Shown piece by piece: positions 1-64,000 of a stretch of DNA of 64,000 nt (position 1 is the stretch's first letter; every line of letters begins with the position of its first letter). The stretch lies in assembly GCA_040902085.1 (NCBI GenBank), contig JBBDXY010000002.1:20471-84470 (forward strand), read 5' to 3'. The position numbers and the translations under genes are program-made. A model generated the notes under the pieces. The model saw only the letters and a program-made list of their open reading frames with translations, did no database searches and was not told where the DNA came from. This stretch comes from Gemmatimonadaceae bacterium. GTDB taxonomy: Bacteria > Gemmatimonadota > Gemmatimonadetes > Gemmatimonadales > Gemmatimonadaceae.

Positions 1-1203
1 CCCTCTGTCACGCGGCGCGGCGCACCATTGGGGAGCGACATGCTCCAGATGCGTCCCACCGCCTGAAAAAGAAGAGTGCGCCCGTCCGGGGATATCGTCG
101 GCCAGCGGATTACGCGAGCGCGGAAAGTGTCACCCGTCTCGAGCGATTGCGGAAAGTGGACGGTGCGGGACAGCGGCACCTGCACGCGCGCGGTGAACGG
201 AATGTCCGTCGTCTGTTCGGTCCGCGCATCGATGGAGTGGATCCTTCCACCGTAGGCGATCACCATGCGTCGTGAGTCGGGAGTCCAGTCGAAGCCGGGA
301 AATGCGCCGTGGAGCGTCCACGTCTCCATCTGGTCGTGGTCCAACCCGTCGAACAGTGTGCGCTCGCTGCCGGTATCGAGGTCGCGCACCATGAGCACGG
401 TCTTGAGTCCGATGCGCCTCACGAAAGCGAGCGACTTCCCATCCGGAGAGGGCGTGGGGCGGACGGCGCCACCCGCACCACGGGTTATGGGAGTCGTGAC
501 ACCGGTTTGCCGGTCGTAGCGGACGATCTGAAAAATTCCGGCGTGCACGTTCCTGTTGTAACCGAAGGGCCCCGATTGATCGAAGTAGACGTAGCGTCCA
601 TCGGGAGAGACGGCCGGCTCATTCTTGTCGGCTTCGAATCCCTGACGCGCGACCAGCGTCGCGCCCTTTCCGCCGAGGACGTGATAGAGCCAGATCTCGC
701 CGCCGCCGAGCGACCTGGTGTCGGTGACGTGGCGCTTGACGACGATGTAGTCGCCGTCGGGACTCCAGTTGGGATTGGTGGGAAGAGTTTCCTTTTCCTT
801 CGTGATGGCGCGCGCGTTGGTGCCGCTGGGCGAGATCGTCCAGATGTTGTCAGCGCCGTCGCGGTCGCTGACGAAAGCGATGGCGTTGCCGCTCGGGCTC
901 CAGCGCGGGATGTGGTCCCACGCGGCCCCACTCGTGAGCCGCTCGGCTGTTCCGCCCCCTATTGCGACCTTATAGATGTCGCCGAGAAGATCGAACGCGA
1001 CCCAGCGCCCATCGGGGCTGACGTCGACGCTCATCCACGTTCCTTCCTTGGTCTCGAGATCGAGTGTGCGGTCGAAGCCAAGGCTCTTGTTGACGTCCCA
1101 CTTGTCGCTGGACGCCGGCGACGCGCTTGCCTGCTGGCCGGCAACGGTCGAAGACGAAATGGGGACGAACAGTGCGGCGATGATGAGGCAGGAAAGGCGC
1201 ATG
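1..1203 (-). CDS. Periplasmic PD40/TolB-like beta-propeller repeat protein, N-terminal part (gene continues beyond the left edge; absent from the ORF track because it has no stop in the window)
   Basis: My own minus-strand translation from ATG at 1203-1201 gives the signal peptide MRLSCLIIAALFVPISS. It is followed by repeated PD40-type motifs (SVDVSPDGRWVAFD, WSPSGNAIAFVSDRDG, SPDGRYVYF, SPDGKSLAFV). The frame stays open to position 1. The + ORF 309..1322 is its antisense shadow. Confidence 0.6.
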
Positions 1204-1280
1204 TGAGGGCGGTGGCCGGCGTTCGCGTTAGAAACCTGCCCGTAATTGAGTGTCCGAATGACGAGGGGGGAAGGTCCGCC

Positions 1281-1532
1281 TCAGTGCCCCTGCGCTGCGT
1301 AAAAATCGTGGATGCATTGTGATATCAGATTGTCGTACCACATCTCTCGAGCGGCAAAGGCCGAATCGACATCGGCCATGTACGATTTCCAGGTTTTCTT
1401 GACCAATGCCAGCACTCCCTCGGGCGGAACTCCCTTCCTGTGCGCGGTGGTGCAGAGAACCGTGAGGGTGTGCTGGACCGCGGGCGGCACTCCCGCGGTG
1501 TAGGAATCACCGGCGGCGACGAGCGCCTTCAC
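1281..1532 (-). CDS. Small hypothetical protein (83 aa, GTG start)
   Basis: ORF-track entry with protein-like composition, lying directly downstream of and co-directional with the sugar dehydrogenase. I recognised no family. Confidence 0.3.
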   Translation of the reverse strand: MKALVAAGDSYTAGVPPAVQHTLTVLCTTAHRKGVPPEGVLALVKKTWKSYMADVDSAFAAREMWYDNLISQCIHDFYAAQGH

Positions 1533-1589
1533 CAGATCGCGCGATAGATTCTCGAGAGCCGGATCGGCCGCTGAAGTCGCCAGAACCGG

Positions 1590-2774
1590 TCAGCTCCCGG
1601 CGACGATCTTGTCGATCGTCGTCACGCCGATGATGTACAGCTCGCCGTCGAAATCGACTCCGAACGATCGCGGACGATCGACCGCGGGTGTAATCGCCCA
1701 ATCCTTCTCGTCCACGACGGCGCCGCCGGACATTCGGAAGCTGCGGAGCCATCCGCCGCAATAGTCGGAGTACAGGTAATGGCCCTGCAGCCCGTCGATC
1801 GCTGTCCCCCGGTAGACGTAGCCTCCCGTTACGGAGCAGCTCCCGCCCGCGCGCGCGTAGTCGAGCGCCGGGAGTGTCAATCCCGTCTGAGTGCATCCCG
1901 TCGTACCGGGCGGGTAGCAGTTCATGCCTTCCATTATGGGCCAGCCGTAGTTGAGGCCGCCGGCGGTGTAAAGCTGGGCGTTCACCTCTTCGCGCGCGTT
2001 CTGCCCGACGTCGGCAATGTGGAGCATCTGCGTCGGCTCATCGATCGAGAACCGCCACGGATTCCTCAAGCCTTTTGCCCAGACTTCTCCCCGCCCGCCC
2101 CCGGCCGCGTATGGATTGTCCGCGGGAATCGCGTACGGGTCCCCGGTGTCGACATCGATGCGCAGCAACGAGCCGAGGAGTGCGTTGCGGTTTTGTGAGT
2201 TGCCCGCCGCGTCACTGGGGCTCCCGCCGTCACCGAGGCCGATGTATAGCATCCCGTCGGGGCCGAACGTCACGAGGCCGCCGTTGTGATTCTCATAGGT
2301 GGGATGCGGAATCTCGATTATCAGCTTCGATGTCGTGGGATCGGCGACCTCCGGGTTCGTCGCGGAAGTGGTGAACCGCTCGACGCGTATGTCTCCACTA
2401 ACATCCTCGGTGAAGCAGACGTAGAAGTATCTGTTGGTGGCATACTGCGGGTGGAACGCCACGCTGAACATTCCGCGCTCGCCTCCGCTCAGCACGCGAC
2501 TCCTGATGTCGAGGAACGAAGTCGCCTGGAGAACCCCGTTTTCGGCGATCTCGATCCTGCCCGACTGCATCACGACGAAAATGCGACCGTCGTCGAGCGC
2601 CTGCGCCAGGAAAATGGGACTCGAAAGTCCGGCGCCCGAGAGAAACGGTTCCAGCCGCAAGGTAAGGTTGGGCGGAAGCGGACCATCATCGTCATCGTCG
2701 ATGGGACCGGTCGAGTCGGAGCATGCGCCGAGAGCGAATGCGAGTAGAATGGGCCAAACAGCGTGACGGGACAT
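1590..2774 (-). CDS. PQQ-dependent sugar (glucose/sorbosone) dehydrogenase family lipoprotein
   Basis: I trimmed the 516-aa ORF to the internal ATG at 2774, giving MSRHAVWPILLAFALGAC (lipoprotein signal). The body shows beta-propeller sGDH-like motifs: HNGGLVTFGPDGMLYIGLGDGG, GLRNPWRFS, DVGQNAREEV, NYGWP. Confidence 0.8.
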   Translation of the reverse strand: MSRHAVWPILLAFALGACSDSTGPIDDDDDGPLPPNLTLRLEPFLSGAGLSSPIFLAQALDDGRIFVVMQSGRIEIAENGVLQATSFLDIRSRVLSGGERGMFSVAFHPQYATNRYFYVCFTEDVSGDIRVERFTTSATNPEVADPTTSKLIIEIPHPTYENHNGGLVTFGPDGMLYIGLGDGGSPSDAAGNSQNRNALLGSLLRIDVDTGDPYAIPADNPYAAGGGRGEVWAKGLRNPWRFSIDEPTQMLHIADVGQNAREEVNAQLYTAGGLNYGWPIMEGMNCYPPGTTGCTQTGLTLPALDYARAGGSCSVTGGYVYRGTAIDGLQGHYLYSDYCGGWLRSFRMSGGAVVDEKDWAITPAVDRPRSFGVDFDGELYIIGVTTIDKIVAGS

Positions 2775-2862
2775 AGCCCCCCCTGGGCGTAATAGGATTC
2801 GACGGTCGGACGATATAATTTCCGGCCACCTGAAACTCCCTTTCACAAATTGCGCCACGACA

Positions 2863-3801
<939 letters not shown>

Positions 3802-3850
3802 GCCGCGCTCACGCCGGCCTATCGGCATGTCTCGTGCAGACTTATAGGGC

Positions 3851-4375
3851 ATGGCACACTCCAAAAAACTCGACGAGCTCTACGATCTCATCCACGGAAT
3901 CGAGACGGCAATGTTCACCACGCGGCGTGGGAACGGACAGCTCGTCTCCCGCCCGATGGCGACGCAGGCGCGCATGGAGGATTGCGATCTCTGGTTCGTC
4001 ACCGATTCCGAGGCGCACAAGCTCGACGATCTCATGCTCGATCCGCACGTGAACTGCGCCTACTACAAGAACAAGACGGGAGAATGGGTTTCGGTGACGG
4101 GCGTGGCGCGCATCTCGAAGAACAGGAACAAGATCAGGCAGCTATACAAGGAAAACTGGAAGGAGTGGTTCGGCGATGAGGGCGGTGAGCGCGATGGCGG
4201 ACCCAACGATCCGCGCATCGCGCTCATTCTGGTGGACGCGGACTCAGCCACCTACATGAAGGTCAACAAAGCGCGGCCGAAGGTCTTGTTCGAAGCGCTG
4301 AGAAGTAAAGTGACGGGACACCGCCCCACCGCCGGAGAGATCCGCGAAGTGACGGGCGCGGAGCTGATGCCCTAG
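3851..4375 (+). CDS. Pyridoxamine 5'-phosphate oxidase-like / general stress protein 26 family protein
   Basis: Resembles YdaG/GSP26-type proteins: ETAMFTTRRGNGQLVSRPMA, DLWFVTDSEAHK, and a C-terminal KNRNKIRQLYKENWKEWF. Confidence 0.65.
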   Translation: MAHSKKLDELYDLIHGIETAMFTTRRGNGQLVSRPMATQARMEDCDLWFVTDSEAHKLDDLMLDPHVNCAYYKNKTGEWVSVTGVARISKNRNKIRQLYKENWKEWFGDEGGERDGGPNDPRIALILVDADSATYMKVNKARPKVLFEALRSKVTGHRPTAGEIREVTGAELMP

Positions 4376-4563
4376 AGGGCACCGATCTCGTCGTAGATCG
4401 TTTTCACCAGCAGCGGCTTCTTCCAGTACTCGACGTGCGCGATCAGGAGTGTCGTCGCCTCCTCGTCGCGCACGTTGTAGACGCGCTGCCTGATTCCTAT
4501 CAGAAAGGCTGCTACGTCACCTGACGTATAGGTCCAGCCGCCCGCTCGCCGTAGCCTCGACAC

Positions 4564-5067
4564 ATGGATAAACGAGCAGCAGGTTGCGGCGCGCTCTCCA
4601 TTGCAGCGACGGTGGCGAGTGTGACGAGCGCACCCTTGTCCGCGCAGACGCTTGCCCCATTGGCATACAGTCAATCCGTCTCGCGAGACTCGAGTGTCGA
4701 CAACGACTCCAGGATCGCGTTCCGACTCGTCACCGCAGCGGTAGTCGGTGCAGCCGGCGCGGCCGCCCTGGGCCGTATCGGGTACGAGCGCGATCGCAAT
4801 TGCCCGTCCTGTGGGGATCCTGATTCGCCCGGTTTCGTCGGAGCCGTGTTAGGTGTGCTCGCCGGTGGGACCATCGGCAGCGCGATCGGTGCCGCTTTGC
4901 CTCGCGGCCGGGGGCTATGTCATGGTGGTGAGCGCTTCGCCCGAACCCTTGGCGGCGCAACGCTTGGCTTGGCTGCGGGAATCGGCCTCTTCATGGTCCC
5001 GACCCTCGAAGGCGGATTCATCGTGACTATCCCGGTCGGCTCGGTGCTGTTCATGAGGAGGTGCTGA
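4564..5067 (+). CDS. Hypothetical Gly/Ala-rich secreted or membrane protein
   Basis: Has a signal-like N-terminus (ALSIAATVASVTSAPLSAQ) and glycine-zipper-like hydrophobic stretches. The start is uncertain. Confidence 0.4.
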   Translation: MDKRAAGCGALSIAATVASVTSAPLSAQTLAPLAYSQSVSRDSSVDNDSRIAFRLVTAAVVGAAGAAALGRIGYERDRNCPSCGDPDSPGFVGAVLGVLAGGTIGSAIGAALPRGRGLCHGGERFARTLGGATLGLAAGIGLFMVPTLEGGFIVTIPVGSVLFMRRC

Positions 5068-5568
5068 GTGCCCAGCGTGTTTGTTCGCAGTTCAGTGGCG
5101 ATTGCGATTCCGCTCCTGTTGTCGGGTTGTAACCTCGGCCGCTGTGACTACGAGTCCCGGTATCTCACGGCAATCGGAAGGGTGACCGAAGGAATTGCGG
5201 AGGTGGCTGCCGCGACTCTAACGGTCGGGGCGGTGCGCGGGGGTCTCAGGTGGAGAGACGTCGACTATCGCATCAGAGTTCCGCTCGAAGGACGCGTCAC
5301 CTCCGTGACACTCATTCTTCCTCAACAGCCTGCGCCACTCCGGCTGGACATGCCCGTCTATGAACAGATAACCCCCTTCGAGTACGCCGGCGGACTGAGC
5401 CAGCGAAAAGACGAGCAGGTCCCTGCCTTGGGGGGAATCTTCGAGATGGTCGCCGCCGGTGGTGCCGTGCTGGAGATCACAACCGATCTGCCTGCCCGGC
5501 CGTTGATCACCCTCCCGCTCACGATCACCGCGGTGCAGGACTGGTATCGATCCAACAACTGTTACTAG
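5068..5568 (+). CDS. Hypothetical lipoprotein
   Basis: GTG start directly after the previous stop. The lipobox-like sequence is AIAIPLLLSGC. No family recognised. Confidence 0.45.
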   Translation: MPSVFVRSSVAIAIPLLLSGCNLGRCDYESRYLTAIGRVTEGIAEVAAATLTVGAVRGGLRWRDVDYRIRVPLEGRVTSVTLILPQQPAPLRLDMPVYEQITPFEYAGGLSQRKDEQVPALGGIFEMVAAGGAVLEITTDLPARPLITLPLTITAVQDWYRSNNCY

Positions 5569-5687
5569 CGGGAGAAATCGCGCATTAGGCAGGGCTTTTC
5601 CGACATCTCTGCCATTTTGTCACGGCGCCCCTCCAAATAGGGGGACGCTTCGCGCATATTGGTCCAAGCCAATCCCGCAGCCCACCG

Positions 5688-6830
5688 ATGATCCCCGCAG
5701 CCACCCCCACCCCCACCCCCGCCTCAGCGCTCAAGCGCACCCCCCTTCACCACGTCCACGCCGCGCTCGGCGCCAAGCTGGTGCCGTTTGCGGGGTTCGA
5801 GATGCCGGTCCAATACCCGACCGGGATCACCGCCGAGCACCGGGCGGTGAGGGAAAAGGCGGGGCTGTTCGACGTCAGCCACATGGGCGAGTTCTTCGTG
5901 CGCGGGCCGCAGGCGGTGGAGTTCGCGAACCACGTGACCACCAACGACGTCGCCGCGCTCAAGCCGGGGCAGGCCCACTACTCCACCATCCTGCGCGAAG
6001 ATGGAACGACCGTCGACGACTGTCTCGTCTACCGCGAAGGCGATGGCGTGATGATGGTCGTGAACGGATCCAACATCGACAAGGACTTCACGCACCTGAG
6101 CGAGTACCTCCACCGCTTCGATGCGACGCTCGTGGATCGCAGCGACCAGATCGCGCTGCTCGCGCTCCAGGGACCCGACGCCGCGCGCATTCTGCAAAAA
6201 CACACCGACACCGATCTTTCGGCGATCAGGTACTACGAGTTCGTGACGGGCGACATCGCCGGAGTGCGGGATGTAGTGATCTCGCGCACGGGATACACGG
6301 GTGAGGATGGGGTCGAGCTCTACTTCGCCAGCGAGGGCGAAGCCGCGGAAACCATCTGGAAAGCGCTCACCGGCGCGGGGGAAGTGACACCAGCCGGGCT
6401 CGGTGCCCGCGATTCACTGCGGCTCGAGATGGGGATGGCGCTCTACGGCAACGACCTCGACGACACCACCACGCCGCTCGAGGCCGGGCTCGGCTGGCTG
6501 GTGAAAATGAAAAAGGGAGATTTCGTTGGCCGCGACGCGCTGGCGCGACAGAAAGAGCAGGGACTCAAGCGCAAGCTGGTGGGATTCACGACGGTGGAGC
6601 GGTCGTTTCCCCGTCACGGGTATCCCGTGTTCGCGAATGGTAAGCCAAGCGGTGAGATCCGCAGCGGAACGATGAGTCCCACGCTCGGCGTTCCCATCGG
6701 CACCGCGTACGTTCCCCCCGGGTCATCCGCCGAAGGATCGCCGCTCGAGATCGAGATCCGTGGCAAGCGGATTCCCGCGACAGTGCAGAAGATGCCGTTC
6801 TATAGAAACGGCAGCAGGCTCCAGGCTTAG
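5688..6830 (+). CDS. gcvT: Glycine cleavage system aminomethyltransferase T
   Basis: Typical GcvT sequence throughout: FAGFEMPVQY, EHRAVREKAGLFDVSHMGEF, GYTGEDGVEL, GLGARDSLRLEMG. Confidence 0.9.
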   Translation: MIPAATPTPTPASALKRTPLHHVHAALGAKLVPFAGFEMPVQYPTGITAEHRAVREKAGLFDVSHMGEFFVRGPQAVEFANHVTTNDVAALKPGQAHYSTILREDGTTVDDCLVYREGDGVMMVVNGSNIDKDFTHLSEYLHRFDATLVDRSDQIALLALQGPDAARILQKHTDTDLSAIRYYEFVTGDIAGVRDVVISRTGYTGEDGVELYFASEGEAAETIWKALTGAGEVTPAGLGARDSLRLEMGMALYGNDLDDTTTPLEAGLGWLVKMKKGDFVGRDALARQKEQGLKRKLVGFTTVERSFPRHGYPVFANGKPSGEIRSGTMSPTLGVPIGTAYVPPGSSAEGSPLEIEIRGKRIPATVQKMPFYRNGSRLQA

Positions 6831-6833
6831 CGC

Positions 6834-7328
6834 ATGCGACTGGCGATTCTCACCATCTCCGACTCCGTCGTGCGCGGTGAGCGGAAAGACGCATCGGGTG
6901 CGATGATCGCCGACTGGGCGCGCGCGCGGAAGCACGAGGTCGTTTCGACCGCTGCGTGTGCCGATGAGACGGTGGAGATAGTGCGCGCGCTGCTGCGCGC
7001 CTGTGACACGGAGAACGCCGAGCTGGTTCTCACCACCGGCGGCACGGGGCTGTCGGAGCGCGACGTCACGCCGGAAGCAACACGCGTGGTGATCGAGCGG
7101 GAGGCGGAAGGAATCGCCGAGCGCATCCGGGTCATGGCACTGCCGACGTTTTCGCGCGCGGCACTGGGACGCGGCGTGGCGGGAGTGCGCGGCAAGAGCC
7201 TGATCGTGAACCTGCCCGGCTCTCCGGGCGGCGTGAAGGACGGACTCGAGGCGCTCGATCCGATCGTCGTCCACGCCTGCGATGTATTGAGCGGCAAAGT
7301 GAAGGAGCACACGGGGGGAGGTGCGTGA
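6834..7328 (+). CDS. mog: Molybdopterin adenylyltransferase / MoaB-MogA family protein
   Basis: MoCF-biosynthesis fold motifs are present: [20 protein letters not shown] and [20 protein letters not shown]. Confidence 0.75.
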
Positions 7329-8881
7329 AAGTTCTCATCACACTCACCGATGTCGAGCCGGCCGTGCGGCTCAACGCGCTGCTCGAAGCGAACGGCACCG
7401 CGACCGAGATGGTGTCTCCGCTCGACGATCTGCGTGGCGAGATCAAGCGCTTCAAGCCCGACCTCATCGTCCTCACCGGCGCCCTCGGCGAGGCGGGCAA
7501 CCTGCAGATCGTGCGCGACCAGCTGTGGACCGGTACGGCGGTGATCGGACTCGCCGATGTCGAAGACCAGGCGCTGCTGGAGCGACTCGGCGCCATGGGT
7601 TTCGTAGATGTATTCACGAAGCCCATCTCCGCCGACGAGCTGTTTCTCGCGGTGCGGCGCGTGCTCGACCGCAAGCGGCTCAGCGAGCTGACGGGACTGA
7701 TCGGACAGTCGGAGGCGATCAGCGAGGTGCTGCTCAAGATCGAGCAGATCGCGCCGGTGTCGAGCACCGTCATCATCGAGGGTGAGAGCGGAACGGGAAA
7801 AGAGCTGGCGGCGCAGGCGATACACCGATTGAGTCCGCGGCGCGGGAAGCCGTTCATCGCGGTGAACGCGGGCGCGCTGCCCGAGAGTCTGATCGAGAGC
7901 GAGCTGTTCGGTCACGAGAAGGGCGCGTTCACCGGCGCTGCCGAGCGGCGCATTGGACGGTTCGAGCTGGCGGACAAGGGCACGTTGTTTCTTGACGAGA
8001 TCGGGGAGATCCCGCCCTCGACGCAGGTGAAGCTGCTGCGCGTGCTGGAGGAGCGGCGTCTTACGCGCGTCGGCGGCACGACATCGATTCCAATCGACGT
8101 GCGCGTAGTGGCGGCGACCAATCGTCCGCTGCGCGAGCACGTGGAAGACGGACATTTCCGTCCCGATCTCTACTATCGGCTCAATGTCCTCAGCATCCAT
8201 CTGCAGCCGCTGCGCGAGCGGCGCGGCGACATCCCGCTCCTGGTGCGTCGCTTCATCGAGGAATTCTCTTCGCTGCACGGCCGGACCTTTCACGGGATCT
8301 CGGCGGAGGCGATGCAGATCCTGATGGATTATCCGTGGCCCGGCAACGTGCGCGAGCTGAGGAATCTGATCGAGAGCATGGTGGTCCTTTCTCCGGGACG
8401 GGAGATCGGCCCGGAGGACATTCCGCGTCAGATCAGGGCGGGCGGATCCGCGCGGTTTCTGCCGGTGCACGTCGGACCGGTGGTGCGCGCCGAGGGGCGC
8501 GAGCTGGAATTCCTGGTGAGGAGCCTGCTCGAGCTGCGGCTGCAGGTGGAGGAGCTGCGGCGGAGGATGGACGAAGAGGTGCGCGAGTCGCGCGCGTGGG
8601 TTGGTGAAGTGCAGTCGCCCGCGGCGCTCGCATCAGGTAGTGATGGAAAGGCGATCGCTACGGCGATCGAGCCGCCGAATCAGGAGCCCGCGCAAACGGT
8701 GGTGACTCTCAAGCCGGAGATGACGATGGCGGAGATCGAGCGGGCGGCGATCGAGGCGGCGCTGAGGAATACGCGCGGCAACCGGAGGAAAGCGGCGGAG
8801 ATTCTGGACATCGGCGAGCGCACGCTGTACCGGAAGCTGCGCGATTATGGGATCGACCCAGAGGATCGGATGAGGGCGTAG
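7325..8881 (+). CDS. Sigma-54-dependent Fis-family transcriptional activator with an atypical receiver-like N-terminal domain
   Basis: AAA+ Walker A GESGTGKE, sigma54-contact motif GAFTGA, and a C-terminal Fis-type HTH ([21 protein letters not shown]). The start overlaps the mog stop. Confidence 0.85.
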
Positions 8882-9028
8882 TCAGCCGTGATTATTGGGC
8901 TATTCTTGCGATTTTGGGAACGGCGGTAATCCTCAAACACACATTGTCAGCTACGTTGCCTCGCCCTCGAAAGTGCGTCCTAAACATGCGGGTATTCTGG
9001 CCCGCTGAGCGCCCAACGGCCGAGGACA

Positions 9029-11356
9029 ATGATCGACACGCACGACATGACGAAGCTGATTCGGCGACTCTCGTGGTTTGCCGCGTGCGCCCTGCTGGTA
9101 ATCGCGGCCACCGTCTCATCTCTTTACGTCCTGCAGGTCCGGACACTGCGTGACCTGGAGCAGGCGCGTGAATACGCGAGAATCGCTCGGAACGCTGCCG
9201 CATTGGCGACGGATCGTGAGACGAGCATCCGCGGCTACCTGCTCACCCGTGACGAAAAATCCCTGGTGCGGGATCTCGTCACCAAGACCCAGCTGCCGAA
9301 ATTGCTCGATTCCCTCGCAACGATGGCGGCAAGCGACAGAGTTCGCGTGGCCCGCCTGCGGCACGCAACCGATGCGCTCTCGAGGTGGGACCGGGAATTC
9401 GCCGAACCGGCGGAAAGCGGTCGTCTGACCGGAGCAGGCGCACCCCTCGCCGGAAAGCCGCTGTTCGACGTCGTGCGGGCACGCTTTGCCGCTGTCGTCA
9501 TCGCCGCCGACGCAAGATTCGCCCGCAGTACTGCGCGGGTGCGGCAGATCGAGATCGCGGGAGCGGCGGCTCTGCTCGGCGAGCTGCTGATATTCTTCGG
9601 GCTTCTCATCTATCTGATTCGCGGCCGGCTGGTCGCTCAGGCCGACGATCTCGCCCGCCAGCAGGAGCTGCTCGAGCAGCAGGCGGTGGAGCTGGAGCTC
9701 CAGGTGAACGAGACGGAATCGGCCAACGAATCCCTGGCGGAATCGCTGGCGGAGATCGAGCGCAAGGACGGGGAGCTGCGGAAGTCACTCACCGAGGCCC
9801 GGCAGCATGAAGAGAAATTGCGCCGCAGCGATGAGCGGTATCGCTACGTCGCCAAGGCCACCAACGACGTCGTCTACGAGTGGGACATCGAGACCAACAG
9901 CTTCGAGTGGAGCGAAGGCATGCGCGACCTGTTCGGGTACGCTGCGGAGGACGTCGGAAGCTCGCCCGAGTGGATCACCGGACTGGTGCATCCCGAAGAT
10001 GAGCCACGCATCAGCGGCACCTTTGCCGCTGCGTTCAGCAGCGGCGCGCACCGCTGGCAGCAGCCATATCGCCTGCGGCGGAAGGACGGAAAATATGCCT
10101 CGGTCGAGGGGCGCGCTTACATCATTCGCGGCGACGATGGCGCGCCACGGAAGGTGATCGGCGCCATAACCGACCGCTCGCCGCAGCAATCACTCGAGGA
10201 GCAGCTGCGGCAGTCGCAGAAGATGGACGCGGTGGGCCGACTGGCCGGTGGAGTGGCGCACGACTTCAACAACATCCTCACCGTGATCAGGATGTCGAGC
10301 GAGTTCCTGCTCGAGGATCTGCCCGACGCCAGCGAGAGCCGCCACGAAGCCAACGAGATACTGAGGGCGTCGGATCGGGCTGCCGCGCTGACGCGGCAGC
10401 TGCTCGCCTTCAGCCGACACCAGGTGCTCAACCCGCGCATCATCGTGCTCAATGACGTGGTCGACGGGATTCAGAGCATGGTCAAGCGGGTCGTCCCGGA
10501 GAACATCGCCGTCAATACCGAGCTCGCGGCGCAGCTCGATCCGATCAAGGCGGACACGGGACAGATCGAGCAGGTGATCGTGAACCTGGTGATCAATGCG
10601 GCGGACGCGATGCCCAACGGGGGCCGGCTCGACATCCGGACGTCGAACGTCGAAGTCGACGCCGCCTTCAGCGCCTCCCACCTCGGCGTCGAGCCGGGGA
10701 GCTATGTGTGTCTCACCGTCAGCGACACCGGCCACGGGATGGACAAGGAGACGGTGACCAGGATCTTCGAGCCGTTCTTCACGACCAAGCCGGTGGGGAA
10801 GGGAACGGGCCTCGGGCTGGCGACGGTGCACGGCATCGTCACCCAGAGCGGCGGGAAGATCTGGGTTTACAGCGAGCCGGGGCACGGCACGACGTTCAAG
10901 ATCTTTCTGCCGCGGAGCGAGGAGGTCGCGCGGCCGATTACCCCGCGCTCGGCGAGAAAGCTGCGCCCGGCGACGGAGACGATCCTGCTGGTGGAGGACG
11001 AGGAGTCGACACGCGAGGCGGTCGAGCGCAGTCTCACCCGCGCCGGCTACAAGGTGCTTTTGGCGAGCAATGGTGTTGAAGCGCTCGAGATCGCTGGAAA
11101 GAACGGGAAGAAGATCGCTCTGGTGCTGACCGACAGCATGATGCCGGAGATGGGCGGGCTCGAGCTGGTGGCGCGGCTGAGAGAGACCCGTCCCGAGATA
11201 CGGGTGCTGATGATGTCGGGGTACACCGAGCAGACGAGCGCCTCGCGGTTCGGGATCTCCGAGCAGCCGTTCATCGAGAAGCCGTTCGCGGCGGCGGACC
11301 TGCTGGCGGCGGTGCAGCGCGTGCTGCACGGCGAGAAGGCCGCGCCGGCGGCGTAG
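9029..11356 (+). CDS. Hybrid sensor histidine kinase (CHASE3-like sensor, PAS, HisKA, HATPase_c, C-terminal receiver)
   Basis: After an N-terminal TM helix comes ETSIRGYLLTRDE (CHASE3-like). Then a coiled coil, a PAS domain (YRYVAKATNDVVYEWD), the H-box GGVAHDFNNILT, the G-box GTGLGLA, and a REC domain (ILLVEDEE...LVLTDSMMPEMGG). Confidence 0.8.
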   Translation: MIDTHDMTKLIRRLSWFAACALLVIAATVSSLYVLQVRTLRDLEQAREYARIARNAAALATDRETSIRGYLLTRDEKSLVRDLVTKTQLPKLLDSLATMAASDRVRVARLRHATDALSRWDREFAEPAESGRLTGAGAPLAGKPLFDVVRARFAAVVIAADARFARSTARVRQIEIAGAAALLGELLIFFGLLIYLIRGRLVAQADDLARQQELLEQQAVELELQVNETESANESLAESLAEIERKDGELRKSLTEARQHEEKLRRSDERYRYVAKATNDVVYEWDIETNSFEWSEGMRDLFGYAAEDVGSSPEWITGLVHPEDEPRISGTFAAAFSSGAHRWQQPYRLRRKDGKYASVEGRAYIIRGDDGAPRKVIGAITDRSPQQSLEEQLRQSQKMDAVGRLAGGVAHDFNNILTVIRMSSEFLLEDLPDASESRHEANEILRASDRAAALTRQLLAFSRHQVLNPRIIVLNDVVDGIQSMVKRVVPENIAVNTELAAQLDPIKADTGQIEQVIVNLVINAADAMPNGGRLDIRTSNVEVDAAFSASHLGVEPGSYVCLTVSDTGHGMDKETVTRIFEPFFTTKPVGKGTGLGLATVHGIVTQSGGKIWVYSEPGHGTTFKIFLPRSEEVARPITPRSARKLRPATETILLVEDEESTREAVERSLTRAGYKVLLASNGVEALEIAGKNGKKIALVLTDSMMPEMGGLELVARLRETRPEIRVLMMSGYTEQTSASRFGISEQPFIEKPFAAADLLAAVQRVLHGEKAAPAA

Positions 11357-11373
11357 CTCCGCCAGCCCAACTG

Positions 11374-13791
11374 CTAGCGCCCAGGCTGACGGGCGTTAGC
11401 CATGTAATCGCCCAGGTTCGCCGCTCGAAGTATCCTGTTCCACCGTGGATCGCCGCGCAAAGGATCCCAGGTTCGGTCCAGCAACGGGGAATACGCGGTG
11501 AAGACAGCTATCTCGTGTTTTCGCACTCCCGCCTCCATTGCATCGAGCGCGGCCGAGCGATTGCCAAGCCCGAGCTGGCAGATTGCTATCGTCACCGCAG
11601 AAACGCGTTCCCTGCTCGCGCGAGCCGCGATCTCCTTCAGTAGCCTCGCTGCATCCTCTCGACGCCCGGCGACGCCGTAGGCAAGACACAGCTTGCCTTT
11701 GGTGAGTAGTGTCTCGCTGTCCAGTCGCACGGCAGCCTCCATCTCTTCGACTGCCTTTTGAATCTGGCCAATTTGCAGGTGCGCGTCGGCAATCATCTGT
11801 CGCGTGAGCCCTAATCCAGGCGCAATCTCCTCGGTCTTCGAGAATTCCGCGATGGCCTCGTCGTATCGCCCAGCCAGCGTCAGAGCGTAGCCGAGCGCAA
11901 CAGGTGTAATCGGAGCCAGCGGATCCAGAGCCACTGCTCGCCGGATCGCCGCCAGGCTCGAATCGATCCGGCCGGTGTGATAGAGCAGCTCGCCATACCA
12001 TTGGTGAGCCGTAGGGTATCGAGGATCGAGCGCGATTGCCTTTCTGTATTCAGCGTCTCCCGCCTGAAAATCCCACGCGTGTACGGACGCGAGTCCGAGC
12101 GCCGTGTGCGCTTCCGCAAGCGTGGTATCCAGTGCGAGCGCCCGGATCGCCGCTGAGCGGGTCTTGCCAAGCCCATCGAGCGGAGGTGAGTCCGTGTACT
12201 CCGGCAGAATGGCGTAGGTGATCGCAAGCCCGGCATAAGCCCGCGCAAATCCTGAATCTGCAGCGATGCTCTCCTCGAAATAGGTGAGTGCCCTGCGAAG
12301 ATTCGCGGCGCCGCGGCGATTCCAGAAATGACGGCCGCGCAGGTATGAGTCGTAAGCGGCGAGGCTCACGGTGCCCCGGGAGCCTGCTGTCGAATCGCCG
12401 GGGCTGGCGCCCAGCTTCAGCTTCAAGGCGCCGGCAATGGAGCGCGCGATGTCATCCTGTACCTCGAAGATGTCGCTGGTCGTGCGCTCATAGGTGTCCG
12501 ACCATATTGCCAGACCGTCGCTCACGTTCGTGAGCTGGGCTCCGACGCGAAGCCGGTCGCCAGACCTACGGACGGTGCCTTCCAGAATCGCCTCTACACG
12601 CAACCTTCTGCCCATCTCGCTTACGTCGACATCCTTCCTGCCCTTGAACGTGTAGGTGGACGTCCGGGAGGCGACTCGAAGTCCCGGCATCTTGCTCAGC
12701 ACGGTCGCCAATTCATCTGTCATCCCGTCGCTGAAGTATTCATCCCGGGCGTCACCACCGACGTTGACGAGGGGCAGCACCGCGACAGAGCTGAGCTCGG
12801 ACAGGGAATCAGGGGCTCGATCCGGTCCTTTGATCAGAGCGTAGGCGAGGACGCCGACGACTGCGACCGTTATCCCGGCGCCGGCGATGAGTCGAGATTT
12901 TTTTCGGCCCCCGGCAATAGTCGTCACCGGCGGTCCATCAGGCATAGTCCCCGGGGCGTCAAGAAGCTGAATCAGCTCCGCCGCGCTCTGAGGCCGGTCG
13001 GCTGGACGCTTCTCGAGGCATCGCATGACCAGCGCTGCAAGAGGGCGCGGAATTCCCGGACGTCTACGCTCGATTGTCTCGGGCGTGTCAATGGCGTGTG
13101 CGGCGAGCACTGCCTGTGTCGAGCGTCCCGCGAACGGAAGCGAGCCCGTCAGGATCTCGTACGCCATCACGCCGAAAGCGTAGATGTCGCAGCGATGATC
13201 AGCGGCTGGATCCGCGGCAGCCTGCTCCGGAGCCATGTAGGCTGGCGTCCCGAGCGCGATTCCCAGACCGGTGATTGTCTTGCTCTCCGACTCCCTCGTC
13301 GAAGCGCTCAGTGCTTTCGCAACCCCGAAGTCGGTAACGAGAGCGAACTCGTCCGACAGCATCACGTTGTCAGGCTTGATGTCCCGGTGAACGACTCCGT
13401 GCTTGTGAGCGTAGCTGAGAGCGCTGGCCACCTCGTGAAGGATCCGCACGGCCTCACGGACGGGCAGCTCCCCGGTCCTGGCAATGCGCGCACGCAACGA
13501 TTCGCCTTCGATAAAGGGCATCGTGAAATAGGGCGCGCCACCGACTTCGCCCGCTGAAAGAAGGGGCACGATATGAGGGTGCTGCAGCTTTGCCGCGAGC
13601 TGGATCTCCCGGCGGAAGCGATCGGTGCTTACTTCAGCGGCGATTTCCGGAGACAGGACCTTCACCACGACCTCGCGCCCGAGCTTCCGATCCATCGCCA
13701 CGAACACGCGGCTCATAGCGCCGCCGTATAGCTCGCGCTCGAACGTGTAGGTGTCGCCGAGAGTCGTTTCGAGCGTGGCGCGCAGGTCCAT
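11374..13791 (-). CDS. Serine/threonine protein kinase with TM segment, TolB-N-like module and TPR repeats
   Basis: Hanks kinase motifs VVKVL, HRDIKPDNVM, DFGVAK and GTPAYMAPE. These are followed by a TM segment, SVAVLPLVNVGGDARDEYFSDGMTDEL, and multiple TPR-like repeats. Confidence 0.85.
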   Translation of the reverse strand: MDLRATLETTLGDTYTFERELYGGAMSRVFVAMDRKLGREVVVKVLSPEIAAEVSTDRFRREIQLAAKLQHPHIVPLLSAGEVGGAPYFTMPFIEGESLRARIARTGELPVREAVRILHEVASALSYAHKHGVVHRDIKPDNVMLSDEFALVTDFGVAKALSASTRESESKTITGLGIALGTPAYMAPEQAAADPAADHRCDIYAFGVMAYEILTGSLPFAGRSTQAVLAAHAIDTPETIERRRPGIPRPLAALVMRCLEKRPADRPQSAAELIQLLDAPGTMPDGPPVTTIAGGRKKSRLIAGAGITVAVVGVLAYALIKGPDRAPDSLSELSSVAVLPLVNVGGDARDEYFSDGMTDELATVLSKMPGLRVASRTSTYTFKGRKDVDVSEMGRRLRVEAILEGTVRRSGDRLRVGAQLTNVSDGLAIWSDTYERTTSDIFEVQDDIARSIAGALKLKLGASPGDSTAGSRGTVSLAAYDSYLRGRHFWNRRGAANLRRALTYFEESIAADSGFARAYAGLAITYAILPEYTDSPPLDGLGKTRSAAIRALALDTTLAEAHTALGLASVHAWDFQAGDAEYRKAIALDPRYPTAHQWYGELLYHTGRIDSSLAAIRRAVALDPLAPITPVALGYALTLAGRYDEAIAEFSKTEEIAPGLGLTRQMIADAHLQIGQIQKAVEEMEAAVRLDSETLLTKGKLCLAYGVAGRREDAARLLKEIAARASRERVSAVTIAICQLGLGNRSAALDAMEAGVRKHEIAVFTAYSPLLDRTWDPLRGDPRWNRILRAANLGDYMANARQPGR

Positions 13792-13837
13792 TACGAGTCA
13801 GCTGCCAGGCGCAGTTCCAATCGATCCCGTCTCATTC

Positions 13838-14317
13838 TCAATGACGAAGCGGTCCAGCGACGCTAAGCGGTCCCGGAGTTCCCGTATTGCTGAAAGCGAC
13901 GACAACGCGAGCCTCCTGCGCCTCTGCGTTTCGTCCGGCGATGACAGTTCCAGCCGGCATCACGACGAAATCCCCCGCACGAAGGTCGTACGGTTTTCCG
14001 TCGAGCACGAGCGCCACACGTCCCTGCTGCACAAGGAACGTCTCATCAAAGAAGGGATGATGATGCTCGGCGATAGAAGCAGCGGGAGCGAGGCGGAGCA
14101 CCTGCGTCACGGTGCGGGGAGTCTCATAAACCGTGGTCCTGGTCACGGCGCCCGCTCCAGGCTCGGCGCCGACGGAAGTGTTCGCCACGCGAATCTCCGC
14201 TGGAACGTGCGAAGGCGCCGGAGGGCGCGGTGCAGGCGAGCACGACAGGCTGAGGAATGCAACGCCGGTCCAGCAGGAGAGTGGCCGTCGAGCTGCGTCC
14301 CGCCACGAGATGATCAT
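13838..14317 (-). CDS. Cupin domain protein (secreted?)
   Basis: Cupin motifs HHHPFFDETFLVQQG and GDFVVMPAGTV. Confidence 0.55.
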   Translation of the reverse strand: MIISWRDAARRPLSCWTGVAFLSLSCSPAPRPPAPSHVPAEIRVANTSVGAEPGAGAVTRTTVYETPRTVTQVLRLAPAASIAEHHHPFFDETFLVQQGRVALVLDGKPYDLRAGDFVVMPAGTVIAGRNAEAQEARVVVAFSNTGTPGPLSVAGPLRH

Positions 14318-14397
14318 TGCAGATTCCCTATTCTGAGGTTAGCGGCCGCTGAGGCTTGGGTGATAAAGCGCGTCGCTTCAGCAAAGTGACGCAATGG

Positions 14398-15018
14398 CTA
14401 CTCCCTGCGACAGAGGCAATAGAGGAACGACTGAGAGCGTCCGTCCGGTGTTCGGTGATCTTCATGCTCACTGGCCAGCATATGGAACCCGGGGCCGAAC
14501 TCGGATTGAAGTGAATCGACGGAGTAACGTACGACTGGCAGCCCGCTACACTTCGTCGGGCCGTCGCTCCCGAATGTGGCGACGAGCACGTGTCCGCCTC
14601 GCCTGACACTTTGCCGAACCCGATCGACATATGCCTTCCGGTCTTTGGCTCGGGTGAGAAAGTGAAAGACGGCACGATCGTGCCAAAACGCATATCCCGC
14701 CTCGTCGAGGGGAGCCGACAGGATGTCTCCCTCCAGCCAGCGCACGCGCGGAGCCATGGCACCGAGACGCTCCTTCACGGTGGCAAGGGCTGCCGCCGAA
14801 ATGTCGAGTACCGTAAGATCTGTGTAGCCGGCGTCAAGAAGGTCATCCACGAGCACCGAAGCTCCGCCGCCGACATCTATGATCGGCGCAGAGCGGTCAG
14901 GCGCAAATCGAGTGATGAGCTCGAGAGACCGGCGTGCCTCGGGCTGAAACCAGCTCAGCTCGCCGACACTCCTGGACTGGTAGATGCCGTCCCAGTGAGC
15001 TCTCGGATCCATTCGCAC
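14398..15018 (-). CDS. Class I SAM-dependent methyltransferase
   Basis: SAM-binding motif I is IIDVGGGASVLVDDLL, with the acidic loop LTVLDIS. Confidence 0.75.
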   Translation of the reverse strand: MRMDPRAHWDGIYQSRSVGELSWFQPEARRSLELITRFAPDRSAPIIDVGGGASVLVDDLLDAGYTDLTVLDISAAALATVKERLGAMAPRVRWLEGDILSAPLDEAGYAFWHDRAVFHFLTRAKDRKAYVDRVRQSVRRGGHVLVATFGSDGPTKCSGLPVVRYSVDSLQSEFGPGFHMLASEHEDHRTPDGRSQSFLYCLCRRE

Positions 15019-15145
15019 CGTCTTGATGTATGGGCTCCAACATTCGGCAGTCTTTGCGACGCGTCAAGCCTTTCGAGGAGGCGCGGCGTAGCTCGGCCGG
15101 AGCGGCGGATCCACGCCGCCTATCTTCAGGTCCGCGAAGCTCCGG

Positions 15146-15715
15146 TCAGCGCGAACCGCGCGGCGCGCCAACCATTGCCGCTCCTTCGAGGAGCGCCGCA
15201 GCGAAGAATTTCGGGTTGCTCCAGTCTCCCTCGAAGCGCACGCCGTTGATGAAGAACGTCGGAGTTCCGTTCACTCCGCTTCTCACGCCACTCATGAAGT
15301 CGGCGCGCACATCCTCCTCGAACGTGTCATTGGCGAGGTCGCGCGCGACCTGCTCCGGATCAGCGCCGCAGCTCGCGGCGTATTTCACGAGATGCGAATC
15401 GTCGAGCGCGATCGGGGAATCCTGCTGGTGCTCGTAGATGGTGTCGTGCATCGCCCAGAACGCATCCCCGCCAGCGTTGGTGGCGACACTCTCCGTCGCC
15501 TCGGCGGCGTGGAGAGCGTGCTCGTGAATCTGCGTCAGTGGAAAATCGCGGAACACGAACCGCAGCTTATCGCCGAGGAGGGCGCGCACGGCGGTGACGA
15601 CGGGGTGGGCGCGCCAGCAGTGCGGGCACTGGTAGTCACCGTACTCGACGAGTGTCACCGGCGCGTCGGCTCGACCCAGGGCGTGGTCCTTGTCGCTGAC
15701 GTCGGGACGCAGCAT
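15146..15715 (-). CDS. DsbA-family thioredoxin-fold oxidoreductase
   Basis: I trimmed the 312-aa ORF to the ATG at 15715, 17 nt downstream of the peroxiredoxin stop. The CxxC active site is YQCPHCW, and GVNGTPTFFING is present. Confidence 0.75.
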   Translation of the reverse strand: MLRPDVSDKDHALGRADAPVTLVEYGDYQCPHCWRAHPVVTAVRALLGDKLRFVFRDFPLTQIHEHALHAAEATESVATNAGGDAFWAMHDTIYEHQQDSPIALDDSHLVKYAASCGADPEQVARDLANDTFEEDVRADFMSGVRSGVNGTPTFFINGVRFEGDWSNPKFFAAALLEGAAMVGAPRGSR

Positions 15716-15732
15716 CCCCTGTCCCTGCGCGC

Positions 15733-16230
15733 TCACGACGACGCTTGCGAGTGCTCGGCCTGCAGCGACTCGAGCGCGTCGAGAATTCCGTCGGCGCCCG
15801 GATTGACTCCGACGGGCGAGCAGTAGCTCCAGCGAATCACGCCTTCCGCATCGATCACGAAGAGGGCGCGCTCGCTGGTTCCATCCGTGTCGCGATAGGC
15901 GCCGTACGCGCGGGCGACGCCGCCTTTTGGTTCGAAGTCGGCCAGCAGGGAGAAATGCAGCTTGCGCGCGTGGGCGAACGCGATGTGGCACCAGACGCCG
16001 TCGACCGATACCCCGAGCAGCTCGGCGCCGTACTTGTGAAACTCGGGAAGGATCTCGTTGTAGAGCGCCATCTGGTCGCCGCACACCGGGCTCCAGTCGG
16101 CCGGATAGAACGCGAGGATCACCGGCTTGCCGCGGAACTCGGAGAGCGACACCGTCTGGTCGGGCGTCGAATGCAGCGTGAAATCGGGGGCGCTAGTGCC
16201 GGCGCGGAGGAGGGTTGGGTGCTCGCTCAT
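15733..16230 (-). CDS. Peroxiredoxin (AhpC/TSA/Prx family)
   Basis: Start trimmed to MSEHPTLL at 16230. Has APDFTL and the peroxidatic Cys context FYPADWSPVC. Confidence 0.85.
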   Translation of the reverse strand: MSEHPTLLRAGTSAPDFTLHSTPDQTVSLSEFRGKPVILAFYPADWSPVCGDQMALYNEILPEFHKYGAELLGVSVDGVWCHIAFAHARKLHFSLLADFEPKGGVARAYGAYRDTDGTSERALFVIDAEGVIRWSYCSPVGVNPGADGILDALESLQAEHSQASS

Positions 16231-16318
16231 TTCAAACGCTCGTGAGAGTCGGGAGAGTCGCCGGCCCCTGGAGTATTGCCAGGCGGACAATCTATAGATA
16301 GTCTATCGTGCCCCTCGA

Positions 16319-16330
16319 TCAATAGTCTTA
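16319..16330 (+). repeat. TCAATAGTCTTA motif copy (see findings)
   Basis: Exact 12-mer identical to 19077-19088. A partial copy (ATAGTCT) lies at 16298-16304. Confidence 0.6.
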
Positions 16331-16484
16331 CGGCGTACCGTGGAAAGCCAGTCGCGGAGCTTTGTGAGGGGAAATGCGCGAATCGTATCACGCGAGTGTC
16401 GGTTTCGTATCACACGGTGTGCGTGCCTACTGTCGCGCTCTTATCCACAATCGTCTCTAACCTCTTGAGGGCGCGAGATTTTGC

Positions 16485-17288
16485 TTGTACAAAACACAGT
16501 CGTCTACGATATTGGACCGCCTGTTTAGGGCTTCAAACCCCCGCACATCAGAAGACTTAGTGAGCTTGAACAACATCGCCGGGAGCGTCTTACCGATCCA
16601 GCGAGCCGAGGAGCTTATACTCACGCTCCCCGGTGTCGTGTCGGCCAAGATCATCGAGAGCGAAAGCGGCTCGGTGGAGCAGATCCACGTGTTGACGACG
16701 GCGGAGCTGACGCCCAAGCAGGTGGTGCGGAACATCGAGAGTGCCCTGATGGCGCACCTGGCGATGCGGGTGGATCACCGGAAGATCTCGGTGGCGACGA
16801 CGAGCGAGCAGCCGAAGGCCAGGCCCACCCCATCGCACCCGACACCAGGCAGCCAGTTCAGGGTGTCTCCGGCGCTCGAGGGCGCGGGCAAGCGGTACAC
16901 GGCCAGGAAGCTCTATTTCGAGGATGTGGAGGTGCGCGGATCGCGCACGAAAGGGGTGTCCTGCCGCGTGACTCTGAGGAAGGGTGAGGAGTCCTACATT
17001 GGAGAAGCCAGCGGAATCGAGGGGGACAGGTCCCGACTCGATCTTGCCGCGCGCGCGACGGTATTCGCGATCGGGCAGGCCGAGGGCAGAGAAGGGCAGC
17101 TGGCGGTAGAGGGCGTGAAGGTAATGGACGCCTTCGATCGCGAGTATGTGTTCGTTGGCGTGACGGTGCGGAGCGGCCGTGACAGCCAGCTATTGGTGGG
17201 AAACTGTGAGATCAAAGGCAGCGCTGAAACAGCGAGCGCTCTGGCGGTATTGAGCGCGACGAATCGTTGGGTCGATCAGGGCGAGTAA
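16485..17288 (+). CDS. Hypothetical protein
   Basis: 267-aa ORF with protein-like composition. Start uncertain; no family recognised. Confidence 0.45.
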   Translation: MYKTQSSTILDRLFRASNPRTSEDLVSLNNIAGSVLPIQRAEELILTLPGVVSAKIIESESGSVEQIHVLTTAELTPKQVVRNIESALMAHLAMRVDHRKISVATTSEQPKARPTPSHPTPGSQFRVSPALEGAGKRYTARKLYFEDVEVRGSRTKGVSCRVTLRKGEESYIGEASGIEGDRSRLDLAARATVFAIGQAEGREGQLAVEGVKVMDAFDREYVFVGVTVRSGRDSQLLVGNCEIKGSAETASALAVLSATNRWVDQGE

Positions 17289-17575
17289 AGAACGTTGAAA
17301 GCGGGTCCACTGGACCTGGTGCAGCAATAGTTGGTCGTTTGGAATTTTCACCTCTAACACGGATCCTATAGGAACTAAAAACCCCCGTCCCGGCTACGAG
17401 ATGAGTTGAGCGGGTACGGCAAGCGACAGGAGCGGAGCCAACCTTGTAGCGCATTCTGCGGATGCAGGATGCGACTGACGTTTAAGGGGGGTGACGCAAA
17501 TGTTAAATGTGATTCTGGCGCTTTTCTTCAGAGATTCGCAGATCTGGATCTAGTCGAGTACGGGGGTTTCTTTCT

Positions 17576-18895
17576 ATGCGCAGCGCGATCGGACGTTACG
17601 TCTCCTTAGTTGTTGTTGCGGCCGTCGCTGCGGGCGCGATTTTGTACTTCACAGAACCTGTGTTCTCCGTTGATTTCGCTCGGGCAGCTGGAACCTTCGG
17701 GCTAGTTATCATCCTTGCGCAACTCCTGAGCTACCGCACGGGTCGAGAATCGGCGGGCTCGCTTGCGTTCATTCCTGTCCTTGCTACCGCCGCAATTGCC
17801 CCTCACTGGGTAAGTGTTGTCGCTGTCGGAGTTGCTGGCTTATCTGCCCAGCTGCTTGCGAAAAGGGACCGGCTGAAAACGGTTTTCAATGTGGCGCAGG
17901 AAGTTCTGGCGATCTCCCTAGCTATACTTGCATATCGGGCGCTTGGTGGCGTTCCGCTTCGGGGAATTGAACAGTCAGGTTCACTTTCCCTCTTTGCACT
18001 GTTCCTCGTCTTTTTTATCACAAATTCCATTTGTGTTAGCGGCGCTCTCGGAATCGTCGGGGAACGAAGTGCGTGGGCGATCTGGAAAGAGAACACACTC
18101 AAGGCTCTTCCCTACGATTTCCTCTCTCTCCCGGTAATCCTGTTCTTTGTTTGGACGTACTCGCAATTTGGAACCATAGGCGCATTCATTTTTGCAGTTC
18201 CGCTGCTTGTGCTCCGTCAGCTCTATAAAGTTACCGGCCAGCTCGAGCAAACAAACCGTGAGCTACTTGAGCTAATGGTGGCGGCAATTGAAGCACGGGA
18301 TCCGTATACCTCTGGACACTCTCGGCGGGTTGCGGAAAAAGCTCGACTCATCGCTAGGGCCGTTGGCCTCAGGGATAGGGAAGTCGGACGGATAGTTGCG
18401 GCCGCTTTGCTACACGACGTCGGAAAGATTCACGAGGTGTTCGGGCCAATTTTGAGCAAGCCCGGCCGATTGACGTCGGAAGAACAGGTCATCATGCGAA
18501 CCCACCCAGTGAAGAGCGCAGAACTGGCGGGTACCGTCACCGAGCTGCGGGATGTCGTGCCACTTATTCGACATCACCACGAGAATTGGGATGGTTCCGG
18601 CTACCCGGATGGTTTGAAAGGAGAGGGAATACCGCTTGGCTCTCGCATTATCATGTTCGCCGATACAATCGATGCGATGACGACTGATAGGCCGTATCGC
18701 GCGGCACTCGACGCTGCGGCGGTTCGGAAGGAACTGCTGCGGTTCCGCGGAACACAGTTCGATCCAGCTATTTGCGACGCACTCCTCCGGAGCGCCGCCT
18801 ACGCCCAACTGTTCGCGCCCGTTGAGAAGGGCGAGGCGGTTTGGGAGCATCGGACCCCAGAGCGTGGCTCTGTGCTGCGAGTAGTTGGTTCGTAG
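17576..18895 (+). CDS. HD-GYP domain c-di-GMP phosphodiesterase-type protein with multi-pass membrane N-terminal domain
   Basis: About 7 hydrophobic helices, then the HD-GYP motifs GHSRRV, LLHDVGKI and HHENWDGSGYPDGL. Confidence 0.8.
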   Translation: MRSAIGRYVSLVVVAAVAAGAILYFTEPVFSVDFARAAGTFGLVIILAQLLSYRTGRESAGSLAFIPVLATAAIAPHWVSVVAVGVAGLSAQLLAKRDRLKTVFNVAQEVLAISLAILAYRALGGVPLRGIEQSGSLSLFALFLVFFITNSICVSGALGIVGERSAWAIWKENTLKALPYDFLSLPVILFFVWTYSQFGTIGAFIFAVPLLVLRQLYKVTGQLEQTNRELLELMVAAIEARDPYTSGHSRRVAEKARLIARAVGLRDREVGRIVAAALLHDVGKIHEVFGPILSKPGRLTSEEQVIMRTHPVKSAELAGTVTELRDVVPLIRHHHENWDGSGYPDGLKGEGIPLGSRIIMFADTIDAMTTDRPYRAALDAAAVRKELLRFRGTQFDPAICDALLRSAAYAQLFAPVEKGEAVWEHRTPERGSVLRVVGS

Positions 18896-18939
18896 GACAC
18901 ACGAGCGGGCCTTTCGAGCAGGCTTTTAGCTTTCTAAGG

Positions 18940-19009
18940 TAGGGTGTGTCTTGGCTAGCGCACCTGAATGGGGTTCAGGGGGTCGCGGGTTCAAATCCCG
19001 CCGTCCCGA
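18940..19009 (+). tRNA. tRNA-Pro(GGG)-like gene, probably decayed (5' D-stem strand missing)
   Basis: Hand fold gives: anticodon stem CCTGA/TCAGG, loop ATGGGGT (anticodon GGG), variable GGGTC, T arm GCGGG-TTCAAAT-CCCGC, 3' acceptor CGTCCCG plus A. The candidate 5' acceptor TAGGGTG pairs at 6 of 7 positions (2 G-U, 1 A-C). Only 14 nt remain where a 16-20 nt D arm is needed. Confidence 0.45.
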
Positions 19010-19010
19010 T
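18967..19010 (+). repeat. att-type direct repeat, copy 1 (44 bp, tRNA-Pro anticodon loop to 3' end)
   Basis: AATGGGGTTCAGGGGGTCGCGGGTTCAAATCCCGCCGTCCCGAT, identical at three sites. Confidence 0.9.
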
Positions 19011-19023
19011 GGTTAGATAAGTG

Positions 19024-19066
19024 AAAGGCTCACAGGCGATTACACCGCTTGTGGGCCTTTGGTTTT
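19024..19066 (+). terminator. Rho-independent terminator-like hairpin after the tRNA-like gene
   Basis: 15-bp stem AAAGGCTCACAGGCG / CGCTTGTGGGCCTTT (two G-U pairs), 7-nt loop, followed by GGTTTTG. Confidence 0.5.
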
Positions 19067-19076
19067 GTCTGTCGTA

Positions 19077-19100
19077 AATCCAACCGTCAATAGTCTTATC
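19077..19100 (+). repeat. Tandem TCAATAGTCTT(A/G) motif, two copies
   Basis: TCAATAGTCTTA TCAATAGTCTTG, located about 85 bp upstream of the 19184 HTH ORF and about 70 bp after att copy 1. Confidence 0.7.
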
Positions 19101-19183
19101 AATAGTCTTGGTGAGGATCCACCAGTCGGGACGCGAACAGTTGAGCACGTTTGATTAAGAGAGCATGCCCACACTAACTGGGC

Positions 19184-19579
19184 ATGAAGATCACCACGCT
19201 CATGCCTGACTCGTTGCCGTCCACGTGGCGCGAACGAGCTCACTACTTACGAGAGTACGGCGACTCCAACACAGCGCGACTCTGGGAGCTTGCGGCTCGG
19301 GAGCTTGAGGCCGCGCTAGTGGCTCACGGTGAGGAGACTCTCACTCTCGTCGAAGCTGCGAACCTGTCCGGATTCACAGCGGATCATCTGTCGGCCTCGA
19401 TCAAGAAGGGTCGGATTCCGAACGCTGGGCGTGATGGTGCTCCTCGTATCCGTCGAAGCGATCTGCCCATGAAGCGGATCGGTGGGCCCGGACGACCATC
19501 ACGCGCGGAGTCTCCTCAAGCAGATGCTGAGCGGGCGCAGGTGAGAAAGATTGCCCAGTCGTTCACGAGGAAGCGTTGA
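19184..19579 (+). CDS. Putative HTH DNA-binding protein (excisionase/MerR-like)
   Basis: TLVEAANLSGFTADHLSASIKKGRIPN resembles an excisionase-type HTH, and the C-terminal tail is basic. Confidence 0.45.
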   Translation: MKITTLMPDSLPSTWRERAHYLREYGDSNTARLWELAARELEAALVAHGEETLTLVEAANLSGFTADHLSASIKKGRIPNAGRDGAPRIRRSDLPMKRIGGPGRPSRAESPQADAERAQVRKIAQSFTRKR

Positions 19580-19940
19580 CCACAACGAGACCGACCGACA
19601 GCGACTAGGCAGGCTTGCTGCGACCCCTCGCCGGGAGTTAACATCGTGCGCCGAACACCAGCTCCCTCCCCGACGGAGATTCGCATGAGAACCTTTCTCA
19701 ACGCAAAGAGACTGGAGTTGTATCAGACCCCGCTTATTCTGCACATCGCTCGGCAGAATGGCGGCCAGATTGGGCGAGCAGTCCTTCGAGGCGGTTCGCT
19801 AACGTGGTATACCGGCAACGCGCAAAAAGGCCATCGCGTAAAGTGGGCCAAGCTTGGAGCCTTGATTCAGAGTTCGGTGCCGAAGCGGAAAAAGCGGAAG
19901 GTCCGGGGCAAGTAGGTCCGTCCGTTCGGATCACGGCTTC

Positions 19941-20213
19941 CTAGCTGATCGTCCCTCGAACAGGTAGTCTCACCACTACGGACTGGACGAAAGCCGACGA
20001 GGGCGCAATTCCGTGCTTGTGGTTGTAGCGGTCAATGGCTCGGTCGATTGCTTCCTCTGCCGTCTTCCCGTTTGAAACGGGATAGAACTTCGGCGGTTCG
20101 CCCGGCCCGGACGTGCGGCACCAGTGAACCATGTAGCCGTAGTCGCCGCCGTCAGTGTGCAGGGTTAACCCGTGGTCGGCCAGGAATCTCCAGCGCTGGG
20201 CGTCGGTCGGCAT
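19941..20213 (-). CDS. Small hypothetical protein (90 aa), abutting the upstream TIR-like gene
   Basis: Its ATG (20213) directly follows the stop codon (20214-20216) of the TIR-like ORF. Confidence 0.45.
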   Translation of the reverse strand: MPTDAQRWRFLADHGLTLHTDGGDYGYMVHWCRTSGPGEPPKFYPVSNGKTAEEAIDRAIDRYNHKHGIAPSSAFVQSVVVRLPVRGTIS

Positions 20214-21242
20214 CTATCCTATGTCGAAGTAGCTCACCGAAGGCGGGATGCCCGTGACTCTTCCACCCTTTTTGGGCTTCTTGTTCAGGCGGTCGAGCAA
20301 TCGTTCAAAGAGGTAGTCCAGCAAAGCCTCTGAGCTGAGAGGCTCGTCCTTCTTGGGAACCTGCCACACAACGCGATCTACGTAGTCGATTGTCGGGGTC
20401 ACCCCAAAGTCGCCCAGTTTGGTCGGCCCGCCACCCCAGCCCGGTGAGTACATGAATCGCCCGCCCCACTCGACTACCAACAAACCGGCGCCGTGTAAGC
20501 TGTTCGAGTACTCCGGCTGCCAGTAAAGGACGAAGCTCCCAACAGGGCTTGATGCCGCAATGCTGCGGTAATTGGAGTCATTCTTCAGGAACTCCAGCCC
20601 TAAGCCAGGGGAAACCGCAGCGAGTTCCGGGACACGCTTGGCCAGCAGCTCACCGAGGCGCGTTATCTCGTCCCCTGCCGCTTTGAAGCCCGCGACCGAG
20701 CGTCCGAAGAGCTGTTTCCGTTCTTCGAAGTCACGCTCACGCTCTGCACGGGCGGCTCGCTCGAGCACCGAGTCCTGTTTCGGGCGGCCGCCTAGTTCCG
20801 TGACTCGGTTGTCAATCGTTGCGAGCAGGCCTTCGATGCCGAACTTGGCATAGCCGTACCAAATCTTGGTCGAAGGAATCCACTTGGGCGGCTTCGCGTC
20901 ATCGAGGCAAACAACGATCAGGAAGTCCCATCCGTGTTCAAGTGCCCGCTCCTTGATCGCCGATTCCTCTATGTGCGTATAGCCAGTTTTGCCCCACCCG
21001 TCGCTGTGCAGAACGACACACACGCGGCTCTCATATCGAAAGATGTTGGTGAACGCCTCGACGCCATCAGTGTTGCGCCCGATCACCTCTCGCTGTTCTC
21101 GCGAGTAGACGAACGTCGAGAGGCGATCCGTGAGGCCATCGCTGACGCGCAACGCCGCGGCCTCGTGAGCACTTAGAAAAGAGAACGCTACGTCGTAGCG
21201 GAATTCGTCGGTCATCATCAGAGACAATTTAGCGGCTGACAA
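20214..21242 (-). CDS. TIR-like domain protein with unknown C-terminal domain
   Basis: The N-terminus YDVAFSFLSAHEAAA...RVCVVLHSDGWGKTGYTHIEESAI follows the TIR_2 pattern: (Y)DVFxSF strand, then hydrophobic strand-W-x-E helix. The roughly 200-aa C-terminal region is unassigned. Confidence 0.55.
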   Translation of the reverse strand: MSAAKLSLMMTDEFRYDVAFSFLSAHEAAALRVSDGLTDRLSTFVYSREQREVIGRNTDGVEAFTNIFRYESRVCVVLHSDGWGKTGYTHIEESAIKERALEHGWDFLIVVCLDDAKPPKWIPSTKIWYGYAKFGIEGLLATIDNRVTELGGRPKQDSVLERAARAERERDFEERKQLFGRSVAGFKAAGDEITRLGELLAKRVPELAAVSPGLGLEFLKNDSNYRSIAASSPVGSFVLYWQPEYSNSLHGAGLLVVEWGGRFMYSPGWGGGPTKLGDFGVTPTIDYVDRVVWQVPKKDEPLSSEALLDYLFERLLDRLNKKPKKGGRVTGIPPSVSYFDIG

Positions 21243-21329
21243 CTGGCGAGAGCGGGGCGGTTCGAGACTCCTACTGATGAAGCGCGCTACTTAGATTGTT
21301 TCTTTGGGCAGCCACGCGCAGGAGGCACA

Positions 21330-21605
21330 ATGAGTCTGCATACTAAGGACGGGCGACCTCTCCAAGTCTCGGGCGACACGGTGTATAGCGGCTCCGGCCA
21401 AGTTGTGGGCCGTATCAGGGACGACAAGGTTTACGGCACCGACGGGCGCTACATTGGAACGATCACGAGCGGTCGGTTGGTGCACCGCTCGACCGACAGC
21501 GCCGGAATAGGCTCTCCGTTCGCGTCGGCCAACCGCGGCGGCTCCGGCCAAGCACGCGTTGGTGGCTCAGGTCTCTGGGGCGACGAACCAAATATTCCGG
21601 ACTGA
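21330..21605 (+). CDS. 4-fold beta-flower-like small protein
   Basis: Repeated short strands of the type G(D/Q)xVYSGSGQVVGRI / DKVYGTDGRYIGTI / SGRLVH. Confidence 0.4.
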   Translation: MSLHTKDGRPLQVSGDTVYSGSGQVVGRIRDDKVYGTDGRYIGTITSGRLVHRSTDSAGIGSPFASANRGGSGQARVGGSGLWGDEPNIPD

Positions 21606-21710
21606 TCATTCCCTTCGGTCCAAGTCCGACTCCAGCGCTCCTCGTTCAAAGAATCGGGAGACCTCCGTGATAAGGAATCGACATCCCGGACTGGCTCAGG
21701 ATGGGTTATT

Positions 21711-22433
21711 GTGGATCACGACGCCAATCCTCTAGCGAGTCACCAAATGGCCTTTCCGTACACGGTTACAATCGCCGGGCTCGTCGCAACGATTCGACAG
21801 CTTCGAAGCGCGTTCCCGAGTCAGGTTACTCCTGACACCCTGAGAAGGTGGGGTATCGCTCCCAACAACGAGACATACGTCCTTCACATTCTCAGGTTTC
21901 TAGGAATCATTGACGAAGAGGGGAAGAAGGTCGCAGAGAACGCGAAGATTTTTTCCGAAGTTGATGACGAGGCATTTGCGAAGCGGTTCTCTGCGCTAGT
22001 TCAAACGGCATATGAGGGACTATTTGAGCATTACGGCGACAAGACTTGGACGCTAGACCGTCAGAAGCTGATCGGGTTTTTTCGTGGGGCTGATGACACC
22101 AGCGCGCGTGTCGGATATCAGCAAGCGGCAACGTTTGAGGTTCTAGCCAGCCTCGCTGGGCATGGAGCCCCTCCCGCCGAAGCGAAAGCGACTCCAACTA
22201 GAGCCAGAAAGTCCGTTCCCAGTCCTCCTTCCAGTCGCAAGGAAAGGACTCCCGCTCCTGCTCGCGGCGAGGCGCACACACCTGCGCCTCCGAAGGTGCC
22301 CGAAAACACTCCTCCGGCTGGCAGTCCCGCGTTGACGGTGCGAGTCGAGATAAACCTTCCGGTCACCGATGATCAGGAGGTCTACGACAAAATCTTTCGC
22401 AGCATCAGGACAAACCTTTTGCTGAATGAGTGA
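21711..22433 (+). CDS. DUF5343-like protein
   Basis: QVTPDTLRRWGIAPNNETYVLHILRFLGIIDEEGKK resembles DUF5343. Its 3' end overlaps the next gene by 8 nt. Confidence 0.5.
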   Translation: MDHDANPLASHQMAFPYTVTIAGLVATIRQLRSAFPSQVTPDTLRRWGIAPNNETYVLHILRFLGIIDEEGKKVAENAKIFSEVDDEAFAKRFSALVQTAYEGLFEHYGDKTWTLDRQKLIGFFRGADDTSARVGYQQAATFEVLASLAGHGAPPAEAKATPTRARKSVPSPPSSRKERTPAPARGEAHTPAPPKVPENTPPAGSPALTVRVEINLPVTDDQEVYDKIFRSIRTNLLLNE

Positions 22434-22908
22434 CGTCTGGCGCGCCTTTGAATGGATTGTTCGAAACGCAACTCGGTTTACCGATGCACCTCCGATCGTG
22501 GAAGCGCAGCATCCATTCGACGTCCGAAATATCCATCCTGCTCTACCGGGAATCGTGAAGAGCCTTTTCGACAGTACCCATTACGCGCAGGCCACTTTCG
22601 AAGCCTTCAAGTTTCTCGACAACGAGATAAAGCGGCACTCCGGCTTGGACAAAACCGGCAAACAACTGATGATGGCGGCGCTTTCAGAGGTGTCCCCGCT
22701 AGTGCAGCTCGCCCCGCTCACAACTGATTCGGGGCGAAACGAGCAGGAGGGGTACAAGTTCATTTTCGCCGGAAGCATGATGGCGATACGCAACCCCCGG
22801 GGGCACGAGCACAGTTTGGTAGACGACATCGATACGTGCCTCGATCACCTCACCCTCGTCTCACAATTACTTCGACGACTTGCGCAGGCGGGGTACTCAA
22901 CTCTATAG
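22426..22908 (+). CDS. TIGR02391-family (HEPN-type) protein
   Basis: YAQATFEAFKFLDNEIK...GKQLMMAALS...NEQEGYKFIFAGSMMAIRNPRGHEH matches the TIGR02391 layout and contains an Rx4H motif. Confidence 0.65.
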   Translation: MSDVWRAFEWIVRNATRFTDAPPIVEAQHPFDVRNIHPALPGIVKSLFDSTHYAQATFEAFKFLDNEIKRHSGLDKTGKQLMMAALSEVSPLVQLAPLTTDSGRNEQEGYKFIFAGSMMAIRNPRGHEHSLVDDIDTCLDHLTLVSQLLRRLAQAGYSTL

Positions 22909-23064
22909 GGATGATTCCATCTGATTATATTTGAGGTGTATCGACCGCTTCGGTGACCGAGTCATTTCTCTCGTATCGCCGCGTCGTCGGTATTCCGACA
23001 CCGGCGCCCCCAGTGACTGCTGGCGGGACCAAGGATCGGATCTCAGCACGAAGGAGTTGGGATC

Positions 23065-23265
23065 ATGGCGAAGCAGCCACCGAACCACGGAAAGCCGTGG
23101 ACAGGGCCCCAGGTGAAGCAACTCGAGTCGTTGGCCAAGGGTAACACTCCAACGCGCATTATCGGTCTGAAGCTTGGCCGAACTGAGGACTCGATTTACG
23201 CAAAGGCGAGCGACGAAAACATCTCTCTCGCGCCGACGAACCAACGTCCCTACAACAAGAAGTAA
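23065..23265 (+). CDS. Small hypothetical protein (66 aa)
   Basis: ORF with a GNTPTRIIGLKLGRTEDSIYAKA HTH-like segment. Low certainty. Confidence 0.3.
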   Translation: MAKQPPNHGKPWTGPQVKQLESLAKGNTPTRIIGLKLGRTEDSIYAKASDENISLAPTNQRPYNKK

Positions 23266-23390
23266 CTCTCCCGACGGAACAGAAAGGAGCGGGAAGGTGC
23301 TCGAATCAAAGGCCTTCCCGCTCTTTCCGCGTCGTAACGCCAGAGTAGGGATCCGATTCCCTTTCCGAGAGACTATGGATATCAATAGTC

Positions 23391-23400
23391 TGGACCCGAA
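23391..23400 (+). repeat. TCAATAGTCT motif copy
   Basis: Exact 10-mer, 110 bp upstream of att copy 2. Confidence 0.6.
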
Positions 23401-23509
23401 TCTCCCGAATTTCTTTCCCATCGATCCCTTGAATTCGGACGCCAAACTCCGGTAATTACGGAGGGGAAAGCGCGAGTTCACGCGCGGTTGCGATTTCGGT
23501 CTCTAGGTC

Positions 23510-23553
23510 AATGGGGTTCAGGGGGTCGCGGGTTCAAATCCCGCCGTCCCGAT
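23510..23553 (+). repeat. att-type direct repeat, copy 2
   Basis: Identical 44-mer; no tRNA body lies upstream of it. Confidence 0.9.
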
Positions 23554-23721
23554 TTTGTAAGTGATTGAATTAGCACGAGATGAGAGCGGGAGCCCTGAGT
23601 ACTCGGAGTTTCCGCTTTTGCTGAATGGTGCGATAATGGTGCGGTCGAGTTTTTTCGATTGGCATCCGTTTGAACCATCAAATCAACTCACGCGACTTTC
23701 GGTCGCGGAGTTCGGCAAGAG

Positions 23722-24948
23722 CTACTGAGACTGCAAGTCCGGCGGAGACTCTACGACAGTTTGGAGACCTATGCTGGAAGCGATGTGTCGCGGGTCGTTG
23801 TTGTTCGATACCTCCTCACCATCAATGAACCCGGTGACCACCGAACCAGCAACGGCTTCCAGATCGCGTGACACCCGATAGTTTTGCTTTCCCTCTCGCA
23901 CGACGTAGTGCAAAACGGCCGGCATCGTTTTCGACCAGCCCGCAGCTGCTTCCATCGCCTTTCTTCTCGATCGATAGCGAAGTCGGTACAGAAACCGTAA
24001 CTGAAGCCGCGCGTGGGGGTGCAGCCAATCAGCGCGAATTGGCACCCCGGTCATGAACAGTGGCGCGGGCGGTTCGAATTCAGAATGCCACCCAAACCGT
24101 TCCACGCGTTGGTTGGCGAAGATGCGGGGAGGGTCCAGGCAGACTGCAAAATGCGTCTGGCCTTCAACGAGTCTTTCGAGTGCTCGACTTATCGGCCGAC
24201 TGTTTACTTTGTGTCGGCCTTTGATCTCCTTATAAGTCTCGTAAGCGAGAAGGTCTGCTGCTTGAAGTGGTACTGCGACACGACTATCCCCGAAGCTGAT
24301 ACGGTCGCTGTTTGGAACTGTGTCAAATCCGCGTCGGTTGCTGAGGTCTCTCGCACGTTCGAGTGCGTCCTGAAACTCCTCCTCCATTCGCTGCTGTCGC
24401 GTGGGCTGGCGGTCGAACACAAACTGCATTGTCGCCCCGTCTCCCGCGTGGTGCGCGCAGACGGCAGTTGCTAATAGGCAAGACATCCCCACGGCGTTGA
24501 AGAATCCATATTCTTCATATCCCTGAACGTCTGGGAGTTCGACGGCGGTCGCGATGCCATGCATTGACTTTGGGGGACAATCGTCGGTAATCACGCCGAT
24601 TAGCGCCTTTGTCAGGGTGTCACATTCATCTCGCGTCCATTTTGCGAACTCGCCCTTCCGCTGACGACAATCGCTCGTTTTGAATTCCGTAATCGGATGG
24701 GGAGCGTCTCGCAGAACGGCTGTCCACTTTGGGATAAAGTGGCGTTCCCACACTTCGTCAGAGGCTACATAGCCTGCGATGACGAAGATGCTTCCAAATC
24801 GCGAGTCTTCATACTTATGGCGGCTATCGTCAAAATAGCCAACGAGCCTCGCAGCGATCTGTTGCTCAACGGCGCACATGTCTATTGTCTCGGGTCGTGG
24901 CCAATCCAATGGGGAACGCACCGAAATGGAGAGTCTCCGGTGTTGCAA
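23722..24948 (-). CDS. DUF3800-like protein
   Basis: Has VGYFDDS...IFVIAGYVA at the N-terminus and the PLQAADLLAYE motif typical of DUF3800. The start may be the internal MCAVEQQ. Confidence 0.55.
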   Translation of the reverse strand: MQHRRLSISVRSPLDWPRPETIDMCAVEQQIAARLVGYFDDSRHKYEDSRFGSIFVIAGYVASDEVWERHFIPKWTAVLRDAPHPITEFKTSDCRQRKGEFAKWTRDECDTLTKALIGVITDDCPPKSMHGIATAVELPDVQGYEEYGFFNAVGMSCLLATAVCAHHAGDGATMQFVFDRQPTRQQRMEEEFQDALERARDLSNRRGFDTVPNSDRISFGDSRVAVPLQAADLLAYETYKEIKGRHKVNSRPISRALERLVEGQTHFAVCLDPPRIFANQRVERFGWHSEFEPPAPLFMTGVPIRADWLHPHARLQLRFLYRLRYRSRRKAMEAAAGWSKTMPAVLHYVVREGKQNYRVSRDLEAVAGSVVTGFIDGEEVSNNNDPRHIASSIGLQTVVESPPDLQSQ

Positions 24949-25160
24949 GCTAGCGTTAATCGATCATGTGGTCTAACGATTCGTTCCAACTGACAACAGA
25001 ACTGCGAGATTGCACGCGGCGGGGGGGCGCCCCTCTAATTGGATTCCATTGCGGGTGGAAACCATGCCCGGTAGGCAGCACGCCTGGGCGCCGTGTCCGC
25101 ATATAGGAAGATGGCGGCTCAAGCTTTGATTATCTTGACCACCCAGCACGGAGAGGAGGA

Positions 25161-25553
25161 GTGATGCCGCACGAACGGTTCCGAGCGTCAGTGCAATACA
25201 ACGACTTTGTCGGCTCGTCCGCTGCGGACAGAGCAGGCATAGGAGGGCCCGAAGACTGGCTTCGCGAGAGGAAGCTGATGCAGTCGGATGATTTTGTGCT
25301 AGGAATTGAGATCTGGGCGGGCGAAAACGACGGCGTACACCGCGATCCAATCACTGTGCATTTTCTTCTTGTGAAGGGATCATTTGACTCTGCTAAAGAA
25401 ACCATTGGGAGTTCATCGCGCCGTGTTCCCGTGCGACGAGTTACTGTTGACATAGGCGTAGCCGAGTTTATGGGCCTCTTTAAGCGTTTCAGCGTGGCCA
25501 TCTCTCCTGGTGGAATGCTGAATGACAAGACCTACGAGTATACTGAAGAGTAG
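25161..25553 (+). CDS. Hypothetical protein (130 aa)
   Basis: Good SD (GGAGAGGAGG) upstream. No family recognised. Confidence 0.4.
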   Translation: MMPHERFRASVQYNDFVGSSAADRAGIGGPEDWLRERKLMQSDDFVLGIEIWAGENDGVHRDPITVHFLLVKGSFDSAKETIGSSSRRVPVRRVTVDIGVAEFMGLFKRFSVAISPGGMLNDKTYEYTEE

Positions 25554-26124
25554 ACTCACCGGACGCAGGACCTATGCGGCGCCAAACCCGTTGCGATTCC
25601 ATACTGTGCGATACATCGATACCGCTTTTGCGCACCTGTCTTTTGCGATAAAACTGATGCAGGGTGCCGAAGACGGGCTAGTTGATCTCGAGTCCATAGA
25701 TACGCCGCTTACCATCAAAGATGGTGCATCGTTGCTGGTCTTGCCTGATCGGGTTCTCCACGATCGTGACGAACTCATCAATGCGTGCCAAAACTTCGTC
25801 ACAATTACTTATGGCGCCGCTGCGATCACTCTTAATCGCTGTCGCGAAGAAGCCAGCGTTCCTCTGCCAAACCCCATTGTCAGCGAATGCGATCAGTGGA
25901 TTGCTTTAGTCTATCAAGCCCGAAATGTCTTCGCGCACGATATAGCGGAGCCACGCTGGCGAATTAATCCACGGTACGGCCGCAAATACATGGTTGGGAA
26001 TGTCCAAGCCGATTTGCGAAAACTCGATGGAGTCGTTTTCGATTACGCGGACATCGGTGGCGTGGACGCACTCTACAATCTCAAGGCGTATGGGGAAGAA
26101 CACGCTTTCGGGCGGATGCCGTAA
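25522..26124 (+). CDS. HEPN-motif protein (200 aa)
   Basis: Contains VYQARNVFAHDIAEPRW (Rx4H). Overlaps the previous ORF by 32 nt; start uncertain. Confidence 0.45.
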   Translation: MTRPTSILKSRLTGRRTYAAPNPLRFHTVRYIDTAFAHLSFAIKLMQGAEDGLVDLESIDTPLTIKDGASLLVLPDRVLHDRDELINACQNFVTITYGAAAITLNRCREEASVPLPNPIVSECDQWIALVYQARNVFAHDIAEPRWRINPRYGRKYMVGNVQADLRKLDGVVFDYADIGGVDALYNLKAYGEEHAFGRMP

Positions 26125-26203
26125 ATCGATTGTCCATAGCCCCTCTCTACCTGTACGGCCTCACTAAGCCCCTAGCCGTCATCGCGCCCCATCCCAATGA
26201 AGT

Positions 26204-26476
26204 TTGACCTTTTGCGCTCGCTTGACCGGCGTCGGCGGCATGTACGCGACCAAAGACGTGATAACCCGCCTCGCAATCCTCTCGGGCGATCCCTCCACAC
26301 GAACGTTCGGGCGAACCCCCTTGAAACTGGGTCGGCTGATGGACCGGATAGATAGCGAATTAGGATTGCTAAAAAAAGTGAACCATCGAGCCTATCGCGA
26401 TCTCTCAGCTGGCGGTCCAAATGTCTGGACCCTCGCCGCGTTCGACGAGCGGCAGGCCGAGTATATCGCCGCTTAG
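26204..26476 (+). CDS. Possible small hypothetical protein
   Basis: ORF only; the internal start MYATKDV is plausible. Confidence 0.2.
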   Translation: MTFCARLTGVGGMYATKDVITRLAILSGDPSTRTFGRTPLKLGRLMDRIDSELGLLKKVNHRAYRDLSAGGPNVWTLAAFDERQAEYIAA

Positions 26477-26733
26477 CGGTCCGGAAACCAGTCGCTAGAG
26501 TCGAACGCACGTGAGTCAAACGAAGAATTGATGCGCTTTGTCGATTCGTCTCACGGCGGGTTGGGCACATTTGGGCCTCGCGTTCGCTCAAAACGTCGAA
26601 GCGACGGGCAGCTCGGTGGCATCCACAATCGGCCAAACTGTGGCTCGCGACCTAGAGGACAGCGAACATACTTTTCTTGCCGGTTACATCGTGGCGGATG
26701 AACTACAAGTCATAGCTCTTCTGTGGCTGGGAA

Positions 26734-27696
26734 TCATGGGTCATAACTTTTCTTTTCTTTCGCTACCACTACAAGCCGAGTCGCGAATATCCCAGCGACG
26801 AAGCCTCCTAGTGCGCCCAACCATCCCCAGTCCCATCCGGTTAGAAAACCGGCCACGAAGACAAGGGCAGCTTGGATTAGCGCACCGTCTCGCACTGCAA
26901 CTGTGAATCGTTGCGAAGAGTGAAGGTTGGTGTACTCCCATTGGCGCAGGGAATAGCGCATCAGCATTGGGATCACGAAGCCCGTCAGCGCACCAAGGGC
27001 ACCCGACGAAGAAGCGCCGATTATCGTCGTTGCCAATAGAATCGGGTAAAAGGCCAGACGCAAATACCTTTCTAGATCCGTTTTCTGTGCGGGCCCTCGT
27101 CCTAATTGAATCGCCATCTGATAGTAGCGAACTTGGGATCGTCTCCATCGCTCGTACGCTTCGTAAGAAGGCGATCCTCCGGAATTAACCGACACATATT
27201 CAGCAAGATCCGCGATTGCTGTTTGAAGCGCCAATAGGTATTCGAGAGCAACGGACGGGCTCGGGAAAATAGCCGTCGCGCGATGCATCTCACTAACCAG
27301 TGTGGTCGCACGTTGCGCGTGTAGTTCTAGTTCCTTGCGGACGCTGGCGTAGTCGACATGCTGTTGACGCTGGATGACTGAGTCAAGGCGCATCACTGCG
27401 CTCTCCAAACTGCGCAGATCGGCCTCGAAACCCAGATTCACCTTCGCTTTGTCCGTACCCTGTAACTCTTCAGGAGTGTGGGGGTCGGTCGCAAGGCTTG
27501 TAGACTCAATAGCTGATGGTGTTTCTGGGTTGAGCCGGTTTGGTTGACCGGACTCTGCCTTCAGAGAGTAGAGGACACGACCAGTTTTGAAGTCGAGAGA
27601 TTCATCAATGTTGTCGGCACCTCCCATGGGCAGTACTCGATCATCTGCTTCATCGGCTGATATGCGGACCATTCCACAGATTGCGCCGGAGTCCAA
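26734..27696 (-). CDS. Hypothetical protein with C-terminal transmembrane helices (operon gene 5)
   Basis: Hydrophobic segments are FYPILLATTIIGASSSGALGALTGFVIPMLM and ALIQAALVFVAGFLTGWDWGWLGALGGFVAGIFA. The annotated start overlaps gene 4 by 136 nt, so the start is uncertain. Confidence 0.45.
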   Translation of the reverse strand: MDSGAICGMVRISADEADDRVLPMGGADNIDESLDFKTGRVLYSLKAESGQPNRLNPETPSAIESTSLATDPHTPEELQGTDKAKVNLGFEADLRSLESAVMRLDSVIQRQQHVDYASVRKELELHAQRATTLVSEMHRATAIFPSPSVALEYLLALQTAIADLAEYVSVNSGGSPSYEAYERWRRSQVRYYQMAIQLGRGPAQKTDLERYLRLAFYPILLATTIIGASSSGALGALTGFVIPMLMRYSLRQWEYTNLHSSQRFTVAVRDGALIQAALVFVAGFLTGWDWGWLGALGGFVAGIFATRLVVVAKEKKSYDP

Positions 27697-28052
27697 CCCG
27701 GCGGTGTTACAAATGGATCAGGCCCTTTTCCTTTCAGCCAAACGCGACTGATTCCATCGTGAACGCCTCCTTCCAGCCAGACACACAGCCCAAGGAAACC
27801 TTGATCTTGGACGATCACGGCTACATCCACGCAATAGTCGCCGCGAAGGTAAACCAACCCGTTGACGCTGAGATGCTTCACCCATGCTTCGGTTGCCTCG
27901 TCCGATATGAAACCAACCCGAGTAATTATGTCGTCTGTACAAAAGGTCTTGTTCGGGCAGTCAGCTTTATATTGTTGAACGCCACCAGCGTATTTCTCTG
28001 ATAGAAGGCTGCATGAGACTATGACGCTATAGGCTTCGACTAGGACGCTCAT
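27561..28052 (-). CDS. Hypothetical protein (163 aa, operon gene 4)
   Basis: Globular-looking ORF (MSVLVEAYSVIV...CPNKTFCTDDIITRVGFIS...). No named family. Confidence 0.45.
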   Translation of the reverse strand: MSVLVEAYSVIVSCSLLSEKYAGGVQQYKADCPNKTFCTDDIITRVGFISDEATEAWVKHLSVNGLVYLRGDYCVDVAVIVQDQGFLGLCVWLEGGVHDGISRVWLKGKGPDPFVTPPGWTPAQSVEWSAYQPMKQMIEYCPWEVPTTLMNLSTSKLVVSSTL

Positions 28053-28112
28053 TTGATCTCGTCCGGGGAACTCATCGGACAGCGAGACTGGGGGGATTCG
28101 TACGAGATCGTT

Positions 28113-28970
28113 TTAACATGGGGGATTAGACGTTGTGATCGAAGTGAGTTGCTGCAGCGGGTACTCACCAAGCATGACGAGACGCTGGCCGATCAGAAGT
28201 CCGCCCCATTCCTTCGCCGCCAGAATTGTCGCTTCTTGACCATTGACCAGCGTCCGCACTTCCGACAGAACTTGCTTCTTTCCCTCGGCAAGCTCTTCCA
28301 GGACTATCCGGGCACGCGCTTGCTCTGAGAGACGCATATGCGGAAGCAGCAGGTACCCAGTTCGTGGGGGCGACATTGGCTCATATCGCTTCTTTCTCGT
28401 CTCTCTCCAGAGGTAGGGTGCGGCAGGACCAAGGACGGACCGATCGATCTGTTTCATTAGTCTTACGGCCAGAGCTAGACACCGCAAAACAGCCTTATAC
28501 GAGATGTGCCGGTGCTTGTGGTCGTTCCAGCTTTCTGGGAGCACTTTGTGGCTGATGTCTTGGTTCCGCTTCTCCTCCAATCTATTCTTGCGAATGGCCG
28601 TGGCAAAGGCGCGTACCTCAGACTCAAAGGCTTGCAGCTTGGTCGCCGCAAAATGAAATGTCAACTGACCAATCTTTTGCTCGGCAAGCTCTGATAGTCG
28701 CGCTACAAGCTCATCTTCGATTTTGGTGGAGAGTACATCCAAAAAGATGAGATCGCGATTTGCCAAGTCCGCCTTCAGGTCCGCCGTACGCAGGCGATTA
28801 GCCTGCGCACGCAAACTGCGCCATAGCGTCCATGACGTGATTACTTCGCCCACTTCACCGCGCAGGTTGGAGATTAGGTGGTGCGTATCGGTCTGGTGGA
28901 CACGAAGCTTCTGCTTGCTCACGCTACGTAGTACCGAAGAATGGTGAAATTCTGCCTCGCCCGAGGGCAC
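28113..28970 (-). CDS. HEPN-motif protein (285 aa, operon gene 3)
   Basis: Contains EEKRNQDISHKVL (Rx5H). Its start lies 3 nt after the stop of gene 2. Confidence 0.45.
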   Translation of the reverse strand: MPSGEAEFHHSSVLRSVSKQKLRVHQTDTHHLISNLRGEVGEVITSWTLWRSLRAQANRLRTADLKADLANRDLIFLDVLSTKIEDELVARLSELAEQKIGQLTFHFAATKLQAFESEVRAFATAIRKNRLEEKRNQDISHKVLPESWNDHKHRHISYKAVLRCLALAVRLMKQIDRSVLGPAAPYLWRETRKKRYEPMSPPRTGYLLLPHMRLSEQARARIVLEELAEGKKQVLSEVRTLVNGQEATILAAKEWGGLLIGQRLVMLGEYPLQQLTSITTSNPPC

Positions 28971-28973
28971 GCG

Positions 28974-29570
28974 TCATGCGTCGGGGAGGCGACCACCGTT
29001 GCTACTGCATTTTACAAGTCGGTCGTGCAGGTCCCGTATTGCATCGAGAATGGGCGTCATCTCGAAGCGCTTGCCGATAACCTCGAATACACCAACATCA
29101 GTGTAGTAGGCACGGAAAAGAAAAGTCGGCACTTCTGGCTCCTCGCCAAGCGGCCCTACGTACGTCGGAAGGATACGACCAGCAATGAGATTCTCGCAAA
29201 AAGCGTCCAATCTCTCATCGAAGTGCTCCAGGGCGTTCCGTAGATCTCGGTTGTAGAGGGAACTGTCATCACGAACGCCAAGGCCGACCCGGAGCCGCTC
29301 TCCTCGCGCTAAATGAAGCGGCTTCTTTGAAGATGGCCACAGGTATCGGGATACCGCTCCGGCCTGGAGCGCAATTACTTGGACACCGTTCACGATTGCC
29401 AGCGCACTCTCCTGCCATTCGGACGAATCTGGGGAGTAGAGGCCGCCAGCCTCCAGCGCCGCCTGGACGCTGCTTGCTGAGTCGAGTGCCGATGCTGTGT
29501 TGAAGAGCATCGCCTCAATGTAGAACGCCTCGTGGAGCGGCCATATACCTGTGGCTGAATGCTGGCTCAT
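28974..29570 (-). CDS. HEPN-motif protein (198 aa, operon gene 2)
   Basis: Contains NRDLRNALEHFDERL (Rx4H). A 9-nt gap with AGGA separates it from gene 1. Confidence 0.45.
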   Translation of the reverse strand: MSQHSATGIWPLHEAFYIEAMLFNTASALDSASSVQAALEAGGLYSPDSSEWQESALAIVNGVQVIALQAGAVSRYLWPSSKKPLHLARGERLRVGLGVRDDSSLYNRDLRNALEHFDERLDAFCENLIAGRILPTYVGPLGEEPEVPTFLFRAYYTDVGVFEVIGKRFEMTPILDAIRDLHDRLVKCSSNGGRLPDA

Positions 29571-29579
29571 TCCTGAGTG

Positions 29580-30281
29580 TTAGGAATAGTTGGACGGCTC
29601 CCTTGAAGGGCCGCCCTTGTCAGGAATTGTCTCGAATCCATACGAATTCAGGATCGCTCCCAGCAGCGATTCGGCCGCGTAAATGAAGTCGTGGGACATT
29701 TTCGCCATTCGGTTAGCGAGCTGGGTGAGCCGTGACCGCATCTCTTCCTCAGTGTCGGTGAGCCCGGGGCCGACGAATGTCATAGCAGCTAGCGCGTCGG
29801 CGAGCACGAAATGGAGATAGCGCGAAGAGCTACCGCGCCCTGTGGCGAATACACATTCCTCTGTGATAGTCAGCTCGCCCAAAAGACGCTTAGTCTCAGT
29901 CGGGTCGAAGTGCGAAACAGCCTGGTTTCTGAGTGGCGCGATATGCTTTTCTAGGAGTTCGCGATTGCCAGCGTCTTTCCAAACTGCGGCGAGTGCGTCG
30001 AATTCGCTGTAGTTGCGGAAGTAGCGACCGATATGCTGCTTTGCGAAGTCAACAGCCTCAAACAGTGTAGCAGCAGCCACAAAAATCGTATTGAACTCCT
30101 GGCGCGAGGCGTACGTGCGGTGCTCGTCCTTCGCGATACCGTCGATGGCGTGTCGCGCAAATCTGAGTTGATTGAGCGCGCGCGACAGAGTCACGCATGC
30201 AGCAAAGGCATCATCTCTACGGAGCCAGTCGTAGCGGCGTGGTATGCACGCGGCTTTCCACGGATCGTCCTCAGGACCCAC
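29580..30281 (-). CDS. HEPN-motif protein (233 aa, operon gene 1)
   Basis: Contains IAPLRNQAVSHFD (Rx5H). It is the first gene downstream of the integrase, on the same strand. Confidence 0.45.
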   Translation of the reverse strand: MGPEDDPWKAACIPRRYDWLRRDDAFAACVTLSRALNQLRFARHAIDGIAKDEHRTYASRQEFNTIFVAAATLFEAVDFAKQHIGRYFRNYSEFDALAAVWKDAGNRELLEKHIAPLRNQAVSHFDPTETKRLLGELTITEECVFATGRGSSSRYLHFVLADALAAMTFVGPGLTDTEEEMRSRLTQLANRMAKMSHDFIYAAESLLGAILNSYGFETIPDKGGPSREPSNYS

Positions 30282-30449
30282 TGAAGCGCATCGATGGAAG
30301 GGTGGATCGCCGTCTTCTGGGCCAGTTGAGGTGCGGGCTGTTCGTCTCTAGAAGCATCGGTCCGAATCCGCCTCACACTGTTCGAGTCTAGGGCCGTTGG
30401 GTGCGAGGTGGAATCATCGCCTGTGCTGCTGGTATTTTCAACGGCACGA

Positions 30450-31631
30450 TTAGGCGGCAGCGTCATCGGGCATTATTCTCAGGGGTAGGGACAACAACTG
30501 ACTTAGCTTCGCGGTTGCGCTTACCTGCATGGTCGGGGCGACGTGGGAATACGTGTCCAAGGTCTGGCGAACGCTACTGCGGCCCAGCTGCTCCGCTACG
30601 ATCTTCGGATTCTCACCTGCTCCAAGAAGCAACGTCGCCGTGGTGTGGCGAAGGTCGTAAATTCGAATGCGGGGCAAATTGGCACGTTTCAGAATCACGC
30701 GAAACGAGCGGCGCAGATTCTTGCTATCCAACGGAGTTCCGTTCGCTGTGCAAAACGCCAGGCCGCGCATTGCTGGATCGAGCGGGCACATTCGTAAGGA
30801 AGCCGCCTGGTCAATCCGATGCTGCTTCAGGGCCGCGATGACCATCTCGTCCAGTGGGATATTGCGGCGACTCCCAGCCGTCTTCGTTTTGCCGAAAATC
30901 GGTTTGTTGCCAACCCAAACAACGGCGCGCTGAACAGTAACCAGGCCGTCCGCCAGGTCCGACCATCGAAGAGCGAGCGCTTCACTTGGACGAAGCCCCG
31001 TCACGACAAGTAGCGCCCACAGAGCGGAGTTGGCGTCGTCTCGCGCAGCACTCAGGAACAGCTTGGCTTGCAGTGGCGTGAGGGCTGCCATTTCCTTTCG
31101 TTCCGTCCGTGGTAGCTGAACGCCTGATGCTGGATTCTTTACCAAAATGTCGTCGTCTACGGCCTCACGGAGCGCGCGATTTACCAAGGCATAGAGGACC
31201 CGAATACTGCGGGGGGAAAGGCGACGTTCTTGTTCAGGTCCGCGAAGATCGAGTAGCCACCGTATGACATCGTCCCGGGTCAAATTGGAAAGCAAGATTG
31301 AGCCAATCGCATTTCTCGCCACGTGATTGCTGAGCATTGCTCGGTAGTCGACGAGGGTACGGGGTCGCACTGCCTCGGCCGCCTCACGCTTGCGAAGCCA
31401 GGCGTCTACCATCTCCAACAGCGTAACCCGCTTTCGCTTCGTGGAGATGCCACTGGCCACCAGCTGAAGCGCCGCGTTCAACTCCTTCTGCGCATTACGG
31501 CGGGAACCGTGAACGACCTTCGAGGGGTAAACACGACGCCCGCATTGGCGGCTCGCAATTGGATCAAGCCAGCGGATGCGAAATCGCTCTCGTCCAAGCG
31601 GTGTGATGCTCCCTTCATCCTTCGATCGCAT
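30450..31631 (-). CDS. int: Tyrosine-type site-specific integrase
   Basis: C-terminal catalytic signature LRPSEALALRW, IYDLRHTTATLLL and LGRSSVRQTLDTYSH. Start trimmed to the ATG at 31631 (GGGAG SD), 7 nt after the Rep stop. Confidence 0.85.
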   Translation of the reverse strand: MRSKDEGSITPLGRERFRIRWLDPIASRQCGRRVYPSKVVHGSRRNAQKELNAALQLVASGISTKRKRVTLLEMVDAWLRKREAAEAVRPRTLVDYRAMLSNHVARNAIGSILLSNLTRDDVIRWLLDLRGPEQERRLSPRSIRVLYALVNRALREAVDDDILVKNPASGVQLPRTERKEMAALTPLQAKLFLSAARDDANSALWALLVVTGLRPSEALALRWSDLADGLVTVQRAVVWVGNKPIFGKTKTAGSRRNIPLDEMVIAALKQHRIDQAASLRMCPLDPAMRGLAFCTANGTPLDSKNLRRSFRVILKRANLPRIRIYDLRHTTATLLLGAGENPKIVAEQLGRSSVRQTLDTYSHVAPTMQVSATAKLSQLLSLPLRIMPDDAAA

Positions 31632-31638
31632 AGTCTCC

Positions 31639-32754
31639 CTAAGCAGCGCGCAGAACGCGCGCACTACGTAATTCGCGTTTGTGTCGGCGTATGTCGGCAG
31701 CAAAAAGCCAGAAATGGACACCGTCTGCGCCGGAATGCTCGGCGGCCTCTAAGAGTGAGAGCGCTCCTAAGTGCTCGCCGTTGACAAGATTCCACTGGTC
31801 GACGGTCAGCTCAGCCACCAGCTCGCCACCTACCTGCTCAGCGGCTAGTTCCTCGTCTGTTTTGTCATTCACAGCGAAGCGGGTTTTTAGTCCCTTGCTC
31901 CACGTAAGTGCTCGGGTGCCTTTGCTAGCGCGCTCCCACTCGCGCCATAGCTCAAGGTCGCTACAGTCCTCATTAGCCGCAAAAGCGCGGAGCACTTGAA
32001 ACGGAGTCCGGCCCTCGCGTCGGGCGGCTTTCAAGTCGTGACGCGTCATTTCCATGCCGACACGCTGGTGGCTTTGGTCCGTCATTACGATCTTCTGCAC
32101 GTACTGAGCGACGCGACGCGACGTGATTGCCTCGATAGGACACAACCCGATTAGCGGCGCTCGATAGCCTACGGCCTCGACGGCGCTCATCCATCGAGCG
32201 AATAGATGCGCGTGGAGTGTGCGAATCTCGTCGGGGGAGAGCTGTCGGTCGCAAAAGAAAATCACATGCAAATGCGGGTGCGCACCGGCTTTGCCGAACG
32301 TTGTTTCACTCGCGCGGATGCAGCCAGAAAGCGAGTAGTCGAGTTTATCCGCCATGTAGCCGCGTCCGCTTATCACCTTGCGAAATGCATTCGCAACAGA
32401 CTTGAGCATTGGCCCGAGCGCGTCACCGAAATCGTGTGGGAGTGTGAAGGTTTGGAAAAGAGCGAAGTCGCCCGCTTCTAAATGCGTGCGGAGTGCTTTA
32501 TCAATCTCAGCGGCGCGACGTTGCCGGATCTTCGGCGCGCACACGGGGCAGCTATGCACGGAGCCGCAGCATCGCACATTCGCAAAGTGTGCGCGCTGAT
32601 CGTTGACGACCACCCTAACCTTGTCGCCATTTATCCGGCGGCGGCCGCACGTCTGGAGCCTTTTGTCCGAGGATTCATTCCAAAGCACGGAGCGGAGTTG
32701 ATAGCGCTCCCGCCGGCGTTCTTTCTCCCCTATGGCGGAAACACTACTCGTCAT
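31639..32754 (-). CDS. rep: Rolling-circle replication initiator (HUH, Rep_1/RepSA-like)
   Basis: Cys cluster CGSVHSCPVCAPKI, HUH motif HPHLHVIFF, and Tyr motif VAQYVQK. I trimmed the 521-aa ORF to the ATG at 32754 because the upstream extension overlaps the Xis-like ORF. Confidence 0.65.
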   Translation of the reverse strand: MTSSVSAIGEKERRRERYQLRSVLWNESSDKRLQTCGRRRINGDKVRVVVNDQRAHFANVRCCGSVHSCPVCAPKIRQRRAAEIDKALRTHLEAGDFALFQTFTLPHDFGDALGPMLKSVANAFRKVISGRGYMADKLDYSLSGCIRASETTFGKAGAHPHLHVIFFCDRQLSPDEIRTLHAHLFARWMSAVEAVGYRAPLIGLCPIEAITSRRVAQYVQKIVMTDQSHQRVGMEMTRHDLKAARREGRTPFQVLRAFAANEDCSDLELWREWERASKGTRALTWSKGLKTRFAVNDKTDEELAAEQVGGELVAELTVDQWNLVNGEHLGALSLLEAAEHSGADGVHFWLFAADIRRHKRELRSARVLRAA

Positions 32755-32914
32755 GTTATCAAGGCGGGCAAAAGCACCTGCCCGCTTCGCGGGCTTCTCT
32801 ACGCTCACTGCGCTCGCTGTCGCGCTCCGCGCGGAACTACCACCGACCGCAGCGCACGAGCGCGCTGGATACAACAGAGGGATCGTCGCGCGCCTCGGAG
32901 CCGAGGCCGGGAGT

Positions 32915-33124
32915 CTATTGGCCGTCACGACGCCAGCCTCCAGGCAGCGCCTTGCCGCCTCGCCCAACCCATTCAGCCAGAGCGTTTGGATCGACGCGGA
33001 GTTGACGAACCAGCCGAACGACTGGCAGAACGCCCGACCGCACAAGACCGTAGGCGCGCTCTGGAGAAATGCTAAGGGTCTTCGCGACCTCAGGAATCCG
33101 AAGGAGCTGCATGACTGCCTCCAA
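32915..33124 (-). CDS. xis: Excisionase/AlpA-family HTH protein
   Basis: LLRIPEVAKTLSISPERAYGLVRSGVLPVVRL is a typical excisionase-type winged HTH. Confidence 0.6.
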   Translation of the reverse strand: MEAVMQLLRIPEVAKTLSISPERAYGLVRSGVLPVVRLVRQLRVDPNALAEWVGRGGKALPGGWRRDGQ

Positions 33125-33213
33125 AAAAGAGATTGTGACTCACACGACATGTGCGAGTGCAATTCTTCCTCTGAGACAGGAGCGGGGTATCTGAGAAGAA
33201 GCATTTTCTGCTT

Positions 33214-34197
33214 CTACTGCGACAAAATGTTTTCGGCGGTCTCTTTGCCAGGCCGCAGCCGTAGATCGAGGAGTTGCGCGGTCTTTGTTAGACCGCCATG
33301 AACTGTTTGATACGCAGCGTTTCGCCGCCGGTCGCTCTTCGCCGCGTAGCTGCCCCTCTTGTGAGCGCGGGTGCCGGAATCAGGAATTACGGCAGACTTC
33401 TTTGGCGATTTAACTTTGCGCGGATTGCCGCGGCCGTATTTCTTCGCAATTTTCACCGTTGTCCAATTCTGGCACTGCCAACGGACGAGCCATTCAAAAT
33501 GCCGAAATGAATCTGAGTCTTTTCCGGATTTTCGGATTTCCGGAGTCTTGGTCCAGCCCGCTTTTTCGGCGCTTTGTTCTACGCGCGTTAGATATCCTGC
33601 CAAAGAAGAGTTGAACTCCGCCTTTATTCTCTGGCCGAATGCTTTTCGGGTCTCGTTTGTTATTTTCCAGCCGAAATCCGAAAATAAAAAAGGCTGTGGA
33701 ATCATTTCCGCTTTTTTGGCGGATATTGGCGCCGTAAAGCGAAGTGGCGGTCCCCCGACCACATCTCTTCCTGTCCAATGGAAAAGCGTTCGCAAAACCA
33801 TATTTCGGACCCAATCAGCGTCGAGGCTATGTTTTTCTATCCAAGCTTCAAGCGACGCCAGAAGGGCTGCGAATTCATTTCGGGCGTTTTTTGCGCGACT
33901 CCGGAGTGTTTTGGCATCCAGCGAAAGCAGCTCGGACTCATCCATTAAAGTTCTAACGCCCTCGTAATTCGGTCGCACTGATTCTGCCAGATCGACTAGC
34001 ACTTCTTGCGCGACCTCTTCGATCTTCTGGATAAACTCCAATTGGGCGTAAAGCTTGGCTTTGTCGAAAAGCGTCGGATGGGAGTACTCACCGAAACCGA
34101 TTCGTGTCGGTTGCGGGACGGGAAGGGAAGTCGATTTCGCTTTATCCGCTTTATCGGCGAGTTTCTTTTTGGGCGCTACCGGGATAAATGGTGCCAT
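33214..34197 (-). CDS. Hypothetical protein (327 aa), first gene inside the right-hand att
   Basis: Protein-like ORF with a basic C-terminus. FRHFEWLVRWQCQNWTTVKIAKKYG suggests an HTH. No family assigned. Confidence 0.45.
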   Translation of the reverse strand: MAPFIPVAPKKKLADKADKAKSTSLPVPQPTRIGFGEYSHPTLFDKAKLYAQLEFIQKIEEVAQEVLVDLAESVRPNYEGVRTLMDESELLSLDAKTLRSRAKNARNEFAALLASLEAWIEKHSLDADWVRNMVLRTLFHWTGRDVVGGPPLRFTAPISAKKAEMIPQPFLFSDFGWKITNETRKAFGQRIKAEFNSSLAGYLTRVEQSAEKAGWTKTPEIRKSGKDSDSFRHFEWLVRWQCQNWTTVKIAKKYGRGNPRKVKSPKKSAVIPDSGTRAHKRGSYAAKSDRRRNAAYQTVHGGLTKTAQLLDLRLRPGKETAENILSQ

Positions 34198-34335
34198 TTA
34201 TGGTGCGATCTCCGCCAAACCTCGTTGAGCTCGGAACAACTCACGAGCAGAAGGAATGGCGGGAACTCAAGCAATTGCGCGACTTAGGTCAAGTGGGAAC
34301 ACCTCATGAAAACTCAGCAGACGTCGCGGTTTTCA

Positions 34336-34379
34336 AATGGGGTTCAGGGGGTCGCGGGTTCAAATCCCGCCGTCCCGAT
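34336..34379 (+). repeat. att-type direct repeat, copy 3
   Basis: Identical 44-mer; no tRNA body lies upstream of it. Confidence 0.9.
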
Positions 34380-34418
34380 TGATGGTAACTGCATGCAACC
34401 AGTTGACTTCTCAGTCCG

Positions 34419-34444
34419 AAGGCCGGCCTCAAAAGGCCGGCCTT
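34419..34444 (+). terminator. Terminator-like hairpin after att copy 3
   Basis: 10-bp perfect stem AAGGCCGGCC / GGCCGGCCTT with a 6-nt loop. The T tract is weak (TTT). Confidence 0.4.
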
Positions 34445-34482
34445 TCGCGTCGATGTGTGCCGTTTGTGTGCCGGCGTAACTC

Positions 34483-34854
34483 ATGAGCGAACCCTCCGGC
34501 TGGACTGCAGTCGGGATTAGTGTGGTCGCCGCCGTGGTATCCGTTTTCGCCATCATTGCATCAGCCCGTGCAGCATCTCGAAGTAATGATTTGCAAGAAC
34601 GCTTGCTTCGCCTTGAGAACGCACGTGAGCGTGACCGCCTACTCGCAGCCCAACGCGCAAACGTCGTTGCGTTTGTGGCTGGCTCCTTGAGCAATCAAAA
34701 ACTCTTCTTTCGAAACGAAGGTGAGGGAACTGCGCGAGGGATCAAAGTTTTGGTCGACGGAGATCCGCTCGAAGACTTCACCTACGTCATCCCTCCGGTC
34801 CGGCCGATAACCACGTCAGGCCCGAGGGCGGCTTTGCACAGGAAGGGCTCCTAA
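34483..34854 (+). CDS. Hypothetical membrane-anchored protein, 3' end abutting or overlapping the transposase stop
   Basis: N-terminal TM helix WTAVGISVVAAVVSVFAIIA. The C-terminus may have been altered by the IS insertion. Confidence 0.3.
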   Translation: MSEPSGWTAVGISVVAAVVSVFAIIASARAASRSNDLQERLLRLENARERDRLLAAQRANVVAFVAGSLSNQKLFFRNEGEGTARGIKVLVDGDPLEDFTYVIPPVRPITTSGPRAALHRKGS

Positions 34855-36135
34855 TGGCTGAGCTTATGTGCAGCCTCAGCCATTTGTGTGCAGGTGAAGT
34901 TCGGGGGCGTGATACCGAGTTCGAACATCGAATGCACGACGCAGACGATGTTGTGGACGATAACCTTCAGGAGGAGTTCGTTTGTCTGCGCCACGCGACC
35001 CCGGCTGCGGAGTGTATCGCCAAACACGCGTTTCATCGAGGAGAAAGTAGACTCAGCATTGCTTCGAGCGTGGTAGCGGGCCAAGAACTCATCGCGATGC
35101 AGGTTATACAGGTGCCAAAGCCAGCGCCATGCGGTCGAGTCCAAGCTACGGCCCGGGCTCCGCACGTTGACGGCCACGAGCATTCGAACGAAGGGCGATG
35201 TAGGGACTCGCGCCGAGGTGCGCGGCCATCGCCACGTTCACACGCGAACCGTAAGCCTTGTCCGCTGTGATGATCTTAATGTCGAAGGCATCCGCGCCGA
35301 CCTGCATCAGCGGAACGAATTGCGGCGAGTCGTTCGCGTTACGATCGGTGATGCTCGCGGTGGCGATCACGTTAGTAGTCGTGCCGATGAGGGCGTGGAG
35401 TTTGAGCCAGTCGTGCGACTCGATCTCCTGCCCGCCGTACTTCGCCGTGAAGTGCCGGTAGTACTGCGTTGTCCCAAAACCGGTCGAATCAACCGCGAAC
35501 GTGCTCTCAACCGACCGGAGCGGGGCTGCGCTAGCCGTTACAAGGTCGTAGAGAACGGGGGTCAATGCCTCGTCCTCGATGCAATTCAACACGCTGTTGA
35601 AATGCCACGCCTTCGACACGAGGCCGGCAGTGTGCGCCTCGCGCAGATCAGTCATGAAGCGTCGGCTGCTAACAGTCGAGAAGACCTTGTAACCGGCGCA
35701 GAAAATCGCATCAGCCATTGGAATGCGGGGACGACCCTTGCGCTGCTCGGGTTCGGGGACAGACGCGGCGAGATCGCGAAGCAACGTACAGAAGAGTGCC
35801 TTTTCCTGCGTCTGCGCCTGATTGTACGCGGGCCAATTCTGGGGATATGTGATGCGAACGGCGGCGGTATCTGTGACCGTTGTTGTTTCCGTCACTCCAT
35901 CCACAGTTATTTCAGTCACAGTCTGACGCTGGACGACGAAAGCAGCTGCGAAGATGTGTTTGCAGGGCTTGGCGCGCATTTCAAAGTCAGGACAAGTGCA
36001 GCGGATGTTGTCCGATTCGAGCGAGACGCGATAGTCGCCACTGTCCGATTGAGAGGGGTCGATCCAAGCGCCACCCTGTTTCTCAATTCGCGCATTCGCC
36101 GCTATGTCCAGCCCCCGCTGCTGTCTGGCTTCCAT
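34851..36135 (-). pseudogene. IS4/IS5-superfamily DDE transposase with N-terminal SWIM zinc finger, split by a frameshift near 35146-35183
   Basis: ORF 35146..36135 carries the SWIM motif CTCPDFEMRAKPCKH plus DDE segments FAVDSTG and ITADKAYGS. ORF 34851..35183 carries the third segment SNAESTFSSMKRVFG. The two frames overlap, and I could not find terminal inverted repeats. Confidence 0.65.
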
Positions 36136-36161
36136 CGTCAGCCCCCTGATAATTGTTGTGG

Positions 36162-36238
36162 CTTAAATGTAGCTACATTTTATACGGGCGCAAGGGCCGT
36201 AGGGTGCCATTGACGTGATGCCTAAATGTGGCTACAAT
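36162..36238. promoter_or_regulatory. Two C(T/C)TAAATGT(A/G)GCTACA boxes (first is a 16-bp perfect palindrome) in the divergent transposase / RHH-RM intergenic region
   Basis: AAATGTAGCTACATTT lies at 36165-36180. The second box (36221-36236) overlaps the -10 of the promoter below. Box spacing is 59 bp. Confidence 0.5.
36210..36238 (+). promoter_or_regulatory. Sigma70-type promoter for the RHH-RM operon
   Basis: TTGACG (36210-36215), 17-nt spacer, TACAAT (36233-36238). Confidence 0.5.
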
Positions 36239-36440
36239 AGGGCCTGTGAAACGACAGGCCAGGCAGGGAGCCCCCAAGAAGCCCGCCAGACTACGAAAGG
36301 AGACCCTTTTGCGGTTTCGCGTTTCGGAGTCCGAAAAGGCTGCCGTCCGGAAGGCCGCGGAGAAAGCGCATCAGGGCGTGTCGGAGTGGCTTCGGCAGGT
36401 AGCCCTGCGAGAGGCAGGCGTGCTACCGGAGGCAAAATGA
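36228..36440 (+). CDS. Ribbon-helix-helix (CopG/MobC-like) small DNA-binding protein; true start probably TTG at 36309
   Basis: LRFRVSESEKAAVRKAAEKAHQGVSEWLRQVAL is a classic RHH strand plus two helices. AAGGAG sits 6 nt upstream of the in-frame TTG at 36309. The GTG at 36228 lies inside the predicted promoter. The stop overlaps the next ATG (ATGA). Confidence 0.5.
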   Translation: MATIGPVKRQARQGAPKKPARLRKETLLRFRVSESEKAAVRKAAEKAHQGVSEWLRQVALREAGVLPEAK

Positions 36441-39034
36441 GCCGGCGAGTATCATCGAACGACCCGGCCAAACTTCCTCATCCCGAGCAACAATTGCTCT
36501 TCCCGCTCCCACCCCGAAACGCCGCCTACCTACTGGACGCCCTCGACGGCGTAGAGCTTGATGATCGCCTTTTCGGACGCGTCTTACAGTACTCGACCAG
36601 AAGCGATGGCACCCTTAAGCCGGAGGCAGTGGTTCGGGTCGGGTGGATAGCGCGGCTAATTCGGGAATACGGTTACAGCAGCCGGCAGATCGAAATTGAA
36701 GTGCCTGCCGGGAGAGTTGGCCGCGCCGCCGATTCGGGCGGCGACACAGTGTTTGCAGACATTGTGGTTTACCGAGACCATGCCCACAAGGAACCGTTCT
36801 TTGTGTTGGAGACGAAAGCTCCCGGCGAAAAGAAGGGCGTCGGGCAAGCGGAGTCATACTCTCGCAATTTAGGTGCTGAGTACCACGCTTGGCATAACGG
36901 GACGGATGCGCGAAAGTTTTTCAGGACAGCGCGATTCAGCCAAGACTCTCAGGCCGTTGGGGACATTCCCAGATGGGTTGGGATGAAACCGATCATCGCG
37001 CAAATTCCCAAACGAATGGAGCTGCCTCCATTTCGCGACGAAAACGAGATGCGCGATGTTGTGCATCGCTGTCACGAATTGATTTTGGAGAAACAGGGCC
37101 ATGACCCCGCCAAAGCATTTGATGAGTTAACGAAGCTGCTGTTCTTAAAACTGTACGACGAAAAGGAAGTGCCGGATGTTTACCAATTCGTCGTGCTTGC
37201 GACCGACACGGACAAAACCGTCGCCGACCGGCTTCGGCATCTCTTCAAGGAAGCGATTTCTCACAGCCGCTATCGCGACGTGTTTGAGTCCAAGTTCGAC
37301 CGAAACGCCAATGTCTCCCTTGAGCTAGACGATTTCACGATTTACGAGGTAGTTAAGCTGCTGCAAGGGTACAGCCTCATTAATACCGTTGGCAGTATTG
37401 ATGGGGCTGACATCAAGGGTACCGTATTCGAGCAGATGGTAGGAAGCACCTTCCGCGGGGAGTTGGCGCAATTCTTTACGCCCCGAGAGCTAGTCGGTTG
37501 CGTCGTTGCGATGATACCTCCGAAGGTCACGGAGACGGTGTTAGACCCAAGTTGCGGAAGCGGAGGCTTCCTCGTTATGGCGATTCGCAGCGCAGAGAAT
37601 CGCATACGTCGCGAACACCCAAACCTTAAACCGGACGCAATAAACGAAAAGATCAATTACTTCGCGGGGAACAACCTGTTCGGTTGCGACATCAACGATC
37701 GAATGGGACGCGTAGCCAAAATGAACATGATTATGCACGGCGATGGGCACGCCGGTATCGTCAACGAAAACGGCCTGTCGTTGGTCAATGCCATGCCAAG
37801 TAAATGGGTCGCCAAGGTAGATGATGGGCAATTCGACATTATCTACTCTAATCCTCCGTTCGCGGGCAGAGAAAAGGATACGGTTATCCTCGGTGGGTTT
37901 GCGCTTGGGAAAAACGCCAAAAATGACCCGCGAAGCGTTAGCAAAGAAGTTCTGTTCATCGAAATGATTATCAAATTGCTTCGGGTTGGCGGAAGGGCTG
38001 GACTGGTCTTGCCTGCGGGCGTTTTCAACAATCCAAGCATGAAGCCACTGCGCGACCACATCCGTGAGAATGCCAAAATAATTGCACTCGTTGGGTTGCC
38101 GCATATCGCGTTTCAGATTTCCGGAGCGAACAACGAAGGGCACCTGCTCTTTATTGAAAAGGTAGACTCCGTTCCGAAGGACTACACGATTTTCATTGAT
38201 TGGGCAGGGCAGGTGGGGATTGATTCGGTTGGCAAGAAAACAGACAGGAATGACCTATTGGGAGTAGTCGAGAGGTTCCACGCCCAACCCAAGGCGAACA
38301 TTGTCAGACTCAGCCAGCTAAAGGAGCGAATTGACCCCTGGTATTACCACCCTAACTACGACCGCCTCAAAAAACGACTCAAGCAGAGCGGCTACACATG
38401 GCACAAGCTGGGCGAGATTTTTGAAATGTCGCGTGATGTCTTCAGGCGCGATGCAGTTGGGCCTAACGAAACTCTGCGATACATAGAAAAGGGAGATGTT
38501 GACATCGAGAGCGGGCGCATCCTTGCTTACAGCGAACAGTCTGCCAAGACCATCGCGAACCGTGCCACATTCGTTTTGAAAGAGAACGACATCCTCTTCC
38601 CCAACATTTACGACTCAATGCGCGGAGTGGCAATCGTACCAAATGATTTTTCTGGGTATATCTGCACCAACCGATTCTTTGTTCTCCGGCCCAAACCCGA
38701 GATGATTCGGCTCGAATTTGTAAGGCATTTCTTCACAAAACCGGAGATCCTGGCCCTTCTCAAGCGCGAATGCTCTGGAGAAATCAACCCCGGTATAACG
38801 AAGCCTGCATTCTTCGCTCTGGAAGTGCCGCTACCCGACCTGTCTGAGCAAAAGAAAATACTAAAAGGCGTACACGGGCTTCAGGCGAAGCAACAAAAAC
38901 TTCTCGACCAAATTTGCGTGCTGAGAGAGAAGATCGAGGACACAACTAGCGCCTCAGTTCCGCGCACGATTGCCAACTACGAAGACATCAAGATTCGCCG
39001 GGCTGAGTTTATCGGGGACGTGAAGCTGGTATGA
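36437..39034 (+). CDS. Single-chain restriction-modification protein: HsdR-N/PD-(D/E)xK-like N-terminus, gamma-class N6-adenine methyltransferase, one HsdS-like target-recognition domain (Type IIG-like)
   Basis: FADIVVY...FFVLETKAP is a D...ExK nuclease-type motif. The SAM motif is VLDPSCGSGGFLV and the catalytic motif is IIYSNPPFAG. The C-terminal TRD-like region ends in a coiled helix. Start set to ATG 36437, so the 5' extension of the 939-aa ORF is rejected. Confidence 0.7.
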   Translation: MSRRVSSNDPAKLPHPEQQLLFPLPPRNAAYLLDALDGVELDDRLFGRVLQYSTRSDGTLKPEAVVRVGWIARLIREYGYSSRQIEIEVPAGRVGRAADSGGDTVFADIVVYRDHAHKEPFFVLETKAPGEKKGVGQAESYSRNLGAEYHAWHNGTDARKFFRTARFSQDSQAVGDIPRWVGMKPIIAQIPKRMELPPFRDENEMRDVVHRCHELILEKQGHDPAKAFDELTKLLFLKLYDEKEVPDVYQFVVLATDTDKTVADRLRHLFKEAISHSRYRDVFESKFDRNANVSLELDDFTIYEVVKLLQGYSLINTVGSIDGADIKGTVFEQMVGSTFRGELAQFFTPRELVGCVVAMIPPKVTETVLDPSCGSGGFLVMAIRSAENRIRREHPNLKPDAINEKINYFAGNNLFGCDINDRMGRVAKMNMIMHGDGHAGIVNENGLSLVNAMPSKWVAKVDDGQFDIIYSNPPFAGREKDTVILGGFALGKNAKNDPRSVSKEVLFIEMIIKLLRVGGRAGLVLPAGVFNNPSMKPLRDHIRENAKIIALVGLPHIAFQISGANNEGHLLFIEKVDSVPKDYTIFIDWAGQVGIDSVGKKTDRNDLLGVVERFHAQPKANIVRLSQLKERIDPWYYHPNYDRLKKRLKQSGYTWHKLGEIFEMSRDVFRRDAVGPNETLRYIEKGDVDIESGRILAYSEQSAKTIANRATFVLKENDILFPNIYDSMRGVAIVPNDFSGYICTNRFFVLRPKPEMIRLEFVRHFFTKPEILALLKRECSGEINPGITKPAFFALEVPLPDLSEQKKILKGVHGLQAKQQKLLDQICVLREKIEDTTSASVPRTIANYEDIKIRRAEFIGDVKLV

Positions 39035-39090
39035 CTTTATGTGCAGCCCCAGACTTTAATGTGCAGATGAGCTTATGTGTGCAAAGCCCC
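39033..39090 (+). repeat. Three tandem degenerate about 18-bp repeats (GACTTTATGTGCAGCC / GACTTTAATGTGCAGAT / GAGCTTATGTGTGCAAAGCC)
   Basis: They start at the RM stop codon. They share exact 12-mers with 34859-34875, the 3' end of the transposase gene. Confidence 0.7.
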
Positions 39091-39329
39091 CGAGGGCTGA
39101 AGCAGCCATACTGGTGGCGAACGAGATGGGTGGGCCAGACGGCATACACGTGATGGTCACATGGGAGGACGCGACGGGGATTCCCGGACGATGGGAGTCG
39201 GACTTGAGCTTCTAAGTTCGTGGGCCGACCTGGCAATCCCTGTCGGAACGGTAGTGTCCGACCTTCGTCGTCGAAACAGATAGACGAGTAACCTCATAGA
39301 GGTTACACCGGGGATGGTTTCGGCGGCTC

Positions 39330-39962
39330 TCACGGCGATGGATGACTTCGAACGTCGGGTGAGCTAGACTGAAGTTTTTGCAGAGCGTCAGATGCGTGCC
39401 GTTCTGACGGCTGCTCTGAAAAAACTCCCGTCCTCATCGCAATCTGTCGTCCCAGCTGGTACGACAAAGCCTTCATGCGACCAAACTGATGCTTGAGGTC
39501 GTGCAGGGGCAGGTCTACAGCCTCGTTTCGGCGCATACCGATTATCGCCATTTCTCCATGCTCGCCTTCCGCGTAGATCGAGTGCGCGAATTTGTTTCGC
39601 TGGGTAAGAAGGCTTTGGGCTTCGTCTACCAAGTCAACGATCTCAGGCAATCGTCCCGTATCGGGCATGTGACTGCAGAATGCTGCTCGCATCGCCTCAA
39701 GACGGGCTCCGCTGCTCTCGATCGCGTAGAGCATGTCCGCAACAGTACCGAAGCGGAGGCCCAGCTCCATAGAGAGCAGAGTAATCAACTTCACCTCGCA
39801 CTCGCTAAAGGCGGCGATAATGAGCCCCACATAACGCATGTGGTCGGGGTATCTCTCCATGAGAAGGGGGTCGTTCGCCCCGAGGGGGTCCACGGGAACG
39901 GTTACGAAATAGTCTTTCCGATCAGTAGCCCTATCCGCCATGGGGGGGAAGCTAATCGTCAC
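39330..39962 (-). CDS. HEPN-motif protein (210 aa)
   Basis: Contains SLLTQRNKFAHSIYAEG (Rx4H). Confidence 0.45.
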   Translation of the reverse strand: MTISFPPMADRATDRKDYFVTVPVDPLGANDPLLMERYPDHMRYVGLIIAAFSECEVKLITLLSMELGLRFGTVADMLYAIESSGARLEAMRAAFCSHMPDTGRLPEIVDLVDEAQSLLTQRNKFAHSIYAEGEHGEMAIIGMRRNEAVDLPLHDLKHQFGRMKALSYQLGRQIAMRTGVFSEQPSERHASDALQKLQSSSPDVRSHPSP

Positions 39963-39980
39963 GGGCCGAGGTGGTATGGG

Positions 39981-40328
39981 CTAAGGACCGATGTTGCTCA
40001 AAATAGTCCCCAATAGAAATGCCAACACGGCGGCGATCAGAACCCGACTGCGCTTAGTCAGCCGGAATATCAGGAAGGTACCGGTAGCGATTCCTGCAAC
40101 GAATAGCACATATCCCAGCTGCGCGAGAGAATAACCGACGCGGACAGAGAAGGAGGCTGGCGCCCTGCTTACGTAGAAGAACGCAATCACTGGTATCAAC
40201 AGAGAAGCCGTGCTCCACAGAGGCACCGGAAGCGAGTCCTTAATTCCCATAGTTCTTCGGACATTCGACTGTCCGTACGCTGCGGAAGCAAAGGTCATGA
40301 CGACAATGTTGAACAGGTTGAAGAGCAT
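39981..40328 (-). CDS. Small multi-pass membrane protein (115 aa)
   Basis: Three hydrophobic helices. Its stop is 18 nt upstream of the HEPN-motif gene on the same strand. Confidence 0.4.
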   Translation of the reverse strand: MLFNLFNIVVMTFASAAYGQSNVRRTMGIKDSLPVPLWSTASLLIPVIAFFYVSRAPASFSVRVGYSLAQLGYVLFVAGIATGTFLIFRLTKRSRVLIAAVLAFLLGTILSNIGP

Positions 40329-40535
40329 CTCGTCGTCGGGCTCAATCCCAACATCGGTTGCGAGGCTGTGGCGCCAGGAGTCCTTGCATCGTCAACAGTT
40401 ACAATAGGGTACGGGCCGTCTTCTGCTCCCGGGCATCCTCACTTCCAGGCCACGTATGCAGATCATCGCAGGAGATCAGTAAAGCAGTGGCCGTTTTCTC
40501 TCCTTCGCTGAAATGCTGCGTCTGATTGCACCTGC

Positions 40536-42944
40536 GTGCCAGCTCTCGCCTTGATCTTGAGAGACCCCGGCAGCCGGCTGCGCTATGCCGTCTGGGTTGC
40601 TTTGCTGGCGGCTGCCTACGTCCTCACCGGCAGACTCGGCTTCACCGCGTCCGCCATCCATCCGGTAGTCTCGTCGGCCTGGCCGCCTTCCGGCCTCGCC
40701 CTCGCCGCATTGCTCCTGCTGGGGATGCGCTTCTGGCCCGCAATTACAATCGGCGCGTTCGCGGTCAACCTGACGGGCGGGATCGCCCCGCTCGCGGCTG
40801 CGGGCATCGCCGTCGGGAATACCCTCGAGGCGCTCACTGCCGTGTGGCTCCTCACCACGCTGGCCGAATTCCGCCCGTCCCTCGAGCGACTGCGGGACGT
40901 GCTCGCGCTCCTGCTCGCCGCCATCATGAGCGCGCCGGTGAGCGCCACCGTCGGAGTCGCCGCCCTCACACTATCCGGCGCGTCCGATGGGATTTCCCAG
41001 TGGACGATCTGGCTCGCGTGGTGCGCGGGCGACGTAGTCGGCATCCTGCTCGTCACCCCCCTCGTTCTCACGTGGATCGCCGGACATCCGCAGCGCATAA
41101 CGGGGCGCGATGCGATCGAGGCGATCGTCCTGGCCATCCTCCTCATCGCATCTACCGTCGTCCTCTTTCTGGCCCACAGCAATCACGTCTACACGATCTT
41201 TCCGGTCATCATCTGGGCCGCCCTCCGCTTCCGCCCCCGCGGTGCGGCAACCGCCAGCTTCATCGTCGCCGTGCTCGCAATCGGATATACCGTGGTCGGC
41301 GTCGGTCCTTTCGCGAAGTCCGCGCCCGTGACGAACCTCTTCGAGCTCGAGACCTTCATCGGTCTCCTCGCGCTCACCACACTGATCCTCGCCGCGGTGT
41401 TCGCTGAAAGGCAGGCGGCGGAATCCGCCCTTCAGCGGTCCCGGCGGCAGCACCGGGACCTGGTTCACTACGCTTCCGTCGGTGTGTATCAGACCGATCC
41501 CGACGGCAGAATCCTGCTGGCGAATCCGGCGCTCGCGAGCATCCTGGGCTACGACAGGCCGGAAGACCTCATAGGGCGGAAGCTGGCGGACGAGGTTTAC
41601 CCGGAGGGGACTGGTGCCGGCGCACTCGACCCCGGACATGAAGCGCTCGCCGAGGGAAGCGCGCAGGAGGTGCAATGGCAGCGCAAGGACGGCTCGCAGA
41701 TCTGGGTCGACCTCCACACCCGCTCGGTGCGCGATGCCGCCGGAATCGCATCGTCGGAGGGCTTCGTCTACGACGTCACGGTGCGCAAGCAAATGGAGCG
41801 GCAGCTGGGACAGGCGCAGAAAATGGAGGCCATTGGCCAGCTCGCGGGCGGAGTGGCGCACGACTTCAACAACATCCTGACCGTGATCGGGAGCTGCACC
41901 GACTTCATCCTCGACGACAAGGCGCTGCCCGACCAGCACCGGGCCGATCTCGCTGATGTGAAAAAAGCGGCGGACAGGGCGACATCACTCACACGCCAGC
42001 TGCTGGCATTCGGCCGTACGCAGGTGCTGCGCCCGTCCACGATCAGCCTGAACGACAGGCTCGCCGAGCTGCATCCCATGCTCAGGCGGTTGTTCGAGAC
42101 GACGATCGACATCAGGCTCGAGATGGCCCCCGATCTCTGGCCGGTCCGGGCCGATCCCGGCCAGATCGAGCAGGTTCTGCTCAACCTGGCGCTCAATTCG
42201 AGAGACGCGATGCCGGAAGGTGGAGCTCTGACCTTCGCGACGGAGAACCGAGTCGTCGCCGGGGAGCGTACGGGACTGGATCGAAAATACATCACGGAAC
42301 CGGGCGATTATGTGGTGCTAAGTGTGCGGGACACCGGTGCCGGAATGGACGAGGAGACTCAAGGCAGGATCTTCGAGCCGTTCTTTACGACGAAGAAAAT
42401 CGGCAAAGGGACGGGCCTCGGTCTCGCCACCGCGTACGGCATCGTGAAGCAGAGCGGCGGCTACATCAAGGTGCGGTCGGCTCCGGGGAAGGGCGCCGAA
42501 TTCCTGATCTATCTGCCGCGCACCGATGTCGCGCCCGAGGAAGTCGTGGCTCGCGCGGACAGGAATGGCGGCCCCGCCAGCGGCACGGTTCTCCTCGCGG
42601 AGGATGAGCCCGTCGTCCGGCAGTCGCTGCAGCGAATTCTGGCCGCCGAGGGATATGACGTGCTGGGCGCGGCAAACGGGGCCGAGGCGCTGGAGCTGTT
42701 CGCCGAACGCAAGGACGAGATCGATCTCCTCATCACCGATCTCGTCATGCCGGGGATGGGCGGGCGCGAGCTGGCGCAGGAATGTCGCGGCCTTCGCGAC
42801 ACGCTCAAGGTGATCTACATCTCCGGGTATACGCGGGATTCTCTCCTCAGCCAGCAGACTTTCGAGGAAGGAACGGAGTTCATCGAGAAGCCGTTTACCC
42901 GCGACGCGATTCTGGGGCGAATAGCCTACGTGCTCAGGTCCTGA
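40536..42944 (+). CDS. Hybrid sensor histidine kinase (MASE1-like membrane domain, PAS, HisKA, HATPase_c, receiver)
   Basis: Multi-TM N-terminus, PAS domain (LVHYASVGVYQTDPDG), H-box GGVAHDFNNILT, GTGLGLA, and REC (VLLAEDEP...LITDLVMPGMGG). Confidence 0.8.
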   Translation: MPALALILRDPGSRLRYAVWVALLAAAYVLTGRLGFTASAIHPVVSSAWPPSGLALAALLLLGMRFWPAITIGAFAVNLTGGIAPLAAAGIAVGNTLEALTAVWLLTTLAEFRPSLERLRDVLALLLAAIMSAPVSATVGVAALTLSGASDGISQWTIWLAWCAGDVVGILLVTPLVLTWIAGHPQRITGRDAIEAIVLAILLIASTVVLFLAHSNHVYTIFPVIIWAALRFRPRGAATASFIVAVLAIGYTVVGVGPFAKSAPVTNLFELETFIGLLALTTLILAAVFAERQAAESALQRSRRQHRDLVHYASVGVYQTDPDGRILLANPALASILGYDRPEDLIGRKLADEVYPEGTGAGALDPGHEALAEGSAQEVQWQRKDGSQIWVDLHTRSVRDAAGIASSEGFVYDVTVRKQMERQLGQAQKMEAIGQLAGGVAHDFNNILTVIGSCTDFILDDKALPDQHRADLADVKKAADRATSLTRQLLAFGRTQVLRPSTISLNDRLAELHPMLRRLFETTIDIRLEMAPDLWPVRADPGQIEQVLLNLALNSRDAMPEGGALTFATENRVVAGERTGLDRKYITEPGDYVVLSVRDTGAGMDEETQGRIFEPFFTTKKIGKGTGLGLATAYGIVKQSGGYIKVRSAPGKGAEFLIYLPRTDVAPEEVVARADRNGGPASGTVLLAEDEPVVRQSLQRILAAEGYDVLGAANGAEALELFAERKDEIDLLITDLVMPGMGGRELAQECRGLRDTLKVIYISGYTRDSLLSQQTFEEGTEFIEKPFTRDAILGRIAYVLRS

Positions 42945-42990
42945 TTGGTCGGTGCGAGTCGCGCACGAGCCCAGCCCTTCACACAATGAA

Positions 42991-43016
42991 AAAGGCGCGG
43001 ATCTCTCCGCGCCTTT
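42991..43016. terminator. Bidirectional rho-independent terminator between convergent genes
   Basis: AAAGGCGCGGA-TCTC-TCCGCGCCTTT: an 11-bp stem flanked by A and T tracts. Confidence 0.65.
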
Positions 43017-43075
43017 CTCACTTCATTGGTTCCTGATGGTTCGTGCGACGTCGCGAGGGCGGCGTCGCTGGCTGA

Positions 43076-43555
43076 TCAAAGTCGAGTGTTCGGCGGCGGT
43101 TCGTTGACTCCACCGCTGCGCGGTTCTGTTCCGGATGCGGCGCGTGGGCTCAGATTCCGATCGCCAGCTGCCGTTCCCATGCCGGCGTTGCGAGCGCCGG
43201 GTCCGGTGTTCGGCGAGACGTACGTCTCGTTTACGACGGTGGTCTTCCGTCCACGGAACACCGCGAACAGAATGAAAATCGCGAGCAGCCCGACCGCGAG
43301 AATTCCCCAGATCCCACCCGGAAAGCTCCAGGTCGTGGTCTCGGTCGTCGTCACTACGTCAGTGGCGGTACCAGTCACGAGCGGGTCCGTTGCGGTACCC
43401 GACGGGGCGGGCGTGCTGGGCTGCGCCGGCGCCTGCGCGCTGGGGTCAGGAGCACCCGTCGTAGTCGTCGGACTCTGAGCGTAGGCCGTGACGGCGAAGA
43501 GGCACAATGTCGCCCCCGCCAGTGCGGCCATGAATCTTGCGCGTGCGTTGTGCAT
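43076..43555 (-). CDS. Hypothetical secreted/TM protein, Thr/Pro-rich
   Basis: Signal peptide, low-complexity T/P/A region, and one TM helix (GIWGILAVGLLAIFILFAVF). Confidence 0.45.
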   Translation of the reverse strand: MHNARARFMAALAGATLCLFAVTAYAQSPTTTTGAPDPSAQAPAQPSTPAPSGTATDPLVTGTATDVVTTTETTTWSFPGGIWGILAVGLLAIFILFAVFRGRKTTVVNETYVSPNTGPGARNAGMGTAAGDRNLSPRAASGTEPRSGGVNEPPPNTRL

Positions 43556-43751
43556 TGTTCCCCCTATGGAGTGGTACTAATCCCATTTATTCCGGCAGGA
43601 CTCACGCCACGAAGTCGGCAATCCACGGAATGGCAGAGCTTCCGGGGCATTAGCCTTGAACAGCTGACTACGCCGCGATCGACACCCAGTAGATCATGAG
43701 GACGAACGCCACCCCGGCGTCACCGAATACAGGCCACGACCTCGCGCGATG

Positions 43752-44225
43752 CTATCTCGGCGCGGGCAGATCCGAGTTGAACATTCCTCTGATTGTGCGC
43801 CAGCTACCATCCGGCTGTTTTTGCAGGACAAAGAGAACCTTTCCCCTGTCATTCACTGGTGCCTTGGCGTTCGGCGGAGTAAAGGTGACATCGTAGGTGG
43901 CCCGCCCGTAGGCAAGATCGCCCTCGCCGTCGACCTCGACGACAGATTGGGAGAAGGCCTGGAAGCCACCCATGCCGCCGAGACTTTTCTCAATTGCGGC
44001 GCGCCCCTCCGCGTGTGGGCCATTCGGTGGCATGAACACGCCATCCTCGGAGTACAGCGAGGCGGCGGTAGCGAAATCGCCGGTTCTCATGGCAGTCGTG
44101 AATTGCTCGACCGTGGAGCGGATTGCTGCTCGATCGGTTTCCGAGAACGCAGCGGGACGGTTGGTGCATCCGGAGAGACCTGCGACAAAGGCCAGTGCGA
44201 TGGGGACCATGCGGTAGCTCGACAT
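43752..44225 (-). CDS. SnoaL-like/DUF4440 (NTF2-fold) lipoprotein
   Basis: Lipobox VAGLSGC. Body: AAIRSTVEQFTTAMRTGDFATAASLYSEDGVFMPPNGP...GSWRTIRGMFNSD. Confidence 0.6.
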   Translation of the reverse strand: MSSYRMVPIALAFVAGLSGCTNRPAAFSETDRAAIRSTVEQFTTAMRTGDFATAASLYSEDGVFMPPNGPHAEGRAAIEKSLGGMGGFQAFSQSVVEVDGEGDLAYGRATYDVTFTPPNAKAPVNDRGKVLFVLQKQPDGSWRTIRGMFNSDLPAPR

Positions 44226-44322
44226 GTGATTCCTCCGTGAGTGGCGATCGCCATCATACCAGCCAGGGTGTGGGCAAACAAGATCACTGTATAATTCTGA
44301 CTCGAACAGCCAAAGAGGTCCG

Positions 44323-45702
44323 TTGATGTTGCCGGAGATTTACGACCCGCTGCTGATGGCACTGTCATACGTAGTGGCAGTGGCGGCGTCGTACACCGCC
44401 TTGAGCCTCGCCCCTCGCCTCACCGGTGCGGGTGGCGGGCTGCGCATTTCCTGGCTCCTCGGCGGGACGTTGGCGCTGGCGACGGGCATCTGGAGCACGC
44501 ACCTCGTCTCGATGCAGGCACTGACTCTTCCCGCCAGCAGCGACTTCGACCTCCTCGTCGCGATCCTCTCGTTCGGCCTTGCGTGCCTGACTGCCCTCTT
44601 CGTTCTGTTGCTGATGAGGGCGGAGCACCTCGGACCAGTAGCAATGATGGCGGGAGGAGTGCTTATCGGCGCCGGCGTCGCCGGCGTGCATTTGACGGAG
44701 ATGGCCGCAACAGGCATCGCGGTGCGGCTGCCCGACGGTCTGATCTGGATTGGCGCATCGGGCGCCGCCGCCGTTTTCTTCGGCATTCTCAGTCTCCGCG
44801 TCGGCCGCCGGTACCGCCGCGACGATCCGCGACACCCGTTCGGGAGAAGGTTGGCCGCCGCGCTGATAATGGGGCTCGCGCTCGTCGGACAGCACTACTC
44901 GGCGATGGCGGGCGTCGAGTCTTCGCCGGGTCCCGGCGCGCCGCTCTCCGGATGGCTGCTGCCGGCCGGCAATCTTCCGGAAATCGTGTTGGTGGCGACT
45001 CTGGTAATTCTCGCCACGGTGCTGGTCGGCGCCCGGCTCGATCGCCGCGAGGCAGCGCGCGCCGCGCTTTCCGGGCGGATGCTGGCGGGCCGCGAGAACG
45101 AGCGTCGCGGCATCGCCCGCGTTCTCCACGACGACGTCGGACAGCTGCTCACCTCGATCAAGCTCAATCTGCAGCGCCTGCATCCGCTGCAGGGCGAAGC
45201 GGCGATCGTCGGCGACAGCGTTGCTCTCGTCGACGACGCCCTCATTCGCGTGCGCGCGCTGTCGCTCGAGCTGCGTCCGAGGGTGCTCGACGAGCTCGGT
45301 CTCGGCCCCGCCGTAACCTGGTACGCCAACCGCGAGGCCGGGCGCGCGGGGTACACGGTGAAAGTGGTGGAAAACGTCGGCCGCCAGCATCTCGATGAAG
45401 CGGTCGAGACAACGGCGTTCCGCATCGTCCAGCAGGCGCTCACCAATGTCGCGCGCCACGCCAAAGCGACAAACGTTCGCGTCTCGATGCGCCTGGCGCC
45501 GCGGCTGCTCGATCTCGCCATCTCCGACGACGGCGTCGGGTTCAACGTCGGCGCGGCCAAAATTCGCGCCGAGGCGGGGGAGAGTCTCGGGCTGCTGGAC
45601 ATGAATGAGATGGCGACGCACGCGGGCGCGATCTACTCGGTAAGCTCGTCGCCAGGCAAAGGAACGACGGTCGAAGTGACGTTTCACCTCCGCGCCGACT
45701 GA
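44323..45702 (+). CDS. Sensor histidine kinase with MHYT-like membrane domain and HisKA_3 (NarX/DegS-type) core
   Basis: Repeated TM segments contain GIWSTHLVSM and AGVHLTEMAA (MHYT-like). H-box is LHDDVGQLLTSIKL, and an HATPase_c domain follows. Confidence 0.75.
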   Translation: MMLPEIYDPLLMALSYVVAVAASYTALSLAPRLTGAGGGLRISWLLGGTLALATGIWSTHLVSMQALTLPASSDFDLLVAILSFGLACLTALFVLLLMRAEHLGPVAMMAGGVLIGAGVAGVHLTEMAATGIAVRLPDGLIWIGASGAAAVFFGILSLRVGRRYRRDDPRHPFGRRLAAALIMGLALVGQHYSAMAGVESSPGPGAPLSGWLLPAGNLPEIVLVATLVILATVLVGARLDRREAARAALSGRMLAGRENERRGIARVLHDDVGQLLTSIKLNLQRLHPLQGEAAIVGDSVALVDDALIRVRALSLELRPRVLDELGLGPAVTWYANREAGRAGYTVKVVENVGRQHLDEAVETTAFRIVQQALTNVARHAKATNVRVSMRLAPRLLDLAISDDGVGFNVGAAKIRAEAGESLGLLDMNEMATHAGAIYSVSSSPGKGTTVEVTFHLRAD

Positions 45703-45735
45703 GGTGATGCGCGAACGATCCAGGAGAGTAAGCGG

Positions 45736-45757
45736 AAAAAAAGCGCCCGGTGGGCGC
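45736..45757 (-). terminator. Rho-independent terminator for the 45816..46292 gene
   Basis: Stem GCGCCC-GGT-GGGCGC. On the minus strand it is followed by a T7 tract (A run at 45736-45742 on the plus strand). Confidence 0.55.
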
Positions 45758-45815
45758 GCTTACTGAAGACTACCGGCCGGGTGCTGTCGGCGTTCCGGCT
45801 GTTGGCTGCGGGCTT

Positions 45816-46292
45816 TTACGGGAGCGTGAACTGTACGGTCGTCTCGACCGGGAAGTTTTCGCTCCGGAGGATCGCGACGGCGGTGAACGTGCCGTGGTGT
45901 CCAGTTGTCTCCCAGCTCTCCTCGAAAACCGTCTCGTCCTTGCCCTTCAGGGTCTTGCTCCGCATGGCCTGGGTGAACATGCGCCCTTCGCTCCAGCGCC
46001 AGATTTCCTTGTCGGCGGAATCCTTGACGATGAAGTCGTGGGTCTGGCCGTCGGGGAAGTGGATTTCCACCATCTTCTTGGTGTTGTTCACCACTCTGAG
46101 CGCGAACTTGAGCGACTCCGCATCATCATTCTGCCGAATGACATCGAACGTGGTAGCGAGGACTTCTTCCTTCCCGTCGAGGGATCCGCGGCTGGTGGCT
46201 ATCGGCTCGTTGTCGTCGTGTGCGAAAGTGCCGCGCACGGAGAAGAGAGAGGCGGCGGCTAGTATCAGTGGCAGGATTAAACGCTTTTGCAT
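45816..46292 (-). CDS. BsuPI-related putative proteinase inhibitor (secreted)
   Basis: Signal peptide, then LKFALRVVNNTKKMVEIHFPDGQTHDFIVKDSADKEIWRWSEGRMFTQA, which matches the BsuPI pattern. Confidence 0.5.
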   Translation of the reverse strand: MQKRLILPLILAAASLFSVRGTFAHDDNEPIATSRGSLDGKEEVLATTFDVIRQNDDAESLKFALRVVNNTKKMVEIHFPDGQTHDFIVKDSADKEIWRWSEGRMFTQAMRSKTLKGKDETVFEESWETTGHHGTFTAVAILRSENFPVETTVQFTLP

Positions 46293-46589
46293 TGACTTCG
46301 TTGAATTTCTTGCGGCGAGCGACAGTCGGCGGACGGATGACTCTCACGGAGCGTGAGACGCGCAACATCGCAACATATCAATTCATGGACGCTCAGTCAA
46401 CCGAAAAAGCAACTTGTAAGTTGGCGATGCGCATGCACTTGCGGACTGTTGAGTTTTCTTCGGCCACTGTTCGGCGTGCACCGCACACTCTGATAGGAAA
46501 CAGACATCCACGCGATATGAAATCGACATTGCGCGCTCCGATGAGATCGGTTTCAAGCGGAAGTGATCGGCAGCGGGGAGACGAGCGCG

Positions 46590-47867
46590 CTATCCGCGGC
46601 GCGGCACACGGACCGTGAAGGTCGTGCCGTCCGCCTCTGACGATTGCACACCGATCGAGCCCTTGTGCGAGTGAACGATCTGGTCTGCGATGTAGAGACC
46701 CAGGCCGAGATTTCCGGCAGCGCCTCCGGCGGAAGCAGCTGACACCCGCTTGCGCTTCATCGGGTTAAAGATTCCGTTCAGCTCTTCGGGCGGAATCGTG
46801 GTCCCGCGGTTGTGTATCGCGATCGTGACTGTGTTTTCATCGCCATGGACGTCTACGGTGGCGTTTGTCCGGACGGCGCCGTGCTCCAGCGCGTTGCCGA
46901 TCAGGTTGCTCAGAACCTGGCTCATGCGCGCGCAATCCCATTCACCACGCAGCGATCCCCGGGCGTCGACCTTGATTGTCCTGTCCGGATGGGCAGCCGC
47001 CATCTCGTCTACGACGTCGTGAACGACCTTACCCATGTTGATGTCCGCGCGCTCGATCGGGATGCCGCCGCCCAGGCGGCTTCTCGTAAAGTCGAGCAGC
47101 GCTCCGATCATCTTGTTCATGCGCTTGGCGCTGCTGGAGATGCGGGTCGTGAGCGTAAGGTGCGGCTCACTTAGCTCCTTGGTTTCGAGCATGAATTCGG
47201 CGGACATCATCACGGCACCAAGCGGCGTTCTCAGGTCGTGGCCGAGGATGGCGAGGAACATTTCCTTGGAGTGATCGAGGTCCTGGGTGTAGCGGGTGAT
47301 GGATTCAGCCAGCGCCTGGTCGATTGCTTCATTGAACCGCGTCAGGTCCTCGAGGTCGCTGGGCAGGATTTCGCCCTGTGATTTGGTCCAGAGTCGGATG
47401 ACGCTGGCGCGGAGGGCCCGGTACTCGGAGACCATCTGATCGGTGGTGAAGCCGCTCTCAGCGCGATCGGCTCCGTGGTGCTCCGCGGCGGTCTTCTCGA
47501 CTTCATCCGGTGCGTTCCCTTTCGATTTCTCGGCCTGTTCGTGCTCGTTCTGCGGGGTGCAAAGATCCTCGGCGATTACTGTCAGCATCGCGCCGGCGTG
47601 GTCGCGCAGCGCGGTGATGTCCATCGAGGTGCTGGCCGGTGCGCAGGTCCGGGCGAACGCTTCCCATTCCTTCAGGATCGACTCGCGCTCGGCAGTTATG
47701 AAATCGGCGAGCCTGATCCGCTGGCCAGCGCGAGGTTTTGGCTGGCCCGAAGCTTCGAGCTCCCCGTTTGTCTCTATCGCGAGCGCGAGGCTCGACTGGC
47801 CGCGAGCTGCGGTATCGTTGGATTTGCCGGGCGCTGGGCGCCCCAGGTGCGTTTCGGTGCTGGCCAT
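46590..47867 (-). CDS. Cytoplasmic sensor histidine kinase
   Basis: RsbRD-N-like N-terminus (FITAERESILKEWEAFA), H-box LGHDLRTPLGAV, N-box NLIGNALEH, and GLGLGLYIA. Confidence 0.8.
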   Translation of the reverse strand: MASTETHLGRPAPGKSNDTAARGQSSLALAIETNGELEASGQPKPRAGQRIRLADFITAERESILKEWEAFARTCAPASTSMDITALRDHAGAMLTVIAEDLCTPQNEHEQAEKSKGNAPDEVEKTAAEHHGADRAESGFTTDQMVSEYRALRASVIRLWTKSQGEILPSDLEDLTRFNEAIDQALAESITRYTQDLDHSKEMFLAILGHDLRTPLGAVMMSAEFMLETKELSEPHLTLTTRISSSAKRMNKMIGALLDFTRSRLGGGIPIERADINMGKVVHDVVDEMAAAHPDRTIKVDARGSLRGEWDCARMSQVLSNLIGNALEHGAVRTNATVDVHGDENTVTIAIHNRGTTIPPEELNGIFNPMKRKRVSAASAGGAAGNLGLGLYIADQIVHSHKGSIGVQSSEADGTTFTVRVPRRG

Positions 47868-48057
47868 GGAGGTTCCGCCTGCTGAGTACGGCGTCGCCAG
47901 AAGCGCCGGATGCTGTCTTCTCGCTACGACAGCGAGTACGCGGGCTGGCGAGAAAAATCCGCGTGGACGTAACTACACTCGAGTCTACTATAGTGCAGGA
48001 ATGGGCCCACTTGAGCTCGCTTGTGAAAAAATTCACAAGTAACTAAATTTCCTTTCA

Positions 48058-48315
48058 ATGGAAGACGAGAAACGGCAGGGACGCCCGCCCTCTCCTGGGG
48101 GTCTCTCCGGCGCCGATTTCGCCGGCGTCGGGCTCCAGTTCGCGGTCGCCATCATCGCTTTCCTGTTCGCCGGACAATGGCTGGATGACCGGATCGGAAC
48201 CAAACCCGTCTTCACCATCGTCGGAGTCTTCCTCGGCGCCGGTGCGGCGTTCTACAACATGTACCGCAAGATCACCGCGGCACAGAAGAAAGACGACGAA
48301 GCGAGAGGGCGGTGA
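48058..48315 (+). CDS. atpZ: AtpZ/AtpI-family small membrane protein
   Basis: Sequence GADFAGVGLQFAVAIIAFLFAGQWLDDRIGTKPVFTIVGVFLGAGAAFYNMYRK, positioned first in the atp cluster. Confidence 0.6.
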   Translation: MEDEKRQGRPPSPGGLSGADFAGVGLQFAVAIIAFLFAGQWLDDRIGTKPVFTIVGVFLGAGAAFYNMYRKITAAQKKDDEARGR

Positions 48316-48686
48316 GCACCAAGAGATCGCTCGGTGTCTTCGCCGCCGTCGCGGCAGGGATCATCATTGCGGCGACACTCGTTCTGCGAATGTTTTTCAC
48401 GACACCGGAGCAGCACTACGCCATGCTCGTCAGCGCTGGACTGGCTTTCGCAGTACAGCTCGGCGCCTACGCCCTGGTGGCGCCGGGGAAAACGGGGCAG
48501 GGGCCAGCCGGCGAGCTGATGATCCGCTGGGGAATGGGAGCCGTGATACGGCTGATGGCGCTGGTGTTGTTTGCGCTCGTGGCAAGAGTGATGCAGCTGC
48601 CGCTCGATGCGGCGCTCGTAAGTCTCGCAGTCTTTTTCTTTCTCACGATGATGGCTGAACCTCTCTTGCTCGATAATGTCCGCTGA
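48312..48686 (+). CDS. ATP synthase protein I-like membrane protein
   Basis: Four hydrophobic segments. Lies between atpZ and atpB with overlapping stop and start codons. Confidence 0.4.
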   Translation: MSTKRSLGVFAAVAAGIIIAATLVLRMFFTTPEQHYAMLVSAGLAFAVQLGAYALVAPGKTGQGPAGELMIRWGMGAVIRLMALVLFALVARVMQLPLDAALVSLAVFFFLTMMAEPLLLDNVR

Positions 48687-49524
48687 CGGCAAAGACTTCA
48701 TCACACCGCACATCGCGGACTCCCATCACCTGGAGTACCCATGCCTCGACACCGGGTGGGTCTGCTCGTACGAGCTCCCGCACTGGGACCCGATCCACAT
48801 CGGCAGCTTCGCGATCGACATCTCGCCCACCAAGCACGTGGTGATGCTCTGGATCGCGGCGATACTCTGTGTCGGAATGATGCTGCTCGCCCTGCGCGGG
48901 CATCGCCAGAAGACAGAGGGAGGACGGGCGCCGAAAGGACTCGCCAACGGGCTCGAAGGCCTCGTGCTCTACATCCGGAACGAAGTCATTCTGCCCAACG
49001 TCGGCCGCCATGGAAACGGCTACGTGCCGTTCCTCCTTACACTTTTTTTCTTCATCCTCTTCTGCAACCTGCTCGGTCTGATTCCCTACCAGTCGACCGC
49101 AACGGGCAACATCTCCGTCACCGCTACACTCGCGATCATCACGTTCATCACGGTCGAGATCGCAGGGATGAGAACGCTGGGGAAGAAGTACATAAACACG
49201 ATTGTCTTCTGGCCGCACGACATGTCGCTGCCAATGAAGATCTTCATCTCGCCGATCCTCACGCCGATCGAGCTGATCGGAAAGTTCACCAAGCCGTTCG
49301 CGCTGGCGATCCGTCTCTTCGCCAACATGATCGCGGGGCACATCGTCGTCCTCGCCCTGATAAGCCTCATCTTCACGTTCGGGAGCTACTACCTGGCGCT
49401 GGCGCCGGTGGCGATGGCGCTGGGCATCATGCTACTCGAGCTGTTCGTTGCATTTCTGCAGGCGTTCATCTTCACGCTTTTGTCCAGTGTCTTCATTGGA
49501 CTGATCCGGGAAGGTGCGCACTGA
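48676..49524 (+). CDS. atpB: F0F1 ATP synthase subunit a
   Basis: Has FALAIRLFANMIAGH (the essential Arg helix) and LELFVAFLQAFIFTLL. Confidence 0.85.
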   Translation: MSADGKDFITPHIADSHHLEYPCLDTGWVCSYELPHWDPIHIGSFAIDISPTKHVVMLWIAAILCVGMMLLALRGHRQKTEGGRAPKGLANGLEGLVLYIRNEVILPNVGRHGNGYVPFLLTLFFFILFCNLLGLIPYQSTATGNISVTATLAIITFITVEIAGMRTLGKKYINTIVFWPHDMSLPMKIFISPILTPIELIGKFTKPFALAIRLFANMIAGHIVVLALISLIFTFGSYYLALAPVAMALGIMLLELFVAFLQAFIFTLLSSVFIGLIREGAH

Positions 49525-49665
49525 CGCGGGGCCGGCTCAACTTCGCGTAGGTATCCGGCCGAGCGGCCGGAGAAGCTCGTTGGGACATTCATCGTCCCGG
49601 TGACGGGTGGCGGTCGAAAGATCGCGAGCATGACATATCACTGAGCACGAAAGAGGAATACAAGC

Positions 49666-49956
49666 ATGTCGACCATCTTTTCGCTGTTGCAGGTAATTCC
49701 CGGTACGGAAAGCGGGTATGGAGCTGGCTACACCGGCGCATGGGCGATGATGGGCGCCGGCATTGGCGCGGGTCTCGCCGTCATCGGCGCGGGTATTGGT
49801 ATCGGACGACTCGCCGGACAGGCGATGGACGGGATGGCCCGCCAGCCGGAGATGGCAGCGCGCATTCAGACCGGAGCAATCATCTTCGCGGCGCTCATTG
49901 AAGGGGCAGCACTTTTTGCAATCGTCATCGCGTTCCTTATTCAGGGAAAGTTCTAA
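49666..49956 (+). CDS. atpE: F0F1 ATP synthase subunit c
   Basis: GIGIGRLAGQAMDGMARQPE loop and IFAALIEGAALFAIVIAFL helix (carboxylate E). Confidence 0.85.
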   Translation: MSTIFSLLQVIPGTESGYGAGYTGAWAMMGAGIGAGLAVIGAGIGIGRLAGQAMDGMARQPEMAARIQTGAIIFAALIEGAALFAIVIAFLIQGKF

Positions 49957-49970
49957 GACACCGAGATACT

Positions 49971-50092
49971 CTTTTTGCGTTTTGAGTTGACCGTTCTTGC
50001 GTTATCCGTTGTTGCGTTTGAGAGGCGATCGAACAGGAGGCCAAAACGCAAAAACGGAAAACGCAACAACGGTAGACTCACGACGCAAAAAG
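49971..50092. repeat. Nested imperfect palindrome of three CCGTT-N-TTGCGTTT units followed by three inverted units (atpE-atpF spacer)
   Basis: TTGCGTT occurs at 49975, 49997 and 50012. AACGCAA occurs at 50045 and 50060, with a variant GACGCAA at 50082. Arms pair F1-R3, F2-R2 and F3-R1, each with at most 1-2 mismatches. Confidence 0.7.
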
Positions 50093-50125
50093 CAACCGTA
50101 ACTAACCAGTAGCCAGAACCATCCA

Positions 50126-50695
50126 ATGAACCTCCTAATCCTGTTCCTCCTCCAACATCCCGTCTCAACTGGAGCCACTCCAGAAAAGGTGAATCTGCTG
50201 TCCCCCAACGGCGGGCTGATGTTCTGGACTCTCATTGTCTTCTTCATCCTCCTTTTCGTCCTCGGCAAGCTGGTGTTCCCGCAGATCACGGCCGCGGTCG
50301 AAGCCCGGGAGAAGGCGCTCGAGGAAGCGATCGAAGGCGCCAAGCGCGATCGGGAGGAAGCTGCCCAACTCCTGGCCGAGCACCACCGGCAGATCGAGAC
50401 CGCGCGCGGGGAAGCGCAGAAGCTGATCGTCGAGGGGCGTCAGGTCGGTGAGAAGCTGCGAGCCGACATGATCGAGGAGACCCACCAGCAGCAGCAGGCT
50501 ATGCTGGACCGGGCGCGGCGCGAGATCGAGAGCGAGAAGGAGCGCGCCATCAGCGAGATGCGGCGTGAGGCGATCGATCTCGCCATCGCCGGCGCCAGCA
50601 AAGTCATCGAGAAAAATCTCGACGACCAGTCGAACCGGAAAATCGTCGAAAGCTTCCTGTCCTCGATTCCCGTCACCGAGACCAAGCGCGGATGA
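50126..50695 (+). CDS. atpF: F0F1 ATP synthase subunit b
   Basis: GLMFWTLIVFFILLFVLGKLVFPQI TM helix, then a long charged helix. The real start may be the GTG at 50189. Confidence 0.75.
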   Translation: MNLLILFLLQHPVSTGATPEKVNLLSPNGGLMFWTLIVFFILLFVLGKLVFPQITAAVEAREKALEEAIEGAKRDREEAAQLLAEHHRQIETARGEAQKLIVEGRQVGEKLRADMIEETHQQQQAMLDRARREIESEKERAISEMRREAIDLAIAGASKVIEKNLDDQSNRKIVESFLSSIPVTETKRG

Positions 50696-50726
50696 CCTCA
50701 CTTTCTTTGAGTGGCCTGGGGCCCGC

Positions 50727-51281
50727 ATGAACGACGCGACGATCGGCCGCAACTACGCCGAGACTCTGCTCGTTCTGGCGCAGCGGAACGGAGAGAAGGC
50801 GCAGGAGGAATGGGGCGCGCTGATCGAAGCGCTGGGAACCGCCATGCGCGAGGACCGGCGGCTCCGCACGTTTCTGGAATCGCCTAAGATCTCCGCCGCG
50901 CAGAAGATCGAGGTGCTCGGCAAAGCGTTGGGGAAGCGGGTGCCTCGCCCCTTCCTGCGGTTCCTCGAGACGCTGGTCGGCAAGCGGCGCCAGATGCTCA
51001 TTCCCGCGATTGCGATTGAATACCGCGCGTTAATCGACGAGTCGGAAGACCGGGTGCACGCCAACGTTACCGTCGCGCGCGAGCCGGCCGCCGCCGAGCG
51101 TGAGGCCTTGACCAAACAGCTCTCGCGGCTGTTCGGGAAGCGGGTGGTGCCCCACATCACGCTCAACGCGGCCATCCTCGGCGGCGTAATCGTAAAGGTG
51201 GGCGACACGGTCATGGACGGCTCCGTCCGCCGGCGTCTGGCCACCCTCAAGAGCAGGATGATCGCCTCGGCTACGCGCTGA
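50727..51281 (+). CDS. atpH: F0F1 ATP synthase subunit delta (OSCP)
   Basis: Start trimmed to MNDATIGRNYAETLLVLA. The C-terminus LGGVIVKVGDTVMDGSVRRRL is typical of the delta subunit. Confidence 0.75.
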   Translation: MNDATIGRNYAETLLVLAQRNGEKAQEEWGALIEALGTAMREDRRLRTFLESPKISAAQKIEVLGKALGKRVPRPFLRFLETLVGKRRQMLIPAIAIEYRALIDESEDRVHANVTVAREPAAAEREALTKQLSRLFGKRVVPHITLNAAILGGVIVKVGDTVMDGSVRRRLATLKSRMIASATR

Positions 51282-51351
51282 GGTCCTGAAAACGAGACTG
51301 CGACGGGTGCCGTTCCCAGCATACCTGGGGGTTTGGGCGTACTAATTGAAG

Positions 51352-51376
51352 GGCCGCACAGTCGGTGCGGCCTTTT
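51352..51376 (+). terminator. Rho-independent terminator after atpH
   Basis: GGCCGCAC-AGTCG-GTGCGGCC followed by TTTT. Confidence 0.65.
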
Positions 51377-51405
51377 CAATTCAGCTCAAAAATTCCGCCT
51401 TTCCC

Positions 51406-52800
51406 ATGAACCAGACACTCAAAGCGCGGCTCCGGGTGGCGTTGCCCTCATTGACCGTCGCTTTCCTTCTGTACGCTGCTCCGCAAGCTGCCGCACAAGA
51501 CGTGCGACCCGGGCTCCAGCCCGGACTGCAGCCAGGCCGGACTCCAAGCCCCGACAGCGCCCGCCCGCTGGCGCTGGCCGAGGCCATTCGCCTTGCTCTG
51601 CGCAATTCGCCGCAGGCGGTTCAGGCGGAAGGAAACGAGAGGACGAGCCGTGCGGCGAGAGTGTCGGCCATCGGCGCGATCATGCCCAGCGCGTCGCTCA
51701 GCGCTGGCCGCGTCTATCAGATCGGGGGTGGCCTGACACGCATCAATCAGAACGGTGAGCAGGTGGAGGTGGCTTCCGCGCCCACAAACAGCACGGGTCT
51801 CAGCATGAACATGACCCTGTTCGACGGCGGACAGAGGCTGTACGACCTGCGCACCTCGAAATCCGCAATCGAGGCAGCCGAGGCCAACCGTGTCGCGGTG
51901 AGATACGACATCGCGCTCCAGGTAAAGCAGCAGTTCTTTGCCGTGCTCGCGGCACTGGAGAGTCAGGACGCCGCTCGGGTGCAGATGGACCAGGCGGAAC
52001 AGCAGTTCCGGTCGTCGATCGCCAAGGTCAACGCCGGCGTCGCCACGCGATCCGATTCGCTGCGCGGAGTGATCCAGGTCGGCAACGCACAGCTCGCATT
52101 GATCACGGCGCAGAACAACCTGTCGAGCGCGAACGCCGCGCTTACCAGATTGGTCGGCTCGGAGCAGCCTGTGACCGCAGACCCAAGCTCCGTGCAGGAG
52201 AACATGGCCGCTCTTCCTGACAGCGGAGAGCTGGCGGCGCTGGCCAGGAACGGACCGGCGGTGGAAGAGGCGCGGGCCAACCTCGACGCGGCCGAGGAAT
52301 CGCGCAAGGCGTCGAAGGCGACCTACCTGCCTTCGCTGAGCGCAAGCTACTCGCGGAGCGGGAGCGGCGTGGATCCGCGATTCGGGTTTGGCAGCGATCC
52401 GTTCTCGTACAACGGGCGGCTGTCGTTCTCGCTCTCGTATCCGATTTTCAATGGATTCCAGCGCGAGGAGCAGGTGGTGCGCGCGAAAGTCGCGGAGACC
52501 AACGCCCAGGCTACGCTGAAGGATACCGAGCTCCGCGCGCAGGAGACGCTGACGCAGAACATCGGCACACTGCGGAGCGCATCGCAGCGGGTGGCGGTGC
52601 AGGCGGCATCGGTTGCCGCGGCCGAGGAAGACGTTCGCGTGCAGCAGCAGCGCTACAACATCGGCGCGTCGACGCTGCTGGACCTTCTCACCTCGCAGAC
52701 CGCGCTCGCGCAGGCGCAGCAGGCACTCATTCAGGCGAGGTACGACTATAGGATAGCGCGGGCGCAGCTCGAGGCACTGATCGGGCGGGATTTACAATGA
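51406..52800 (+). CDS. TolC-family outer membrane efflux protein
   Basis: Start trimmed to MNQTLKARL plus signal peptide. Two OEP-type repeats with LAEAIRLALRNSPQ and a YDYRIARAQLEALIGRDL ending. Confidence 0.8.
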   Translation: MNQTLKARLRVALPSLTVAFLLYAAPQAAAQDVRPGLQPGLQPGRTPSPDSARPLALAEAIRLALRNSPQAVQAEGNERTSRAARVSAIGAIMPSASLSAGRVYQIGGGLTRINQNGEQVEVASAPTNSTGLSMNMTLFDGGQRLYDLRTSKSAIEAAEANRVAVRYDIALQVKQQFFAVLAALESQDAARVQMDQAEQQFRSSIAKVNAGVATRSDSLRGVIQVGNAQLALITAQNNLSSANAALTRLVGSEQPVTADPSSVQENMAALPDSGELAALARNGPAVEEARANLDAAEESRKASKATYLPSLSASYSRSGSGVDPRFGFGSDPFSYNGRLSFSLSYPIFNGFQREEQVVRAKVAETNAQATLKDTELRAQETLTQNIGTLRSASQRVAVQAASVAAAEEDVRVQQQRYNIGASTLLDLLTSQTALAQAQQALIQARYDYRIARAQLEALIGRDLQ

Positions 52801-54350
52801 TGCGCGTGGAAAAATCGGATCGCGTTATGAGTTTACCGTTGTTGCGTTGTCCGTTTTTGCGTTTGGTTCTCTCGGGAATAATCGCAATCACGGCAATTGG
52901 ATGTGCGAAGAAAAAGGAAACGGCGCTGGTGATCGAGACCGCGCCGGTCGAGCGGCGCAGCATCGTGCTCAGCGCGCAGGCGAACGGCGTGGTGGAGCCG
53001 GTCACCGTGATCGAGGTGAAATCGCGGGCATCGGGGCAGATCACCAACATGCCGGTAGACGTCGGCTCCGTTGTGAAGCGTGGCGACCTGCTGGTGCAGA
53101 TCGATGCGCGCGACGTGCAGAGCCGCTATAACCAGGCGGCCGCGGAGCTCAACTCTTCGACTGTTGCGCGCACGGTCGCCCTGTCGCAGCGCAACCGGTC
53201 GCGCGATCTCTATCAGCAGAAGATCATCACGGAGCAGGAGATGGAAGCGGCGACGCTCGGGTTCGCCAATGCGGACGCGGCAGTGGTGAGGGCTCGCGCG
53301 GCGCTCGACATCGCCCGGCAGCAGCTCCAGGACGCGACCATCACCGCGCCCACCGCGGGCACCGTTATCGAGCGGCCCGTGTCCGAGGGAACGGTGATCA
53401 CGTCGGCGACCTCGTCGGCGAGCGGCGGCACGACGATCCTCAAGATGGCGGATCTCAGCAAGGTACGAATGCGGGCGATGGTGAACGAGACGGACATTGG
53501 CAACGTGCTGCCCGGACAAATGGCCACCGTGACGGTCGACGCGTTCCCCAATCGCAGATTTCAGGGCGTGGTCGAGAAGGTCGAGCCGCAGGCGGTCGTG
53601 CTGCAGAGCGTGACGATGTTCCCGGTGCTGGTGAGCCTCACCAATCTGGATGGCGCTCTCAAGCCCGGCATGAATGGCGAAGTAGTGATGGAGGTGGTGC
53701 GCAGGGACAACGTCCTCGCCATTCCGAGCGAAGCGGTGCGCACGATGCGTGATGCAGCGACTGTGGCGCCAGCTCTCGGACTCAATCCCGACTCGATCCA
53801 GGGCGCGTTACGCGCATCGTTCGCGAGCAGGCGTGGGGAGTCGGCCGGAGGACGTGTTGCGTCCGGCGACACCGCCGCCGGAGCTCGCCGCAGGCGAAGG
53901 GCCGCCGGCGATTCTGCCGGGGCGGGGGCGGGGGCGGGGAACCCGGCCGTGCGCAGGTTCGCCGCTGGCGGAAATTTGGGCGGAGCCGCTGGACAAACGG
54001 CATCCGCATTACCCGCCGCGTCTCAAGGTGGAGGCGGGGCGGCGGGGCAGGGCCCCGGCGGCAGCGGCGGCCGCGGGGGCGGGATGCAGATTGCCTTCGT
54101 GAAAAAAGAAGACAAGTATGCGCCACGTCCCATTCGGACCGGCATCAGCGACTTCGAGTACACTGAAGTCATGAGCGGGCTCGAGCTTGGCGAGCAGGTT
54201 GCGCTGGTAGGCGTGGCGGTACTGCAGGCGCAGCGCGATGCCCTGCAAGCTCGCATCGGTGCGGCTCGGAACACCGGCCTGCAGCAGACGACCCCGCCCG
54301 CCGCCGGCGCTGCCGGTGGCGGTGGCGGCGGTCGCGGGCCGGGAAGATAA
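52797..54350 (+). CDS. Efflux periplasmic adaptor (HlyD/MacA-type membrane fusion lipoprotein) with Gly/Ala/Arg-rich insertion
   Basis: ATGA overlap with the TolC stop. Lipobox AITAIGC. Has biotinyl-lipoyl, hairpin and beta-barrel signatures (VKRGDLLVQID, ITAPTAGTVIERPV). The low-complexity stretch spans about 53815-54090. ATG 52827 or TTG 52857 are alternative starts. Confidence 0.75.
   Translation: MMRVEKSDRVMSLPLLRCPFLRLVLSGIIAITAIGCAKKKETALVIETAPVERRSIVLSAQANGVVEPVTVIEVKSRASGQITNMPVDVGSVVKRGDLLVQIDARDVQSRYNQAAAELNSSTVARTVALSQRNRSRDLYQQKIITEQEMEAATLGFANADAAVVRARAALDIARQQLQDATITAPTAGTVIERPVSEGTVITSATSSASGGTTILKMADLSKVRMRAMVNETDIGNVLPGQMATVTVDAFPNRRFQGVVEKVEPQAVVLQSVTMFPVLVSLTNLDGALKPGMNGEVVMEVVRRDNVLAIPSEAVRTMRDAATVAPALGLNPDSIQGALRASFASRRGESAGGRVASGDTAAGARRRRRAAGDSAGAGAGAGNPAVRRFAAGGNLGGAAGQTASALPAASQGGGGAAGQGPGGSGGRGGGMQIAFVKKEDKYAPRPIRTGISDFEYTEVMSGLELGEQVALVGVAVLQAQRDALQARIGAARNTGLQQTTPPAAGAAGGGGGGRGPGR
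52834..52866 (+). repeat. Second locus of the CCGTTGTTGCGTT / CCGTTTTTGCGTTT element
   Basis: 32 of 34 positions are identical to the reverse complement of 50041-50074. Confidence 0.75.
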
Positions 54351-54365
54351 GGCGGAGGAATCGAA

Positions 54366-55589
54366 ATGCTGCTCGGCGAAACCATTGGTGTAGCGCTCGG
54401 TGCGCTCAGGGCGAACAAGCTCCGGTCTTTTCTGACGATGCTGGGAGTTGTAATCGGTGTGGGCGCGGTCATCGCCGTCGTGGCGCTCGGACGCGGCGCG
54501 CAGCAATCGGTCAACGCCCGGATTAGCGCCCTGGGAACGACGCTGCTGACGGTTTTTCCGGGCCGGGTCGTCCGCGCCGGCATCGCCGCCGAGACCGATC
54601 GGGCCGAGCTGACGATCGCCGATGCGCGAGCCCTCGAGGCGGCGAACAGTCCGCTCATCACCGCGGTTCAGCCCGAGATGTCTCGCAACTTTCAGGTGCA
54701 GCATCTCACGTTCAACACCAATACGCAGGTCATCGGCACGACCGCGAATTATCTCGAGGTCAGGAAATACAGGCTGGCGTCCGGGCGCATGTTCACCGAG
54801 CTGGATGACAGTCAGAGCCGTCGGGTGGTAGTGCTTGGCGCTACCGCGGCCGAGGAGCTGGGATCGCAATCGCCGAGCGATCTGGTTGGCCAGAACGTGC
54901 GGCTGAGAGGCATTCAGTTCGAGGTGATTGGAGTGCTGGCAGCCAAGGGCGCCACCGGCGGCTTCGGGAATCCCGACGATCAGGTGCTGATACCGCTTGG
55001 CACCGCGCAGTTCCGCGTTTTCGGAAGCGATCGCGTTCGTCAGATCGGCGTCATCGCGGTGAACGAGGAGAAGATCCCCAACGCCATGGCGGAGATTCAG
55101 AAGGTGCTGCGTCGCGAGCACCGGCTCAGGCCTGGCGTCGACGACGACTTCCAGATCCGGAGTCAGGCGGACTTTCTAAGCACGCTGGGCGAGACCACTC
55201 AGATCTTCACCTTCCTGCTCTCGGGAATTGCGGCGGTCAGCCTGCTCGTCGGTGGCATCGGCATCATGAACATCATGCTGGTATCGGTCACCGAGCGGAC
55301 CCGTGAGATCGGCGTGCGAAAGGCGTTGGGCGCGACGCCGCGCAACATCCTCCTCCAGTTTCTCATCGAAGCGGTGGTGCTATGTCTCCTCGGCGGGGTA
55401 GGGGGCATTCTGTTCGGCTGGGCGGGGGCGATCGCGCTCGCACAGTTCGGGAACTTCAACACCGCGGTGGCGCCTTCTTCGATCCTGCTGGCCTTCTTCT
55501 TCTCGGGGTTCGTCGGCGTTCTGTTCGGCGTCTGGCCGGCGCGGCGAGCAGCGGGCCTCGATCCGATTCAATCGCTCAGATACGAGTAG
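54366..55589 (+). CDS. MacB-like ABC transporter permease (MacB_PCD + FtsX), no fused ATPase
   Basis: LRANKLRSFLTMLGVVIGVGAVIAVVALG N-terminus, FtsX-type C-terminal 3-TM block, and DPIQSLRYE ending. Confidence 0.8.
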   Translation: MLLGETIGVALGALRANKLRSFLTMLGVVIGVGAVIAVVALGRGAQQSVNARISALGTTLLTVFPGRVVRAGIAAETDRAELTIADARALEAANSPLITAVQPEMSRNFQVQHLTFNTNTQVIGTTANYLEVRKYRLASGRMFTELDDSQSRRVVVLGATAAEELGSQSPSDLVGQNVRLRGIQFEVIGVLAAKGATGGFGNPDDQVLIPLGTAQFRVFGSDRVRQIGVIAVNEEKIPNAMAEIQKVLRREHRLRPGVDDDFQIRSQADFLSTLGETTQIFTFLLSGIAAVSLLVGGIGIMNIMLVSVTERTREIGVRKALGATPRNILLQFLIEAVVLCLLGGVGGILFGWAGAIALAQFGNFNTAVAPSSILLAFFFSGFVGVLFGVWPARRAAGLDPIQSLRYE

Positions 55590-55612
55590 ATGGCCGTCGA
55601 AGCGCGACGGCA

Positions 55613-56596
55613 ATGAAAGCGATCGTCATCACGCGACCCGGCAACGCTGAAGTGCTCGAAATGCAGGAGCGTCCGATACCCGAGCCTGGAGTCGGACAGG
55701 TTCGCGTGCGCGTCAGAGCGTCTGCGCTCAATCGCGCGGACATCCTGCAGCGCGAAGGAAACTATCCCGTCCCACCCGGCGCGCCGGCTGACATCAGCGG
55801 AATGGAGTACGCAGGCGAGGTGGACGCTGTGGGACAGGCGGCGAGCCTGTGGAAAGCCGGCGATCGCGTGATGGGAATCGTCGGTGGCGGCGGACACGCC
55901 GAATTTCTGTGCGTACACGAGCGCGAAGCGATGCCGATTCCCGGCGGGATGGCGTGGGAAGAGGCAGCAGCGATCCCGGAAGCATTTCTCACCGCGTACG
56001 ACGCGCTGTTCAATCGCCTGAAACTACAGGCCGGCGAGATGTTGCTCATTCATGCGGTGGCGAGCGGAGTTGGAACGGCGGGTCTGCAGCTCGCCCGGGT
56101 TGCGGGAGCGACAGTGGTTGGAACCGCGCGCTCACCAGGAAAGCTCGAGCGGGCGAAGAAGCTCGGTCTCGATGTCGCCATCGACTCGTCGCGTGAGGAT
56201 TGGCCGGCACAGATCGAAAAGGCGGTCGGCGCAGAGCGCGTGGATGCCGTGATGGATCTAGTCGGCGGGAGCTATCTCGAGGGAAATCTGCGTGTGCTGG
56301 CGCTGCGCGGGAGAATCGTCGTCGTCGGACTCACCGGTGGCGCGACCGCGCAATTCAACATGGGCGCGCTGCTCAGAAAACGGTTGACAATCGTGGGGAC
56401 AGTGCTCCGATCCCGACCGCTGGAAGAAAAGATCGAGCTCGCTCGCGATTTCTCCGAGCATGTTGTGCCGCTCTTCGAGACCGGTAAGATCACACCCGTC
56501 GTCGATCGGGTTCTTTCCTTCCAGGAAATCCGCGCCGCCCACGAGTTAATGGAGTCAAACGAGACATTCGGAAAGCTCGTCCTGGGCTGGGACTGA
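55613..56596 (+). CDS. NAD(P)H:quinone oxidoreductase (zeta-crystallin/MDR family)
   Basis: Start trimmed to MKAIVITRPG. Has ALNRADILQREGNYP and the Rossmann motif AVASGVGTA. Confidence 0.8.
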   Translation: MKAIVITRPGNAEVLEMQERPIPEPGVGQVRVRVRASALNRADILQREGNYPVPPGAPADISGMEYAGEVDAVGQAASLWKAGDRVMGIVGGGGHAEFLCVHEREAMPIPGGMAWEEAAAIPEAFLTAYDALFNRLKLQAGEMLLIHAVASGVGTAGLQLARVAGATVVGTARSPGKLERAKKLGLDVAIDSSREDWPAQIEKAVGAERVDAVMDLVGGSYLEGNLRVLALRGRIVVVGLTGGATAQFNMGALLRKRLTIVGTVLRSRPLEEKIELARDFSEHVVPLFETGKITPVVDRVLSFQEIRAAHELMESNETFGKLVLGWD

Positions 56597-56663
56597 TGTG
56601 GATTCGCCCGCAGCCCACAGCCGGCCCGCCCACAGCCCCCCGCCGGTAGTCTTCAGTTCGTCT

Positions 56664-58466
56664 TTAGCTTTTCCCTTTCCGTCTCTTACTCTTCCTGTCG
56701 CTGATCATGATGGTGACCACCATCCACATCCCGATTACGGCTGCGAGTATGAATCCGATCATCCCCAGCCGGCGCTGATACTGGAGTAGCAAGCCGCTCG
56801 CGACCAGCAGTCCTCCCAGCACGAGTCCGGTGAAAATGCGGTTGGCGACTTTCTCCAGTCCTAGCAAAAGCGACCCCAGCTGCGGAGTGTCGACGCGCAC
56901 CCCGAAATCGTCGGCGACCAGCTTCTGTGTGAAAAGGTCGAGCCGGTGTGGCAGCGCGCGCATCAGGTCGGAGGTCTCCGCCGCGATCTGGAACAGCCGG
57001 CGCGGCGACATGTCGCGCTTCGCGCGCTTGTTGGCGATCTCGCTCGTGTAGTCGCGGATCGACTCGGTGGGGTTGAAGCCGGGGTCGAGCGCTCTCGTAA
57101 CGGCGTCCAAGTTGAACAGCGCCTTGGCGAGGAGCGTGAGCTCGGCGGGGAGCTTGAGCCCCTCGCGAAATGCGATCGAGATCATCTCGTAGAGAATGAT
57201 CCCGGCCGGCGTCTCTTCCACCGTCTGATTTGCGTGCTTGGCGACCAGCGCCGAGACGTCCCGTACGTACGCCGCGCGGTCGAACTCGTCCGGCGCTTCA
57301 CCGATCTCGATCAATGTCTCCGCCGCGGCGTCCCCGTTGTTCTCGGCCATTGCCAGCAGCAGCCGCACTACGTTGTCGCGCATCTTGCCGGTGAGGTGCG
57401 CCGTCATTCCGAAATCAATGAGCGCCAGCTTCGGGTCGTCGCGCGGCGGGGCGGGAACGGCCGCGGCTTTGGCGGCGTTCTCCGACTCCGTCAGCGCCGT
57501 CGCGCCCGGTCGTGCCTGCTCCCGGCGGTCGTCATCGGCCGCTTCCGCAGGGGTCTTCGGGTTCTCGCGACCGGGGAGAACGACGAACACGTTTCCCGGG
57601 TGCGGATCGGCGTGAAAATGTCCGCTGTCGGTGATCTGGTGCAGGTACGCGTGCGCGAACTCTTCGGCAAGCCCGGAGAAATCGTGCTCGATGCGGCTGA
57701 CCGGCGGAATCGCATCGATCTTCACGCCCTTGATGCGCTCGGTGGTGAGAACCTTGTGCGTCGTGTAAGCGTCGATGACGCGCGGAATGAGGATGTGCGG
57801 GAACGTCGCCAGCGATCTTCTGAAAGACGCCGCGTTTCTCGCCTCGGTGCGGTAATCGAGCTCGTCGACCAGCGCGCGCTCCACCTGCTGCACGACGCCC
57901 ACGAGATCGACGCGCGATCCGGCCCCCGTGTGCGCGGTGAGGAAGGTCGCCAGATCGCGGAAGAACTCGATGTCGTCACTCAGCTGCTCACGCAGATTGG
58001 GGCGCTGCACCTTCACCACGACGCTGCGTCCATCGCGGAGCTCCGCCGCGTGAACCTGGCCGAGGCTGGCGCTTCCCAACGGCTCCGTCTCGAATGACGC
58101 GAACAGCTTGCTGATGCGCGCGCCGAGCTCTTCCTCTATTGTGGTCTCGACCACCTCGTAAGGCATTGGCGGGACGGCGTCCTGAAGGTGCTCGAGCTCG
58201 TCGATGTACTGGCGGGGGAGGAGGTCGGGCCGGGTAGAGAGGACCTGCCCGAGCTTTATGTAAGCCGGCCCGAGATCGACGAGCCTCTCGCGGAATGCCT
58301 TCGCCTTGTCAGCCGATTCGCCGTCCTCCGATCCGTCGGTTGCGGCGAGACCGGCTCCATCGAGGTTCATCAGGCCCTGGCGATTGGCGAAATCGCGGAG
58401 GCCGTAACTGGTGAACAGTCCCAGCGTCGACGCCAGGCGTGGAAGGTGCTTTGGCGAGAGGATCAT
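56664..58466 (-). CDS. ubiB: ABC1/UbiB-family atypical kinase with C-terminal TM helices
   Basis: Contains LGPAYIKLGQVLSTRPDLLP, ASLGQVH and HADPHPGNVFV. Confidence 0.8.
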   Translation of the reverse strand: MILSPKHLPRLASTLGLFTSYGLRDFANRQGLMNLDGAGLAATDGSEDGESADKAKAFRERLVDLGPAYIKLGQVLSTRPDLLPRQYIDELEHLQDAVPPMPYEVVETTIEEELGARISKLFASFETEPLGSASLGQVHAAELRDGRSVVVKVQRPNLREQLSDDIEFFRDLATFLTAHTGAGSRVDLVGVVQQVERALVDELDYRTEARNAASFRRSLATFPHILIPRVIDAYTTHKVLTTERIKGVKIDAIPPVSRIEHDFSGLAEEFAHAYLHQITDSGHFHADPHPGNVFVVLPGRENPKTPAEAADDDRREQARPGATALTESENAAKAAAVPAPPRDDPKLALIDFGMTAHLTGKMRDNVVRLLLAMAENNGDAAAETLIEIGEAPDEFDRAAYVRDVSALVAKHANQTVEETPAGIILYEMISIAFREGLKLPAELTLLAKALFNLDAVTRALDPGFNPTESIRDYTSEIANKRAKRDMSPRRLFQIAAETSDLMRALPHRLDLFTQKLVADDFGVRVDTPQLGSLLLGLEKVANRIFTGLVLGGLLVASGLLLQYQRRLGMIGFILAAVIGMWMVVTIMISDRKSKRRKGKS

Positions 58467-58537
58467 ACGCTACGCGGGGGCAGAAAGCATGCCCGCGCCA
58501 GTTAGCCTCCAGTGACACGACGGGGCGATATTTATGC

Positions 58538-58966
58538 ATGCCTAAAGCAGAACGAGGTCGCGGGACCGGGGGTGGCCCGGCCAAAACAGGCCGCGTCAGC
58601 GTGGTCAAAGTGCCGAAGCCGTGGGGGCACGAGACGATATGGGCCCGGTCCGACCGGTACGTCGGCAAGATTCTCCACATCAACGCCGGACATGAGCTCT
58701 CAGTGCAATTCCATAACAAAAAGGACGAAACGATCTACCTGCTTTCCGGGGAGATCATCTACCGCGTACAGAAGGATCCTTCGAAAAGGGACCGGCTCGA
58801 GGACGTGAAGCTCGAGGTCGGGGAGTCGTTCAGGATCACGCCCGGGACCGTTCACCAGATGGTGGCCGTGACCGACTGTGACGTGCTTGAAGTGTCGACG
58901 CCCGAGCTCGACGACGTAGTACGCCTGAGCGACAAATACGGACGCGAAGGGACGAGCGCTCCGTGA
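58538..58966 (+). CDS. Cupin-fold protein (mannose-6-phosphate isomerase type II C-terminal-like)
   Basis: Start trimmed to MPKAERG. Contains KPWGHETIWA, LSVQFHNKKDETIYLLSG and GTVHQM. Confidence 0.6.
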   Translation: MPKAERGRGTGGGPAKTGRVSVVKVPKPWGHETIWARSDRYVGKILHINAGHELSVQFHNKKDETIYLLSGEIIYRVQKDPSKRDRLEDVKLEVGESFRITPGTVHQMVAVTDCDVLEVSTPELDDVVRLSDKYGREGTSAP

Positions 58967-59946
58967 AGGTCATAATCCCGCTGGCCGGCAAGGGAACGCG
59001 GCTCCGTCCCCACACGCATCTCATTCCGAAGCCGATGATGAAAGTCGCCGGCAAGCCCGTCATGTCGTACGTGCTCGACGAGCTGAAGAAGCTGGGGAAC
59101 GTCGAGCAGGTGATCTACATCACGGGCCATCTCAAGGAGAAAGTCGAGCAGTTCGCCCGCTCCGAGATGGACGTTCCCTCGGTGTTCGTCGAGCAGAAGG
59201 TACAGGATGGCACCGCCGGCGCGGTCGCACTGGCCAAGCCTTACGTCGACCAGCCGGTGCTGATCGTCTTCGTCGACACGATCTTCGACGCCGACCTCAC
59301 CAAGGTGAAAACCGTCGACGCCGACGGGATCATCTGGGTGAAGGAGGTGGAGGATTACCAGCGGTTCGGCGTCGTCGTGACCGACAAGAGCGGGAACATG
59401 ACGAAGATCGTCGAGAAGCCGAAGACCCCGATCTCCAAGCGCGCGAACATCGGCCTCTATTACATCAAGAACTGGAAGCTGCTGTATGAGGGCATAGATC
59501 ACGTCCTGAGCCAGCCGAAGAATCAGGGCGAGTACTTTCTCACCGACGCGTTCCAGTACATGATCGACAAGGGCGCCAGGATTCAGGTCGTCGACGTCGA
59601 GGGATGGTACGATGCCGGGAAGATCGACACCCTGATCGAGACCAACCAGGCGATGCTCGCGCGCGGACGGTCACGCCAGCCAAAGGACATCGGAGACTCG
59701 ACCATCATTCCTCCCGTTCACATCGAGGAGGGAGTGAAGCTCAGGAAGTCGAAGATCGGTCCCAACGTCTCTATCGGCGCGGGGGCGGTCATCGAGGAGA
59801 GCGAGATCAGCCATTCGATCATCGGCTCGAAGTCGAAGATAACGAGATCGGTGCTGACCAATTCCCTCGTCGGGGACGAGACAATTCTCGTTGGCGTAGC
59901 GGGCGAAGTCACCGTGGGGGATCACTCGGAAGTGCGCGCATCGTAG
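58963..59946 (+). CDS. Sugar-phosphate nucleotidyltransferase with C-terminal left-handed beta-helix
   Basis: IIPLAGKGTRLRPHTHLIPKPMM signature plus hexapeptide-like repeats at the C-terminus. The GTGA overlaps the upstream stop. Confidence 0.75.
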   Translation: MKVIIPLAGKGTRLRPHTHLIPKPMMKVAGKPVMSYVLDELKKLGNVEQVIYITGHLKEKVEQFARSEMDVPSVFVEQKVQDGTAGAVALAKPYVDQPVLIVFVDTIFDADLTKVKTVDADGIIWVKEVEDYQRFGVVVTDKSGNMTKIVEKPKTPISKRANIGLYYIKNWKLLYEGIDHVLSQPKNQGEYFLTDAFQYMIDKGARIQVVDVEGWYDAGKIDTLIETNQAMLARGRSRQPKDIGDSTIIPPVHIEEGVKLRKSKIGPNVSIGAGAVIEESEISHSIIGSKSKITRSVLTNSLVGDETILVGVAGEVTVGDHSEVRAS

Positions 59947-59990
59947 CGCCGCAAACGGAGCGAACAAAGCGGCCGAAACTCGGCCGAAAC

Positions 59991-61199
59991 GTGCTTGGCC
60001 TGGGCGCCGTGAGCTTTTTCACCGATGCGTCCACGGAGATGATCTATCCTCTGCTGCCGGTGTTCCTCGCCGGCGTGCTCGGCGCGAACGCTAGCTTCAT
60101 CGGAGCGATCGAAGGAGCGGCGGAATCGACAGCCTCGCTGCTCAAGGTGATCACCGGCGCCTGGTCGGACAAAATCGGACGCAGAAAGCCTCTGGTTGTC
60201 GCCGGCTACGCGCTGGCGTCGATCGTCCGGCCATTCACCGCGCTGGCGCAAACGGCGACGCAGGTGCTGGCGCTCCGCGTTACGGACCGCATCGGGAAGG
60301 GAATCCGTACTGCTCCGCGTGACGCGCTATTGGCCGACTCCGCGCCAGCCGAGGTGCGGGGACGCGCGTTCGGCTTCCACGCGGCGGCCGACAACGCGGG
60401 AGCGGTGCTCGGACCGCTGGTCGCGTTTCTGTTTCTCAAGGTGCAGGGAGTGGAGTCGTTCACGGCCACCGGTCTCGGCGCGGGCGACGAACAGGCGATC
60501 AGAAACGTGTTTTGGCTGGCGTCGATTCCTGCGGCGATCGCCGTCGCCATTCTCATCCTCATTGTGCGCGACGTTCCGCGCACGCAGGCCGGAGACAAAG
60601 CGGCAGCCGACGCGGGAGCGACAGCTTCACCTCAGAGGTTCTCACGCCGGTTCTGGAGCTTCCTCGTCGTCGTTCTGCTCTTCACACTCGGCAACTCCAC
60701 CGACGCATTCCTGCTGCTGCGCGCGCATCAATTGGGAGTTCCGATCGCCCTGGCGCCGATTCTCTGGGCGCTGCTCAACCTGGTGAAAGCCGCCACCGGA
60801 ACCTATGGCGGACAGCTCTCCGATACGATCGGTCGCAAGCCTCTCATCATCGGCGGCTGGATTCTGTACGCGGCGGTTTACTTCGCTTTTGGCTGGGCTA
60901 CGGCGGCGTGGCAGGCGTGGGTGCTCTTCGCCGTCTATGGACTCTTCTACGGTATGACGGAGGGGACGGAGAAAGCGCTCGTCGCCGATCTCGTCCCGCG
61001 GGTGCGGCGCGGCGCCGCTTATGGTTGGTACAATCTCGCGATCGGATTGGGCGCGCTGCCCGCCTCACTGATTTTCGGCGCGATCTGGGACCGCTCGGGC
61101 TCACCCAGTGCGTTCGTATTCGGCGCTGCGCTGGCTCTGTTTGCGGCGCTGCTCATGGCGTTCGTCGCTCCCGGTCGCATGGTCCGCGAGGTGAAGTGA
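59991..61199 (+). CDS. MFS transporter
   Basis: About 12 hydrophobic segments, including DKIGRRKPLVVAG (MFS loop 2-3 motif). There is no in-frame ATG, so the GTG at 59991 is chosen; start uncertain. Confidence 0.7.
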   Translation: MLGLGAVSFFTDASTEMIYPLLPVFLAGVLGANASFIGAIEGAAESTASLLKVITGAWSDKIGRRKPLVVAGYALASIVRPFTALAQTATQVLALRVTDRIGKGIRTAPRDALLADSAPAEVRGRAFGFHAAADNAGAVLGPLVAFLFLKVQGVESFTATGLGAGDEQAIRNVFWLASIPAAIAVAILILIVRDVPRTQAGDKAAADAGATASPQRFSRRFWSFLVVVLLFTLGNSTDAFLLLRAHQLGVPIALAPILWALLNLVKAATGTYGGQLSDTIGRKPLIIGGWILYAAVYFAFGWATAAWQAWVLFAVYGLFYGMTEGTEKALVADLVPRVRRGAAYGWYNLAIGLGALPASLIFGAIWDRSGSPSAFVFGAALALFAALLMAFVAPGRMVREVK

Positions 61200-61291
61200 T
61201 CTCATAAGCGCTTCCCCGATTACGGTTCCTCGTTTCTTCCCGGCTAGTGTGCGCGCGTTATCGGTCGCACCACTCGCCAGAGGAGGAAAGC

Positions 61292-62615
61292 ATGAAGCAC
61301 AGGAACCGCGGCAGGGTCGCTGGATTGTCGTTTATCGTGGCAGTCGTCGCCTGCGCGGATGGCGTCGAGCGAATAGCGGCGCCATCGGCATCGACACAGG
61401 GAGTCGCGGACGGAGGTCAGGACGCCACGGTGGCGGAGCGCGCGGCGCTCTCGAAAATCGGGCGGCTGGTCGCGATCTCGCTCGCCGACAGGGAGCTTCG
61501 GCATCGGCTGAAAAAGGATTTGCGCGCGGCGCCGTTCAAGGAGCACAAGCTGGAGCTGGGCCGATACCTTCGCAGCGCGGATGGACAGCAGCTGCTGCGC
61601 CGTATGGGCACTACGGGTGACCGGTCGGCTGACGCGATTCTGACGACACTGGACCAGGTTCGCTCTCTCGAGCTCTACATGCCGGTGCGCAAGCACCGGG
61701 AAGAATGGGTCGGGGATGGAGAGCTTCTGGTAGCGACGCAGCTCGAGGAGGACGACGCGATCGTGGCATTTAACGGGAGGGGGCAGGAGATCCGACTCGA
61801 TGCATCGACTGAACCGACACAGCCCACGATCTCGATCGTCGCTTCGGAAACGCGGTTCGATCAACCGATGCCGATTGGCTCGAAGAACATCGAGGATCGA
61901 AATGGTCAGGCGATCGGTACGCTGATGCCGCCGAGCTTCCAGCCCAGCGGCCGTGATATCGTGCGGGTCGTGCGACGGTGGTGGCGGAGGCGGCAGTGGT
62001 GGCAGCTCGAACCTTGGCGGACCGCTGCCGGGCGTGCAGCCTGGATTGTATCTCGAGTTCTCGCGGATTCTCGATATCCACGAGCCGTGGACCCGCGGGA
62101 GTCCGGAGATCGAGGTTCACATTCATGGTCCGACCGACCAGGGGAAGCCACAGGTCGGCGAAGATCTATCGTGCTCGGGAGAGGCGACTTATGACTACCG
62201 GAAGTGGTTCGATCAGAACGAAGGCTTCTGGCAAGGCAGAGCGATGCTATTCTCAGGGGACGAGGTCACTCGCTTCAACGGCAAGTTCAGCGACGGGTTT
62301 CACGTCCTTTTCTGGGAGGACGACGATACAGGGTGCGTCCTCAAGCTCGACAACGAGGTCCTGATCGAGCTGTTGAAGGCGACAGCCGCGGGTTCTTCCG
62401 TCGCACTCAGGATAGTGCCGTTCCAGTGGCGCCTGGTCGCAGCAGCTTTCCTGGCGGCCGTGTTCACAAACCCGGGTGAATGGCTCCGGACGAACGACGA
62501 TTTTGTCGGCGCGGCCGTGCTGCAGCAGGACGCGGGTTACAACTACCCGAACAACACGCATGTAATCATGAAAGGCACCACGCTGAACGGACGGGCCACG
62601 ATCGTCTATCGCTAG
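61292..62615 (+). pseudogene. Lipoprotein gene apparently split by a frameshift near 61926-61955 (ORFs 61247..62194 and 61953..62615)
   Basis: GAGGAGG SD plus MKHRNRGRVAGLSFIVAVVAC lipobox. After about 61955 the first frame turns into Arg/Trp-rich nonsense, while the other frame reads as protein (CDGGGGGGSGG linker, then a globular domain). Confidence 0.4.
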
Positions 62616-62625
62616 AGGAGGAGAA

Positions 62626-63117
62626 ATGCCCCGAATCTTGCTCGCGTTTTGTATCGGTACCTGCGTCCTTTTAGGAGGCACGGGGACAATGGAAGGTCAG
62701 GAGCAACACGGCGTGCCAGAGTACGATGCTCGCGCCCTTCGCGTCGAGAACCGTGAAGGGGATCGTGTCGTCGTTCGCGGTCGCGATGGACTGGTTCTGG
62801 GAAAGATCGGCGGGCTTCGCGGTGGAGTCGATTTGGCCAATGTCGTAGCTCCTTCTGAGAACGCGGTTCGTGAGGCACGCGATTTCAGCAAGAGAGCCCG
62901 CCGTGGCAACTGGGCGATGACTGTCGGGCTAACCGCCATTAGCGTCTGGTTACTAACTGCCAGAATCCATGACATGGACCCAGCTGTCGCAACCGCGGTG
63001 GATGCGGCATATGCTGGCGGACTGGTTCTCGCCGTGTATGGCGCCGTGCAGCTTAACAGGGCCAATACCGCCCTGGGCCGCTCTATCTGGTGGTACAACC
63101 GGGATCTCGCCAGATAG
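62626..63117 (+). CDS. Hypothetical secreted/TM protein, paralog 1 (C-terminal WWYNRDL motif)
   Basis: Signal peptide, ALRVENREGDRVVVRGRDGLVLG, two hydrophobic helices, and a LGRSIWWYNRDLAR ending. Confidence 0.5.
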   Translation: MPRILLAFCIGTCVLLGGTGTMEGQEQHGVPEYDARALRVENREGDRVVVRGRDGLVLGKIGGLRGGVDLANVVAPSENAVREARDFSKRARRGNWAMTVGLTAISVWLLTARIHDMDPAVATAVDAAYAGGLVLAVYGAVQLNRANTALGRSIWWYNRDLAR

Positions 63118-63203
63118 CTGAGTGACGAGTTTCTTGTCGTAACAGTCGATGGACGTGTGGCCGAATGGGCCGCGCGTCCATCGATTGGCCTTCAAGGATC
63201 GTT

Positions 63204-63761
63204 ATGTCAAAAATATTCCTGAGATTGTTTCTCGCAGGTTGCATGACTCTGCTGCTACCCTCGTCCGTTTCCGCTCAATCGGAGAAGGGAGAGGTGGGCA
63301 GGGCGACCTCGATATGGGGCGATGCAGCAGCGTCCGCGTCGGACCTGATGAAAGCTGGAGCGGCGTCCGACAGCAGCTATGAAACCCGGGCCCTCCGCCT
63401 TGAATCGAACTGGGGAAATTTCCGGATCGTTCGGGGAGCAGAAGGCCTCGTTGTGGGAACCGCGGGCGTGTTCAGGACGGCTAACGTCGAGAGCATCGTC
63501 GCCGGATCACGACGCGCGGAGTCAGAAGCGAGACTCTTTCGCGCCAACCACCGTCCCGGATCAATCGCGGTCGCACTGGGCGCGGGTACTTTCGTAATGG
63601 GAGCGGTCGCCGCCACGAGCAGCGCCGGAAGTGCGGCCACGCCGGTGCTAATGGTTGCTGGTGTGGGCGGCATGGTATGGGGCGTGAGGAAGCTCAATAC
63701 GGCCTACACTTCGCTCTCGCGAGCGGTATGGTGGTACAATCGGGATCTTGTGGCGAAGTAA
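63204..63761 (+). CDS. Hypothetical secreted/TM protein, paralog 2
   Basis: Start trimmed to MSKIFLRLFLAGC. Has ALRLESNWGNFRIVRGAEGLVVG and a LSRAVWWYNRDLVAK ending. Confidence 0.5.
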   Translation: MSKIFLRLFLAGCMTLLLPSSVSAQSEKGEVGRATSIWGDAAASASDLMKAGAASDSSYETRALRLESNWGNFRIVRGAEGLVVGTAGVFRTANVESIVAGSRRAESEARLFRANHRPGSIAVALGAGTFVMGAVAATSSAGSAATPVLMVAGVGGMVWGVRKLNTAYTSLSRAVWWYNRDLVAK

Positions 63762-63846
63762 CGCAACCGCAGCTGCAAACTGCAACTGATAAGCTGCCTG
63801 CTCCCCGCTATACGATGCCCGCTGTCCGCTGCCTACGACACCGACT

Positions 63847-64000
63847 TTACGTCGCGCGGTTCTTCCTCCAGCGCCGATAGGCGATCCACGCTCCCGCGCC
63901 GAGGGCGGCAAGCGGAATCAACACGCCGAGCGAGGCGATGAGAAACGCGACCAGGGTGACGAAATTTCTCCACGCCCGGCGCAGTGCGGCTACGATCGGA
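63847..64000 (-). CDS. C-terminal fragment of a membrane-anchored protein (gene starts beyond the right edge)
   Basis: My own translation gives ...IVAALRRAWRNFVTLVAFLIASLGVLIPLAALGAGAWIAYRRWRKNRAT, with the stop codon at 63847-63849. Confidence 0.4.
   Translation of the reverse strand, partial: PIVAALRRAWRNFVTLVAFLIASLGVLIPLAALGAGAWIAYRRWRKNRAT

Follow-up and report, generated by a model that had tools for sequence, protein, structure and literature searches.

The genes considered here lie beside a tRNA-Pro gene in a window of 64,000 nucleotides, which is the whole stretch of DNA that was analysed, and the features found around them are collected in Table 1. The GC content of the DNA was ~0.63–0.66 before the tRNA-Pro gene and 0.55–0.59 after it. 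Because copies of a 45-nt sequence from the 3' end of the tRNA gene bracket them, a gene for a TIR-fold protein and a gene for a protein of 90 aa sit together at tRNA-Pro in an islet of 4.5 kb that is att-flanked and lacks an integrase gene. In run X1 a contig of 4555 nt corresponded to the segment from att to att; a repeat-bounded assembly would give the same contig, and it was not regarded as evidence of an excised circle.

The islet holds further cargo. A small Beta-flower-like gene is divergent from the TIR gene, and it is followed by an overlapping pair of DUF5343 and Hypoth_Ymh (HEPN) genes. The pair was matched by the PADLOC model PDC-M34A at 3.9e-20, and by Aga_HEPN and PD-Lambda-3_B at ~1e-15, suggesting that it is a candidate for a separate defence module within the islet. 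Scans of the nine ORFs around the TIR gene with Pfam, PADLOC and NCBIfam found no SIR2, SLOG, macro or STING gene in the islet, in agreement with the initial annotation of this DNA, which had seen none.

Table 1. Features of the tRNA-Pro islet and its surroundings (positions in the window)
Feature	Position	Strand	Basis
tRNA-Pro(GGG)	18940..19009	+	ARAGORN
att-like direct repeat 1, the 3' 45 nt of tRNA-Pro	18967-19011	+	repeat family D1
Excisionase-type HTH gene, 131 aa, putative mobile-element backbone	19184..19579	+	weak Pfam HTH_17 match, E 0.017
90-aa gene, mobile-element-linked, apparently not a conserved TIR partner	19941..20213	-	homologue and context searches
Predicted TIR-fold gene, ~332 aa from ATG (longest ORF, from TTG, reaches 21242)	20214..21215	-	
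Beta-flower-like small gene, neighbouring cargo	21330..21605	+	Pfam Bflower, 25.9 bits (cut-off 25)
DUF5343 and Hypoth_Ymh (HEPN) gene pair, overlapping	21711..22908	+	Pfam
Second 45-nt tRNA-Pro 3' repeat, right-hand islet end	23510..23554	+	repeat search
Third 45-nt tRNA-Pro 3' repeat	34336-34380	same orientation	repeat search

In the ORF list of the window, the large ORF (20214–21242, minus strand) encodes 342 aa from a TTG codon and the small ORF (19941–20213, minus strand) encodes 90 aa from an ATG. The junction between them reads ...GGA TAG ATG CCG..., with the stop codon TAG at 20214–20216 followed on the same strand by the ATG at 20213 and zero spacer, exactly as had been described at the outset. 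The initial annotation had given the large ORF the extent 20214–21242. The two motifs quoted from it, YDVAFSFLS and RVCVVLHSDGWGKTGYTHIEESAI, are present in the 342-aa ORF, but the start codon was probably placed too far upstream. It was observed in the alignment that MTDEF is the N-terminus in all homologues of the large protein, so that the true start of the TIR gene is probably the ATG at 21215 or 21212, yielding ~332 aa, rather than the TTG at 21242. Residue numbers of the TIR protein given below nevertheless refer to the TTG frame (342 aa). A sigma-70-like match at 21242–21214 overlapped the likely start codon and was probably due to chance.

Both ORFs can be regarded as genuine genes and not chance frames, judging by their homologues, because each has many relatives. 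For the TIR protein, 32 relatives with 31–89% identity were found in a collection clustered at 90%, and among clusters at 50% identity there were 1204 representative clusters at E ≤ 1e-3 and 336 at 1e-30. For the 90-aa protein, 176 relatives with ~62–91% identity were found, in which the head MPTDAERWRFL and the tail VRGWVS were conserved.

The AlphaFold2 model of the large protein (27 sequences) had a pLDDT of 85 and a pTM of 0.76. The TIR domain was placed at residues 12–153, a helical hairpin at 159–210, a frataxin-like sandwich at 183–320 and a disordered tail at 324–342. Foldseek, a check which had been recommended for this protein in the initial annotation, returned only TIR structures as leading PDB matches, all with a probability of 1.0, comprising SPARTA TIR-APAZ, MyD88, TLR1, MAL, SARM1 and AbTir. 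A VIA-wide comparison of residues 10–153, which is independent of Foldseek, gave MAL at Z 14.4 (133 aligned residues, rmsd 2.9), followed by MyD88 at 14.3, SARM1 at 12.8 and SpbK (9phb) at 10.6, and the ThsB structures 6lhy and 8wcf at Z 9.8 and 8.7. Based on these models, the N-terminal part can be assigned with confidence to the TIR fold (flavodoxin-like, five-strand), and the DVAFSF motif of its first strand is TIR-like in sequence.

Family models did not recognize the protein of the window by itself: no Pfam match was found at E ≤ 0.1, and PADLOC, NCBIfam and PHROGs also gave nothing. Among 60 relatives, 29 matched Pfam TIR_2, at profile positions 1–111, from the first strand, and the relatives scored singly against TIR_2 reached 15–23 bits, which is under the 28-bit cut-off. 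The TIR pattern that the initial annotation had seen at the N-terminus was therefore borne out by the Foldseek probabilities, by the VIA Z score for MAL and by these sub-threshold TIR_2 matches. The window protein itself found nothing in a tblastn search of plasmids, and the relative P0027 found just three partial matches, to annotated TIR-domain proteins, at ~1e-6. A scan of the genome contigs with alignment A2 found no relative. When profiles A1 and A3 were searched against the sequences of the PDB, only dysferlin and syntaxin came up, and these matches were set aside as chance.

A candidate catalytic Glu had also been noted from the first, and such a residue is present. Glu 92 was invariant in the 27 sequences and at least 90% conserved among the 60. 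In the AlphaFold2 model it is placed in a helix at residues 87–103, at the start of helix C and after strand C (72–79). The motif around it was W/Y-T-x-x-E, and W-T-x-x-E in the distant members; the latter is the sequence in which the catalytic Glu of TIR domains canonically stands. On the TIR_2 profile, the register of E92 was within a few positions of that of a canonical TIR_2 protein from the same genome. From the topology and the motif, and not from a residue-level superposition, we infer that E92 is the catalytic Glu, and the large protein is predicted from model and sequence to be a TIR of the NAD-cleaving type. The presence of the residue is observed and the activity itself is a prediction. 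Many TIR proteins produce signalling nucleotides instead of depleting NAD+.

The rest of the protein had been said to match nothing recognizable, and this holds at the level of sequence, with no family match for the C-terminal module in Pfam and profile searches. Residues 155–342 folded alone gave a pLDDT of 92, and the model shows a long helical hairpin that leads into an antiparallel sheet of six strands and then a closing helix. In the VIA search the first eight places were all taken by frataxin, CyaY or Nqo15 (Z 8.0–9.2, 99–109 residues aligned, rmsd 3.0–3.5), and the ninth was at Z 6.8. SAVED, STING and cNMP-binding folds were absent from the top VIA matches of this domain. Foldseek found nothing significant for it (E above 0.05), the best frataxin match having a probability of 0.57. 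As modelled, the module resembles Frataxin, CyaY and Nqo15 in its sandwich of alpha, beta-sheet and alpha, but the identity is 6–18% and the module adds a long helix which forms the hairpin. It shows no sign of iron binding, and the resemblance may be topological alone; the module can be called frataxin-like in modelled fold only. In a paper on the Menshen system, frataxin-like folds are reported to act as sensor domains of defence systems (PMC12065111).

It was found that the C-terminal module also occurs on its own. Profile positions ~148–313 were matched by ORFs of 151–212 aa in four genomes (G106, G273, G244 and G047), the last of which belongs to the source genus. The genes around these ORFs are of the housekeeping kind, with truA on one side and purB on the other, or with bcp as a neighbour. 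When the C-terminal region was used by itself in a word-limited search, close full-length relatives were all that came up, which gave no sign that the domain is swapped to other effectors.

The family of the TIR protein is almost uniform in length (300–335 aa); most of the best 150 of the 1204 representatives, which measure 116–340 aa, covered the entire query. Members were found in 18 of the 401 genomes of the phylum sample (~1 in 20), and within the genus, where seven genomes were searched, the full-length TIR gene was found in the source genome only. In an all-against-all ORF comparison of the flanks of 27 loci, there was no neighbour common beyond close kin. The scans of neighbours showed housekeeping genes together with Rep_1, rve_3, DUF5615/PIN-like, SIR2, MADS and AriA. 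In one genome (G373) the family member, a distant relative, is followed after 7 nt by a PycC-like cyclase gene, in a cluster that also holds one gene resembling a Pycsar TIR effector and another resembling NucC. In four others (G271, G171, G131 and G337, from two related genera), the genes rpsU (S21) and a cold-shock gene adjoin distant members. At the locus L026 (87% identity) the DNA is like that of the window only from 40 nt before the start codon onwards, implying that the TIR gene moves as a single cassette; this is the sole locus at 87% that was compared, and its contig ends within the gene. As far as can be judged from these comparisons, the TIR family is a large, stand-alone single-gene family without a conserved neighbour.

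We found nothing in the literature on an architecture of TIR, helical hairpin and frataxin-like domain. In the ESM Atlas, the nearest clusters by features carry the Pfam 38.1 family PF27176 'TIRY4lF' with scores of 0.82–0.85, which being below 0.9 are a lead only. The Rhizobium relative P0027 falls in the present family. The Atlas clusters linked to PF27176 (Y4lF TIR domain-containing proteins) are of 149–177 aa, half the length of the present protein. A literature search on 'Y4lF' gave nothing relevant. If this lead holds, the TIR part of the protein is already catalogued.

Among characterized proteins, the closest parallel in working is probably provided by SpbK or by single-protein TIR systems. 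The ICEBs1 protein SpbK is a TIR NADase that is encoded by a single gene and acts by abortive infection, and its non-TIR domain binds the phage portal protein, upon which the TIR NADase is activated (PMC11984713). The large protein resembles SpbK (YddK, Bacillus subtilis ICEBs1) in that a TIR domain and a small non-TIR domain are joined in one polypeptide, which is cargo of an integrative element without a partner gene; the TIR domains superpose (9phb), and a conserved catalytic Glu is present in SpbK, as a candidate in the window protein. The order of the domains is, however, reversed, since the sensor of SpbK is N-terminal (aa 1–94) and its TIR domain is C-terminal. No sequence similarity was found between the two proteins, and their non-TIR domains showed no relationship as far as compared. 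[quoted passage not shown] They share with the present protein the lack of a second gene, but are set apart by their descriptions: they carry TPR domains or a short TIR only, and a helical hairpin joined to a frataxin-like domain is not described for any of them.

The initial annotation had proposed that the TIR protein and the 90-aa protein form a different TIR pairing. In such a two-gene system, the 90-aa protein would be a dedicated effector, antitoxin or regulator whose synthesis is translationally coupled to that of the TIR protein, a reading that fits the abutting stop and start codons on one strand and the fact that the 90-aa gene is real and conserved. The co-occurrence of the two genes argues against it. 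Fourteen metagenome loci with TIR homologues at 61–87% identity were inspected, of which seven were informative, with at least 360 bp downstream; the count leaves out the closest relatives, P0001–P0009 (74–89% identity). The 90-aa gene was missing from all seven informative loci, where the homologues were 61–63% identical, and also from the surroundings (±6 kb) of the more distant homologues at all 13 genome loci. At L031 and L034, nothing abutted the stop codon of the homologue. That the small ORF was thus absent from 20 of 20 homologue loci is the kind of result which the initial annotation itself had named as speaking against its pairing. The 90-aa gene was found in six of the 401 phylum genomes, compared with 18 for the TIR family, and besides the source genome the two distributions overlapped in G047 only, where the C-terminal module stands by itself and the 90-aa gene is present in fragments. 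Two genomes with several matches to the 90-aa gene (G036 with six and G228 with two) yielded no TIR homologue. In the source genome, a second copy with 78% identity is found on another contig without a nearby TIR gene, adjoining tRNA-Pro(CGG), a tyrosine integrase gene and a homologous excisionase-like HTH gene. Homologues of the HTH protein were likewise found beside 90-aa copies at L004 (34% identity), at L041 and L078 (51%) and in G228. In a permafrost metagenome (run X2), the likeness of four contigs ended exactly at 20213, the start codon of the 90-aa gene, and the summed contig depth, which is a poor measure of abundance, was 13–52 for the 90-aa gene and 2–10 for the TIR gene. The lists of relatives of the two proteins had no contig size in common except 2806 (P0025 and P0055), and these came from different sources. 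Outside its own cluster, the Atlas clusters nearest the 90-aa protein were viral, and PHROGs gave no match for it. As the co-occurrence with the TIR gene fails and the copies, which in the genomes searched are restricted to the genus and multiple, track integrase and HTH modules, the 90-aa gene is on the evidence of its homologues a backbone gene of integrative elements in the genus rather than a TIR partner. The proposed pairing falls with it, and a two-gene system was considered very unlikely; at the zero-spacer junction, cargo and element backbone have then come together by chance. The same failure of co-occurrence, with the 90-aa gene and the TIR gene each often found alone, weighs upon another explanation of the layout, namely an addiction (toxin-antitoxin-like) module that stabilizes the islet, with a TIR toxin that either the small protein or the toxin's own C-terminal domain keeps in check. 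Despite the order of toxin and then small gene, and despite the proneness to loss of an islet without integrase, this seemed scarcely probable at all.

Two further explanations do not involve the 90-aa gene. The TIR protein could be a signal generator like ThsB of Thoeris, whose product, a cADPR isomer or a nucleotide of the His-ADPR type, would act on an effector from another part of the genome. ThsB (6LHY, 8WCF) is among the fold matches and has in common with the present protein the TIR fold, the catalytic Glu (a candidate here) and a context of bacterial defence. The ThsB1 model of PADLOC was matched by one of the 60 relatives at 6.4e-4, SIR2_2 genes exist elsewhere in the source genome (C2:261202 and C3:68746), and the cyclase-linked member in G373 belongs to a defence cluster of the signalling type. 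Against this, the PADLOC ThsB models did not match the window protein, and ThsB acts together with a ThsA effector from the gene next to it: the known Thoeris genes adjoin each other, whereas a ThsA-type gene (SIR2/SLOG or macro) was absent from the islet and from beside ~20 surveyed homologues, and the SIR2 genes of the source genome are 220 kb off or on a different contig. With regard to CBASS and Pycsar, no CD-NTase or PycC cyclase was found in the islet by Pfam and PADLOC, and the protein does not fit the pattern of their TIR effectors. We regard a ThsB-like function as unlikely. A role outside immunity is also improbable. The family would then serve cellular regulation or stress, for instance an NAD- or nucleotide-linked control of translation or cold shock, and the window copy would be a horizontally moved member. 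This would accord with the rpsU and cold-shock genes beside distant members, the stand-alone C-terminal modules near truA, purB and bcp, and the many housekeeping families in the neighbour lists. But the rpsU and cold-shock linkage is limited to closely related genera and therefore may be a single event, and the contexts differ even among close homologues. The spread of the family is patchy, with no full-length copy in the six other genomes of the genus, and the window copy lies in an att-flanked islet of low GC with a candidate defence pair.

The explanation that we prefer, with a probability of about 0.55, is that the large protein is a self-contained, single-polypeptide TIR NADase, a SpbK-like defence candidate carried as cargo of the islet. 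It is based largely on analogy, and is consistent with the setting of the TIR gene between att repeats, behind a drop in GC content and near the PDC-M34A-like pair, and with the Rep_1, rve_3, DUF5615 or PycC-like genes beside other members of the family. The C-terminal module would either restrain the enzyme or sense a cue of infection, for example a phage protein or a nucleic acid. Upon the trigger, the TIR domains would oligomerize and NAD+ would be hydrolysed, and the loss of NAD+ would abort the infection, as with SpbK. The 90-aa gene would only happen to follow the TIR gene in transcription at this locus, being dispensable for the TIR protein.

A broader proposal can be put forward only tentatively, and we hold it to be rather doubtful: the hairpin and the frataxin-like module may constitute a reusable switch, sensing or auto-inhibitory, which is joined to the TIR domain in one polypeptide and also exists as a free-standing cellular protein. 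The family of ~1200 clusters would then amount to a defence against phages that consists of one gene, has not been described before and follows a new trigger logic; in some lineages it might be linked to translation or cold shock.

The locus offers a caution, in that a zero-spacer junction on a mobile islet mimicked an operon partnership. Among the immune proteins of bacteria, TIR enzymes that act as single proteins form an emerging class, and how they sense infection is little understood. The present family is large, compact (~320 aa) and confidently modelled, its combination of TIR domain and small module is absent from the papers found, and it may therefore provide a tractable case for how a TIR NADase is switched on.

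In addition to the TIR gene, the 4.5-kb att-flanked islet carried an overlapping DUF5343 and Hypoth_Ymh (HEPN) gene pair (window 21711-22908). The pair matched the candidate system PDC-M34A and Aga_HEPN / PD-Lambda-3_B in PADLOC, and is a candidate defence module separate from the TIR gene. It was found at several loci (L029-L036, L052-L054) that the third-position GC of TIR-family genes was 0.63-0.70, lower than that of flanking genes (0.8-0.9), which is consistent with recent horizontal arrival. In metagenome run X1, the likely source sample, window 19600-21400 was spanned by a contig of 4555 nt, exactly the length of the att-to-att segment. Assembly breaks at the three 45-nt repeats would be expected to give this size, and the contig does not demonstrate an excised circle.

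Homology to the family's C-terminal hairpin-plus-sandwich module only was observed in stand-alone proteins of 151-212 aa, with housekeeping surroundings (truA/purB, bcp). In two related genera, four genomes had a distant TIR-family member adjoining rpsU (ribosomal protein S21) and a gene for a cold-shock protein; by longest-ORF call, the TIR-like frame was abutted by the S21 frame in L060 and L061.

Features of the loci
Feature	Locus	Position	Strand	Remark
Stand-alone C-terminal module	L064	5944-6582		
Stand-alone C-terminal module	L066	6023-6526		
Stand-alone C-terminal module	L067	5962-6417		
TIR-family member with rpsU and cold-shock gene	L060	4747-6439		
TIR-family member with rpsU and cold-shock gene	L061	1577-3151		
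TIR-family member with rpsU and cold-shock gene	L062	6079-8655		
TIR-family member with rpsU and cold-shock gene	L063	4091-6667		
NucC/PD-DExK-like gene	L054	first in order		
250-aa gene	L054	second		
Pycsar-TIR-effector-like gene	L054	third		284 aa
144-aa gene	L054	fourth		
TIR-family member	L054	5912-6904		
PycC-like cyclase	L054	7 nt past TIR-family member		512 aa; PADLOC 3.3e-30
tRNA-Pro(CGG)	L004			
Tyrosine integrase	L004	6362-7660	-	
Excisionase-like HTH gene	L004	7593-8048	-	
90-aa gene copy	L004	8178-8426	+	78% identical

Elsewhere in the window's genome, one 555-aa open frame (G000:C3:68746-70155; L069/L071) matched two Pfam families at opposite ends, TIR_2 (2.9e-18) and SIR2_2 (2.8e-7), and is an apparent TIR-SIR2 fusion. 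A gene immediately following the 3' end of a gyrB-like gene (L072 1495-2379; G000:C3:34469-35353 for the former) encoded a 294-aa TIR_2 protein (28.5 bits) with a PWIHFE motif, whose C-terminus differed from that of the window TIR family. The same genome contained another integrative module (L004, G000:C3:203000-212740; 6195-8426), with the contig end close beyond its 90-aa gene copy.

In G373, a genome with a distant family member, the L054 cluster (G373:C12, 3365-10070) had low third-position GC and all its genes were co-directional. This cluster may represent a composite cyclic-nucleotide defence locus.
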